A stretch of DNA of 63,980 nucleotides, filler included, from Fonticula-like sp. SCN 57-25 (taxonomy: Eukaryota), in assembly GCA_001724245.1 (NCBI GenBank). It is 9 parts of 9 records of this genome, joined end to end, with 100 filler letters (N's around TTAATTAATTAA, not from the genome) between each part and the next. Parts side by side here need not be neighbours in the genome. Positions count along the whole stretch, not along the records: positions 36,155 to 43,252 come from MEDX01000395.1; 8 more parts are not named here. The stretch is one strand, 5' to 3'. The notes below the pieces were generated by a model. It saw only the letters and a list, made by a program, of their open reading frames with translations. It did no database searches and had not been told where the DNA came from. Shown here one piece after another: positions 1 through 63,980 of this stretch. The position numbers and the translations under genes were made by a program. Position 1 is the stretch's first letter. Each line of letters starts with the position of its first letter.

Positions 1-1739
1 ACGAGCCTGTACATTGCCCTCAAGGCCCTCAAGGAGACTGTACGTCCCTTTTCCATCCCCTTCTCTATCTAATTCTTCTCTAGTTGTTTGCGATTGACGT
101 CATGGGCACATCGACTGCCCGCCTCCGCGCCGTCTCTGAAAGCCTCCAACGCAAGGTCTACTACGAACCCACCCTCGAAAACGAACTTTTGCGCTCGCTC
201 GCCAACTATGCCGGCCAATCACGTCGCTTCCTCGAAGACCTCATTGAAGCAATCCACACTCACCTGCGCCTTCTTGAGCGCTACAGCCGCTCGAGCCCGA
301 CCATTACTGTCCAAGTGAAGCGAAAAGTGCCCCGTCGGCGCACCGACAACCCCGACGCCACTGCATCGGCATCGACACCCAGCAATACTGAAGCCGGCGG
401 CGATGATGAGGAAGAGTATGATATTGTTGAGGAAGAGCGCGAGGAAGTTGACCGTCACGTGATGGTCGAGCGCCGCATGACATTTGACGCGTGTCTTTCG
501 CGGTTCGCCGCCGAGCGCTGCCTTCGCCACTACATTTCCCTTCTCGAGCAGTATGAGCGCAACTCGCGGTCGGTCAACCACGCGGTCATAAAGTTTATGT
601 ACCGCGTGTACATGATGCCGTCGTGCCGCCCGCTCTTCTTCAAGGTGTCGACACTGTGCGTGTTCAGTCACGTGATACAGGTGCTGCGCCCCGATGATGA
701 TGCCGACGACGCGGAAGCACATAAAATTATCACTGCTATTCTGCGCGCGTTTTTCAAGCGGTGGGAGACATTGCCGTCAATGTACTTTGAAGTGCTTTTT
801 GCAAAGACGGACGCGAATGTCAGATATGTTTTTTCGGGCGAACAAAACGACTTGAGTCACCCGATGGGCGTTTCGGACGCGCTCGACGCGCCAATTGAGT
901 CGTCTGAGGCGGGCGAAGGAAATGCAAGTGTGCGGCCGGCGGCGCAGCAGCGCAGCAGTGCGCCACTTGGCGGCGACGATGATGACAGCGCAAATGCTGA
1001 TGCTGCTCTGCCGCCGCGCGCGCGCAAGGTGCGCAAGCCCAAGGAGCCCAAGGAGCCCAAGCCGAAAAAGGTCAAGGCGCCAAAGCCTGTGCGGGAAGAG
1101 ACGGACAAGCAGCGGATTCGGCGGCTTAGAAAGGAGGCGAGATTGCGCGCGCAGCAAGAGGGAGGTGATGACAGTGTGGATGAAGACACGCTCGCGAACG
1201 CGCTGCGGCCCGTGTTTAGTCAGACGGCGGCGAGTGAAGTTGTGGAGAAGAAGGTTGTTAATGATGATGATGATGAGGAAGATGCGGCAAAGGCGCGTAC
1301 GAATTCGCTGGCAATGCTCAGGCAGATGCGAAAGACAATGCAAAAGGCCGCTGAAAGTGACGACGACAATGATGAAGACGATGACAAGAATGAGTCTGAT
1401 GAGGACAAGAATGACTCTGATGAGGACAAGAGTGACTCTGATGACAAGAATGATGACAAGAGTGAGCAAGATGACGCGGAAATGTCGGGCGATGATGACG
1501 TGGCGCCGTTGCCGGTCGAGGAAAGGTCGTCGCCGATCATGAAGCGCACTCGGCGGCTGCTCAGCGACGATGATGATGAGGAAGAGGAGGAGGAAAAGGA
1601 TAGTGCGAGGCACAGGAGAGCGGCACTATTGTCAGATGATGATGACGAGGAGGAGAAGGGGGAGGAAAGGGAGGCGTCGCCGAGAGCGCCGCAGAGGAGG
1701 CGCACAGTGCTGTCGGACGACGAAGACGAAGACATGTAG
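1..1739 (+). CDS. TIMELESS: Timeless/Tof1/Swi1 replication-fork protection protein, 5'-truncated, with acidic low-complexity tail
   Basis: Motifs SLQRKVYYE, FLEDLIEAIHTHLRLLERY and FDACLSRFA...YISLLEQYERNSRSVNHAVIKFMYRV match Timeless-family conserved blocks. Intron ~40-82 (GTACGT...CTAAT...TAG). Confidence 0.8.
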
Positions 1740-1957
1740 ATTATGGGTTGTACAATGTAGAATAAAAATGGACAATAATGAAATTATTTTCATTGTTTTT
1801 TACATTATTGCCTTTATTTAGAGGGCATATCAAGTTAATATTGCATTTAATTAGCTTTCTGGTATCATACACGTACACCTTTTCATTGTTTTTTGGCTAT
1901 GCCTGACATTTATCCTGATTGCCAAGCAATCGAACGGCTCATATCCACGTGGCCATA

Positions 1958-4900
1958 ATGCTGCGGGCGGCGGGAGCGCTGCCGCGCAATGCGGCGGCGT
2001 CTGCGTTGCGTCCTTTGGCGCCATCGTGTCCGCCGCTGCGTTCGACGTCGACGCGGCTACGTGTTGGAGACACGGACATGCCGCTTCGTCCGGCGCTGCA
2101 TCCGGAGCTTGTGCCCGAGCGTCCCGGTTTGCTTCCCGCCACGCCATGGGTTCTGTCGCATGTCGAGTGGCTCATGCGCAAGCATCTTCTTGGCCAGGAC
2201 TCTTTTCTTCTCGGCCCGCCCGGCCCGCTTAGGCGGCGCATTGCGCTTTTGTTTTGCAATTTGGCGCATTTGGAAGCTGAGTATGTTTCGATCTCGCGCG
2301 ACACGACCGAGGCCGATCTGAAGCAGCGCCGTGAGGTGATCCGTGGCGAGGTCGTGTATGTCGATCAGGCTGCCGTTCGCGCTGCGCGCCACGGCCGCGT
2401 CCTCATTCTCGACGGCGTCGAGCGCGCCGAGCGCAATGTTCTCCCCGTGCTCAACAATCTTCTCGAGAATCGCGAGATGAACCTCGACGATGGCCGCTTC
2501 CTCGTGTCGCCTTCAGCCTATGACACGCTCCTGCGCGACCACCCCAAGTCGCAGCTCGACGCGTGGCGCCTTCTCCGCGTCAGCGAGCGCTTCCGCGTCA
2601 TTTCCCTCGGCGTCCCTTCCCCGCCGTACGCCGGCTCGCCGCTCGACCCGCCCTTCCGCTCGCGCTTCCAGGTGCGCTACGTCGGCGAAATGGACGACGC
2701 GACGACCGCTGCGATGCTCGCCGAGGGCCTCCCCGACGAGCTGCAGGAAAAGCTGCGCCTCCTCGCGCGCACCTTTGCAGAGCTGTCGTCGCCGGGCTCG
2801 CAGCCGTCGGCATCCGTTCCGCTCCCGGCGCTGCCTCTGGACGCCATCCCGCGCATGAGTCACGCAGCGGCGCGCGACCCCGAGTCGGTCGCCGCCGCCG
2901 CCCGCCGCGTGTACCCTTTCTCGCTTGACACGGCGCAGCAGCGCACCGTTGCGGGCGTTCTCACGCGCGTCGGTTTTCCGCCTACGCCGCCGTCTAATTC
3001 CGCCGCCGAGTCGCGCCTTTCGACCGACTTTTCCTCCGTCCCGAGCCTCGGCACGCGCCTTCACGACGACGCTCTGCACGCCCTTTTGACGTCGCAGGCG
3101 CGCGACATTTGCATTGTTGGCCCACGTGGCGTTGGCAAGTCGCTTCTTGCTCGCGGCCTCGCCGACGCCACAAAGCAGCAAATTGTGACTGTGCCGTGCT
3201 ACAAGGACCTTTCGTCGCGCGACCTGCTTCAGCGCCGCGTGACGATTCCTGCATCGCCAATGGACGGCGCCGCCGCCGCCGCCGCGCGCGCCAATGCCGC
3301 ATCGGACACGTCATGGATGGACGCGCCGCTCGTTCGCGCCGCCACCGAGGGCCACATGGCCGTCCTTGACGGCGTCGAGCGCCTCTCCCCAGGAACGCTC
3401 TCTGCGCTTCAGTCGCTCCTTTCCGACCGCCGCCTCGCGCTCCCCGACGGCACGCTTCTTCTCCCCGCCGACCACGTGGAGCAGATGGCGGCCAATGGCG
3501 TGCCGCTCACGGGCGTCCGCGCTGTTCACCGCGACTTTCGCGTCGTCGCGCTCGCCACGGACGAGTTGCACGCGGCGGGCGACCTGACAAAGCCGTCGCA
3601 CGCGCGCACGCCGTCGGCGCCGCCGCCGCCCGCGAGCTACTGGCTCAACGACGAAGCCGCAACGCTTTTCGAGTTTGTGCACGTAGGACCGCTTTCCAAG
3701 GAAGAAGAAGTTGCTGTTGTGCGCTCGCACGCGCCGGCGGCGTCGCCCGACGCCATCGACCGCCTCGTCAATGTCACAATGGCGCTGCGCAATACTGGAA
3801 ACAGCGATGGCGGCGTTCCGACCACAGCTGCATCAAAGACATCGACCTTGTCGCCGACGCTGCTGCTTGGCGGCGCGTCACTTTCGACCCGCCAGAGCAT
3901 CCGAATTGCGCGCAAGATGGCCGCCGGCGGGAGCGACTCTGACGCGGCGCTGCACTCAATGGTGTCTGATGGCCTTCTCGCCCAATTTATGCCGACGCTC
4001 GCGCGCACTGCGCTTAATGAGCTGCTCGCGCGGAACGGTGTTAAGCCGTCGTCGCAGGCGGGCGCGACCGGCGACGCGAGCCCGCTGCGCGTGTGGGCCG
4101 ATGACAATCACGTGCACGTCGGTGACCTCAAAATTCCGCGGTATCAGCCGCTGCCGGCGTCAAAGCCGCTCGTGCCGAGCATTACTTTCTTTGAGAATGT
4201 AAAGCATGCAGAAATGCTGCGCGCAATGCTGCTCGACTTTTCATTGGGTGAACATTTGCTGCTGATTGGTAATCAGGGTGTCGGCAAGAACAAGTTGTGC
4301 GACCGCATGCTGCAGCTGCTCAATAGGCCGCGCGAGTATATTCAGCTGCACCGCGATAGTACTATTCAGTCACTGCTTGTGCAGCCGAGGCTTGAAGACG
4401 GTCAACTTGTGTATGATGACGCGCCATTGGTAAGGGCGGTAAAGCATGGTCACGTGCTTGTGGTTGATGAGGCTGATAAGGCGCCGGTGCACGTCACGGC
4501 GGTGCTAAAGGCGCTCGCGGAGAACGGCGAGCTTGCGCTGCCTGATGGGCGACTCATTCGTCCCGCAGGAAAGGCTCTGTTAAAGGGCGAGACTGACATT
4601 GGTGCGTATAAATAATGGTTAGAATTGATTTTATGTTGATTTTGACATGAATTGATCGTGTTTTATGATTGTTTGTCGCATGTTTTATGTACTTTTGCAA
4701 TGTTTTTGCGATATTTTCCCCTTCTCTAACACATTTGCTTTAGTTCATACCCACCCCGATTTCCGCCTAATTGTCCTTGCCAATCGCCCCGGCTTCCCCT
4801 TCCTCGGCAACGACTTTTTCTCCCACATTGGCGACGCCTTTGCCTCCCACCCGATCGCCAACCCCGATCGTGCCTCTGAGATCGCCCTTCTCGCCCAATA

Positions 4901-7162
4901 CGCCCCTTCACTTCCGCCCCGCACGCTCGTCCGCCTCACCGCCGCCCTCGCCGACTTGCGCGCCGCCTTTGACGACGGCATGATCTCATACCCATATTCA
5001 CTTCGCGAGCTTGCCCACGTGGTCCGCCACCTTGAGCGGTTCCCCGACATGTCCCTGCGCGACGCCTTCCGCAATGTGTTTGACTTTGATGTTCATAGGC
5101 AGGATGCAGAGGCTGTGCTGCGGACGGCGCTGCAGCACCAGGCATTGCCCGTTTCGGAACTGTTTAGTGCGCACGATCGGGATGCACGTGGCCAGAGAAT
5201 GAATATTGCGTCGACGGGCGCCGTTACCTATCGCGACCTTATTCCGCCGTGTGAGGTGGTCAACGCTACTGAACAGCCCGCCCACGTGGCTGTGCAGACG
5301 TCCGCGGTGCCGCTCACGTGGCAGACGCGCACGTGGTCGGAGGAATTTGCGACGACGCCGCGTCACCGCTCGTCGATCGCCTTTGAATCGATGCGCACTG
5401 GCGGGCAGCACAGCGTGTTCAGCCCTGTGATTGGTCAGTGGCGCATTCCAGCGCCAATCAACACGGCCGTCACAGCCGCTGCTACCAACCACGTGGGCAA
5501 TGCGCTGTTTGCCGTGACGCGCGGGCCGCACCGCCTTTACCACTATGCGCTGACGTCAGCTGGCGCGCCCGCGCGCGAGTCGGTTGCAGAATTGCCCGCG
5601 CTCAGCCCCCACGTGGCCATCATGCCTGCCACAGCACTGCCTGGCGGCCAAGTTGCCTTTGTCGCCGACCGGGCCAATGGCGTGCTGCTGCGCGTCGACC
5701 TCGCGCCGGGCGGCTCGACTCACGTGATCGCACAGGGGGCGACCGACGGCGCGGCGGCGCTCCACGGCGGTTATCTCTTGTTGGCCGCCGACGGCGGGAC
5801 TGTCACGGCCGTCCGCGCGGCAGAGCCAAAGAATATCCACGTGGCGCCTGTGTGCTCTGGTCGTCACGTGGCTGCCATTTCGCCGACGTCTGCTGTCACG
5901 TGGGGCGCTGCCGACGGCTCTGCCTCGCTCGTGTCCTTCCCTTCAGCCGCCGCCGACGCGCAGCCAATCATAACCGTTTTCCCCGCCGGTTCGCCGCTCG
6001 CGTCAATGCTTGCCACTGATGAAGAAGCCGCCGTCGGCGCTCCGCCGCCCACCGCGGCCAAAGATGTTGTTGCAACAGTGGCGGCGCTCGGCTCGGCCGC
6101 CCTGCTGCACGCCGACGGACGCCTCACGCGCGTCACCGACTGCATCTCACCCGAAGCATACGCCCACGTGGCCAACACGGTGATTGGCCTTGACGACGCC
6201 GAAGAGTCGCTCACGTCGGTCGACCTTTGCTCGCTCGAGTCGCGCACAATTCCGCTGCCGGCGGCGATTCCGTCGCGCCCGCGGCGGGCGTCGCAGCCGG
6301 CCACCGTCGTGCAGCTCGCCGGCGGCGCAGCGGCCGTCGTCCGCGATCAAGGCCACGTGGTTATTCTCGAGTGTTCATCCTCCCTTTTAGAAGAGGGCGC
6401 TCGCGAGTATGTCCGCCTCGCGCCGGCCGACGTTGACGTTGACGCCAAGCGCGCGCTCGCCGCATATGAAGAAAGCAATTCTGGCGCGGCGCTTATTCAG
6501 TACATTGACGAAGACCGCCGCGGCGCACCTGACGCGATTTCGCCAGCGTCTCGCTCGCCGCCGCCGCTCGGCGACATGACGCACGGCGAAGTGGATGATA
6601 AGGAGCATATTGGCGGGAGCCGCTTTGCGGGCGGCAGCGGCGGCAGCAACACTGCCGGTCTCGGCGGCCGCGGCGGACCATACAGGCTCGCCAAGCGCGG
6701 CCAGCGCGTCGTGCAGGTAAGCGACGAAAAAAAGGCCGAAGTGAGTCGCGAGGCGCGCCAACTTGCGCGCGAAATGGCGCAGGCGGCGCTTCGCGAGCGC
6801 CTTGAAGCACTTGATATGAGCGAGGGCGACGCGACTGAATATGCCGCGCGGCGCGCGCGCGTCGACCGCGAAGCGCGCCAGCTCGGAAATATGCTTGATA
6901 CTGCGCGCGCGCGCGAAAAGGAGCGCGTGTGGCACCGCAACCGCTCCGACGGCGAGCTTGACGAGAGCCGTCTTGTTGACGGGCTTGTTGGCGACACTGC
7001 CGTATTCAAGCTGCGCGCCGAGGACAGCAATGATACCGGAATTCAGGCAAAGCCCAAGCGGTTTGTTGTCGCGTTTGACGTGAGCGGGTCAATGTACCGC
7101 TTCAATGTCGTCGATGGTCGCCTGGAAAAGTCGCTCGAGGCCGCCACGCTGCTCATGGAAGC
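1958..7162 (+). CDS. VWA8: VWA8-like mitochondrial multi-AAA ATPase with C-terminal vWA domain (3'-truncated by contig end)
   Basis: Three AAA_5-type modules (LGQDSFLLGPPG, GPRGVGKS, GNQGVGKNK), Gly-rich GGSNTAGLGGRGGPYRL and vWA start FDVSGSMYRFN. Intron 4602-4743 restores frame (DI-V-HTHPDFR). Arg/Ala-rich N-terminus resembles a mitochondrial presequence. Confidence 0.92.
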
Positions 7163-7262
7163 NNNNNNNNNNNNNNNNNNNNNNNNNNNNNNNNNNNNNN
7201 NNNNNNTTAATTAATTAANNNNNNNNNNNNNNNNNNNNNNNNNNNNNNNNNNNNNNNNNNNN
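7163..7262. other. Artificial contig linker N44-TTAATTAATTAA-N44; the same linker occurs at 14402-14501, 21638-21737, 28849-28948, 36055-36154, 43253-43352, 50437-50536 and 57612-57711
   Basis: Identical 100-nt spacer with six-frame stops. Intervening contig lengths 7139, 7136, 7111, 7106, 7098, 7084, 7075 decrease monotonically, and genes are cut at the linkers. Confidence 0.98.
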
Positions 7263-7521
7263 GCAGCTCAAAGACGGATTCTGGTAGCTCAAAGGGCGCT
7301 GAGTGCGGCTATGTGTTTAAAAAGTGGGGTTGAATATGAGAAAGAGGACTAAAAACCTCGTTGAATGCAGTACGCGTTTCTATTGGTCCAATCTAGAAAT
7401 ACTCACACGTGATTGGCCAGTTCAAATTGTTCAAGTTCAAAATCAGAGGATCAGAGGAATCAGAATGATCGCTTTGGCGAAAGATCGGTTTGTGCCAGGC
7501 CAGGCCATTGCTCCGAATCCA

Positions 7522-7994
7522 TCTCAAAAATCAATCTGAACACAACTATTGATTTTTAGTTATGAATGAGTGGGACGCGGGACGGAAGTTTAATTATTAC
7601 CGGAACCCGTTCAAAAATCAATATGAAAGGGAAATATGTATTTTAGGCGGTTTTGGTGTCCAGCATTTGTGTTTATGACCCTAAATCGGGACACCAAATC
7701 CTCTTTAAAAACCACCTTGAAAGGGAAATCGTATTTTAGGGGCGATTCAGTGTATCATGGTATTGCATTTTAGGGCTGCCAAGCCGCTTCAAAAATCAAA
7801 TTGAAAAGGAAACACGTATTTTGGGACGGAATTGGAGGGACAAAATGGCATTGTGCCGGGTCTCACGGGTTCATCCAAAACTCGTTTTGAAAGGGAATGA
7901 CGCATTATTATTTTGGAGGATTATGAGACCCGGATGGACCCGGCACATTCAGCCTCATAATTCACTTTGAAAGGGACTGCCTATTTTGAGCCGG
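7522..7994. repeat. Array of ~6 degenerate imperfect-palindromic ~40-bp repeats (CAAAAATCA-N3-TGAAAGGGAAA-N2-3-GTATTTT(A/G)G) separated by dissimilar spacers
   Basis: TGAA(A/G)-core starts at 7537 (degenerate), 7624, 7718, 7802, 7888 and 7968, a period of 80-94 bp. Each unit is closed by a CAAAA...TTTTG-type stem. Confidence 0.75.
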
Positions 7995-8115
7995 TTTCGG
8001 GTCTTTTCGACAGTGGCGGGAAATCGAACGACACTGGAGACACGAATAAAACAGGTTTGCAGCGGCTCTATCCATACTCATCATTACAGTACATTCATTA
8101 TACAGTAGTCTAATA

Positions 8116-10062
8116 TTACAGCTGCGAAATGGGCACGTTGGCCGTCCACTTGAGGGTCCACGCCGGCGCCAGCCCTTCCTTTACAAACTCCTCCTGCTGC
8201 TTCCTGACGCGATCCATGATCCCCTCGATCGCGTCGACCTCCAAACCACCCTCAAACGCCTGGGCTATCTTGACCGACAGCGACGCCAACCCCGGCCCTG
8301 TCAGGCACGCCTCTTGAAGGGGATAATCGGAAGGATAATATTCGTCATCATCGTCAGCAAGGGTATGCCTGCAGTAGTAATCTAGGTAATCTGAGATTAA
8401 GAAATCTTCGCCTTCGTCGTCCGTCCCCTCGGAGCGTTCCTCATCGATGAACGGTATCATGTACCACGACGGCTCCACCGGGGTAAAGTCGGGGTACTCT
8501 CGCAGGAAGCGGCGCACTTGGCAAGCGCCCCACGACAGCACGCCCAGCTGGTCCGACCACGCATGCTTGTTGTCGAGCATGTACGCGCGTAAAAGTAACA
8601 TGCAAACTGTATCATAGTCTGATGAAATGTCTGCCCTTCTATCCATGGAAGCCAGGTCGCCAACGGTCAGCGAGCGAAGCGCTTCACCAGAAATGTCATT
8701 GACGACACTGGACAGAGAAATGAGGCGCCAGTCTTGAAGGAGAATGTGCAGCATGCTGGACGAAACGGCAGAGAGGTCCGCGCCGTCCGCAAGCAACTTG
8801 TCCAACGAGGCCACACGCTCAGTCTCATCCGCGGTGGCGCGTCCAAGGGCGACTTTCGAACGAAGGGAGGGTTCGTAGAGAAACACCTTGCCGGCGCGGC
8901 CTACTGCAAGCTGGCCACTGGGGGGGTGGAATGTGCCGTACGTGTCGTACTGAATAGAGCGTATGTTAGGACCGAAACAGCAACAAGTATAGGGCAGAAA
9001 CAGCAACAAGCAAAAGGCCGACACAAAGTTGAATTTCCATACACCTCTCCTCTATCGTACAGAGTAGCCAACGCGAAGACGGCCGTCCAACTTGTGTGTT
9101 TCGGGCGACCACACCTGCACGGATCCGTTAAAGGTCACTGTCACGATGTACTTTTCATCCGCGCTGAACGCGCATGACTTTATGCCATCCCTCAAAAGTG
9201 ACGTGTCGGGGTAACAGCAAAGCTTTCCCACGCGTACTGTGCCTTGGCTCACGTCAATGTCAGCCGCATGTGCCCTCCAACCGCACACGGCCAAAGCGAC
9301 TCGACCAGAGCTAGATATCGCTGCATCGTCCGCCTACCAACCATGGTGAGCTGGGCGAACTTTTCAGAAAAGCGCACGTTTGGAAGGTCAGGGTCGCAGA
9401 GAGATGTGGCTGCGGACTTTTCGCCCGGCTCCATGTTCAACGCCATGACAGAATTGCCGACAACGAGCAAACGTCCGTCCGACGAGAACTGAACGGAAGA
9501 GGGATAATCGTTGATGTCAAATAGTTGCTCTTCCTTGATGAGGGCGTAGTCGCCGTCGGCTGATACTCTGAGCAAGCAGTACCAGGCGACCCTCTTGTTG
9601 CCTACAGCCACCGCCAATGTGTCGCCGGACGGATGGAACGCACACCCTTGAAGCTACCGAGCACATAGTGAGGGACAAGTACGTCATAACCGAGCAACAC
9701 ACCCCATTTTTGCAGGTGAATACCGTGCGGTGCGACCTCCCGCCATCAGGAGTGAAATCCGCGATGATAACCTGGTGGACAGGTTTCTTGAAATAGGATC
9801 TCGTCGTAACGGCGACCCGAGTTCCGTTGGGTGCCCACGCAACACCGCCCGCCTCAGTGTTTTTCGGAAGCGGGATGTCATAGACCACTTCCGCAGTACT
9901 CGCATCCCAGACCCGCACGATATGCGCGCACTCCCAACCGCAGGCCAAATACCGACCGTTCGGGCTGAACGCGAACCGACGCACAATGTCACCATTTCCA
10001 GACACATCGCCAATTGGCAGCGCCCGCTCGTCATTCCAAGCGGGGGGAGCGGCACGCGACAT
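8116..10062 (-). CDS. WD40-repeat plus tandem SAM-like domain protein, divergent member of the family at 36256-43252; spliced
   Basis: WD motifs FAFSPNGRYLA...VRVWD, VAWAPNG, CAFSADEKYIVT...VQVW. The C-terminus (DISGEALRSLTVGD...LLLRAY; VLSW; LTGPGLASLS...AWTLKW) aligns by eye with the cluster copies (DVDGVSLTLLNVGD...LLLRGY; VLSW; WHGAALCSLS...TWVSKW). Confidence 0.75.
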
Positions 10063-10489
10063 TATGCGGCCTTTACAATGCGGTTGTCGATTGTGGTACT
10101 GTCCCTACTGTTTTCTGTGGTCCTGAATCCTGATCGTTTGGCGCGTCCCCTCCAAACAAAAACAGTCATTCTATTGGATAGATCTGACCAATGAGAATGG
10201 TGTTATGACAGTCATCGTATTGGTAGGTTTGAAACCTATTGTCAATGACCCACTCTTTCGTCGAGTAGGCGCTTTATTTACGCAGGCCATAGGCTTGGTT
10301 CGTCTTCCCTGTCAGAATATTTGTATTCACGTAGACCACGCTAACCACTTGGATACATTACCCCTTCCGTTTCACTTTCCCGCGCACCATCATCGCGCCA
10401 TCGTGCCTTTCATCATCTCACTTTTGGTTCATTTATTACTTTGTTTTTTTCATCTGTTCTGTCAAACATATTCCTCCCGTTCGCCGCTC

Positions 10490-12687
10490 TCAAAAGTCGG
10501 CGAATAGGCTCCTGTACGGGTCGTCCTGCGGCTCCACCTCCTCCTGCGGCTCGGGGTACGCCTCAAAGTTGTTTGTGTCGCCAGGCCCGCTCCACACAGG
10601 GACGATCGGCGCCTGCGATAAAAAAGAGTCAGCATCAGATCACGTGGATGAATAATGTGTCACCATATGATCACGTGAATATAGCATTGTTTCCTTCTTT
10701 TCCTTCTTTTCCCTCTTTTTCCTCCCTTCCTCGATCACGTGATCATAAGGAATGCCCAAACCCAATTTGCGTACGGTGAGCGCCTTGTTGATGAGGCCCT
10801 GCCAGTCGATCCCCTTGAACCACTTGTGGTTCTTGACGTCGGCGGCGCCATTCTTGAGGTTGCCCAGCCGCTTGGAGCGGTCGGCCGTGAGCAGCTTCTT
10901 GACCAGGTCCTTGGCGCTCGGGTCAAAGTGCGACGGAAAGTTGACGCGGCCCGCCAAGATCTTTTCATAGATGCCAAACGGGTTGTCGTCAAAGAATGGC
11001 GGATACCTAATGATCACGTGATTAGTAACAAGAATATTATCACGTGATATGGCTGCATGAAGTTCAACATGACAACGATGGATACGTAGATACAACGGCA
11101 ACCATACAGCTCAGACCACTTCCAGAGTACACTGTATCCATACAATTAACGTATCAATACCGTAACTTTACCGTAACGATACGGTAACTTTACCATAATT
11201 ACCGTATTCCCTTCCATCTTCCCTTCCTCGTCGTACCCTGCGAGCATCTCAAAGATGAGAATCCCCAATGCCCACCAGTCCACCGCCTTTCCGTGCCCCT
11301 TGCTCTGAATGATCTCTGGCGCCAAGTACTCTGGCGTGCCGCACAGCGTCCACGTGCGGTCCTCGACCTTCTTTGCAAACCCAAAGTCGGTGATCTTGAT
11401 GTGCCCGGCGCGATCGAGCAGCAGGTTTTCCGGCTTGAGATCGCGGTAGATGATGTCCATCGTGTGGAGGTACTCGACGGCGAGCACGATCTCGGCAGCG
11501 TAAAACTTGGTCATCTCGTTGGAGAAGCGACCGGCCTTGCGCAGGTGCGAAAAGACTTCGCCGCCGATGATGTACTCGAGCAGCATGTAGATGTTGCCCT
11601 GATCCTGGAAGGTGCAGTATCTGGGGGAAAAGGGTTAAATATTGGTCACGTGAGGGATGATGGAGATATATGGGTCACGTGAGAATGTTCACGTGATGAT
11701 GTGGGTCAGATACAAGAGAAGCACATCAGACACTTTACTGGGAGACACACAAAACAGACACAAGGAAGGAAAGTGAAAGAAACTGATATGATCACGTGAT
11801 GAACGAGAGAACAATGTGTCCATCACGTGATGCAAAAGAGAGTGAAAATGGACAATATCACGTGACAACCTTAATCCTTACCCCAATAATCCTACCATGC
11901 TCTCTTTACCCTATCTTCACCCCTACCAACGCCTTACTACCCAACAAAAGTACGTACAAATTGACGATGAAAGGACAGCCGACCAGCGAAAGAATGTCCT
12001 TTTCCGAATTGATGTGCTCCACCTGCTTTAACCTCACGACCTCGGCCTTTTTCAAGACCTTCATCGCAAAGAAAGTCCCCTGGGTCCGGTGGCGCACAAG
12101 GTGCACGCGGCCAAACGTGCCCGTTCCTGAGTCACGTGATTAGAAATGGTCAAGAAATGAAATAATAGGATGTTTACAAGGACCAGTACAACAAGAACAC
12201 GGACAACATAAAATGGACATCAAGGCAATGAAATACACAATACTAAAGTTTTAGCAACACCCGCGACGTCACGTTTTCTTATATGACGTCACTTTAATAA
12301 TGCCACACTGCTCCTACTACGCCACAATGTCCCACATCATCACAATTATGCCCACGTACCGAGTGTCTGCAAGAGCTCAAAGTCGGCGAGCTTCCAGCTC
12401 TTCTTGTTCTCCTCGACTGTGTTTGTCTCCCTTGGCCCCGGCGGGACGCAGGGCAGCTGCGCGACGGGCGCGGCGTCGTCGTCGCCAAACTGGCCGTGCG
12501 ACCCCGACACCATCGGGGGGAACTGAAGCGATGACGGCACGGGCTGCGATGCCGCGGGCGGCGCTGATGACGGTGTCGATGACGATGACAGGACATCGTT
12601 CAGCGACCCGCCGCTCTTGTCGCGCTTGAGCGTCGGCGTCGACCCGTCCTTGTCCTTGTCCTTATTCCGCTTGAAAAGGGATGCCAT
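10490..12687 (-). CDS. PKA-C: cAMP-dependent protein kinase catalytic subunit; exons 12687-12360, 12126-11958, 11620-11237, 11006-10775, 10612-10490
   Basis: [68 protein letters not shown]...FADF. All splice junctions are GT-AG and keep the frame. Confidence 0.96.
10640..12139. promoter_or_regulatory. Cluster of 12 TCACGTG(A/G) palindromes (E-box/CDEI/CLEAR-like) in PKA introns
   Basis: TCACGTGA at 10671, 10735, 11014, 11040, 11646, 11675, 11689, 11792, 11823, 11858 and 12132, TCACGTGG at 10640. A regulatory function is inferred only. Confidence 0.5.
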
Positions 12688-13859
12688 GGTGTGTGTGTGT
12701 GGTGAGAAAGAAAAAGGGAATCGGCGCGGGGATCAGTCAATCAGACCGGGACGCGCGTCGGGGAGGGCGAAAGGGTGCGCGAGGAGGCGCGGAAAGAAAG
12801 CGCGGCGCGGGATCTGCGAAAGGCGCTGGGAGAGATCTGCGCCTACGGGGAAACAAGCGGCGATGAGCGGCTAGTTAAAGACGATCGCGGGATGCGTCGA
12901 AGGGGGCAGCAACACAGACGAAGCGATGCAACCAAGCGAGGCGCGCTGGGGCGTCAGTGAAATTACAATTGCAGGGTACGCAAAAGCGCAGGGAGGCTGA
13001 AAACAGCTGGGAGCGGAAGCTGAAAGTGCGCGCTCTAGCGGGGAAATCGGCAAAAACACCGCCGGCAGCCCTGACCTGTGACCGCACTAGCCGCTGAACG
13101 GATGGAAAAGAGGAAAACGACGTCGATTACCATAACGGGAAGAGAATCTCCATTTTGGGCGATCGATTGCCAGTTATGGGATTCCATTGCCTTTTTTGGT
13201 AGCGGCGGGCAGTGGGCATGGGTGCGGAAGCCGAGGCCCGGGCGGCCGCGGGGGGCGCGCGCGGCTGGGCGGCAGGGAGGGAACAAGAGGAATGTACGCG
13301 CGACATGGGGGAGAAAGTGTTGGGCGGCGGCAGAGCGCGGCGGGGGAGCAGGGAAAGGCGCCAGACGAAGGAATGCAGCCGATTGATTGGACCACCCGGT
13401 GGGCACCCATCTTACCCTCTATGGGACCGCCCCCATGGGGGCTGACTATAAGCGCGCTCTCGCGTGTGCATGTTGATAGTTACAGTGCGTGCGCTTTGGC
13501 AATACTGTTTTTTGCTTTGTGTCCACTCCGCTACAGTCCCAGTAAAGTGTTGCAGGTTGCTGCTGTGAATCCATAGCGTCATTCCGCTCCTCCCATTGGT
13601 CAATCATACTGGCCAATCAGATCGCGCGGGTAAAAAACGGCCGTTTTTGCGCGCGGATTCGAAAAACGGACTCGCTCGCAGGTCGCCGTAGGAGACGGGA
13701 TCGCGGTGCTGGGCTGAGAGGGGCATAGGAACGTTGGCCTGCTTTGTTGGTGTACAGGCAAGCTTCGTAGCACCTCTGTTGGTCCGCTCTTCTTTTTGTT
13801 TTTTCCGCATTCCCGCTCCATTGTTGCCTCGCATTGGTCGAGTGTAGTTTTTTGGCGGG

Positions 13860-14401
13860 ATGCACATCACCGAGGTGATCATTGACGGCTTCAAGTCGTA
13901 CGCCTCGCGCACGGTCATCTCTGGCTGGGACCCCGAGTTCAATGCTATTACGGGTCTGAACGGCACGGGAAAGTCAAATATCCTCGACAGTATCTGCTTT
14001 GTGTTGGGCATCTCCAACTTGACGCAGGTGCGCGCGGCCAACCTCCAGGATCTCGTGTACAAGCGCGGCCAGGCGGGCATCACAAAGGCGAGCGTTACAA
14101 TTGTTTTTGAGAACAACGACCCGCGGAATTGCCCCGTCGGCTACGAGGACTCGAAGCAGATTACCGTCACGCGTCAGGTGCGCATGGCGGGAATGACACT
14201 GAAAGCAAACGCAAATCGGGCATGGACGGGAAGACGAATTCAATTTGGGCCCTCTTTTTCCCTTTTCTTCTGACCCTTCTTTGTTTCTTTTTTGCAGATT
14301 GTGCTTGGCGGTCGCAACAAGTACCTGATCAACGGCCACAATGTGCAGCAAAAGGCCGTTGCCAACCTGTTCCAGTCTGTCCAGCTCAATGTCAACAACC
14401 C
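13860..14401 (+). CDS. SMC2: Condensin subunit SMC2, N-terminus (truncated by contig end)
   Basis: [14 protein letters not shown]...[25 protein letters not shown]...[16 protein letters not shown]. Intron ~14178-14297, then [13 protein letters not shown]...[12 protein letters not shown]. Confidence 0.95.
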
Positions 14402-14968
14402 NNNNNNNNNNNNNNNNNNNNNNNNNNNNNNNNNNNNNNNNNNNNTTAATTAATTAANNNNNNNNNNNNNNNNNNNNNNNNNNNNNNNNNNNNNNNNNNN
14501 NTTCGCGACCCCCAAAGTATGCCGATTAATTGAAGGCTCACCTGATTGGTCGACGTGGACCAATCACGCGAGACCACGAGGCCATTTCCCCGGAAGTTGT
14601 CGCTGATGTCCGATCACCACATCAGGTCATATGGCAAATAGTGCCAAGCCTGCTCCGGGCGCTCTCGGCCAATCCAGGCCAGAGTCAGGCCCAAACAACG
14701 GCGAAATGGAACGCAATGTATGCGCGGCAGCAACTCTGCAGCACTGGCCACGTCCCACTCTGGCACAATGGAATGGGGATATACAGGGCAGTGTTACGGG
14801 TCCGTAAAGTGGGCCCAAAGAAAGGCAGAAAGGATCGAAATATATGCCCAGACATACGTCAAAGTTGAACTTTCATTGGCAAGCAGTGCACAGCATAATT
14901 TAGTGGCCAGTCTCCAATATACGTGCTTAATCATGCTGTATATTTAGAAATTACATCGAACAACGTTT

Positions 14969-17900
14969 CTAGCGCAAATCCTCTGTATCAGCGGCCTCAT
15001 GCGCCTCCTCTTCCGCCGAGGCGCCCTTTGCCTCCTCCTGTGCATCGCCATCGGCCACCACTGCATCGCCATTGGCCACAACTGCGTCGCCATTGGCCGC
15101 GGTCTCTGCCGTCTCTTCCACCGCCGGCGTCTCATTCACGACCGCCGCCTCGATGTGCTCTGCCGCGGCAAGGTCATTGGATGGCGGCACCGGGGTGAGC
15201 GTCCGTGAGCTGATCTCGACGGCGATCGGCGGCACCGCCTCGCCCGTGCCAAACACGCAGCGCGCAAACTGCATGAGGAAGGACTGCAGGACGCGGCGGA
15301 GCGGGACCGACTCGACGATGAGCATGGCGACGACGGCGCGGTGCAGCTCGGGCATGTACTGCGCGAGGCCGGACGCGCCCGGGATCGTGCCCCAGTCGAC
15401 GCTCTGCAGCTCCTGCAGGATAGTGACGACGATGGGGGAGCGCATCGAGATCTCGCGCTCATTCTTCTTGCCATCCAAAAGTAGCGCATTAAAGTTGCTC
15501 TGGAAACAAAAATGAAGCAAAATGCAACAAAATCACAGCAAAACAAGGCAGACAAACACAAAGAATACATCAAAGAAGAAACGTCGTGAGCCAAGGCCAA
15601 AACAAACAATTAAACGCACCATGTAGTCGAGGCACTCTGCGACGAGTGGCCGCTCGAGCTCGACCTCGCTGTTGCCATAGAGCCTGTAGAGCCTGAACGA
15701 GACGAGCAGGTACGCCGTGAGGGCGACCGTCTCCTGCTGGTTGAGCGTGGGCACCTTGACGACAAAGCCCGCCGTGACGAGCGCAAATCTCAAGTCATAG
15801 TTTTCGTTGAAGCGCGCGGCAAACTGGAACGACTGCTTGAGCAGCTGCAGCCAGCGCGACCAGCTTGACGCCGGGACGCATTCGAGCACTTCGACGGTCG
15901 CGACGTCGCGCAGACACTTTATGAGCTCGAGGTGCACGGCGACCTTGATGAGGATCTTTGCAAAGTCAAACTCTTTCGTGGGCGGCTGCGCGAGCTCGAC
16001 GGGCGCCGTCCGCTCAAAGGCCTGCTGCAGAAGGTCCGTCACGCGCGTCCACTCTGGCTCGCGGAAGCCGCGCGCGTTCTTGGTGATCAGCTTTTGCAGG
16101 CAGAGCACGCCGGTCTTGGCAAGGTTTTCATTCTTTTGCACCGTGAAGGAGAGCACGAGGTCGAGCACCATGTCGAGCACAGACGTCGACACGAGCGCGT
16201 CAAAGAAGACGTTGAAAAGTTCGACTTCGAGGGCGAGCGCCTGCACCCAGATCGTCGACGGCACGTCGGTCTTCTTGGACTCGGGGTCCTGAAAGTCCTC
16301 AAAGATCGGCTGCAGGACCGAGCGGAACAGCATGCGCCAGTTGTCCGCCGTAAAGGTCGAGCCGCTCGCGTGCAGCAGCGTAAACATCGTGTCGAGCGCT
16401 ACGGTAAAGTCAGAAAATTAATATAAAAACGTTATTCATACCCTTCTTCCTGACGGCGAGCGAGTTTGCGTCGATGACGATGCGCGACAGCTCAGAGAGG
16501 ATCGGGAACCACCGCAAAAAGAACTCGTCGAGACCGCCGCCCGCCTGCTGCTGGTGCGCCATGGAGGCGACCGCCTGCGAGACGGCGCGCACATTGACGT
16601 GCATCGCGCACGTCTGAAGAAGGTAGATGGCGCTCAGGCTAATGTCCTCGCTCACCTGGTTAAAGGCAACCTGGCCGAGGCAGTACACAAAGTCATTGAA
16701 CGAGCCGAGCGAGTACTCAAAGTATTCATTGTACACCATCTGGACAAGCGCAAAGGCCGACCCAACAAGGTCAATCGAGGGCTCCGCCGCCGCACTATTA
16801 AGAGCGTATAATTAGAAACACATAGCAAAAATCCACAAAACTTCAGTGATTCGTACCGCGAAAGGACGACAAAGATGGAGCGCCAGCCGGACCTGAGGTT
16901 GCGGTGACGCGCGCGAATCATCTGCTCGACCGACTTTAGCACAAAGTCGCGGATCGCAAACATGCGGTTCTGCTTGATGATGTGCTCAAAAGGCTTGAGG
17001 AACTCGTTCTGCGTGTGGTAGTGCGCCAGCTCCTCGCGCTCCAAAAACTTCATGGCGAGCTGGCGCAGCGAGTCGACGGCAAAGGTGGCCACGTTTTGGT
17101 TCGTGTGGCAGCCGACCGTGTTAAAGTACGCCTGCAGGCCGTGCCAGATCGGCGTCCACTCGAGACGGATGCGGTTCATGTTGTACGTCGTCAGCTCGAC
17201 GACCTTTTGGAGCGAAAACATGCGCGGCTTGGGCTGCTCGTCAACCTCTTCAAGCGACACCTTGCACAGGCTGCTGAAAAAGTGGACGACCGCAGCGCCC
17301 GAAAGCGCAGCCGAAGACGAGAAAATGCGGTCCACGGCAAGGATGAACGTCTGCGACTGGAACTCGTTCATCACCGCCTCCATTTGGCTACACATTGATG
17401 CATCAGCATGAAAAATAATACAAAAAATGCTGTGCGTACCTCTTGGTGAGCGGGTCTCTCGGGATGGCCACAGGCGCCGCGGCCGCTGCCGCCGCCGGGT
17501 TGGCGACCTGCTGCTCTGCCGCGGCCCTGCGGAGCGACGATTCGAGCTCCTCGTACGAGATCTGCGCGAGCAATTGGAGCTGCTCGAGGCGCGAGATGCA
17601 GTGCATGACGTGCGTCCACGACTCGTTTAGGTAGTTTCCGCTGCTGAGCGAGATATTGAGGAGCGTCCGGATCGCCTCGACGTGCTTGACGCGCAGCTCG
17701 GCAACGTTGTTGAGCAGCGTGAACTTTGCGAGCGCCTGGATGAACGTCTCGCGCTCCGTCTCGAGCGCGAAACGGCAGCTAATGCGGACGGCGCCCGAGA
17801 AGCCGTCGAGGGCGGTCTTGGCGACATCGCCGTCGGGGTCGTCGCAGCCCTCAAACGCGATCGAGAGCGTCGTGAGGATGGGCATCCAGGCGATGGTAAA

Positions 17901-20900
17901 CATTGGCCGGATGTGATCGAGGTGCGTCGCGTAGTGGTAAATGTCCTTGGACGTCTGACTCTTGAGCAAGTTCTGCAGTTTGCGCGTCAGCTGGCCGACC
18001 TCCATCTTGTACAGGTCCGAGCGCATCTGCGCCGTGAGCTCGCCGGCCGACGTCTTGGAGAGCTCCTGCGACTGCTCCTCCTCCATCACAATCTCGTTCG
18101 ACGCAATGTCGTCGTAGATGGCGCCCAGGTACGCCTCCTCGAGGTCGCCGCCGTTGTTGATGCCGCGGTTGTTGCGCAAAAACTGCGGCTTGGTCATCTT
18201 GTTCTTGATCTGCGCGCTGTGCAGGTCCGTATTGAGCATGATGACGGAGAAGGCCAGCGTGTAGGCAGTGTCGGCGTTGGCAAACACCTTGGGGTTGTTT
18301 TCGCAGTAGCGGTCCGCATACTTTTCCATCAGGCGGTCAATCTTTTGTGACTCGCCGGGAAGACGGAAGGCCTGCAGAAAGTGGCGCAGCGCAGCGGTGA
18401 AGGCCATGTCAGTGAAGGCCATCTGGTCGACAAAGGCGTGCATCACGCGGATGTTTTCCGCGTCGCCCTCACCGAGGTACTCGCCAATCGCCGCCTTGTT
18501 CAGGCTCGGCGTCTTGAGCAGGAACGTCGCAACGTCCTCGGGGGTCGTCCCGAGGAACTTTGACTCTTGCAAAAAGGCGACGCCCTTCTTGGGCTTTTCA
18601 TTAAACTTTTCCACGCCTTGGCGCAGCAGCTGCGGGCATGTGTGAGTGACAGGAAAGGGCAAGGGAAGGGCAAGAACAATAACACAAACACGAGCAATTC
18701 AATCTACCATCTACCAATACCAGCCATGTATCTTTCTCGTACCAGCTTGCGCGACTTCATCTCCTCAAACTGCTCGGGGCTGTCGACGCGCACAGCCGAC
18801 GGGTCCGGCGCGGCGGCCGAGACCGTCACCTTGCCGAGCGGGTTCTTGTCGAGGATGACTGGCTGGTCGTTGGGCGGCGTGCCGGCGGTCGAGCGCTCGT
18901 CGACGCTCGCGTTGCCGATGGTGGCGGACGACGAGTTACCGGCGTCCTCCTTGTTTGACCACTCGAGCAGCGAGTTGATGATGGCCACGGCGCACTGCAG
19001 CGACCGCAACCGGAACTTTTTCGCGCTCGCCGCGTCCATGAGGTCGAGCGCCTTTGCCGAGCTCGCCGCGGTCGCCACCTCGTTCACCATCGTCTCGTAG
19101 AGGTCGTCCGCGTTCACGTCGCAGTCATAGTTGATGTAAATGTCAATGAGCGCCTGCGCGTTGCTGCACACCTTGGCGAGGCCCTGCAGCACCATGATGC
19201 GCTGCGCAGCCGACGTGCTCGGCTGGTGCAGGATGCGCAGAAAGGTGTCCTTGAACAGAATCTAGCAACAGCCGTCAGCACACAGGAGCTACTAAAAAAG
19301 GCGCGCACCTGGATCTCGCGCTTGAGCGGCGCCTTAAAGTGCGTCAGGAGCGTCAAAAAGATGGACAGCGTGAGCTCAAAGATGGTGTTGTGCGCCGAAA
19401 TGGCGTTCTTGGACAGGTTCAGGCACAGCTCCTTGCGAATAAGGTTCACAAAGTTTTCGTTGCTGCGGAACACCGGGCCGGGGTGGCTCAGCACCGACAG
19501 CAGCAGCTCGAGCGCCAGCATGCGGCCACGCGTCTGAAAATTGTCACAGTCAGCTCACCGTACGGCACAGCAAGTACGCACCTCATTGTTGGACGAGTCG
19601 GCCGAGGCGGCGGCGTCGACATCGTCGGGCGCCTTTGAGAGCACGCAGAGGCGCTTGAAGACGAGGTAGACGTCCTTGCGGAGGATGCGGCCGTAGGCGG
19701 CCACCGTCGGGTCGTACGGGTTCACCCAGTCGCTGTTCTTGGCGGCGGGCGCGTGGTGGGCGTCGCCGTCGGCGGCAGAGCTCGTGAACGACGCGTCCTC
19801 GAGGCGGCGCTTCTCCTCGGCCTCAATGCGCTCAAGGTTGGCCTAAAACAGGGTGAGTGGACGCAAAGCGGGAAAGAATGGGCGCACCATTTTGCACGCC
19901 TTGGAGCACACGGGGTCCTTGGTCTGCGAGCAGTAGTTGTCCGCGCGCTTGTGGCACACGACGCAAAAGCCGTACTTGCCGGCTTCCGCGGCGCCGTCAC
20001 CTTCGGCCTGCTCAGTGCCATTGGCCGCAGCAGTCTGTGTCGTCTTGGCCTCCTCGCTAAAGCGCCAACATGTGAGAAAAAAGATGGAAAGTATCACACG
20101 CGAGGAACGCACGATTCCTGGCGAAGCCGCTGGTCGGCCGCGCGGTTAACAACCGAGACGGCATAGCGCTCCATCCGCTGGAAGACGAGGTTGACAATTT
20201 GCGTCAGGCTCGCCTTGGCCGTCACCTGGTTAACGACGTTCTTGCTAAAGAGAAAGATATTGAAGCACGTCTGGACCGCGCGCAGCAGCGAAACATCGTG
20301 GACCTCGCACGAAGGCGCGGTGATGATGGTCAGCAGCGCCTTCACAACCTGCACAAACCATGAGCCGCAAGTAAGAGTCAAATAACACGCACCTGGAGCT
20401 GAACATTGGGATCGTCCTTGGCGACGGTGAATGCGTTGGCAACAAGCTCGACAATAGAGTCGATCAGCAGCTTGCCCGTCGTAGGGTCCACCAGGGAGCC
20501 CTGGAGGAACCTGAGAGGATGCCAAGAGTCAGCAGCGGCCAATCGAGACATCGCAGCACGTACCGATGCGCGACGAGCTTCTGAACGCAGTCGAGCGCCG
20601 TCTCTACGATCTTTGGGTTGGGGTTCTGCAGCGCAAGCTTGAAAGGGGGCCAGTACTGGTCAGCATTGATGGCAGTCGAAGAGGCAAGCGATGCGGGCGT
20701 CGCCGACTTGATCTGCGCCTCTGGCGCGCCCTGGGGCGCCTGACCAGCAAGCGCCGCAGACTGGCCTACGACGACGGCCGCGGGTGGCGCAGCTACAGGC
20801 GCCTCTGACGTGACCTGGAGGAGATCCCAGATCTGTGTCAAAGAAAAGCCACGGGAAAAGAACACTGCGCACCTTTTCAGTCTTGAGACGGTCGAGAGCT

Positions 20901-20983
20901 GCCTGGCATGCGTCGCGCAGTTCAGACGAGCGGCCATACGACGTCTCACTCAATAGCTTTTCTATTGATATTTTGAGCAGCAT
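14969..20983 (-). CDS. SEC7: Sec7/BIG-family large ARF guanine-nucleotide exchange factor, multi-exon
   Basis: Sec7 domain FRLPGESQKIDRLM...AYTLAFSVIMLNTDLH; HUS box IYINYDCD; HDS motifs RMFSLQKVVE, NMNRIRLEW, FAVDSLRQLAMKFLE, LRSGWRSIF. Confidence 0.95.
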
Positions 20984-21134
20984 GGCGAGCGACCCTGCGT
21001 GGTTTGCCGCCGCGCCGAACCGCTCGTTGTCGAGTCACCTGGATGCGATTTCTCACGTTTAATAGTAATAATCGCACGCGATTTTCCCTATCTCGGTTGT
21101 CCACAACATCAGGGATCGTCAACAGGGATCCGCC

Positions 21135-21637
21135 ATGGACGCCACAGCGGCAAGCTCGACGCTAGCGCCTTGGCAGATAGTCAAGCGCACGTCAGAGAAG
21201 CGGGTTCGCGCATTTCAATATATGACAAGGTACGCTCGGTTTCCTTTGCGATACGCATTGAGTTTACTTACAATCGTCTACCACAGCCTTCACAAGGGCG
21301 ACTCTCATTTCTTCAACACTGTCAAGATCACGTTCGACGACCTTGCCATGCACTACTCGGCGGGCAAGACGAAAAAGCGCTCAGCCCAATGGTTCCACCT
21401 TGGCGTCAGTTTGGCGCCTTTGCTTCAGATCTCTGATCCGGTCGACTACATTCGCTCGCTGACGCTGCTTATGGAGGAGTACGAGTACGAAGTGAGCGAC
21501 TATGCTCGGCAAAAGATGGTACGCGCTTTCCCTTTCCAGTCGCTCTTTTCTCATACCCTAAGTAGCGTCAAATATTCCGGAAGAATAATGAGGAGGACGA
21601 GTTTACGCCATCGGCCACCTTTGCTGAATCTGGGCTC
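21135..21637 (+). CDS. Conserved uncharacterised protein, spliced, 3'-truncated
   Basis: KRVRAFQYM...HFFNTV...WFHLGVSLAPLL...YIRSLTLLMEEYEY resembles a conserved fungal/protist hypothetical family (from memory, not searched). GT-AG introns present. Confidence 0.55.
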
Positions 21638-21737
21638 NNNNNNNNNNNNNNNNNNNNNNNNNNNNNNNNNNNNNNNNNNNNTTAATTAATTAANNNNNNN
21701 NNNNNNNNNNNNNNNNNNNNNNNNNNNNNNNNNNNNN

Positions 21738-22228
21738 CAAGAAGGCTGCGGCCGCATCGGGCGGTACGTGCCCCTCTGCCTGCCTCCCACCCGTGTGCTC
21801 ACCCCTCTGCTCCCCCAGGCGATGACGGTGGCTCCTCGAAAGGTGGCAAGCTGAAGCCCGCGACGAAGATCAAGGTGCGCCACATCCTCTGCGAGAAGCA
21901 GGGCAAGGTGCTTGAGGCCCTCGCCAAGCTCAAGGAGTCCAAGATCCCCTTTGACAAGGTCGCTGAGCAGTACAGCGAGGACAAGGCGCGCCAAGGCGGT
22001 GCGTTTTAGCATGAGTTGACGATAAAATATACTGACACATTGCCATCTGTTTCTGATTTCGTGTTTACAGGCAGCCTGGGATGGCAGGTGCGCGGTGCGA
22101 TGGTGGGCGCCTTCCAGGATGCGGCCTTCCAGCTGCCCGTGTCGACCGTGAGCGCGCCCGTGTTCACCGACCCGCCAGTCAAGACGCAGTTTGGCTACCA
22201 CATCATTATGGTCGAGGGGCGCGAGTAG
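21738..22228 (+). CDS. PIN4: Parvulin-type peptidyl-prolyl isomerase Par14/PIN4, 5'-truncated
   Basis: [13 protein letters not shown]...[21 protein letters not shown]...[10 protein letters not shown]...[21 protein letters not shown]. Confidence 0.93.
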
Positions 22229-22454
22229 CGGGGATGATCATGAAACGGTCGGGATCCGCGCTTGTTGACATCATGTGCCTCTCCTCAGGGACGGATGGTT
22301 ATCGCTCTATTTTATGTTGAACATTACTGTATTGGTCAAATATTTCATAAATAATCCTTAATATTTCAGTTTTCCTTTGAAACAAAGTCAAAGTGAAAAG
22401 TATTATATAGTTCATCAAATTGGTCTATTCTCACATACATTCCCTATATACTCT

Positions 22455-23605
22455 CTATTTAAGCGCCGCCGCGTGGTGCCTCACGTGCTCATGCACGTAC
22501 GTCGACGTGAACCAGTGCGACCCGTCGTATCCCGGCCGCTCGCGTATCGTCGCCGGCAGCGAATCAGCGCGCTCCTTGCACGCGCCGCGGAACGCCTCCG
22601 TGCGCAGCTCACCCGCGTGGTGCAGCGGGTCGCTCAGGCCGACGTCAACAAGGGCGTTGCGGCGCGAGCCAGAGGCGGCGGCGAGCAGCACAGGATCCCA
22701 TTCCTAAGAATAAGTAAGCAAATGGCGAGTCAGCGGAGGAACGTACGGGGAAGGAGGCGGCGGGTGTTAGGCGCGAGAGGGAAGCGACGCCGTTGTCGGT
22801 CGCGGTCGGGTTGCAGATGGGGCCAAATGCGGAGACGGACTGGAAAGTATTGTGAGCGGAGAAATGCATAGCAAGTGATGAAAATGCATGAAAATGCCGT
22901 ATAATGTATGGCATGAGTCACAATATGTATGATAAAGACACCGCTCAAATCATAAAAAATATCACAGAAAAAGTATAAATACGCCCCAAAATATTGCAGT
23001 TCATCACATTATCATTTTAAATACACCATATAACATCTCAATACAAAGCGATGCGTACGTCGTAGAGGTCGGGTGCCCGGAGGCCGCACAGCAGCGCGCC
23101 GTATCCACTTTATGCCGCCGTTAGTACACGACATCAAACAAACTCGCGCGACGCACCCTGCTCCAGCACCAAAGACGCCCCTCTTGGGCGCGTGGATGTT
23201 GAGATCCTCGGCCAAGATTCGCGGCAGCTGCTCGACGATCCACGAGTGCATGCGCCCCGCGTACACGAGCCCCTGCTCCCCGCGCGCCGACGCGCTCACT
23301 GTCACAAACGGATGCGCTGTCAGCAAATGCATTGCGCCGCCCGATTGGAAAAAGTCAACGTCATCGCTGCCGGCATGCGGCAGCCAGTAGAGGATGCCCT
23401 AGCGCACGCGTGAGCGGATCGCGAGTGGGATCGCGGCACGCACGGGCGCCTCGACGAGGTTGCGCGGCCGCGGCGTCGTCCGCGACGGGGGAACATAGAC
23501 GGAAAAGGTGGTTGAAGCGACGCCGTCGGCGCCCGTGGTCGCGTAGCGCGACAGGACGCCGTGGAAGCACCGCACCCGCGACAGGAGCTGCACCCGACCC
23601 GCCAT
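22455..23605 (-). CDS. Esterase D / S-formylglutathione hydrolase homologue lacking catalytic Ser and His (probable pseudoenzyme); 5 exons
   Basis: RCFHG...FSVYVPP|ILYWL...RMHSWIVEQLP...VFGAGAG|GYGALLCGLRAPDLYD|SVSAFGPICNP|...DVGLSD...GYDGSHWFTSTYVHEHVRHHA is collinear with ESD. Confidence 0.8.
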
Positions 23606-23608
23606 CGC

Positions 23609-23667
23609 GCAGATTGCAGGTCAGTTTGCAGATTGCAGGTTAGTTTGCAGGTCAGTTTGCAGATTGC
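23609..23667. repeat. Tandem degenerate (CAGTTTG/CAGATTG/CAGGT) repeat filling most of the 95-bp gap between divergent start codons
   Basis: gcagattgcaggtcagtttgcagattgcaggttagtttgcaggtcagtttgcagattgc. Confidence 0.8.
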
Positions 23668-23700
23668 TCGTGAGGGTGGCGCAGCGGCGCGCGACATGCA

Positions 23701-25142
23701 ATGTACCACATATTCAGAGGACGCGAGCAGGGCATCTTGTCGCCGGTAGTCGTCCGGCGCGTGGAGATGACGCGCGGGCTATTTTCTTTAGAGTTGAGCG
23801 TTACACACCGCTTCGAGCGGGTGCATCGACACGGCATCAGCGCGCTCGCCATGGAGTCGCTCGAGCAGCGCTAGTGCGTTCCCTTGCCTGCCCACGCGCG
23901 ATTTCCTGCACATATTTGTGCTAATTAATGGCAACCAACGTGTGTTTTAGTTTGTTATCGGGCGGGAGTGATGGGCGCGTCTGCTTGCACGATGTTGAAG
24001 ACGGGGCGGTTCGCAGCGGGATGACGACGGTGGCGCTGAAGGGCCAGAGCCGCGGCGCCAACACGCACACGGCCCTCGTGAGCGCCGTGTCTTGGTTCCC
24101 CTGGGAGAACTCGCTGTTTATAACGTCTTCATACGACGGTTCTATTCGCGTGTGGGATCCGCACGCGATGCAGGCACGCGATTTGCATTCGCTGCGTTTT
24201 GCTGACGGCATCACAAACAGAGTCACGGCCAAGTGCCCTTTTTCCACAAGATCTTTTCGCACGCAATATCACCAATTGCCATGTCGCACACTCTCGTGGC
24301 CGGTGCGCTTCTTTTTTTAAATGCTTTTTTAAACTAACATTTCTGCAGCCGCGACCGAGGACACGCACGTCCGCCTGTGTGACCTTCGCGTCGGCGCCTC
24401 CTGCCACTCCCTCACCGGCCATCACTCGAACGGCGTCCTCTCCGTGCAGTGGTCCCCGCGCTTTGAACACGTGCTTGCCTCTGGCGGCTCCGACGGCCGC
24501 GTCCTCTTCTGGGACGTCCGCAAGAGCTCTGGCCCACTCACGTCCCTGAACCAGCACAATGTCTCTGAGGACGGCCGCTCCTTTGAGCGCCGCACGCAGA
24601 CGGGCGGCACCGCGCACAATGACGCCGTGCTTGGTCTTCAATTTTCGTCCGACGGCGTGCACCTCGTCTCGGCCGGCATGGACAACGCGCTGCGCCTCTG
24701 GGACGCACAGCGCGGGCGAAACATGCTTGTCAACTACGGGCCGGTCGCCGCGCCCGCCGCCGCCAACGTCGGCCGCGGCGCTGTCCAGTTTGCAGTGTCG
24801 CGCGAGACAGACCTGCCGCTCATTTTTTTCCCGACGAGCAGCACGCGCGGCGTCGCAGTGTTTGACATGTGCACCGGCGAGCGCGTCCACGCTCTCAAAG
24901 GGCACGCGGGCAAGGCGGATTGCGTCATCCTAAGGCCGGGCGCGCCGGTACGTGGCCGTTTTATCTCTTGCGCATGGCTTACGTGGACTGTAGGAGGCGT
25001 TCACGGCGGGGCGGAGCGGGCAGATTCTCATGTGGGCGCCCGAGCAGAAGCGGCAGGTGCGCATTTATTGATTGTTCTATTTGCGCTGACGAGGGCGCAG
25101 ACGGTCGTACCGGACGCGTGGAGCGACGACGACGACGCGTGA
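23701..25142 (+). CDS. ERCC8: Cockayne syndrome A / ERCC8 (Rad28/Ckn1) WD40 protein, spliced
   Basis: MYHIFRGREQG...RRVEMTRGLFSLEL...ERVHRHGISAL...EQRY|LLSGGSDG; VSWFPWENSLFITSSYD; VQWSPRFEHVLASGGSDG; NMLVNYG; ends DAWSDDDDA as in CSA. Confidence 0.9.
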
Positions 25143-25264
25143 GGCGGTGTCAAGGTACATATTTGAATTACGTTTATTTTGTACATTACTTTTGCACACT
25201 ATTTATCATACACAACATGACATGCTCGCACCTGGCGCGAGAGCAAGAAAGGGGGGAAAAAGGT

Positions 25265-25754
25265 CTATGTGCTGAAGCTCTCGCCGCAGCCGCACACGCT
25301 CTTGGCGGTCGGGTTACGGAAGATAAACTCGCTGCGCAGGTCCTCATTTACATAATCCATTTCGGAGCCGATGACGTGCATTTCGGCCTTTTGCGTAACG
25401 TACACGGTGACACCTGATCCCTCGTCAGCGATTAGACCCAAGAAAGCGGAAAAACGTACCGTCCTGCTTGACGGGTGTGTCAAACTTGACCTCGTCCTGC
25501 GGCTTTACAAAGTCCATTGTGTACGAGAGGCCGCTACACCCGCGCGTCTTGACGCCCAGGCGCACGCCTTGCACGTCGGGCTCCTTAGATACAAGCTCCC
25601 GAACGCGACTGATGGCTTCGGGTGTCTGCCGGAACGCAAAAGGTTACTAAAGATCAAGGGAAAGAGCGCATAAACAAGGGCGTACCATTGTTATCAATGC
25701 GCGCTTTGCAGCAACTCGCCGCGCGCCGCTCCTTACAGCGACAGGGATGCTCAT
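25265..25754 (-). CDS. ISCA1: Iron-sulfur cluster assembly A-type protein ISCA1/Isa1
   Basis: TPEAISRVREL...VRLGVKTRGCSGLSYTMDF; IGSEMDYVNEDLRSEFIFRNPTAKSVCGCGESF; two short introns. Confidence 0.92.
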
Positions 25755-25939
25755 TGCCCAGTCGATCGAGACGGATCGGTCACAACGTGATTATGGGTGG
25801 CCAAGCCGAGCCGTGATAGCCAAGTCTGACCTGCGATTACGCATGCGATTTCAGTTTGCATTTTGCACTGTCACTTGCACTGTCAAATCAGGGGTCGACA
25901 GTCGACAAGCAACATTGCACTGCACCCCGATCATGTGGG

Positions 25940-27539
25940 ATGGACGCTGACGCAAAGCAAGATGATGACGACAGGGAGGGCGAGGACCGCCCACTGTTAT
26001 TAAACGACGCGCCGTCGCCGTCCAGCCGCGTTTCGTTGACGATGGTGGTCACATCGGCGGCGGCGGCGCTCGGCTCGTTCCTGTCGGGCTACAATACGGG
26101 CGTTGTGGCGGGCGCCATGCTCTACATCATCCCCGAGTTTGATCTGGAGGAGCGCCCCGCGATGCAAGGCTTTATCGTGTCCGTGGCGCTCATGGGGGCT
26201 GCGCTGAGCGCGCTTGCCGCGGGCTACCTGGCCGACCGCTTTGGGCGCCTCGCAGTGCTGCGGGCCTCGGCGATCTTGCATGCCGCGGCCGGTGCGATGC
26301 TATGGTGGGGCATGTCGCTGGCGATGCTCGTCGTGGGACGCTTCGTGGCGGGCCTCGGGATCGGCCTTGTGAGCGTCGTTGTGTTTCTGTACATTGCCGA
26401 GTGCGCGCCGTCGGAGCAGCGTGGGCGGTTCAACAGCATCCCCCAGCTGCTGATCACGTCGGGCATCTTAACTGCCTACTGCGTTAGCCTCGCTGTGGCT
26501 CTTACTGGTGCGCGCGCTTTTCTAACTATACGTGATTCTCACAATATATATTCCAGAGAGCGCCGACTTTCGTCTAATGCTGGGCGTTTCGCTTATTCCC
26601 GCCATTGTGCAGCTGTTTGCCTTGGTGCGCGCCGTCGAGTCGCCGCGCTACCTCGTGTCCAAGGACCGCGCGGACGAGGCTGCCGCCGCCCTCTCATGGC
26701 TGCGGCGCGGCGCGCAGTGCGTTGACGCTGAGCTCTCCTCCATCGTTTCTTCGCAAGTAAGCGAGCCTTCCATGCCGTTCTGGAGCGCCTTGCGCGCGCT
26801 CATCGCCAAGGGCCCCGCGCGGCGCGCACTCGCGATCGCCGTCGGCATACAGTTCTTTGCGCAGGCGTCGGGCATCAACGCCGTCCTTTACTACACGCCG
26901 ATCGTGCTGCGCGAGGCGGGCGTGGAGGCGCTCTTTGTCAACGCGGGGCTGAGCGAGAACGCGGCGTCGATCCTAGCGACAATCCTCGTGTTCATCCCAA
27001 AGGTGCCCGCCATGATTATTGCCATGCACTGGATGGACTCGGTCGGTCGTCGGTACGCGTCTTATACGCCGTTTTTAGACTCTATCTGACGCGTGCAAAG
27101 GCGGATACTTTTGTTTACGATTCCGGTGCTTATCGCGTCGCTGACGGCGCTATCGCTGTGCTCTGCGCTGGACGCGAGCGCGTCGAACGCGCGTTCGATC
27201 ACGTCGCTCGTAGCGCTCACGCTCTACGGCGTCGCGTTTGTGGCGGGCCTCGCCGCCGTGCCCAACATTCTGTGCGCCGAGCTGTTCCCGCCGGCGCTGC
27301 GCTCCGCAGGCCTCAGCGTCTCGCTCCTGACCCAGTGGCTTGCAAACATTGCCGTATCGCAGACCTTCCCCGTGATGCACGCGGGGATCGGCCTCACCGC
27401 CACCTTTGCCATCTTTGCCGGCGCGTGCGCCCTCTGCTTCTTCTTTGTGCTCGCGTTCGTGCCCGAAACGTCGCGCAGGCCGCTCGAGACGCCGGCGCAG
27501 CCGCACGTGCAGCCGGTCGCCGCAAGCCGCCCATTATGA
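25940..27539 (+). CDS. MFS sugar/inositol porter, spliced
   Basis: LGSFLSGYNTGVVAGA, LADRFGR, YIAECAPSEQRGRF, ESPRYL, QASGINAVLYY, MDSVGRR, AELFP, FVPET. Confidence 0.92.
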
Positions 27540-27832
27540 TTGGACTGAATGTATCGATCAGTGTCAGATTTGATCCACAATGAATCCGGATCCCTTAATT
27601 GTCCACGACGCTGATTGGTCGCACTGCCCGATTTGGCAATAGGTGTAGTCCTCTACGGGCGCGGCCAAGGCGGGGCCGAGAACAGGGTGTGAATTCGCCG
27701 CAGCAGCGTGCGCACAAGAGACGCGGGTGCTGTCGCGCGTTGACCGAGCAGGTTAAAGTGCTTTGGTAATAGCGAGAGAGCCAGGTTTGGCTGCTCTGCC
27801 GCGCTGCGTTTCGTCTAGCTTTTTGATTTGTC

Positions 27833-28848
27833 ATGGAGCACGGCGACCGGTCCGTTCCCGCCAAGGAGGTGGATGCGGGCGAGCGGGTGCGCGCGGAATC
27901 ATTAAAGACGGCCTATCCACGGTACGCGACGAGCTTGTTTCACGCTCAAGTGCTTTGCTGAACGACACGCTGTGTTAGGGGAACGATGCTCGGCGAGTAC
28001 GGCTCCGAGGAGCCACTGCGGTCCTTTGGACTCGGCGGTGCGAATATGGTCAAATCGGTCTCCCAGGATCGCCTGCAGATGATGTATGACGAGGACTCTG
28101 GGTCAGACTCGCGGTACGTCTTTGTTTGCGCCTATGCGCTTATGTTTTTCCCCTCTCTTCTCGGCGCGCTGACATGTCTGCAGGTCATGGTCGACGTCAC
28201 CGACCGCCAGCTGGACGAGCAGCAATGTTGTGAGTCCATCGCCCGAAGACGGCTTGCGGCATCCCATTTCGCGGCGTTACACGGACGCTAGCTTGGCTTC
28301 TCCTGTACGCCCCTTTCTTATTCTGCTTTGCCGCTCACTTTGGTTGTCTCCAGTCGCCGACGCCTCCGATGATCCTTTCGCGGCGGCAGAGCCAGCCCGA
28401 CCAGCCGACTGGCGTGCTCGCGCGCATCCGCCGCGCCGTGACGCCGCAAAACAACAGCGCAGAATCCGGCGACGTTGACGCGAACGGCTCATCGCGCAAG
28501 AGCCGCTTCAGCCGCCCGTCGGACGCCAAGGACTCGCCGGTCCGCGAGACGACCTTTATCGACAAGATGGTGGACAACAACGGCAACAAGATCTTGAATC
28601 AGTACTTGCTGCTGGAGACGGTCGGGCAGGGGCGCCACGGCAAGGTAAAACGGTGCATCGACACCGACACTGGCAACGTCTACGTGCGTTTTTGGGTTTT
28701 TTCCCTGCGCGTTGCTGATCATGATTCCATAGGCCATCAAGATGATTAAAAAGAATGCAAAGAAGCGGTTCGGCGTCCGCGAGGCGAGTCCGCTTGAAAA
28801 GGTCCGCACGGAAATCGCAATCTTGAAAAAGTGCGACCACCCGAACGT
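27833..28848 (+). CDS. CaMKK/Sak1/Ssp1-like Ser/Thr kinase, N-terminal part (truncated)
   Basis: VRETT...GNKILNQYLLLETVGQGRHGKVK...|AIKMIKK...LEKVRTEIAILKKCDHPNV. The 5' exon structure is approximate. Confidence 0.8.
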
Positions 28849-29053
28849 NNNNNNNNNNNNNNNNNNNNNNNNNNNNNNNNNNNNNNNNNNNNTTAATTAA
28901 TTAANNNNNNNNNNNNNNNNNNNNNNNNNNNNNNNNNNNNNNNNNNNNCGGATCAAAAAAGTTGTGTCGCGGGATCAAAATCTGAATAGGCGGTGATTAG
29001 CCATTGGATCTTATTGGAAATCATACAAGGCCGGACTCTACCCTTAACAAACA

Positions 29054-30824
29054 CTATTCCTTCTTCTCCTCCTTCTTATCTCCCTCCTCACTTTCGCCCT
29101 CGCCATAATTCTCCGTCTTCATATCGTTCAACCCCCACTCCTCATTCTCCTCCCACCCCCTCTCATACTCCTCCACCTCCATATTCGGATCCTTATCCGG
29201 CGCATACACATTCTGCAGATAGCTCAACCCAAGCGGGTCCTCCATAACAACAGTCACCAATTCCTTGCACTCAATGACGTCATTCAGGCGAGCGATGAAT
29301 GCGTCAAATTCAGCATGGGATGTGCGAGTGTCGCCTGCGAGAAAGGGGTTAGCCTGGATTTGGTCGCGGATTTGGACGAGGAGGGCTTCGAGGGTGGTGA
29401 AGCGGGAGCCGAGCGTGCCGGAAGTGACCTCGAAGGAGAGCTCGGGAATAGTAATCTTGCAACTGTCGGACTGCGGATAGAGTGAGTACAGAATCGGTAT
29501 ACCCACAATTACCCCTTCCTCTTCTTCCACGTACCTTGAGCACATCACGCGACATGTCTTCAACACCAGTGACCTTGAGTGTAATTCGCTTTCCCTTTTC
29601 CGAAATAGCGCCGCCATTTTTGACTTCGTTTGTCTTGTAGCCGCACGCGTCACATGACGTGGCCATAATAATCACTTCCTTGAAGAACGGAATGTCTGCA
29701 GGGGAAGAAATAAGTGAGTATAAAATAGGGTTAAATGCATGCATGGAAATTTAACATATATATGGCAAAGTATCATATATGAAGCACTCGTACCGATCAT
29801 GTGCATCATACACGTGGCCGGAACAGAGCAATTCGAACAAATGGCGGGAAACTGATACACCTCCTTCTTCTCATCATCGCCCAAGTCAGTCACCTGCAGG
29901 GGTGTCTCATTAAGGCCAAGTGCCATATCTTGGGCTGGGGTGCGTGCATAGTGGCGAGTGGCAAGCTGAGGGTCAATCGAGGGGTAGTGCCTGAAGGGAA
30001 AGAGGGAAGAAAGGGGGAATATGGGGTTAGAAGGGAGAGGAAAGAGAGAAGGGAAAGAGAGAAAGAAGGGTATTTAATGACTTTTCCACGTACAGGTTCT
30101 CGATGTAGCTGTTACCACTGGGATCATCGATCACGACATCAAACTGCTCACCCCCCTCGAGCAGTCCCTTGACACGTGACACGAATGCCTCCACCTTGGC
30201 CGTTCCTTCAGTGTCGTTGGCGCGCACCTCGTCGGTGAGGAGCGACTCGAGGTTGGAGGCGACGTCCGAGAGGATGCCTTCGACGGTGTTGAGGGATCCG
30301 CGATCGGCGGTGGGGGGGATCTCGAGATCGATGGAGGGGACAGTGAGGCTGCAGAATTCGCTCTTTACGAGCTGGAGAGAGAGGAAAGGGGGTCAGAAAA
30401 GGGAGGAGAAAAAGAGAAAAAGCGGCAAAAAAACACGACATCGTACCTGACGGTTGAGATCCCTGCTGTTCTTGATGGTACACGTCATGTGCACACCCTT
30501 TTCGTTGATCTCGCGCGCCGACTGCACCTCGTTGTTCTTAAAGTGGCAGTGCGGGCACTCGAACGCCATGATCACAATCTCCTTAAAGTGAGGGATGCGC
30601 GTCAGGAGCAGCGTCGTCTCGCCCTGCTCATGGCAGTTCATGCAGAGGGAGGGGATGATGGTCGGCAGCGCATTGGGATCGAGATCGTCAAAGGCGGCCT
30701 TCGGGGCAGAATCATCGGCCACGGGGGGCACTGAAACACAAAGCGTATGTCAGTACATGTGACTAGTGTAGATCAGGGTAAAGATGGGCATGCGGCACGC
30801 ACCGGTAGCAGCTTCGTCCGGCAT
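29054..30824 (-). CDS. ZPR1: Zinc finger protein ZPR1, multi-exon
   Basis: [50 protein letters not shown]...[43 protein letters not shown]...[10 protein letters not shown]. Confidence 0.95.
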
Positions 30825-31547
30825 GATGGCGGGCAGATCGATATGTGGACACACGTGGAATATGATCACGTGGATGTGCGTAAGCTTTCAGAAGGGGCCA
30901 GAAGGATGATTAAGCACAAGGCTGTGGCAGGGTTGTACACGTGTTTTGGTTGTAAGCACAGTGCTGTGGCAAGCTTGTACGTGCTTTGGCTCTGATGCGA
31001 TGGCCGCGACGGCCGAGATGTTGACAATCATGTGAGCATCATCATGTGTCACTCTGATGATTCTGATGCCCTTGCGATGCCCATGTCTGAATCGTCTTCT
31101 CATGGTCTTCCCACCTCTTTTTTGTTGACTGTCCGTCCCTGACCAGGCTTTGGCTTTTGCCACCTTTTGGTCGGCTATGGTCGGTTTTTTTGGCCCTATT
31201 TGGGTCCGCTTTGGCCCACTTTGGTCTTTGGCACGCGCAAAAAGCCCGTCCGGCTCGGTCGAGGCCTCGACGCCCTGGCCGTTACCACTTATGGTCCACC
31301 CACGATCAAAACAAACTGACAAAGTGCACCAATCACGCACCTCAGAATTGAGATGCACCAATCACAAACACGCCATGATCCGTCTCCTGCCACAATAGGA
31401 AAGTATCGGGCAAAAAACGTTTCTTCCGATGTTCCTGCAACCAGACTGCTTCGCCTCGCGTACCGGCAACCTCTGCTGCAGCGTCGCGCCTCGACCGATC
31501 TACCCCACTAACCGTCTTTCCGCATCGTTTTTATTGTTATCCCAAGC

Positions 31548-32645
31548 ATGAAGGCCTTTTCCGCGCGCTTTGCGCTCATCGCCGCCGCGCTGATCATGTC
31601 GGCGTCGGTCGTCGCTGGCGCCGTCCCTGCCGATCTCACTGATCCTTCCAAGACTGGCGTTGCCTTTGCCGGCTCCGCGTACCTGGTCAACTACTACTTT
31701 GGCGTTATGGATGTCCTTATTGACAAGGGCGTCGTCGACCCCGCTCGCTCGCACCTGGGCGGCATCAGCGGCGGATCCATCACCTCGTTCTTTACGTGCG
31801 CCGGCATTACCCCCACCAAGCTGTACGAGTCCTTTTCCGGGCTCTTGACTGAGTGCGTCGACACGTGGAACCAGACGACGCAGGTCTTCCCCTGCATGGG
31901 CGATCTGTACCACCTCGCCCAGGTCGGCTTCAAGGAGCTTGTCCCCGAGACCTCGACCGCCTATGAGCAGTGCCAGGATCGCCTCAACCTGTGCGTGTCG
32001 CAGCTCAACCCCGCCTCGACGGACCTCAACAGCCCGACGGCGCAGATAGTGAGCACCTTTTCCAACATGTCGGACGTGTACAGCGTGCTCTCCGCCACCA
32101 GCTACCTCTCGTGCCAGTCTTCGTACCGCCCGTACACGCTGATGCGCGGCGAGCCGGTGATGGACGGTGGTTACGCTTGCGCCTTTGAGGACATTTGCCC
32201 CCAGGGCAAGACGTGCATCAAGGTCGGCGCCTACTACATCGGCCCGCACGTCAAGGACCCCGAAGCCGGGTGCTTTGACTTTACGGATCTCCCCAGCGAT
32301 GCGACGCCCGACTACAACGATCCTGCCAAGATGACCGCGCCGTTCGCACCCATGGGCTCGCTCCCGGCCACCTGCCCGACAAACCCCAACTTTACCGAGG
32401 CCAAGGGCAACACGATCGCGCCGGGCCTGCACGCGGGCAACCCGCTCAACATGACCTGCAAGGACTGGCAGAAGCTCGCTTACTACCCGGACAAGGACAT
32501 GTTTGAGTTTATCTTTGAGCAGGGTAAGAGGGACGCGCTCTACTGGTATGACAGCCAGGATAACGCGGCGGGGAGGGTGTCGGGCGTGATCGTCGGCGGG
32601 ATCGCCGCAGCGATCATGTCGATCATGGCCATCAGCTCGTGGTAA
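31548..32645 (+). CDS. Secreted, possibly GPI-anchored, Cys-rich patatin-like phospholipase; intronless
   Basis: N-terminal signal peptide; GVAFAGSA oxyanion-like block, GISGG (GxSxG) and MDGG catalytic motifs; hydrophobic C-terminal tail after DSQDNAAG. Confidence 0.75.
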   Translation: MKAFSARFALIAAALIMSASVVAGAVPADLTDPSKTGVAFAGSAYLVNYYFGVMDVLIDKGVVDPARSHLGGISGGSITSFFTCAGITPTKLYESFSGLLTECVDTWNQTTQVFPCMGDLYHLAQVGFKELVPETSTAYEQCQDRLNLCVSQLNPASTDLNSPTAQIVSTFSNMSDVYSVLSATSYLSCQSSYRPYTLMRGEPVMDGGYACAFEDICPQGKTCIKVGAYYIGPHVKDPEAGCFDFTDLPSDATPDYNDPAKMTAPFAPMGSLPATCPTNPNFTEAKGNTIAPGLHAGNPLNMTCKDWQKLAYYPDKDMFEFIFEQGKRDALYWYDSQDNAAGRVSGVIVGGIAAAIMSIMAISSW

Positions 32646-33421
32646 AGGATCTGATGGCGGTGAAGCAATCGTTTTATTTTGTGAGATGCCGCAATAAATT
32701 GGATTCTTGTTATCAAGTGTCTTGAAAAGGCTAATGAGAGATGTGATGTACATGTCGAAAGTGCTTCGAGGTCGCTCGCGTTGAGCCATCACACTTGGAT
32801 GAAGCAATCAGATTACTTGCGCCACAAAAGAGACCACAAAGTAATACAATTGTGATTCGTCAATGCTGCCACATATGACTATACTGAATTTGAGCATAAA
32901 TTGTTTGCTCAACGGAGATGACCTTGGTCCTTGGCATCATGTGGGCCGGAGCTCAGATCACCATCAGATGACCAACTCGAACAATATGTAGGTGGCAAAA
33001 GACAATGATGGAGAGAGAGCTTAACCACGCAATATGACGTGGCGAACCGACATCTTCCGCGACCTCTTTGCCAGTGTCACTTTCAGATTCAATCAGTTTG
33101 TCAATGAGCTGAGTGCAGTGCCGTGCAATCAAAAGGTAAGAATTTTTTTTTCATCACGTGGCCAACTTTTCTTTTGCCTGTTGTGCAGTCCCAGTGGGCG
33201 GTGGAAATGATCATGCAGTGACACTCTTGAATCCATCAACAACTATGCAGTAATTCAGCGGCGTCCGATGAAGGAGCGACGTCCGATGTAGGAGCGTCCG
33301 ACGAAGAAGCGGCAGGACTCGGAGCGGTCTCTACCCGAGCACGCGAGGGTGATCGTGAGAAACCTGCGGAGGAGAAAGCCGCGTCATCAAGGCCTCCCTC
33401 TCATTGTCCGTCGTAGGCGCT

Positions 33422-34497
33422 TCAGTCAATTGGGCACTGACGATAATAAAGTAGATGCTGGCCCTGAGTCAGCCTACAATGATCGGTCATAGCCGGCCGT
33501 ACCGAAGGCAATAGACGAGGTGGGCGATGGAATGGCCCAGCTGGAGGAGCGACATCTTGCCGCCGTGCAGCGCATCCAGGCGCAGAAACCAATTCGCCAA
33601 GGACGGCTTGAGATTGTCCCTCGTTGGCGGAAAGTGTGCGAGTACTAGGCGCGCGACGGCGAGAGCTTCGGCGGGAGCTACATCCGGGAACGCATCCCAC
33701 GCGCCTTCCTCCTCTGACGCTATGGCCCATGGTCGGCGGGAATCCCTCAGTGCGGAAGCGCTGAAGGACCGGACGTTCCGCCGCCTTTTTTGCCCGCACG
33801 AACTCGTCAAAGGACTCGTCATTGGCCTCAATGCCTGTGAGAGGCGAAAACGACCAGCCCGAGCCCGGCAAAGCACGCCACAGCCTGTACGCTGCTTTCA
33901 GAGTACCGTACTTGTTGATGACCGAGCTCGAGGTAATGGCGGTGCCACCCGCGGCCTCCTGGACCCTCAAAGCGATGAGGGTAAGTTCGGTACCCCTAAA
34001 GGTGCCGTTGTCGGTCTGCTTGCCGGCGCGCTTCTGCACGAGCATCTCATCGAGCATCGCGCGCTCCATCGCAGGTGTCCGCATCAAACGGACACCCCCT
34101 CTTCTTCGCCCCCGTCTGGGGCACCCAATCGGTCTCGCCATCTGTTCTGGTCACCTACAGGCACCCATACTGGGATGTGCGTCCCATCCAACGCTCCTAG
34201 ACAGTGACGAAAGGAGCTGTATTTCCTTTGATGCAAAACGGGCGCGAGAGTGTACTCGCCCCCAGGCGAGGGCTGCGGCAGCGCAACGACCTGGGGGTAG
34301 AGCTGCAAAAGCAACCCAAGCACGAGGTCAAAAGCAGTAAACAAAGTGCGCGTGCTGCGATGAAGCTGACCACTCAGTAACGGAAATGTGACACCATGCC
34401 CGGCCACCATCAGGAAAATCCCGAGGGCTTCAAGCAGCGTGACCCCATTGGGCATGATGAGGCAGTTATCGCAAACATCCAGCTTATCCTTGGCCAT
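33422..34497 (-). mobile_element. Degenerate PIF/Harbinger transposon: N-terminal DDE transposase fragment (34084-34497) abutting a Myb/SANT-like ORF (33422-34084)
   Basis: LEALGIFL...HRSTRT...FRHCLGALDGTHIPVWVP...RWRDR contains the first catalytic Asp of Harbinger transposases. LDEMLVQKRAGKQTDNGTF...INKYGTLKAAYRLW...SGWSF...EANDESFDEF...RFRTEGFP is Myb_DNA-bind_3-like. No terminal inverted repeats identified. Confidence 0.8.
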
Positions 34498-35565
34498 CCA
34501 GTCGATGCACTAGCGCACAAAAAACGCGAGCGTCGCACGACGGCGGTTGAGAGAAAGCTGACGTGAGCTCATATTATGGTCGTGTACGAGTGTACGGGAC
34601 GACGATTACGCAATTGTAAACTGAATGCAAAAACTCCCGCCAAACCCTCCCGTCACTACTGTCCCGCCCTGGCCCCGCCAAAAATGATTATGACCTGTAT
34701 CTTTTTCGTTGTTTTCTCTTTTGTTGTCTCTTTAGATATACATGCGACTCATGCCTTTTCAGTGTGCTCTTTCATTACATCTTTTTTTCCCCTCTCTCTG
34801 CCCGCAATACATGAATATTGTATGTACTAGTGTTCATCGAATACTATTTGCACCATGTACATGCTGCGGCCCTCTTCGTATGAGAGTCAAAAGCGACCCC
34901 TCTGCCGTCCATGCCACTTTGGTGACGGTATCTGATAATGGTCATTCCTTGTGCGGACCTCGGTGATGCCGCGCGCGAAGGCGATCACGAGCGGCGCATC
35001 GGCGGCATTTAGCGCGCGAGCGCGGCGATGGCGTCACGGATGATGCGGATCATCTCGCGATGCCGGCTACGGTCAACGTAACGTATCAAAGATAATGTCA
35101 TTTGTGCAAGAAGAACAACGAGCGGTGCTTGTACGAATATGTAAGCGCGGGTGGGCGCTCGCATGCTCATATAGAGGCGATGATGGCGATCGACGCTGCG
35201 TCAGAATCCCCAGGCGGCGCTGCCGGCATAATAAGTGGGCATCACAGAGCGCGGATCACCGTCAGCTCACCACAATCGCCTTAAATACAATGGCAAATAG
35301 GAGACCGTTTGACCACATAACGACGCCCTTCAATTTCGACCGACATCACCATGCCTTTCGCAGGACTTCTCGCCCCGTTCTCGCCGTTCTCGGGTCGATG
35401 ACTCATGACTCGAGTCGATCAATCACGTGACCAATGTTACACAACTCGTGGCCGACGTTGCTGACAGCTATAGTGACAGGTCTCTCTGTATCTGCCGCGC
35501 GCAAGTGGGCAGCAGTTGAAGTTGTAGGAAAGGGAAGCGAAAAAAGTGGTGGTCGCAAATTCGCA

Positions 35566-36054
35566 ATGGCGCCTCACCTGGTCAAGAAGGCGACTATAGA
35601 GCCGCACACGAGCGACGTACGACATTCTTTGTTTTTGATGTGCTGCTGGTCTGATGCTGATCGTGTTTTTAGGTGAACGGGTGTGCGATTTCGCCCGACG
35701 GCACTTTGGTGGCAACTGGTAGTGATGACGGTTCACTCTGCATCACCAATATTGCCACGCAGGCAAACGTGTACACGGTGCAGTGTCGTCACGATGTACG
35801 AACCCGTTTTGCTCTCTTTTGTTCTGACACCACATCAAGTTGAATGATATCGCGTGGTCGCCCGACGGGACGCGTCTCGTCGCCGTTGCATGGGGTGGCA
35901 TTGTCAATGAAGTCACCATCAACAATACGCACTCGATCGTGTACAAGATCAACAATGTGACAGGGCGGTGCGGCACGATCGATCTTGGAGTTTGCAGTTT
36001 GCAATCTGTCAGATACCGATTGGATCGGCAAGCGACCGTCATGACCATGCAAGT
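35566..36054 (+). CDS. N-terminal WD40 part of another WD40-SAM family member (truncated at contig end)
   Basis: MAPHLVKKATI...|VNGCAISPDGTLVATG...LCITNIA...|LNDIAWSPDG...HSIVYKI has the same exon layout and motifs as the copies starting at 38357 and 41066. Confidence 0.7.
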
Positions 36055-36255
36055 NNNNNNNNNNNNNNNNNNNNNNNNNNNNNNNNNNNNNNNNNNNNTT
36101 AATTAATTAANNNNNNNNNNNNNNNNNNNNNNNNNNNNNNNNNNNNNNNNNNNNCAAAATTTCACTTCAACACGTGTGGATACAGTACGCAATGGGCAAG
36201 ATAAACATATATGTCATAAGTATATTTACACCCCTAAACAAATCAAGAAGAAAGA

Positions 36256-38357
36256 CTAGACAGCTTGGTTGTCGATCGTACTGGCACCGCTCCACTTTGA
36301 CACCCACGTGGCCTTATCACCATCTGTTTCACTTCTCATTTTACGCACTAATCCGATAAACTTTACCGCATCTGCCGCCTTGAGCGCTCCTTTTGATGCT
36401 TCAATGACACGTGGCGGCGAAAGAGAACATAGGGCAGCACCATGCCACTCAGCATCGGACAAACATCCATATGGCTCACCAAGTGTTTTGATCCAGTTTG
36501 CAGTTTGCGCTTCGTCCCATGATGGGACACTTCCACTTGGCGGGGCGAATGTACTGTCATCACTAAGCTTGTAATGCGCAATATAACCACGAAGTAAAAG
36601 AGCAGAGGCATCGGGAAATGACACATTATTCTCCGTGACGTCACCCACATTGAGCAAGGTAAGGGAAACGCCATCAACATCTTTCAAATCAAATTGCAGT
36701 TTGCTCATGCCAATGTCACACAGCCACTCTTTAAAGGCGGCACCGCGAAGGTCCTCCAATCCAGAAACAGATAGGCAATCTGTCAAGCTGTCAATTGTCT
36801 GCGTGCAGACATTGATTATGCCAAGTAGTTCACTATGGCGCTCCGTCATAATACTGAAATGACGCAATTCGTCAGTTTGCAGTTGGCCTAACTCATTCTT
36901 CTCGCCCGCCACTGTACACATGTTAGTTATACAACCACGTGACCTAAATGCGCACATTTGGCCTCGAGGTCGGCAATGGAGCGGTTCAGTTCCTGTACAC
37001 GTGTCAATTGCTGACGTAATCCGCTGTCTGCCTTTTCAAGGAATGCCCCAGTGCGTTTGATTTCTTCCGTCGCCTTTGCCAACCGTTTCCGGACGCATAC
37101 TTGGGCGGGCACGGCCACTTGAGAGGCAGGTGCAATATAAGGGTTAGTTTGCCAAAAATCAACTTGACTGGGCTTGTATAGACCGAGCGCAAGAGTGCCG
37201 GATGGAGCATGATAAGAAAAAGAAAACGCCTTGACAAGAATGAGTGAGATGAATAGAAAAAAAGAGACGCACATCTCCACATTTGTAGTTTGCAGTTTGC
37301 ACTCCGTCAGAGGTGCGCCAAATGCGGAGTGATTTGTCGGTTGACGCGGTGACGACGAGCGACTCATCGCCGAGAAAGGCGCCACCAGAGACTGGCTTGG
37401 TATGTCTCTTGAGTGTCACGTGAGGAGTGGATGACCACGTGGAGCCTGCTGATGGAACATTCCAGATGGAAGCAGTTCCATCGGCACTTGTGGCCAATAG
37501 CATGCGGCCAGAGGGGCTGAAGCAAAGAGATTTAATCTAGTCTCAGGTGAGTAGGAGAACATCAAAAAGCATATCGCACCCATTGAGAATGGTGCTTGTT
37601 ACTTAATAACTGTACCCACTTGCCTTTGGTCAATCCATAAAAGTACATTTCACCAGCATGACAGCTCACGGCAAGAAGATTCCCGTCGGGAGAAAAGGCT
37701 AGATGATTCACCTGCATAATCAATTATGAATAATCGAAGATAACACATTATTCGTAAACGCACAAAACCAGGTAATCCGGTGAATATCTCAATAACTGCA
37801 TAATTGTTGGACGGGTCCAAGAGTGTCACGGCATTATCTTCTCCACCGATGGCAAGGATCCCGCGAGGACAGAGCGCGCAACCTTTCAACTAGACAAGGG
37901 ATGAGCAAAGAAAGCGCGGCGCGCATGATGCATACAGCCTTGTCGATCTTGAACACGGTCGAGTGCACTTTGTTGTCTGACATGTCTGTAACTTTGATGA
38001 CGTTACCGCCGCCTGTTACGACGAAGAGACTCTTCCCGTCGGGCAACCACGCGACACCACGCACCTGTCATGATGACATGATGTTGGTCAGAACGAAAGA
38101 CATCGATCATGCGCGTACAAAACGATCATTTATTGTAGCGGTCACCTTTGTACGCGCTGCAATATTGGTGATGCGGAGTGAGCTTCCAAAACTTGCAGTT
38201 GCCACGAAAGTGCCGTCGGGGGACAACACACACACTTCCACCTGAAACACAAGCTGAATCAGACCAGCGAGCGCGAGGAGAACCGGCGACGTACTGGTTC
38301 GTCGCGCATCTTAATGGTCGCCCCTTTAACGAATAGCTGTGCTGTCGTATCAGCCAT
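36256..38357 (-). CDS. WD40 x7 - coiled coil - SAM - SAM protein, tandem copy A; 8 exons
   Basis: Spliced reading frame traced intact: MADTTAQL...|VEVCVLSPDG|VRGVAWLPDG|LKGCALCPRG|VNHLAFSPDG|IKSLCFSPSG...GAFLGD...|AFSFSYH...coiled coil...EWLCDIGMSKL...DGVSLTLL...SWDEAQTANWIKTLG...GAALCSL. Confidence 0.8.
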
Positions 38358-38972
38358 TTTGCCGCTTACTTTCAGGTGACGGCCGACAGAGTCACCGAGT
38401 CAGCCGCGCGCGCCAACAGCGGATATTTACAGTCCAATCACGTGAGTGCTGCCGCCGCGATTCGCCCCTGATCACCCCCCGCCGCCCCCGGCGATCTGCC
38501 GGCGATGACTGGTCGACGTTGGTGGGCGCCACGAAGCGGCGCTCAAGCGCGAATACTATTGTGACATGCTCTGATATTTGTTTTCTCTGACGATTCAGAT
38601 ACGGTGTTTTTAACGAGAAAAGAAGCGCGGCATCCACACAAGCCCATCGCTTTGTCGTCCTCGACAAGACGACAACATCCGGCGCCACCGCCGGTCATCG
38701 GATCCTGGACGCGCCGCGTTCCGCGGCATTCGCCAATGCTCCTTGACGAATGTCGATGGACAGCACGAGCGGTTGATATGCGTCTATAATGCGCTCGTGG
38801 GCTCGGCCCACGGGATCCCGAAGCGAGTCGCTGATTCGGCCGATTGCCCCTGCAGTGTGGCGATGCCAGATGAAAGTGTGGCAACTGTCAAGCTTTCACA
38901 TCATAGTTTTGGCGTTATTTTACATATCTCCACTAAATATGGTCAACGTAATACATTATTATATAAAAGAGC

Positions 38973-41066
38973 CTAGGGACCTTGGGTGTCGTTCGTACTT
39001 GCGCCGCTCCACTTTGAGACCCACGCGGCCTTATCACCGTCCGTTTCATTCCTTATTTGACGAACAAGTCCAATTAATTTTACCGCGTCTGGCGCCTTGA
39101 GTGCGCCCTCGCTTGCTTCAATGACACGTGGCGGCGACAGCGAGCACAAAGCGGCACCATGCCAGCCAGCAGAGATTAAACATTCAAAACGAGTTCCAAG
39201 TGTCTTGATCCAGTTTGCAGTTTGCTCTTCGTCCCATGACAGCACGCTGCCACGTGGTGGTGAAAAAGCTTTGTCATCACTAAGCTTGTAATGCGCAATG
39301 TAGCCGCGCAGCTGAAGGGCAGCGGCATCGGAGAATGACACACCATTGTCCATGACGTCACCCACATTGAGCATCATTAGGGAAACACCTTCAGTGTCCT
39401 TCAGTTCAGTTTGCAGTTTGCTCAGGCCAATGTCACAAAGCCATTCCTTGAAGGGGTCACCGCAAAGATCCTCCAATCCGGACGCGGAAAGAGAGCGCGT
39501 CAAGCTGTCAATTGTCTGCGAACAAAACTGAATGATGCCATGCAGCGAATCACGGCGCTCCATCAGCCGAATACACTCACGAGACTCGTCAGTTTGCAGT
39601 TCCTCTAATTCCTTTTTCTCGCTCGCCACTAGACACAGTTAGTTTAAAACCACGTGATCTCAATTGCGTACATTTGGCCTCGAGGTCGGCAATCGAGCGC
39701 TTCAGTTCCATTTCACGTGATACCTGCTTACGCAAACCATCATCGGTCTTTTCAATTGATGCTTCTATGCCCTTGACTTGTACCTGGGCCGCTACCAACC
39801 GCTCGCGTAAACACACATGGTCAAGAAGGCCACTTTGATATGATGCAAACTGGGAATCAAGTTGCCAAATTTCAACCTCACGGTTCATCTTGACAATTGT
39901 TATGTTTCCAGAGGCAGCATGATACGACAACGAAATCGCCTAATATCAAAGGTGAGAAACAGAATATGAATGCCAAAAGGACGCACAAATAGACATGGGT
40001 AGGTTGCAATTTGCACTCCATCAAAGGTGCGCCACATGCGGATCGATTTACCAATAGAACAGGTGATGACGTGTGAATCGTCGCCGAGAAAGGCGCCGCC
40101 GGTGACTTGACTCGAGTGTCCCTTGAGTGTCATGTGAGGAGTGGATGACCACGTGGAGCCTGCTGATGGAACATTCCAGATGGAAGCAGTTCCATCGGCA
40201 CTTGTGGCCAATAGCATGTGGCCAGAGGGGCTGAAGCAGAGAGAAAAGATCTATACGCAATTAGCAGTGAAAATATAAAGACAAGTATCATACGTGATCA
40301 GAGTGATGCTTATTATATGATACTTGCGCCCACTTGCCATTGGTCAGTCCATAAATGTACATGTGGCCATCCCAACATCCCGCGGCGAACATAGTCCCGT
40401 CGCGAGAAAAGGCAAAGCAGTACACCTGCAGTACCAAGGTGAGCTCCAGCAAGAAATCATTCATAGCACACCTTATTAGCCAAATTTCTAAATTTCACTA
40501 TAATCGAATAGCTCTTTGATGGATTTAAGAGCGTCACGGATCGGTTCGCTCCACTAACGGCAAGGATCCCGCGAGGGCTGAACGCGCATTTTTCCAACTG
40601 GAAGAAGGTTGAGCCAAGTTGGCGCGCTGCGCGCAAATATGATGCGTACGGGCGTGCTGACCTTGTAAACTGTCGAACGCGCATTGTTGTTTGCAACTCG
40701 GCATTGGATGACACTGCCATCGTAGGTCACGACGATAAGATGCGTTCCGTCGGGTGACCACGCGACACCACCCACCTTTCGTGGCGGTCAGAACAATCGA
40801 GGAGAAACAGTCGCGTACGGTACCGCTGCCACAGTCCACAGTGCGCACATCTGCCATCGTGGCCTGCGTGACAATATCGTTGATGTAGAGGAAATTTGAC
40901 GGTCGGCAACCGCGAGATGCCACCAAGGTGCGGTCGGGGGAAAGTGCACACCCTTCCAACTGGATGCAGCATCAGATTACCAGCGCATCTCAAGCGGGAG
41001 AGAACAACTACGCACCCCCCCCATTTGTGTTGTTTTAGTCGCCGTTTTGACCAGTTGCTGCGCCAT
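38973..41066 (-). CDS. WD40 - coiled coil - SAM - SAM protein, tandem copy B
   Basis: MAQQLVKTAT...|LEGCALSPDR...|VGGVAWSPDG...; C-terminal ORF 38973-39629 is highly similar to copies A and C. Confidence 0.8.
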
Positions 41067-41333
41067 TGCGTCTACTGCGCTTCCCGCTTTCCCTCCAAGA
41101 TGACCGCGCAGCTCAACACCCAGTCAGCAGATGACAGGGCAATTAGTCACGTGATCTGATGCTTTCAGTACAATCTTGCCAGCTGCTGCCAATGGCTTGA
41201 ATACATTAAAACGTCGGACAGTATCATGTAAATATTTCAATAATAAGATGCGCGTTCAACATGTGTGGATACTGTGTAAATAAAAATAGCCAAGACACTC
41301 CTATTAATACAATCAATAATTCGTAGATCTTTT

Positions 41334-43252
41334 CTAGGCAGCTTGGTTGTCGATCGTACTGGCACCACTCCACTTTGACACCCACGTGGCCTTATCACCA
41401 TCTGTTTCGCTTCTCATTATACGTACTAATCCGATAAACTTTACCGCATCAGCAGCATTAAGTTTTCCTTTCGATGCTTCAATGACACGTGGTGGCGAAA
41501 GAGAACATAGGGCAGGGCCATGCCAGCCAGAAGTGAAAAGACAAGAAAAAGGAGCATCAAGTGAAACAATCCAGTTTGCAGTTTGCTTAATGTCCCATGA
41601 CAGCACACTATCACGTGGCGGTGAAAAAGCTCTGTCTTCACCCAGCTTAAAGTGCGCAATGTAGCCGCGCAATAAAAGAGCAGCAGCATCATTAAATGAC
41701 ACACCATATTCCATGACGTCACCCACATTCAGCATTGTCAAGGAAACACCATCAGTGTCCTTCAGTTCAGTTTGCAGTTTGCTCATTCCAATATCACAAA
41801 GCCATTCCATAAAAGCATCGCCGCAAAGATTCTCCAATCCGGAAACAGCAAGACAGTCTGTCAAGCTGTCAAGTGTCTTTGTGCAGTCATTGATAATGCC
41901 AAGCAGTTCACTATGGCGCTTCATTTGAATCCAATATTCACGTGACTCTTCAGTTTGCATTTCTTCGAGATCCCTTTTCATGCTCGTCCACACAAACACA
42001 ACCGTCTCACTCAAATAGTTAAATTTGGCCTCAAAGTCGGCAATCGAGCGCTTCACCTCATTTTCACGTGATATTTGCTCACGTAAGTCATCATCTGGCT
42101 CTTCAAGTGATGCTTCAACATCCTTGATTTCTGCCTGCGCCGCCTCCAGTCGCTTGCGTACGCATGAGGCGGACGAGTCCGCTTGAGGGGCAGATGCAAT
42201 CTGAGGATCAGTTTGCCACTTTTCGATATGACCGTCGTGCGTGACAACTGCAATGCTCGTAGACGCAGCATGATAGGACAATAGCCGCACCTGTATGATA
42301 TAGAAATGAGATGCGCAATATTAACAGAAAAAGGAGTGACACACCGATCCAGTATCGTAGTTTGCAGTTTGCACTCCGTCAGAGGTGCGCCAAACGCGGA
42401 GGGTCTTATCTTCGGATCCAGTCACGACGTGCGACTCATCGCCCAGAAAAGCGCCTCCTCTGATTGGTGACGTGTGCCCCCTGAGTGTCACGTGAGGAGT
42501 GGATGGCCACGTGGCATCTAATGGAACATTCCATATGGAAGCAGTGTTGTCAGTACATGTGGCCAACAGCATTCGGCCAGAGGGACTGAAGCAGATCGAG
42601 TTGATCTAACAAAAATAGTTTGCTATGATTAGTTATGACAGTATCAAAGAGACAAGTGCCGTACAAAATAAGAATGACATTGGAAATCTGCTACTTGTGC
42701 CCACTGTGCCCACGTGCCTTTGACCAGGCCAAAAATGTACATGTGGCCATTCAAACATCCGGCAGCAAGAAGATTCCCGTCAGGGGAAAAGGCAAAAGAG
42801 TGCACCTGCGTATTTCAAGGTGAACACCAAGTAAGAAATCATTCATGAGCGTACAACATGAGCCAAATTAGTGAATTTCTTTACGACGGAAAATCTGGAT
42901 GGGTTTAAGAGTATCACTGTACGATTTCCACTGACCGCAAGGATGTTGCGAGAACTGATCGCGCAACTAGTCACCTAGACAAGAGGTGAGCAAAGAAGGG
43001 GCGAAAGCATAAGGCATACGTCAGTTTTGAGCCTGTGCACAATCGCGTCCTTATAGTGTTGGAGGACTACGAAAATATTTCCGTCCCGCGCCAAGGCGAC
43101 AAGTAGCTGTCCGTCCGGCGACCAAGCGGCGCTCCGCATCTTTCGTGATGTCAGGACAAAAGAGGAGATCAGGTTGCGTACAAAACTACTCAAATCCACA
43201 GTGTGCGTTTCTGCCTTCGTGGCAACATCGATGACGTGGAGGACATCTGGCG
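41334..43252 (-). CDS. WD40 - coiled coil - SAM - SAM protein, tandem copy C (5'-truncated)
   Basis: MRSAAWSPDG..., MLLATCTDNTASIWNVP...GGAFLGDESHVVTGSEDKTLRVW; C-terminal ORF 41334-42290 ends WVSKWSGASTIDNQAA. Confidence 0.8.
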
Positions 43253-43449
43253 NNNNNNNNNNNNNNNNNNNNNNNNNNNNNNNNNNNNNNNNNNNNTTAA
43301 TTAATTAANNNNNNNNNNNNNNNNNNNNNNNNNNNNNNNNNNNNNNNNNNNNAAATACCCATATTTCTTGAAATGTTTTCACTGATATTCAAACTGCTAT
43401 GTACACCAATATAGAGCTATTACTAAAACAGAAAAAGCCGCGCTCTAAT

Positions 43450-46400
43450 CTAGTCAGAGTCCTCAGCGTCGTCATCCTCCTCGTCCTCATCATCATCCAG
43501 GACCATCGTGTACTTCTTGCGCGTAGTGGCGGCGGCACGCGATGAGCGCTGCAAGGCAAAAATGTAAGCAAACATACCCACAAATAACAAGGCTAGCGTA
43601 CAGCGCGGGGGGCGACAAGGAGCTCGTCGTCGTCGTCGCTCTGGATGGCGGCGCGGAACGACTCATCCAGGTCAAAGTCGTCGTCATCGTCGTCATCAAC
43701 AATGGCGCGGCGCTTGGCGACCGGCGCCTTCTTCGAAACGACCTTGCGAGGCGGCGACGGCTCGTCATCGCTCTCGCTCAGCTCGTCGGTCAACTCATCC
43801 TCGCTGCTCTCCACAACCTTCTTGCGCTTGGGGGCAGCGGCGGCCTTGGGGGCGGCGGCCGCCTTCTTGACAGGGGCCTTCTTTGCCGCCGGGGCCTTGG
43901 GCGCGGGCGCAAGCGTGGCAACGACGTCGTCGTCGTCGTCGTTGATAGTAACGGGGGCAGCCGCAGGGACAGCCTTGCGACGAGGGGCAGCGGCCTTCTT
44001 GGGCTTGGCTGCCGGCGCAGCAACGCCGTCGGTCGGCTGCCCGCCCTCCTCACCGTCCTCGATGGCGGTGATGGTGGCGAAAGCGGTGCGCTTCGGCACA
44101 ACAGCGCGAATGTTCACCGTCGCATCAGTCTACATCATCGTCAGTAAAAAAAGAAACAAAAAAAGGCAAAGCGTACGTCAGTGGAGGTGGGGAAGGCGTC
44201 CCACGCGGCCTCAAAGGCGTCGAGGTCGGCGCTCCAGAGGTCCTTGTGGCTCTTGCTGGTGAGCTCCTTGATCTCGGCCTCGCAGGCCGACTTCTCCTTC
44301 ATGAGCTGCTGCACCTTCTCATGCGTCAAGCTCCAGAGCGGCATCGACAAGAGGTAGTTGAAGCTCACCGGGGCGGTGTCGGCCGACTCTTCGTCGTCGT
44401 CCTCGGTCGGCTCAGCCTTGCGGGTGCCATTGGCGGCCTTGGTCGGGAGAGGCGTAAACTTGAGGCGCGTGAGGTCGGCAATGATTTCGTCCTTCTTGCG
44501 CTTGGCAATCACGAGCTTGCCTTCAACGACGGCCATGATGAAGCGGGCCTTGTTGTCGAGGCGCGTCCAGGTGGCCTGCATCTTGTCGAGCAGGGCAGAC
44601 TTGCGGGCGCGGTAATAGTCAAGGCGGAGCTCAAAGAACTCTTGGAGAATCTCGATCGGCGTAGTGTACTTGCGGATGCGGTTCTCCTTGTCAAAGCACA
44701 CCAGGTTGCTCGTGCTGATCGTGGTCGAAAGCTTAAACTTGGCCTCGACACCCTCCGCGTTCACGGCGGCAACACCCTCAGGCGTCAGGTCGATGGTGAA
44801 GCGGACCTTGGTGTCCGTGTGGTGCTCCTTAAAATCCTTGACAAGCGGCGGCTGGGCGTTCTCGCTCGACCCGGACGGGACGACCATCATCTCCTCAAGC
44901 ATCTCCTTGTACGACTGCGTCCAGACGCCAACGGGCAGCTCAGTGACCTCAATCTTGTTGTGCTCGGGGCGCGAGTAAATGCCGGTGACGCGGTACTTGT
45001 CAAGGGCAATCTGCTCGGTGCTGCCGCGGAAGCCGCGGTACCAGGGGTGCATGGTCTGGGGCTCCTCGCCGCGAAGCATCAGGCGCAGGTTATTGACAAT
45101 GTCGCGGGGGTTGTAGTTGGGAATGGACGAGCGCCATCCGGTACCAATACCATCGCTGCCGTTGACGAGGATCATCGGCACAACGGGAACATAGTACTGC
45201 GGCTCGATGCTCTGGCCGTCGTCATCGAGGTACTTAAGCAGCGCATCGTCATTCTCATTGAAGAGGACGCGGCTGAGCGCGGCCAGCACCGTGAACACGT
45301 AACGGGACGACGCAGCGTCCTTGCCACCCTGGAGGCGAGTACCAAACTGGCCGAGCGGCTCAAGCAGGTTGATGTTGTTGGCGCCAACAAAGTCCTGCGC
45401 CATGCCAATGATGGTCATGGCGAGCGACTGCTCACCGTGGTGGTAGGCCGAGTGCTCGGCAACGTAGCCGGCAAGCTGAGCGACCTTGATCTCATTCTTG
45501 AGCTTGCGCTTGAAGCAGCCGTACAGGACCTTGCGCTGGCCCGGCTTGAAGCCATCGACGAGCGAGGGAATTGAGCGGATATTGTCGGCCATCGAGAACA
45601 GAATCAACTCCTTGTTGACAAAGTCGGGGATGGTGATCTCGGCGGCGCTGTGATCGATAAAGGTGCCGACCTGCAGGCTGCGCAGCCAGTCCTTGCGCTC
45701 GTCGGCGCGCTTCTTGCTAAAAGCAAGGTCGATGAGCTGGCGGCCTTCCTGCTCGCACGACGCAAACACCTTGCGGTGGAGGTCAAGCTTGGAAAAGTAG
45801 GCCTTGGCCTCGGCCGAGGTGCTGGTACCCAGACCCTTGTAGTACTTGATGGTCCAGTTGCGCGCATTGTCATTGGCCTCGCGCCAGGTCTCGTACTCGG
45901 GGATCGTAAAGAACGCAACCTCCTTCTTGCGGTTGCCAGTGCCGCTGGTGGCCTTGACAATGGGCGTGATAAACTCAATGAGGAAGCCGGGGATGCGCAG
46001 CAGCGAGGGGAAGAAGACATCGAAAAAGTTGATGATGAGGCCCTTGATGTGGGAACCGTCATAATCCTGATCAGTCATGATCATGAGGCGACCGTAGCGG
46101 AGCGAGTCAACGGTCGGGTACTCCTTGCCGTGCTGAAGACCCATGATCTTCTTGAGCTGCGAGATTTCCTCGTTGTCCATCACCTGCTTGAGCGACGCAT
46201 CGCGCACGTTCAAAAGCTTACCGCGAAGCGGGAAAACACCATAATAGTCGCGTCCAACGACCGAAAGGCCAGAGACAGCAAGAGCCTTGGCGGAGTCACC
46301 TTCCGTGAGAATCAGGGTGCACTTGTGCGCCTGGCGGGTGCCGGCATGGTTGGCGTCGTCGAGCTTGGAAATGCCGCTCACGCGGGAGCTCTTTGAGCCG

Positions 46401-48098
46401 TCGGTCTTCTTGAGCTGCTGCGTCTGCTTGGCACGGTGCGTCTCAAGAATGCTGTCAATGATGCCCGACTTGTTCACTAAACATTATCGTTAGTAAAAGT
46501 TTAAAAATGGCCATTCAGGCGTACGCTTCTTGAGCGTGTCATCAGTGAGGGAGCACTTGGAGCCAAAGAGACTGGCCTTGAGGGTCATGTTCTCCTTGGT
46601 CTGCGAGTCGAATGCCGGGTTCTCGACCAGGCAGTTGATAAACACCCACAGGTGGCTCTTGATCTGGAAGGGCTTGATGGCATCCTTCTCCTTGCTCTTC
46701 TTGTTGACAAATTCGCCGATGGAAGAGACCACCTGGTCGACGACGTGCGTGACGTGCGTGCCGCCCTTGTACGTGCAGATCGAGTTGACAAAGCTGACCT
46801 GGGTAAACTGGCCCTCAGAGGCAGTGATGCAAATCTCCCAGCGGTCATTGTTGATTTCGTGGAACACCGTCGTAAGGGGGTTCTTGACGTAGAGCTCGAC
46901 ATACGACTTGAAGCTCTTGAGGTTGATGCGGACGTCATTGAGGTACACCTTGACATCGCGGAGAATACCGGCCATGTCGTAGACGCGCTTGCGCAAGAGG
47001 GCCTCGAGGTCCTCGTCAATGTGCGTCATGCCAAAGCGCGGCAGGTCAGGGCAGAAGGTGATCTTGGTGTAGTCATCCTTGCCTGTTGTGATCTTGGGCT
47101 CATGGCGCACCGTCATATTCTCGGTGAACCTCTGGGTGTACTTTTGCCCCGAGCGGCTGTCGGCTATAGAGCAATGTTTAGCAAAAAAGAAAACGCAAAA
47201 AAGGTAAAGCAGCGCACCTGTCTCGACAATAAACTCCTTGGAGAAAATGTTGGTGAGCTTGGCACCATAACCGTTACGACCACCAGTCGTCTTCTTCTGG
47301 TCGTCGTCATAGTTGGAACTCGTGAGGAGGTTGCCGAAAATGAGCTCGGGAACATAAATCTAAGAGGCACCAGGTAAGCACAAAGGCCATAAATAGTCAA
47401 AGCCGGACCTTTTCGGTAGCATGGATCTGGATGGGGATACCGCGCCCGTTGTTCATGACCGAAATGCTGCCGCGCTCCTTGTCGATGGTGACGCAAATCT
47501 TGTCCATGGTCGAGTCGCGGACCTTGTTGTCGGCGGCGTTGACGAGGATTTCGTCGAAAATCTTGTACAGACCGGGCACAAACTTGACCTGGCGGAAAAC
47601 CATGCCAGCCTCACCGTCATGAACCCACATGCCCTGGACCTGCTCTTGCGTCGAGCCAATGTAACTGTCGGGGCGATGCAGAATGTGCTCGAGCAGAGAC
47701 TTTTTCTGGTAGACTTCCTCAACAGGACGGTCGCTCGTGACGTTATCCTGGTCGGCGGTCTTGGCCGCCAAAGGCATAGCAGCAGGCTTGGCAACCTTGG
47801 GCGCCGCAGCCTTCTTGGGCTTGGTAGCCGCGACCGGCGCAGCGTTCTCATCGTTGGGGAGAGGAGCAGCAGCCTTCTTGGCAGCAGCAGTAGACTTGGT
47901 AGCCGTTTTCTTGGGTGCGGCCGTGGCGTCGGACATCGCCTTCTTCATTACCTTCTTGGCGAGCTGCGCGAATCGTGTCAGACGATTCCAGAAACCCATG
48001 CGCGAAAAACGTACCGACTTGACGGGGGCGTAGTCGTCATCAGATTCGCTCATTCCGCCATTCATAAAATAGTCGTCCTCTTCGAAAATGTCCGTCAT
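43450..48098 (-). CDS. TOP2: DNA topoisomerase II, multi-exon
   Basis: EHILHRPDSYIGS, KIFDEILVNAADNK, GGRNGYGAKL, LILTEGDSAK, PLRGKLLNVR, IMTDQDYDGSHIKG, YYKGLGTS, YHHGE, AASSRY (active-site Tyr). Confidence 0.98.
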
Positions 48099-48706
48099 TT
48101 CTACCGTACCTTGCGCCCAGATGGTGCGCGGGAGAGGGACACTTGTGGAGGGAAGACTGAAGAAAATTCAAAGCGGGAACGCGTTTATAAACATTTGAAA
48201 CGGTAAGCGTCTCTGATTATTTGGCAGCTCAACATGATGAATATTGGATTTCTTTGAAACCGTTACGAAATCAGAGTCGATTTTCAAAGGTTGCCCAAAG
48301 TGAATTTCGTAACTGTCAAAACGCCAACGAATCGCGATTGATCTGAATCGCGATCGTTTTCAAGGTCACAACGACTAGTACATGGGTCGCACCTTTTTAC
48401 AGTGACGGGCGGCGATAGAGACACGCGCGCCATATATGCACAGCACGAGTGCGTTCCATTCTGTATTTTTGCCAAAGGCCAAACGAGTCATAGCGTCATT
48501 AAAATAGGTATTACGCTTTCGTTGGCCATCGGCACACATTCCCCGACTGACCATACACGAAAGGATCAAATAAATGAAAACCGGGCACGGGGTTGTTTTA
48601 TTTACACATTATGGCGCGTATAATCCAAGGAAAGGAGTCATACGCACACACTCTAATGAGCCGTGCGTGGCGATGTTAAAACCCTGAAAACAAACAATAA
48701 GACATA

Positions 48707-49352
48707 TTAGGCTTGGCCGAGGTTCTGGAAAGCGCGAGACGCGTCCTTGAGCCTGCTTACGAGATCCTGGAGCTGGTCCACAGTGGCGGAAAAGCGGATG
48801 TCCTTGGTCTCGTTTGCGTTCCCCTCTGTTTTGAGGTTGATCAAATAAACGCCCTTGTTCACCTTCTCCAGCTGGTCGTCCTTGATGTAATAGTCAAGGC
48901 GCCAGTTGACATCGGTGATGTGCGGGTGGTTGAATGACGTGGTGCTCAAGAGGAGGCGCTCAGGGATCATTGCATCCGTGTAAAGTTTCGTGACGGTCGT
49001 AAGGCGGTTGCCGGTGAGCTTGCAGTCCTCAAGCATGGCGGTCACAGCCGTGGCGTCAGCATTGTTGCGCGCGGCCTCGAGCACAAACGTCAGGAACGCG
49101 GCGAAAGTCTCCTTCAGGAGAGACGGGTTGATCGAGGCGAGGCTCGGTCTCGACGTGAGAGCTGCCGCAAGGGAAAAAGATTAGCCGCCGATCCGTCGTC
49201 AATCGCAACTACGAACCATCAATATCGACGCGCTCCTTCGACGCCAAAGCATCAAGCGACGCTTGGACAAAATCAACAAGAGCCGCCTGTGAAAAATGGC
49301 GCTCCTCGCCGAGCAGGGCCACGCCCGCCTGAACGCTCTCGCTGAGCTCCAT
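48707..49352 (-). CDS. COMMD3: COMM domain-containing protein 3
   Basis: Starts MELSESVQ as human COMMD3 does; LEAAR...LEDCK...PHITDVNWRLDYYIK...QLQDLVSRLKDAS; one intron. Confidence 0.9.
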
Positions 49353-49527
49353 GTTGTTTGCCTGGGCGACACAGAGAGAGGATCCGAAACTACAATCTGA
49401 ATCTGGGGCAGATTTTCGGGGTAGCACACCCCGATTGATTTGCACTTCAGCCCTCGATTCGGCCAAGTTGGTTCTCTCTCTAGCGTCCGCTGCCCTACCC
49501 TGAGCTCAGTTCCGGGGTGTCGCAGTC

Positions 49528-50134
49528 ATGGTACGGCAGTCGGGCAGGTTGCGGATGGAGTAGGGGTGGGATGTGTGGAGAGCCAGCGGGCCGGATGTCT
49601 GGCCGGCAGCCTGATGCTGCTTTCGGCTATGTGGTGTGCTGGATGAGCCGGGTGCTCGCATCCATCCCGCGGATGAACCCATCCGGCATCCATCCTTTGT
49701 GGCGGCGCAGTGGCTGACATCTGCTTTCCAGGTGAACGTTCCTAAGACGCGCCGCACGTTCTGTGCCGGCAAGAAGTGCCTTAAGCACACTAACCACAAG
49801 GTGACCCAGTACAAGACTGGCAAGGCCTCCCTCTTCGCCCAGGGTGCGTCGTGCATTTGATCTCGCTGCACACAATACTGAATGTGCCGTGCAGGTAAGC
49901 GCCGTTACGACGCTAAGCAGAAGGGTTTCGGTGGTCAGTCCAAGCCCGTTTTCCGCAAGAAGGTTCGTCTGATTCTGTTTCATCGCATTCCCTAATCCCG
50001 TAATGTAGGCCAAGACCACGAAGAAGGTCGTGCTCCGTCTTGAGTGCACCGAGTGCAAGTACCGCATGCAGCTTGCCCTCAAGCGCTGCAAGCACTTCGA
50101 GCTCGGCGGTCAGCTTAAGGCGAACACCAATTAA
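49528..50134 (+). CDS. RPL36A: 60S ribosomal protein eL42 (L36a/L44); ATG-only first exon, 3 coding introns
   Basis: [12 protein letters not shown]...[51 protein letters not shown]...[10 protein letters not shown]. Confidence 0.97.
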
Positions 50135-50536
50135 AGGTTTGTCTTTTTTACTCTGATCGCGTCGATCGCTAATGCGTTTTCCTTAGAAGTTGTACGCTGT
50201 TAAATTGAAATTGCTTTCGGAAATGTCGTTTGTTTGGAGAACCATTGTACAGCCAGATTCAACGATGTGGATGACGGCCTACACTTGGTTTTATGGGAGG
50301 GTCAAGGAAGGGATCCATGATATTTGATCAGTTCAGGGATGGGAATCACGATCAGTTCTGATATGACACAGAAGAGAGAGAGGCTTGGCGGGCTGTGGCG
50401 CAGATCACATGGCCAAATGGATTGCGGAGTACTACANNNNNNNNNNNNNNNNNNNNNNNNNNNNNNNNNNNNNNNNNNNNTTAATTAATTAANNNNNNNN
50501 NNNNNNNNNNNNNNNNNNNNNNNNNNNNNNNNNNNN

Positions 50537-51458
50537 GGAAATCGCCTTCACGACAACCGGCGTCATTCTCATATTGTACACGGTGGCCGTCCCCGACGCG
50601 GCGTTCTCGCCGAGCGGCACGACGATCTTGACGTCGGTCGCGGCGGTGCACATCTCGCGCGGCGACGGCTCCCAGGTCGGCAGACGGCGCGGCAGCGGCA
50701 GCACCTTGGCGGGCGACTTGGGCGCAGCGGCGCTAGCCTGGTCCGCCTTGGGCCGCGGCGTCGTGCCGAGGGGGGGAAAGTTTTCTTCCGAGAGGGGCGG
50801 CGGCGCCCCGCGCCTGGGACCACCCGGCGGAGTAATAATGCGAACTGGCCGCTGAAAGTTACCTGGCAAAAAATCATGGAGAGGATAATCTCTATCATAC
50901 CCTCTATAAAAAGGGGGGGCCATCATAAAGGGAGGAGGAATATATCCATAGTAAGAGGGGTACACGGGTGGGTTCAGGCCGGCGACAGGAACAGGCGGGC
51001 GGGGGTACGGAAGAGTGGGAGGGGCCACAGGCCGAGGCGTCGGCGCAGTACTATTTGACGCAGGCTAAACAAAAGAAAAGGAAAGACATGAACTTGCGTT
51101 AGAATTATAAAGAAAATGGCCGCTGGGGAGCATCTGTCGATGGGATTGAGCGTACCGGCGTCGAGGCGGGCGAATCTGGCGACCGCTTCCACCCCGGCAA
51201 GAACACCACGGGTGGCCGCGGGGCGGCCGGAAGAGCGCCGACTTGAGCAGGAACAGTTTGCGGCGCGGCAACAGCCGGTTCAGGATCAGCGGCGGAGAAT
51301 TTCGCCTTGCGTCTCTCTGCCCGGTTCATTTTCTTGCTGTTTGCATCCGTGCTGACTGTCGGCGATGACGACGACGGTGACGGAGACGATGCGGCGGCGA
51401 TGGCAGACTGCGACGCGCCGCTTTCGCTTATCGGCCGCATGGGGCGCGGTGTAGACAT
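50537..51458 (-). CDS. Hypothetical Pro-rich/low-complexity protein N-terminus, 3'-truncated
   Basis: ORFs 51105-51458 and 50537-51028 joined by a probable intron; contains an LSEENFPPLG motif; no family recognised. Confidence 0.45.
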
Positions 51459-51744
51459 GGCTCCCGCTTATTCAAAGGAAGGCGAGGGTAGCAAGGTCTA
51501 ATGGAGGCAAGCAGCCCACTATTGCCAACCAAAAAGTCCTTTCGAAAACTGGCAGACTTTGCAATATTGTGGCGGGAACGAGTACGAACTGACCAATCAG
51601 AGGCGAGATTTATCGGTCTGCCATCACAAAACAAAAATAAACGAATAGACAAGTGTGGCCCAAAAAAGAGAGCCACGCCCTACATATAATACTTTTGTAT
51701 CTCTTTCTAATGCGCTTTATTATGCCATGCCTTTGGTATTACAA

Positions 51745-52783
51745 TTACACGAATGTGGAGATGAAGACGGTCTGTCCGATATTGAGCGTTGCATGCCACC
51801 ACGCATCCGGAAGGTAGAGCACGTCGCCGTACGCCAGCGTGCACTCGAGGATCTCCACTTCCTCCTCTTCCCTGCTATCCGCGCTCACCTCGCCTACGTC
51901 GCCGGCGGCCGCGCGCCTTTCCCTTTCCCGCAGCCACGCGACCGTCGTTGTGTTGGGGTCAAACTCGGGCGCCTTGCCCGGGGCCGAGATGAACCACCGC
52001 TTGGCGCCGTACATGACCTCGGCAAACACAGGCCCGTGGGTATGGAACGGGACACCCGAGCCGTGCGCGCCGAGCCCAAAGGAGAGGCTGCCGATGCGCG
52101 TGGCGTCCAGCCATGGCGGGCGGACGTAGGCATCCAGGAAGCCCCACAGCTCGGGTCGGTGGTGGTCGCCAAAGGCGTAGTACAGGCTGTCGGCACTGGG
52201 AGGCGCAAGCGCAGGCAGCTCTGCTTCGGCGGCGGCGTCGACGTCGGCGGCGGACGTGCAGTTGTGGGAGCAGGCGTCAAAGTAGCTAGTCCAGGGGACC
52301 GACATGTCGGTCGCGATGTAGGCTCGAACGGTGCTTTGACGCTTGTCATATGAGAAGGTGTTGGCTGAGCTCAGTACCAGCTCTGCGTCGCCGTGCTGCG
52401 CGCGCAAAGAAAAAGAAAAGACAAAGTCAGCAAAGGGAAAGCGGCAATAGAAGAGGCGGGCTTCGTCATACCTGGCCGACGAGAATGTCCCGCGTCGTCA
52501 TCGACCGGAACCGCGCGTTGTCGGTGACACCGCGGTACACAGCCGGCATTGCCGCGTTAAACACGCCGCCCTTGGCAATGTCCACGACGGGGATCGTGCA
52601 GACGTCGCTGTGAAGCGGCGCGCCCTCATAGTGATCGCCGGCGATCCACCCACCGTCATATCGTGTGTCACCACCACCACCACCCTGACCGCCAGCGGCC
52701 CCATTGGCGACATCACCAAGGGCTAGCAGGAGCAGCAGCAGCGGCGGGAGCACCAGCAGCCGCGAGGTAGTACGGCATGTCAT
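51745..52783 (-). CDS. JMJD8: JmjC domain protein JMJD8-like with signal peptide
   Basis: LLLLLLAL signal; LSSANTFSYDK; FGLGAHGSGVPFHTHGPVFAEVMYGAKRWF; GDVLYLPDAWWHATLNIGQTVFISTF. One intron ~52401-52471. Confidence 0.88.
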
Positions 52784-54117
52784 TCCGGCGCGGGGTCGCA
52801 GCGAGCGCGGCGGCGCAGCAGAACGAAGATGCGGCAAAGTTGAGCAAGGCAGGCGGTGCGGCACCGCGGGAAACGGGTGTGAAAACATGCATCAAGACCG
52901 GGTTGCCCATCATATCGACGGGCGTCAGCCGCATGGACGGTGCGTTCTAGTGCGCATTGTATATTGAATTTAACGCTGTTTCGCGCAGAGATCCTCGAAG
53001 GAGGCCTCGCTGCTGGCAGTATCTTTTTGGTAGTCGAGGATGACCCACGCGGCCAGTACGCGTCGATCCTCTGCCAATACTCTCTCTCCGAGGGCATCGC
53101 CTGCGGGCACCGCCTTGCCATTACGCCGGACGACCAGTCGCTATTGGACTCGACGCCTGCTCTTGCCGCGTCGAGCAGCAGCGGTGGCGGTGAGGACGAG
53201 CCAAAGTCGTCCGAAGAGCTGTTGATCGCTTGGCGGTACAAGTCGACCGCGCTCGCCAACAGCGCATCGCCGGGGAGCCGCGCGGCCGACTTTGCGCACC
53301 AATTTGACCTTGCCGAGCGCGTCTCAAAGGAGGTGCTGGCGTCGGCGCAGGTGGACACGCTGCCGGCCGGCGTGTCGTACCGCAAGCTCACAGAGGCGTG
53401 CGCTAACGTCATAAAGTACGCTCGTCTCGGCAGCGGCAAATTATTCTCGTACTGACCACTGTGAGCAGGGCGTCGGAGCGCCCGCTTCGAATTGTGCTTC
53501 GCGGGATCGGCTCGCCAAAGTACGTCTCGGAGGAGCCGGGGGACGAGCTGCGCTTTGTGCTTTCGCTGCGGTCCCTGCTGCGCGGCACCAATGCCTGCGC
53601 GTGGGTGACCGTACCGGCGTACGCGCTTTCGACGCCTTTTTTGCCGCAGTCTGCGCTGCTTAGAGCGGCGGATTTCTGCGTCGCGCTGCAGTCATTCTCA
53701 TGTACGCAGTCTCACTGTACATGCGAGGTGCTAAAACACTGCGCAGCCGAGGAGCCGCACCCGGCATTCAAGCAGTACCACGGGATGCTCGACATCCTGC
53801 GGCTGCCTTCGAGCGCGTTTGCGCGAACGGCGGCGCCCGCGACGCTTCGCTTTACCTTCAAGCTTCGGCGACGCGGGTACGCATTTTCTTTTTTGAAGTG
53901 CTGAATCTAACGGCTTCACAGATGGGTGATTGATATGCTGCATCTGCCACCAGAGCTGGAGGATTCAGCACAGCGTATTGCGTCGGCGCCAACGAGCAGC
54001 GCGCCGCGGGCAGCGCCACCGGCGGCCGCACCGCCAAGCGCGGCCAGCAGGGCAAGGGCGCGGGCGTCCGGCGCGGCGGGGTGCGCGTCGTCCGCCGGCT
54101 CGCCACTGGACTTTTGA
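52777..54117 (+). CDS. ELP4: Elongator complex subunit 4, multi-exon
   Basis: MSFRRG...IISTGVSRMD|EILEGGLAAGSIFLVVEDD; LLIAWRY; FAHQFDL; FVLSLRSLLR; YHGMLDI; FKLRRR; LHLPPE; ends LDF. Confidence 0.9.
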
Positions 54118-54384
54118 GGAACACTACTGATTCTGTACAAATGGTTGTCTATAAACATCAATATAAATCTTTTGGGTTATGTTGGTCTCTGTTATCGTGG
54201 CCAGTGCTATCAAATTCGCGCGCAATGACCTCGCTTGTACGACTGAGTTTCGCCGTACATCAATACTATACCCTTCTGATTCTTCTGATTATGTTCTGAT
54301 TTGATGTGACGTCACGATCGACGTCATCAGTTCCTTTTCGCGTGGCGCCTTTCTTCCTCTCTTTCTTGCTGATCGAGCGTAGCC

Positions 54385-56585
54385 ATGGCTGCCGCCCTTC
54401 AGTTCGGTCCCGAGGACAAGGACCTCGAGAAGCGCCTGTCCGAGTTCAAGGTGAACGAGAGTGCGTATTAATTTTTTCTTTTTAGCCTTGCTGATGGCGC
54501 CCGCGTTAAACAGACCTCGACAACTTTGTCTTGCTCGAGGGCGTTCCCGTCATCGATGCCGCCAAGGAGGAGAAGCTTGTCGGCCTTCTCCGCCGCATCC
54601 TCAAGCTCAGCCCCGATGCGACCGACGCTATTTGGATGCCTCGCGATGCCAGCGGCATGTCCAAGGGGTTCGTTTTGGTCATTTTACCACGACATTTGTC
54701 TAATGTTGACGTTTAGCTACTGCTTTGTCGAGTTCCCCACCGTCGCGCTTGCCAATGCCGCCGTCCGCGATCTGACCGGTTACAAGCTTGATGCCAAGCA
54801 CACCTTCCGCCTGTCGTCGTTTGCCGACATTGACCGCTGCCTGGCGGTTCCCTCCGAGTTCAAGGCGCCCGAGGTGGAGCCGTTTGTTGAGCGCGAGCAC
54901 CTCACTTCGTGGCTGCTCGATCCGCAGACGCGCGATCAGTTTGTGACTCGCCAGGGCGATCAGCTCGGTATTTTCTGGGCTTCAAAGAGCGAGGAGCCCG
55001 AGATGTGCACGTCGCGCGAGGTTCGTTGTTTTTCTCTGCCTCTGTGCGCATGCTGATTGTCGTACAGCACTGGACCGAGTCGTACGTGACGTGGTCGCCC
55101 CGCGGCTCGTACATGACGACGATTCACCGTCAGGGTATCGCGCTCTGGGGTGGACCGGCCTGGAAGAAGATCGTCAAGTTCCCTCACAACCTCGTGCGCT
55201 TTGTGGACTACTCGCCCGATGAGCGCTGTGTGGTCACCTTTAGCGCCGAGCCCGTCGATCCCAACGCCGCCGAGAAGGAGGTGCGTTCATCGGCGTGCTT
55301 GCAGCAAATATAGCTTACTTTTTGTTGATAGAACCTTATTATCTGGGAGATCCGCACTGGCAAGAAGGTCCGCGGCTTCCACGTCACGCAGGGCGCCTCC
55401 TGGCCGATGCTCAAGTGGTCGCACGATGGCCAGTATGTCGCGCGTGTTACGGCGCAGGGCCTCGGTATCTATGAGCTGCCGAGCATGGCTCTCCTGGACA
55501 AGAAGAGCATCAAGGTCGAGGGCCTGCGCGACTTTGCGTGGTCCCCGACGGACAACCTCCTCGCCTACTGGACGCCCGATATCGGCGAGGCGCCCGCCCG
55601 CGTGTCGGTCCTCCAGATCCCCTCGCGCACCCTCCTGCGCGCAAAGAACCTTTTCAATGTCGCCGACTGCAAGCTCCAGTGGCACCCCGACGGTGACTTT
55701 TTGGCCGTCAAGGTCGACCGCCGGCCAAAGTCCAAGACGCCCAAGCCGATGCAGACGACGTTTGAAATGTTCCGCGTGCGCGACAAGGACGTGCCCGTCG
55801 AGCCGCTCGAGATCAAGGACCCGGTCGTCGCGTTCGCGTGGGAGCCCAAGAACGACCGCTTTGGTGTCGTGCACGGCGAGAACCCGCAGGCGTACAGCTT
55901 TAGTTTCTACACGATGGACTCGCAGACGACCAAGGTCGTCAAGGCGATCACGTTGATAAAGACGCTGGAGCGCAAGCCGTGCAACCGCCTCTACTGGAGC
56001 CCCAAGGGCCAGTTTGTTGTCCTCGCCGGCCTTTCGGGCCTCGGCGGCCAGATTGAGTTCTGGAACGTGGACCAGATGGAGCTGATGGGCCAGGGCGAGC
56101 ACCTGAGCTGCAGCGAGGTCGAGTGGGACCCGAGCGGCCGCTACGTGGCCACCTACGCCAGCGCGTGGCGCACGCAGATGGAGCACGGCTACATCCTCTG
56201 GGACTTTAAGGGCAAGCAGCTCATCTCCAAGCAGCAGGAGAAGTTTTACCAGCTCTTGTGGCGGCCCCGCCCCAAGACGCTCCTCACCAAGGAGCGCCAG
56301 AAGGAAATCAAGAAGAACCTCAAGGAGTACTCTGTCGACTTTAAGAAGACGGACGAGGCCAAGGACTCGAGGGCCTCGCGCGCCGTCATGGAGAGGCGCC
56401 GCCGCATCATGGACGAGTGGGCCGACTACAGGAAGACCAAGGAGGCCCAGGTCAACGAGCAGCGCGCCGAGCGCGAAAAGATCCTTGGCCGCGCCGAGCG
56501 CGACGAGGAGGAGCTTATCGAGGAGACGGTCGAGGAGCTCATCGAGGAGACCCGCGTCGTCACGCGCGAGCGCTCCAGCGATTAA
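54385..56585 (+). CDS. EIF3B: Translation initiation factor eIF3 subunit b (Prt1), multi-exon
   Basis: RRM with GYKLDAKHTF; HLTSWLLDP..RDQFV; WTESYVTWSPRGSY; QGIALWGG; WPMLKWSHD; FAWEP; EWDPSGRYV; LWRPRP. Confidence 0.95.
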
Positions 56586-57124
56586 GAGCCGGAAAAAAAC
56601 CTTTTCGCGCTTCAATCCCGAAAAGCAAAACCTGTTTTGTATAGTCGAACAATGCTTATGATGATACTCTTGATTTATGGGGATTTTGGGTTGATTTGCG
56701 TGTGTTTGCATTCAGTGCAGTGCGATATCAAGCACAGTTTCAGTGCGTTCGTGGGTCAATTCCAAAGGTTTAAAGGGTTTCACTTTATGTAGGATGCCTC
56801 AATCGAGAGAACACGGGATAAGGGAAACGGAAAGGGAAAAAATCTAGGGCAACAGCAGACAAATAGGAAATCGACCACAAGAGAAAACGAAAAAGGGAAT
56901 ATTTGGGCGACCGAAACGAAAAGCGGAAACAAAACGTCCGAAAAAGAGAAAAAGAGAGCAAGAGCAAGCCATGCAAGCTGAAGTGCAATGGGGATCCCGA
57001 ACGGGAGCCGCTGTGACCTCATGCTCTGGCTCACTCTCAATCTATATCGTCTTCTCTCCCTTCTCCTTCCTTCCAGCTGTACACCGCCTCCTCGCCTCGC
57101 TCGCCATCTGCCCCGCTAAAGCGT

Positions 57125-57298
57125 TTATACGCGGCGCGAGTACCAGCCGAGGCCGGCGCACAGAAGAATGAACAGGAGGACAAGGCCGATGATGAGAGCG
57201 ACCGCGTCGGCGCCATCAAAGGCGGCGGCGCCCTGGACAAGCGCAAGGAGCGGGAGGACCGAAACGGCCAGGGTGGTGAACTGGCTCGACGACGACAT
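57125..57298 (-). CDS. SMIM30: 57-aa SMIM30/DUF4730-like membrane microprotein (below the ORF-track cutoff)
   Basis: MSSSSQFTTLAVSVLPLLALVQGAAAFDGADAVALIIGLVLLFILLCAGLGWYSRRV aligns by eye with human SMIM30 (…VEAGDAIALLLG…ICACLGVYARKR). Upstream branch point CTAAC and a TAG acceptor just before the ATG. Confidence 0.75.
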   Translation of the reverse strand: MSSSSQFTTLAVSVLPLLALVQGAAAFDGADAVALIIGLVLLFILLCAGLGWYSRRV

Positions 57299-57773
57299 GG
57301 CTAATGAAACAAAAGAAACACGCTCGTTAGCGATCCGCGGGCAGTGCGCAAGAGGGTAAAATTGGCTCCGGCGGGGAGATGGTCAAGTGAAATGCCACTC
57401 GCCGCCGCCACAGAAAGAAACACGTCAGGCCGCGCTGAGCGCGCCAAAAACACAGTATCCCCACAGAGCTTATCCCCGAGCACGTCCGACCGAGCGTCGG
57501 CCGGCCCAAGCAAGGCCTCTTTCCGCACCTGTTGGGCAACTCGTCCGAAACACCGCAGCGAGGAACAGGCGAGTGAAAGGAAAAAAGAGTCGACTTTTTT
57601 TCACTCCCCGCNNNNNNNNNNNNNNNNNNNNNNNNNNNNNNNNNNNNNNNNNNNNTTAATTAATTAANNNNNNNNNNNNNNNNNNNNNNNNNNNNNNNNN
57701 NNNNNNNNNNNTAAGGCCAGCACAGAAACAATCAAAATGTTGTGATACAAAAGTGCAAAAAACTTGCATCGAT

Positions 57774-60700
57774 TTACAAGATACCGAGAGACTTTCTCTT
57801 CTGGGTCACCCGTTGCCGAACGACCGCCCTACGCAGAGGCTCCGCAGACTCGAAAATATGCTTCAAACGGTACGCTGCGCGCAGGTACGCGCGCAAAACT
57901 CGCCACCGATGGTGCGCGGACCTGCGCCGCGCCATGAGCGGCCGCTCTGCGATCCTTCCCTTGGCCGCCTCGAGCAGGAACAAGAGATACTTTTTCTGAA
58001 AACGAAGGTCCTCGCCGAACCCAGCCTCGATCTCTGCGCGAAGGCGCAACAGAAGCCGCGCACGGTTCATGCGAGCCTCCGTTTGCACCCTCCATGCGTT
58101 GCCACGCTCGAGTTCTTGCGCAGCTGCGCGAACTTGCCCCTCAAGAGTGCCGCAATAATTCCTCAGCTGCGAAATCTCCTCCTGGAACGACTGCACAGAT
58201 ACCTTGGCGTCCTCAAGCCGCTTGTGCAGTTGACGGTTCTCAGTGTCCGACGCCTTCCAAATGTCGATGATCCTCTCGAGCCCCTGCCACTCAGCAAGGC
58301 CCCAGGCGGGGTGGTCACCCTTTGCAGCGGCTGCGGTCGCAGCAGCGGCCGCTGCAGACGCGCGCTCAACCGTCGCAGACAGCTCTTTCCGAGTACGCTC
58401 TTCCACGGCCGCGTTCTGCTTCTGGGGCGCCGATAGCTTCTGCAGAAGCAACTTGACACGAGCAGCCAGGTCGCGGCCAGCCTTATCATCGGGCATAAGT
58501 GTTACATCGAGGCGGAATGATTCCTCGACGGAAGTCACTCCACGGAACATCTCAAAGTCCTACGCAAATGTTAGCAAAAAGTTACAAACTGAACGCAAAG
58601 GCGCACGGATTCCTCTTCAGCGGTGACTTGCTCAATGACTGCCGAGGCGGCAGAACGGGCCTGCTCGAGCTTGAGCAAAAGAGAATCGCGCTCCTCGCGC
58701 AGACGAGCCTCCAAGTCGGTATTCTGCTTGCGGGCGGCGACGAGGTGCGCCTCGGAATCCCGCAAGCGCCTCTCCGATTGAGCAGCAAGGTCAACAAACC
58801 GCTTAATCTCGGCGTTCAGCTTGTTCTTGTCCGCTTCAAGCATGGCCTTTGTACGCTGTGCGCTGGTTGATAGTTGATCGTACTGGGTGCGCAGATGACT
58901 AAGCTCATCGCGTGCCAGCTTGGTCTCAGCCTGGGACCGCATGAGTTCAGAATCGAGGCGAGAAGTAAGGCTCGCCAGCTCATCCTGAAGCTGCTTGACG
59001 CGCTGCTCAGCCCTGGTGCGCCCTTCACGCTCCTGTGCCAAGATGCCTTCAGCGCCCACCTTGCCGGTCGACACCTGCCTGAGATGCTCACGGGCTTGGT
59101 CAAGCTCGCGCGCCATTGCTGCGCCATCTTCCGCCGACTTGGCGCGAAGCCGCTCAACCTCCCGATCGAGAGCCTTCTTTGAAGCAGTCACCTCTGAAAG
59201 CGTCGTCTTGACGGCTGCAAGCTCACGAGCCAATTTGTCATTGCCAGTGTTAATATCCTTGAGCTGCTGCACGCGGGACTCGTCGAGGAGGCGGCTTTGG
59301 TCACGAGTGCTGTTCTCGCGGGCAGCAATCTTGTCACGCTCCTGCTTCGCGATAGAGAGCTCTTTCTCGACGCTCTCCTTCTCCATAACTGCCGCCTCAA
59401 ACTGCTCTCTCGAACGATCGGCGTCGCCAATAAGTCTCTTAATCCGCTCGTTATTCTTGGCCAACGTATCAGCCAGCGTTGTCTCAAGTCTCAAACGCTC
59501 ACCTTCAAGCGACTTGTTGGTCGTCGACAGCTGCTCGTTAGATGCGCGAGCCTGTGCAAGGTCTTGGACCGCCTTCTCCCTTGCAGCACGCTCCTCCGAA
59601 AGCTGCTGGTGCAGCTGACGAATCTCGCTGGCAAGGTTCGCCTTGGCACCTCCTTCACCATCAAGAGTCGCCTTGACGTGGGCAAGCTCCGCTGCAATCT
59701 TGTTCTTTTCAGCGGCCTCAGCCTCGCGCCTTGACTGGACCTCTTCAAGGTCTCCCATCGCCTTTTCCTTTGCAGCACGCTCCTCCAAAAGCTGCTGGCG
59801 AAGATGATCATTCTCCTTGGCGAGGTTAGCCTTGGCACCTCCTTCATCATCAAGAATCGCCTTGACACGTGCAAGCTCTGCCGCAATCTTATCCTTAGCA
59901 GTCACCTCGACCGTGTTCTTCGACTGGGCCTGCACAAGGTCCTCGATCGCCTTCTCCTTCGTAGCCTGCTCTTCGGAAAGCTGCCTGCGTAGCTGACCAA
60001 TCTCCTTTGAAAGCTCTGCCGTAACGTTTTCCTTAGCAGTTGTCTCAGCGTCGAGCTGCGACCGTGCGTGCGCAAGGTCCTCAATGGCCTTCTTCTTCGC
60101 AGCACGCTCCTCCTGAAGCTGCTGGCGCAGTTGCTCAATCTCGTTAGCAAGGCTCGTCTTGGCATCTCCTTCACCATGCAGAATAGTCTTGATGTCGGCA
60201 AGCTCCGTCGCGATCTTCTCCTTGGCAAGCTTCTCAGCGCTGAGCTGCGACTCGGCCTGACCAAGATCCTCGATCGCCTTCTCCTTCATAGCTCGCTCTT
60301 CGGAAAGCTGCCGGCGAAGTTGCTCAATCTCCTTCGAAAGCTCTACTGCAGCCTTCTCCATTGCAATCGTCTCAGTGTTGAGCTGCGATTGGGCCTGATC
60401 AAGGTCCTCAATGGCCTTCTTCCTCGCAGCACGCTCCTCCTGAAGCTGCTGGCGCAGTTGCTCAATCTCGTTAGCAAGGCTCGTCTTGGCATCTCCTTCA
60501 CCATGCAGAATAGTCTTAATGTCGGCAAGCTCAGCCGCCATCCTTTCCTTGGCAAGCTTCTCAGCGTCGCGCTGTGACTCTGCCAGATCAAGGTCCTCAA
60601 TCGCTGTATCCTTTGCAACGCGCTCCTCCGAAAGCTGATTGCGAACCTGATCAAGTTCAAGGGCGAGGTTCGCTCTGGTATCACTCTCGCCCTCAAGAGC

Positions 60701-61906
60701 CCTCGTAGCAATGGCAAGTTCGGCCTCAATATCCTTCTTGGCATCGAGCTCGTCCTTGAGCTGTGCACGGGTCTGCTCAAGGTCGCGTTTCAATTCTCCG
60801 ACGAGCTTGTCGCGAGCAGCCAAATCCGCAACGAATGTCGCGCGCGCATCCGCAAGGTCACTGATCGCTTTCTCCTTATCAGCATGCTCCACCGCAAACT
60901 GTTGATCCAAACGCTCAAGCTTCACTTCAAGCGTACTGTTCACGCTGAGCGACCGCTGCAGATCAATATCAATGCGCTCACGTTCGCTTCGAGCAAGACG
61001 AAGATCGTTTTCAGCGCGGTGAAGTTCATCCTGAGTTGCTGCGAGCTGGGCTTTCGACTCTTCAAGTTGAAGTTCTTGTAGTTTCACCCTCGCAGTACTC
61101 GCTTCATGGTCCTCACTCAGCCGCGAAATCTCGTCAAGCAAAGATTTCAGCATAGCAGCGTGCTCCTCCTGAGTCTTATCTATGTCGTCCAGCAACTGTG
61201 CCTTTTCGCGTTCAACCTCGTCCACTCTCTCCTTACATTCGTCCTACAAACGAACAGAGGGTGAGCGGGGTCCGTCGTTAAACAGTTGTAGCACAAAAGA
61301 CAAACCTCTTTTTGCCTGATGGCATCACTATAGCGTTGCCTCTCCTCCTCTAACTCGAGCTACGCTCAGCGTAAGTACAAAGAGTGTACCGTATTGAAAA
61401 CGGCGCGCACCTCCATGTCTTCGTCATGCTGAAGGTCCCTGTCCTTAAACTGCTCCAGTCTCCGCTTCAGTAGCATAATTTCCTGGTTCTGAAGCTTATC
61501 AAGGCGCTCCATGAGGATGAATCCTGGCCCCAAGTTGTCCTCTGTAGTTCGGTAATGGTCAATGTCGCGTCGGAGCCTATCGATTTCACCGTCGTCGGAA
61601 AAATTGCGAGCCGGAAGAGGTGTTGCATTTGTCACGTCGGGCGCGTTGAATGCACGCCGGGTCGCAGAGGGAAGAAGCATGCTGGTGTCGTTAAAAAGGG
61701 ACATATCGGCATCTGTCGCCTCTGGCAAAAAACCACGTCCGAGCCTGGTGGACTGGTGCGCAGGGGTGACGGGCCCAGACTTGGCTCTCACGCGGTCAAA
61801 CTGTTCAGGCAAACAGATCGTTAGGAGGGCAACAAAAGAAGAAAAAGGCCAGCACCATCTCCTTGCCCCGCAAGACCTTATCCTCCCGCGAGTCGTCTCC
61901 GCTCAT
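57774..61906 (-). CDS. Long coiled-coil centrosome/SPB protein with C-terminal PACT-like domain (pericentrin/Pcp1/Spc110-like), multi-exon
   Basis: More than 800 aa of heptad-rich sequence; C-terminal LRLRAEIEAGFGEDLRFQKKYLL...RWRVLRAYLRAAYRLK resembles PACT (KALxYQKKYLL...RFR...A..RM). Confidence 0.7.
59550..60720. repeat. Intragenic coding tandem repeats, ~62-aa and ~47-aa units
   Basis: Recurrent ELAxxKxxLxGEGxAKxxLAxExxQLRQQLxEERAAKEKAIEDL. 60074-60205 and 60401-60532 are identical except for 2 nt (offset 327 bp). Confidence 0.9.
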
Positions 61907-62365
61907 GGTCACGGCGGCCGTTTGGCGGGAGACGTTTGCGGGTACCAGCTGCAACGGTAAGTTCGTTTGCAAACTGCAAACTGAGGATCAAACTGCAAAC
62001 TGGCAAACCGGATAAGGAGGTTGTGCAGCTGATTAGGCAAATTTGTCATCAGATCACGTGGCCCGAGCACGGCGGCCGAGAGTGCAGCGTGTATTTGAAA
62101 TCACTGCTGCGCACTTGACGTGGAACGACAGGGTCTGGGCGTCCTCTCTCGCGTTAATTTTTTAGTATTTTGTTGCCGAGGGGTATCCACTCTTCTTCGA
62201 GAAATCGTTTCGTCGTGGACGCGTGGTCTCCGTGTTGTCTCTCTGGTTCGTCCATCTGAAACTACTGTGCTAGTCATCTTGGGTCCTCCACACCACTGTA
62301 AATTGGCCCCCTTCCTCGTCCCGCCTCCGTGACACTCCATCTTGCCATTTTTCGTCTTTTATAAA

Positions 62366-63980
62366 ATGCCAGACACGTGCCGTCCCGGCTCGGTTTCCCC
62401 CAGCCTCTCTGCGAGCAGCCTTGTGGAAACACGACTTCCGACCGATCACGGCAACTTTTCAATCAGGGTACGCCCATTTTGTTCCTCTGGTCGCTGGAGT
62501 TCAAATACCAACGTCGTGTTATTTTTTAGTTGTATGCGAATGATCACGACCGGAAGGATCACGTAGCGCTCATTGCTGGCGATCTTGCTGGTGCTATTGC
62601 GCGCGGCGATCCGATCCATGTTCGTCTCCACTCCGAGTGCCTTACAGGCGACATCTTCCACTCCCGGCGTTGCGACTGCGGCGAGCAGCTGCGGGCCGCG
62701 ATGGACTATGTTTCGAACGTGGGCGTCGGTGTTGTTCTGTACCTTCGCCAGGAGGGTCGCGGCATTGGCCTTTTGGACAAGCTCCGCGCGTACAACCTTC
62801 AAGACCAAGGTCACGACACAGTCGAGTCGAACCTCCGCCTCGGCCACCAGGCGGACGAGCGCGATTATACTGGCGCTGCTCTCATCCTCTCCGAGCTCAA
62901 CATCACTCACGTGCGCCTGCTGACCAACAACCCCGCCAAGGTCGACCACCTGCTTCGCCTAGGCGTGCCGCGCGTCGAGCGCGTCCCTCTTCAGGCGGTC
63001 GGCATCTACGCCGACAACTTTGCCTACCTCAAGACCAAGGTTGTGCGCATGAACCACATGATCACGAATCTCGACCAGTACGGCGCGCTTGATCAGGCCG
63101 TGCGCAAGGGTCGCAAGGAGCACGACAATGGCAAGACGGACGACCTGGCGCGGTCTGCAGATTCGAGCGAGGCGAGCAGCAATATCACCGCGGACGACTT
63201 TGTAGAACGTACTCTTAGCGACATTGAGCGCACAAGCGGCATTGATTCTGCGTCTCTCTCTTCGTCGCTCATGCGCCTCGTCAACGAGGCGGAGGCGCTC
63301 GTCGCCGATATGTCGGCGCTCTTCCCCCCGACGACAACAGGCGCGGCCGACATGTCTGCACCCCAGCGCCCCTTTGTTACGGCGACGTGGGCACAGAGCC
63401 TGAACGGCGCTGTTGCTGCGCCGGACGGCGGACCTCTTGCGCTTAGCGGTCCGGTATCGTCTGTGATGACTCATCGGATGCGCGCTGCGCACGACGCAAT
63501 CCTCGTGGGCGTGCGCACGGTGTTGGCTGACAATCCGCGGCTCACGGCGCGGCCGCACCCCAACGTGCACGCGCGCCAGCCTCGAGTCGTAGTGCTCGAC
63601 GCGCTTCTGCGCACCCCCGCGACTGCAGCGCTGTTGGCCAAGGTCGATGGACGCGCCGCAGCTGTCTTGTTCTGCGGGCCGCGCGCAACCGAAGAGCGGC
63701 GACGCGCGCTGCAGGCCGAGGGTGCAGTTGTAGAGGTCGTCGACGAAGATGCCGCTGGGTTACTCAATATCCATGCCGTGCTTGCGCGGCTCGCGGCACT
63801 CGGAGTGTCGTCCGTCATGGTCGAGGGCGGGCCTTCCGTGCTGAGATCGTTCGCTGACGCGCGCGTTGTCGATCGAGTAATCATGACAATTGCGCCTCGG
63901 TTTGTGGCGGGAAGCGACAGGAGAGTTGACCTCACTGGTATCTCGTTTAAGGAGCCTGTCGTCCACCACACGCTGGGACA
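62366..63980 (+). CDS. Riboflavin biosynthesis fusion: GTP cyclohydrolase II (RibA/Rib1) + RibD_C/Rib7 reductase, open at window end
   Basis: After intron 62468-62530: VRLHSECLTGDIFHSRRCDCGEQL...YLRQEGRGIGLLDKLRAYNLQDQGHDTVESN...LLTNNPAK...YLKTK. Continues in frame without stop to RPFVTATWAQSLNG...HRMRAAHDAILVGVRTVLADNPRLT...SVMVEGG. Confidence 0.9.

Follow-up and report, generated by a model that had tools for sequence, protein, structure and literature searches.

Why would an uncultured microbial eukaryote maintain a very large tandem family of proteins in which what appears to be a fast-changing binding face sits on a constant joining module? The question is raised by a gene array in a window (the whole stretch of DNA analysed here, 63,980 nucleotides) that is made up of nine stretches of about 7.1 kb each, joined by N44-TTAATTAATTAA-N44; the array fills the stretch at positions 36155-43252. 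Here, we describe the genes, their relatives and the location of their variability. The best reading, to which we give a probability of roughly 0.55, is that the family forms a germline-encoded repertoire of cytosolic, oligomeric recognition proteins with a variable head and a constant body.

The array consists of three head-to-tail genes on the minus strand at 36256-43252, two of them complete and one cut by the contig end (Table 1). They form direct repeats in three copies, with start-to-start spacings of 2714-2717 and 2351-2380 bases and a nucleotide identity of 71-84%, reaching 93% over 91 nt. Splicing was modelled by linking reading frames across GT..AG introns, guided by how well the paralogues agreed. 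The 19 introns in these models all run from GT to AG and measure 42-59 nt (43-54 nt in gene A), most of them with a CTNAC-like branch motif, and the three modelled coding sequences contain no stop codons. In relatives, AG and GT occur at exactly the same codon in 46 of 55 testable junctions, and a database protein (P0122) is identical to the last exon of gene B. The donor of the last intron of gene C has changed from GT to TT, and 45 nt are therefore read through in frame. A locus with 98.4% identity to gene C over 1920 nt (L002) provides the missing 5' end of this gene; further upstream it includes a fourth copy, of which the 3' end is visible. The genes are real, intact and spliced, and they belong to a lineage-restricted family that has grown through many duplications, mostly in head-to-tail arrays.

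Table 1. Positions of the array genes, their parts and further family members in the window.
Feature	Position	Strand	Evidence or remark
Gene A, complete, 588 aa, 8 exons	36256..38357	-	
Gene A exons	38357-38295, 38241-38119, 38064-37936, 37889-37764, 37711-37580, 37536-37273, 37229-36956, 36911-36256	-	
Gene A seven-blade WD40 propeller, aa 1-322	37101..38357	-	Pfam, PDB, strand-a motifs, entropy profile, intron positions
Gene A coiled-coil-like linker, aa 323-426	36745..37100	-	split by intron 7 (36912-36955)
Gene A putative SAM1, aa 427-497, motif F.EWLCDIG...DG.SL..LNV	36532..36744	-	profile matches
Gene A putative SAM2, aa 498-563, motif SV.SWD..QTANWI..LG...W.GAALCSL	36334..36531	-	profile and model of a relative
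Gene A conserved Trp-rich tail, ETDGDKATWVSKWSG...	36259..36333	-	alignments of 10, 43 and 148 relatives
Gene B, complete, 587 aa, 8 exons	38973..41066	-	
Gene B exons	41066-41016, 40959-40819, 40775-40650, 40597-40472, 40425-40294, 40250-39987, 39939-39672, 39628-38973	-	
Gene B putative SAM1	39249..39461	-	
Gene B putative SAM2	39051..39248	-	
Gene C, 5' end lost at stretch end, 555 aa visible	41334..43252	-	
Gene C exons	43250-43182, 43139-43020, 42974-42855, 42805-42665, 42605-42345, 42290-41334	-	
Gene C putative SAM1	41610..41822	-	
Gene C putative SAM2	41412..41609	-	
Further member, blades 1-2, cut by the end of its stretch	35673..36001	+	tblastn E 1.4e-9 and 6e-9
Distant member: WD40 blades, short linker, SAM-SAM-Trp-tail module	8116..10104	-	alignment, tree, WD40 Pfam

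The N-terminal part of each protein is a WD40 propeller in which seven strand-a motifs can be counted. In gene A, blades 1-4 are encoded by one exon each, blades 5-6 both by exon 6, and blade 7 by exon 7. The three exon-6 reading frames match PF00400 at E 3e-13 to 3e-16, and a search with exon 6 finds 350 distinct PDB sequences at E<=1e-6. The following linker has a heptad register score of 0.46-0.52, compared to 0.23-0.30 elsewhere, and weak matches to coiled-coil families, ATG16, Golgin_A5 and Nuf2 among them, which makes it coiled-coil-like. With regard to the two SAM regions, the window protein by itself matched no Pfam family at E<=1, and when profiles were built from the close subfamily alone, SAM1 scored E 0.061 and SAM2 matched no SAM. 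The wider family profile, compared with PDB, matches SAM1 to liprin-beta-1 SAM2 (E 2.6e-6) and the SARM1 SAM (E 0.13); Pfam SAM_1 matches in relatives fall within the same region, with E<=0.01 in only 2 of 49 relatives, both under Pfam's cut-off. These profile matches support SAM1 as a SAM domain. SAM2 is supported as a predicted SAM domain by a weaker match to the polyhomeotic SAM (E 0.004) and by a public model of residues 118-200 of the homologue P0014, a relative with 51% identity, for which each of the 10 structural neighbours is a SAM protein (TM 0.63-0.66; medium model quality, pLDDT 0.64). The nearest of these are polyhomeotic, SAMD7/11 and L3MBTL-type SAMs, several of which are known polymerisers.

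The last exons of the three genes are 72-73% identical to each other, and the proteins stop 25 residues past SAM2 in a WVSKW tail, of which W202 (last-exon numbering of P0001) is invariant and W206 nearly invariant in 148 relatives. The constant body, comprising the coiled-coil-like stretch, the two putative SAMs and the Trp-rich tail, is under purifying selection (pN/pS ~0.33-0.35 in the SAM regions). In the window genes, we detected no NACHT, TIR, enzyme, effector or death domain. The original prediction of three paralogues with the order WD40, coiled coil, SAM, SAM, a conserved C-terminus and no NACHT, TIR or enzyme domain is thereby supported.

The family extends far beyond the array. Members had been expected on two other stretches, and both are found. 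The copy next to the array matches the family HMM at columns 18-60 and 62-113; a frame with a Myb_DNA-bind_3 domain (E 1.6e-5), a kind found in Harbinger-type transposons, lies on its stretch ~1.5 kb from this fragment. The distant member has fewer introns and a long acidic insert in SAM2. Its last exon (P0004), which clusters with P0035 in the tree, is 23-27% identical across the whole C-terminal module and has the same invariant Trp residues, and frames upstream match WD40; tblastn at E<=1e-3 does not detect it (best 0.12-0.7). The expected expansion is confirmed by at least 154 clusters (90% identity) among 5.8 billion proteins at E<=1e-3, all metagenomic, the best 120 of which all have E <1e-86 and are 56-76% identical to the gene A last exon; clustering at 50% leaves 38 representatives among 1.84 billion proteins. 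Two assemblies contain 27 loci, 22 of them in one, again with tandem arrays (four copies at L008, three at L014, two each at L002, L005 and L025). As had been noticed, the family genes are also less GC-rich (GC 0.48-0.51, GC3 0.47-0.54) than the Topoisomerase II and Sec7 genes (GC3 0.82-0.83), with eight other frames at GC3 0.52-0.76.

The top face of WD40 propellers is their usual peptide- and protein-binding surface. It is here that the variability is located. The propeller as a whole varies unevenly, a correction to the original description: blades 5-6 are 64-75% identical among the array genes, compared to 38-50% for blades 1-4. Variation is concentrated in all seven blades at the canonical ligand-contact positions R1-2, R1 and D-1, as these are defined in the portion of Wu et al. 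(2012; PMC3419727) available to us; entropy lies at 2.3-3.5 bits across the 20 top-face positions that were measured, against a per-blade mean of ~1.1-1.6. Divergence was compared in 14 non-redundant propellers (91 pairs; columns beside exon junctions excluded), 11 of which come from low-coverage metagenome contigs with exon edges set by HMM, not by transcripts. Values of pN were 0.686 at R1 and 0.68 at D-1, against 0.289 +/- 0.05 (maximum 0.415) in 300 random 15-column sets. The residue between R1-2 and R1 is conserved (pN 0.22), and pN in the bottom loops was 0.15 (A-B) and 0.30 (C-D) before junction columns were excluded. Hotspot pN exceeds pS of the remaining propeller in 85 of 91 pairs, and in all six independent pairs (Poisson P 4.8e-6, 0.015, 0.019, 0.0095, 0.18 and 0.0053). 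The closest pair has changed at 11 of 15 hotspot residues versus 33 of 248 elsewhere. Hotspots are enriched in Arg (13.0% vs 2.8%), Tyr (8.3% vs 2.9%) and Glu (7.5% vs 2.0%). Amino-acid change is in excess at the contact positions, and the predicted diversification of the WD surface can be assigned to its presumed ligand-binding face. Positive selection at the hotspots is not proven: a tree-based count puts hotspot dN/dS at 0.93 when synonymous changes of the same codons serve as the reference (binomial P 0.72), and the value passes 1 solely when the synonymous rate of the remaining domain is used instead (1.83). This count is blurred by saturation and multi-step codon paths.

The same count, compatible with neutrality, could be taken to mean that the family is a functionless set of repeats, decaying or drifting neutrally, whose variable positions are unconstrained surface residues; the low GC3, the lost splice donor of gene C and a last exon divided between two frames at L018 would fit. 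Such a history is very unlikely given the open frames and conserved splice sites, the pN/pS of the SAM regions and of the rest of the propeller (0.62), and the strong conservation of residues flanked by hotspots and of the bottom loops, which are exposed too; the pair that has diverged least shows a hotspot change of 16.8 where neutrality predicts 4.0, about fourfold. It is equally improbable that the genes are cargo of a transposon-borne or drive-type selfish element, which would account for their copy number and deviant base composition. The GC3 values of the family are among the lowest, and the Myb_DNA-bind_3 frame lies near the family fragment on the other stretch, but a repeat search of the array found no inverted or terminal repeats, every copy follows the last one head-to-tail across a short spacer, the L014 array is flanked by ordinary genes, there is no RIP-like signature, and no relatives were found in viral contigs or prokaryote genomes.

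In the preferred reading, a recognition repertoire would work as follows. The WD40 head of each paralogue would bind, with its top face, a different and probably fast-evolving ligand; the coiled coil and SAMs would join the proteins into homo- or hetero-oligomers; and the constant body would couple them to a common partner, possibly in defence. There is no sign of secreted effectors: on inspection, neither of the two N-termini has a hydrophobic stretch. By descent, the partner could plausibly be a relative whose SAM-SAM-tail module is still followed by a U-box, a ubiquitin-ligase domain. Such a U-box follows the module directly in 2 of 148 relatives, P0036 (E 1e-7) and P0037 (E 2.2e-9), whose upstream exons lie outside view, and is genuine by PDB comparison (PUB12 E 5.9e-8, CHIP E 0.004). 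It is therefore probable that the family branched off from SAM-SAM-U-box (WDSUB1-like) ligases and lost the U-box. The portion of Marin (2010; PMC3087547) available to us describes WDSUB1 as seven WD40 repeats, SAM and U-box, and a Monosiga relative as two SAMs and U-box. Since no U-box relative occurs in the window or the 27 loci, the U-box partner is a conjecture.

A more specific version of this repertoire, offered tentatively, is that the proteins are ubiquitin-ligase adaptors that descend from a WD40/SAM-SAM/U-box ligase. Their SAMs and coiled coil would bring them together with a relative that bears a U-box, and each would present a different substrate, in parallel to the expanded F-box, BTB and TRIM families. 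The two U-box relatives, the likeness to WDSUB1 and its Monosiga relative as far as described, and a variable substrate-type face on a constant joining module argue for it; but the U-box relatives are just 24-28% identical, the window and the 27 loci have none, and heterotypic SAM binding is hypothetical. The original model, rather unlikely in our view, held that the proteins are pathogen or non-self sensors that signal by ligand-induced SAM polymerisation without an NTPase or enzyme domain. Tandem SAMs organise SARM1, whose SAM is among the weak profile matches; the SAM2 neighbours include polymerisers; and a large family in tandem arrays varies at the contact positions that are under positive selection in fungal HET-E/HET-D WD repeats, according to the accessible part of that study (PMC1805685). 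Polymerisation is hypothetical here, however, no effector or death domain is present, and, unlike in HNWD genes, the blades are neither internal repeats nor homogenised. In the sole allele pair (gene C and L002), 1 of 12 amino-acid changes falls at a hotspot, unlike in allorecognition loci, which speaks against the allorecognition-type polymorphism that had been considered. An immune role of the preferred repertoire is something we infer, as is SAM polymerisation.

Comparison with known systems shows partial likeness to several. SARM1 (ARM-SAM-SAM-TIR) also has tandem SAMs beside a sensing domain, as a constant module for oligomerisation (weak matches, E 0.13-1.2), but senses with ARM instead of WD40 and has a TIR, whereas the window family lacks any enzymatic output and its SAM2 neighbours are polyhomeotic-type, not SARM1-type. 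In liprin-alpha/beta, a coiled-coil region precedes three SAMs. Liprin-beta-1 is the best solved-structure match, its SAM2 and the start of SAM3 aligning in tandem with SAM1 and SAM2 (E 2.6e-6; E 0.0046), and the window family likewise has a coiled-coil-like region ahead of its SAMs; however, it has two SAMs and an N-terminal propeller, and the similarity is restricted to SAM core motifs, with no sign of orthology.

The fungal HNWD/NWD NOD-like receptors HET-E and HET-D resemble the window family in forming multigene families with a WD40 propeller as variable recognition part. In both, going for HET-E and HET-D by the accessible part of the study cited above, hypervariable positions are paired on the top face of each blade, on either side of a conserved residue in the d-a loop and b-c turn. 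The window family differs in lacking NACHT or any other NTPase, as well as HET or any other death domain. Within one protein the blades do not resemble each other, and near-identical repeats in concerted evolution are therefore absent; it is whole-gene paralogues that are diverse, not reshuffled repeats, and there is no RIP signature. WDSUB1, here compared by description, shares an N-terminal seven-repeat propeller followed by SAM. The earlier view of it as a different architecture stands for the window genes, which have no U-box, two SAMs instead of one and a coiled-coil-like linker of ~100 residues; it does not extend to P0036 and P0037, whose U-box after the SAM-SAM-Trp-tail matches the Monosiga '2 SAM + U-box' relative in the portion of Marin (2010; PMC3087547) available. 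While descriptions of WDSUB1 present a single gene, restricted to animals and often lost, the window family comprises at least 154 clusters that have diverged from each other, occurs in tandem arrays and appears to be a recognition repertoire of a kind not described before.

Three head-to-tail copies of one unit occupy the minus strand at 36155-43252, with start-to-start spacings of 2714-2717 and 2351-2380 bases and nucleotide identities of 71-84%. No inverted repeats were found in a repeat search of the array. Splice models were built from stop-to-stop frames, GT..AG pairs leaving an open frame, and the agreement among the three genes, here called A, B and C. The 19 modelled introns are short (42-59 nt), start with GT(A/G)(C/T)G and in most cases carry a CTNAC-like motif 10-20 nt ahead of the AG. 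Gene C is truncated at its 5' end by the end of the stretch; its start is provided by a metagenome contig (L002; 98.4% identity over 1920 nt), which also holds the 3' end of a fourth copy upstream. The nine stretches of the window, each of ~7.1 kb, are joined by N44-TTAATTAATTAA-N44 linkers to a total of 63,980 bases, and their DNA is eukaryotic and nuclear in character. The other stretches encode topoisomerase II (833 bits against the human and 825 bits against the yeast protein), a midasin-like AAA protein, a BIG/Sec7 exchange factor, ZPR1 and a sugar transporter; RNA genes were not found in the window. GC3 is 0.47-0.54 in the family genes, compared to 0.82-0.83 in the two clearest housekeeping frames and 0.52-0.76 in eight other frames.

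Family members in the window
Member	Position	Strand	Description
Gene A	38357-36256	-	8 exons, 588 codons
Gene B	41066-38973	-	8 exons, 587 codons
Gene C	43250-41334	-	5' end missing
Further copy	35673-36001	+	blades 1-2; neighbouring stretch
Distant member	8116-10104	-	last exon aligns with the whole C-terminal module, 23-27% identity

The distant member was missed by tblastn. Its last exon retains the family-invariant Trp and Gly residues, and its upstream frames match WD40. Between its first helix region and the SAM2 core (within 8116-9051) lies an insert of ~50 highly acidic, Tyr-rich residues (…DEERSEGTDDEGEDF…DDDDEYYPSDY…), and the coiled-coil-like linker is nearly absent there. Two other candidates were rejected: a tblastn match at 19172-19333, located opposite a Sec7-type gene, is attributed to chance, and the WD40 gene at 24021-24743 encodes a generic WD40 protein. 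In the last exon of gene C (41334-42290) and in L002 the donor of intron 7 is lost (GT to TT), so that 45 nt are read in frame and add 15 residues within the coiled-coil-like stretch; a database protein that is 96% identical (P0138) has the same read-through. In a low-coverage contig (L018, 876-1611) the last exon is split into two frames near base 1371, which points to a pseudogene with a frameshift or to an assembly error. The spacer between A and B (38358-38972) is ~350 nt longer than that between B and C (41067-41333) and more GC-rich (0.546 for 38001-39000), with nothing recognizable in it. An 18-nt motif, GTATCCACAC(A/G)TGTTGAA, which includes CACGTG/CACATG, occurs on the minus strand at 36166-36183 and 41255-41272 and in L002 at 170-187, in each case 62-90 nt 3' of a stop codon (gene A, gene C and the fourth copy, respectively), with 0.09 matches per window expected by chance. 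It was not found after gene B or in the other 26 metagenome loci described below, and the regions upstream of A, B and C have no clear common promoter motif.

The N-terminal 320 residues form a canonical WD40 propeller. In all three genes the exon-6 frame matches PF00400 with E 3e-13 to 3e-16 and scores beyond the 27-bit cut-off, exon 6 matches 350 PDB sequences at E<=1e-6, including WDR5 and Apaf-1, and seven strand-a motifs (family columns 18, 61, 103, 145, 189, 237, 277) bear out the seven blades of the original prediction. The ~105 residues that follow appear coiled-coil-like, judging from a heptad register score of 0.46-0.52 (0.23-0.30 elsewhere) and weak matches to coiled-coil families. 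Two SAM-like units come next, and the stop codon lies 25 codons beyond the second, leaving a conserved 25-residue tail (…DKATWVSKWSG…) whose first Trp is invariant across 148 sequences. An NCBIfam scan gave no match, and fused forms of 785-2240 aa were not found.

The SAM character of the two units emerges mainly with deep alignments. The window protein alone has no Pfam match at E<=1, and in the PDB it matches only the SAM of SARM1 (E 0.63-1.2). A profile of 10 relatives finds liprin-beta-1 (E 0.0046) with an alignment spanning both units, and one of 43 relatives finds SAM2 of liprin-beta-1 over unit 1 (whole-sequence E 2.6e-6, domain E 1.8e-4) and polyhomeotic SAMs over unit 2 (E 0.004 over 69 positions, and 0.042). 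The latter profile has weaker matches to the SAMs of SARM1 (0.13-0.23), sphingomyelin synthase 1 (0.19) and Scm (0.67), and it also matches three non-SAM chains at E 0.05-0.13. Scanned singly at E<=1, the 148 relatives yield SAM_1 in 64, SAM_2 in 16 and SAM_3 in 4 (best 1.8e-5), with SAM_1 at E<=0.01 in only 2 of 49 relatives (20 bits, below the Pfam cut-off of 23 bits). With shallow profiles from the close subfamily, unit 1 matches at E 0.061 and unit 2 has no SAM match. Units 1 and 2 have a weak in-register likeness to each other (hhalign P 0.0021, probability 13%) and no similarity with shallow alignments. Structural support comes from the public ESM Atlas model of a 51% identical relative (P0014; whole-protein pLDDT 0.64). 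As a whole, this model retrieves SAM clusters in 5 of 10 structural rows at a low TM (0.29-0.33), and its residues 118-200, corresponding to unit 2, retrieve SAM folds only (10/10 neighbours; TM by query 0.63-0.66 over 67-74 aligned residues, rows marked 'under the bar'), namely polyhomeotic homologues, SAMD7, SAMD11, STE50, L3MBTL1 and CNKSR3. We take unit 2 to be a SAM fold on the strength of this predicted model and the polyhomeotic match, in line with the second SAM-like pattern of the original prediction. Unit 1, the first such pattern, is probably a SAM domain by its liprin-beta-1 profile match, although the window protein alone has no Pfam match there and the two best of 49 relatives stay below the SAM_1 cut-off.

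That these genes belong to an expanded family on several contigs is confirmed. A HMMER search of 1.84 billion representatives at 50% identity returned 38 relatives at E<=1e-3, and a profile search scoring the 8000 best word-sharing candidates returned at least 154 clusters of 63-784 residues, a count over clusters from one or several species. The best 120 of the 154 all have E <1e-86 and are 56-76% identical to the last exon of gene A. Pairwise identity in the core group peaks at 65-75%, and in a tree of 157 tips A, B and C fall within a clade of 15 (support 0.89). Among 5.8 billion clustered proteins there are six longer relatives, all from metagenome assemblies. The sources of relatives are ENA, JGI and Logan only, and 'hypothetical protein' is the sole name given. 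The database relatives are unspliced frames of the last exon, which means that the host genomes never received a eukaryotic annotation; with hosts known from metagenomes only, such families can be wholly missing from the annotated protein databases. Identical or near-identical pieces of the target stretch are present in contigs of bioreactor, aquatic and fungus metagenome runs, and the best-matching of these samples may be the source of the DNA. A scan of JGI/ENA metagenome contigs located 27 loci, all from two assemblies and 22 from just one of these, and tandem arrays recur (four copies in L008, three in L014, where unrelated genes flank them, and two each in L002, L005 and L025). In one run (X1), 830 contig pieces match at >=90% identity, 203 of them at two places. 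Its summed word depth is 400-770 over the conserved SAM1 and blade-5 bins compared to 11-17 over unique spacers, which is a hint only and not a copy number. Relatives were found neither in viral contigs nor in prokaryote genomes, and a viral or prokaryotic origin was therefore dropped.

The genes are intact and spliced, and their body of coiled-coil-like stretch and SAM regions is constant and under purifying selection. Among A, B and C, dN/dS (Nei-Gojobori) is 0.49-0.68 in blades 1-4, 0.33-0.65 in blades 5-6, 0.32-0.43 in the coiled-coil stretch and 0.16-0.39 in the SAM regions. When all exons from the window genes and from the 27 loci are aligned to the family HMM, on which the splice models of the relatives rest, Shannon entropy has sharp, periodic peaks. 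The most variable positions in every blade are the two neighbours of the conserved hydrophobic residue that opens strand a, together with the residue preceding the Asp in the b-c turn (2.3-3.5 bits); the residues enclosed by the two neighbours have 0.4-1.4 bits. [quoted passage not shown] The columns of these hotspots hold 6-12 residue types among 13-21 genes, with Arg, Tyr, Glu, His and Asn overrepresented.

In the head, it is only the ligand-contact residues that change faster than synonymous sites. Across 91 pairs of 14 non-redundant propellers, with the three columns ahead of each exon junction dropped against intron read-through, mean pN is 0.686 at R1 and 0.68 at D-1, compared to 0.289 +/- 0.05 (maximum 0.415) for 300 random sets of 15 columns, and the excess diversification expected of the WD surfaces is evident. 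Mean pN is 0.22 at the conserved residue between R1-2 and R1 and, with junction columns still included, 0.15 in the bottom A-B and 0.30 in the bottom C-D loops. Hotspot pN is higher than the pS of the remaining propeller for 85 of the 91 pairs, and likewise for all six independent pairs that use each gene once (Poisson P 4.8e-6, 0.015, 0.019, 0.0095, 0.18, 0.0053). The pair with the lowest divergence (pS 0.10) differs at 11 of 15 hotspot residues versus 33 of 248 others. Against this excess, a parsimony count on a tree gives a hotspot-codon dN/dS of 0.93 (P 0.72), reaching 1.83 only against the synonymous rate of the rest; this test is saturated because nearly every branch changed at the hotspots. 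Positive selection at the hotspots is likely rather than proven. RIP was rejected as the diversifying engine, with TA/AT of 0.52-0.57 and (CA+TG)/(AC+GT) of 1.32-1.41, as elsewhere in the window.

Introns 1-6 of A and B (e.g., 38242-38294, 38065-38118 and 37890-37935) are all in phase 0 and interrupt each blade at the same point, between contact residue R1-2 and the first strand-a residue, so that exons 2-5 each encode exactly one blade and form single-blade cassettes. In the relatives, AG and GT stand at that very codon in 46 of 55 testable junctions (introns of 43-92 nt). The closest paralogue differs exon by exon: two copies on one contig (L008:6742 and L008:2) are 90% identical in exon 3, while in exon 4 the former is at most 76% identical to any copy. 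This hints, in an incomplete sample of paralogues, at an exchange of single exons among them. Exon 6 of A and B has a dS of 0.25 versus ~0.74 for other regions and contains a 91-nt tract (37449-37539 versus 40163-40253) of 93% identity, which looks like local gene conversion between adjacent copies.

How the family works may be outlined as follows. Each copy would bind a different ligand via its propeller top face, the coiled coil and SAMs would join copies into oligomers, and a common partner would read these out. The most economical candidate for this partner is a U-box-bearing relative, in which case the family would be a set of substrate adaptors. The original prediction had instead seen ligand-induced SAM polymerization as an immune signal. 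This reading is less likely, though the structural neighbours of SAM2 are SAMs of the polyhomeotic type, which polymerize. The alleles, however, speak against an allorecognition-type role, since gene C and L002 differ by 15 synonymous and 12 non-synonymous changes, of which one is at a hotspot; in this single allele pair, diversity sits between paralogues and not visibly between alleles. Conservation of the frames, the splice sites and the SAM regions makes pure decay of the family unlikely. For an origin from a mobile element, the one pointer is a Myb/SANT-like Myb_DNA-bind_3 frame at 33422-34509 (-; E 1.6e-5), ~1.5 kb from the family fragment at 35673. The frame adjoining it has a DDE nuclease-like motif by eye and no Pfam match, and the region may be a remnant of a Harbinger-type transposon.

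Taken further, readout of ligand-bound oligomers by a common partner could amount to a novel kind of NTPase-free innate recognition system in a microbial eukaryote, to which we would give roughly one chance in five. Dozens to hundreds of germline WD40 'receptors' would have top faces diversified by selection, possibly with single-blade exons exchanged across the phase-0 introns between two contact residues. Binding of a parasite or viral protein would lead to a coiled-coil and tandem SAM polymer, to which the U-box ligase relative or another effector would be recruited. Large, fast-diversifying receptor families are a hallmark of immune and self/non-self systems. To our knowledge, very few such families exist outside animals, plants and filamentous fungi, and nearly all those we know of use NLR-type NTPases, LRRs or E3-ligase scaffolds as their framework. 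If correct, the model would describe a new architecture for recognition repertoires and a natural library of propeller binding surfaces, and it would offer a handle on the function of WDSUB1-type proteins. The parts of the family are all of known kinds, and it is their combination, scale and host lineage that are new; in open-access papers and preprints we found no description of a WD40, coiled-coil and SAM-SAM family or of an expanded WDSUB1-like family.

The link to WDSUB1 comes from two of the 148 relatives, P0036 and P0037, which are 24-28% identical and carry a U-box (E 1e-7 and 2.2e-9) starting 25-60 residues past the aligned SAM-SAM-Trp-tail; their nearest solved U-boxes are those of plant PUB12 (E 5.9e-8) and CHIP. 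A U-box was found neither by Pfam in A, B, C and the distant member nor by phmmer when the U-box parts of P0036 and P0037 were compared with every frame of the window and of the 27 loci. WDSUB1 itself did not figure among the PDB matches. As described, WDSUB1 consists of seven WD40 repeats, SAM_2 and a U-box and is confined to animals, and a Monosiga relative has two SAMs and a U-box without WD40 (Marin, 2010, PMC3087547). Compared by that description, the window genes share the seven WD40 repeats followed by a SAM, but lack the C-terminal U-box. Based on these architectures and the two U-box relatives, the window family is best seen as a U-box-less, coiled-coil-bearing and massively duplicated offshoot of a WDSUB1-like group, whose ubiquitin ligase, the apparent source of the family, has a function that is itself still barely known.

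The other known systems are more distant. Liprins have three consecutive SAMs and a long coiled coil without a propeller, in contrast to the two SAM-like units and N-terminal WD40 domain of the window family. In SARM1-type proteins a TIR follows the tandem SAMs, whereas the window protein ends in its 25-residue tail, and no TIR was matched in it or in the 148 relatives. The fungal NWD/HNWD NLRs have a central NACHT NTPase; here, neither NACHT nor any other NTPase was matched in any gene frame or the 148 relatives, and the 21-residue first exon leaves no room for NACHT upstream of the propeller. The expected absence of NACHT and TIR is thereby confirmed. The near-identical WD repeats within a gene that characterize the fungal receptors are also lacking, as the window blades share only the generic WD40 motif and the repeat search of the array detected repeats only between genes. 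What the two have in common is the location of their diversifying positions on the propeller top face, as known for the fungal HNWD receptors (PMC1805685). The window family has hypervariable contact positions as in fungal HET-E/HET-D, joined to a coiled-coil-like stretch and two probable SAMs rather than to NACHT.
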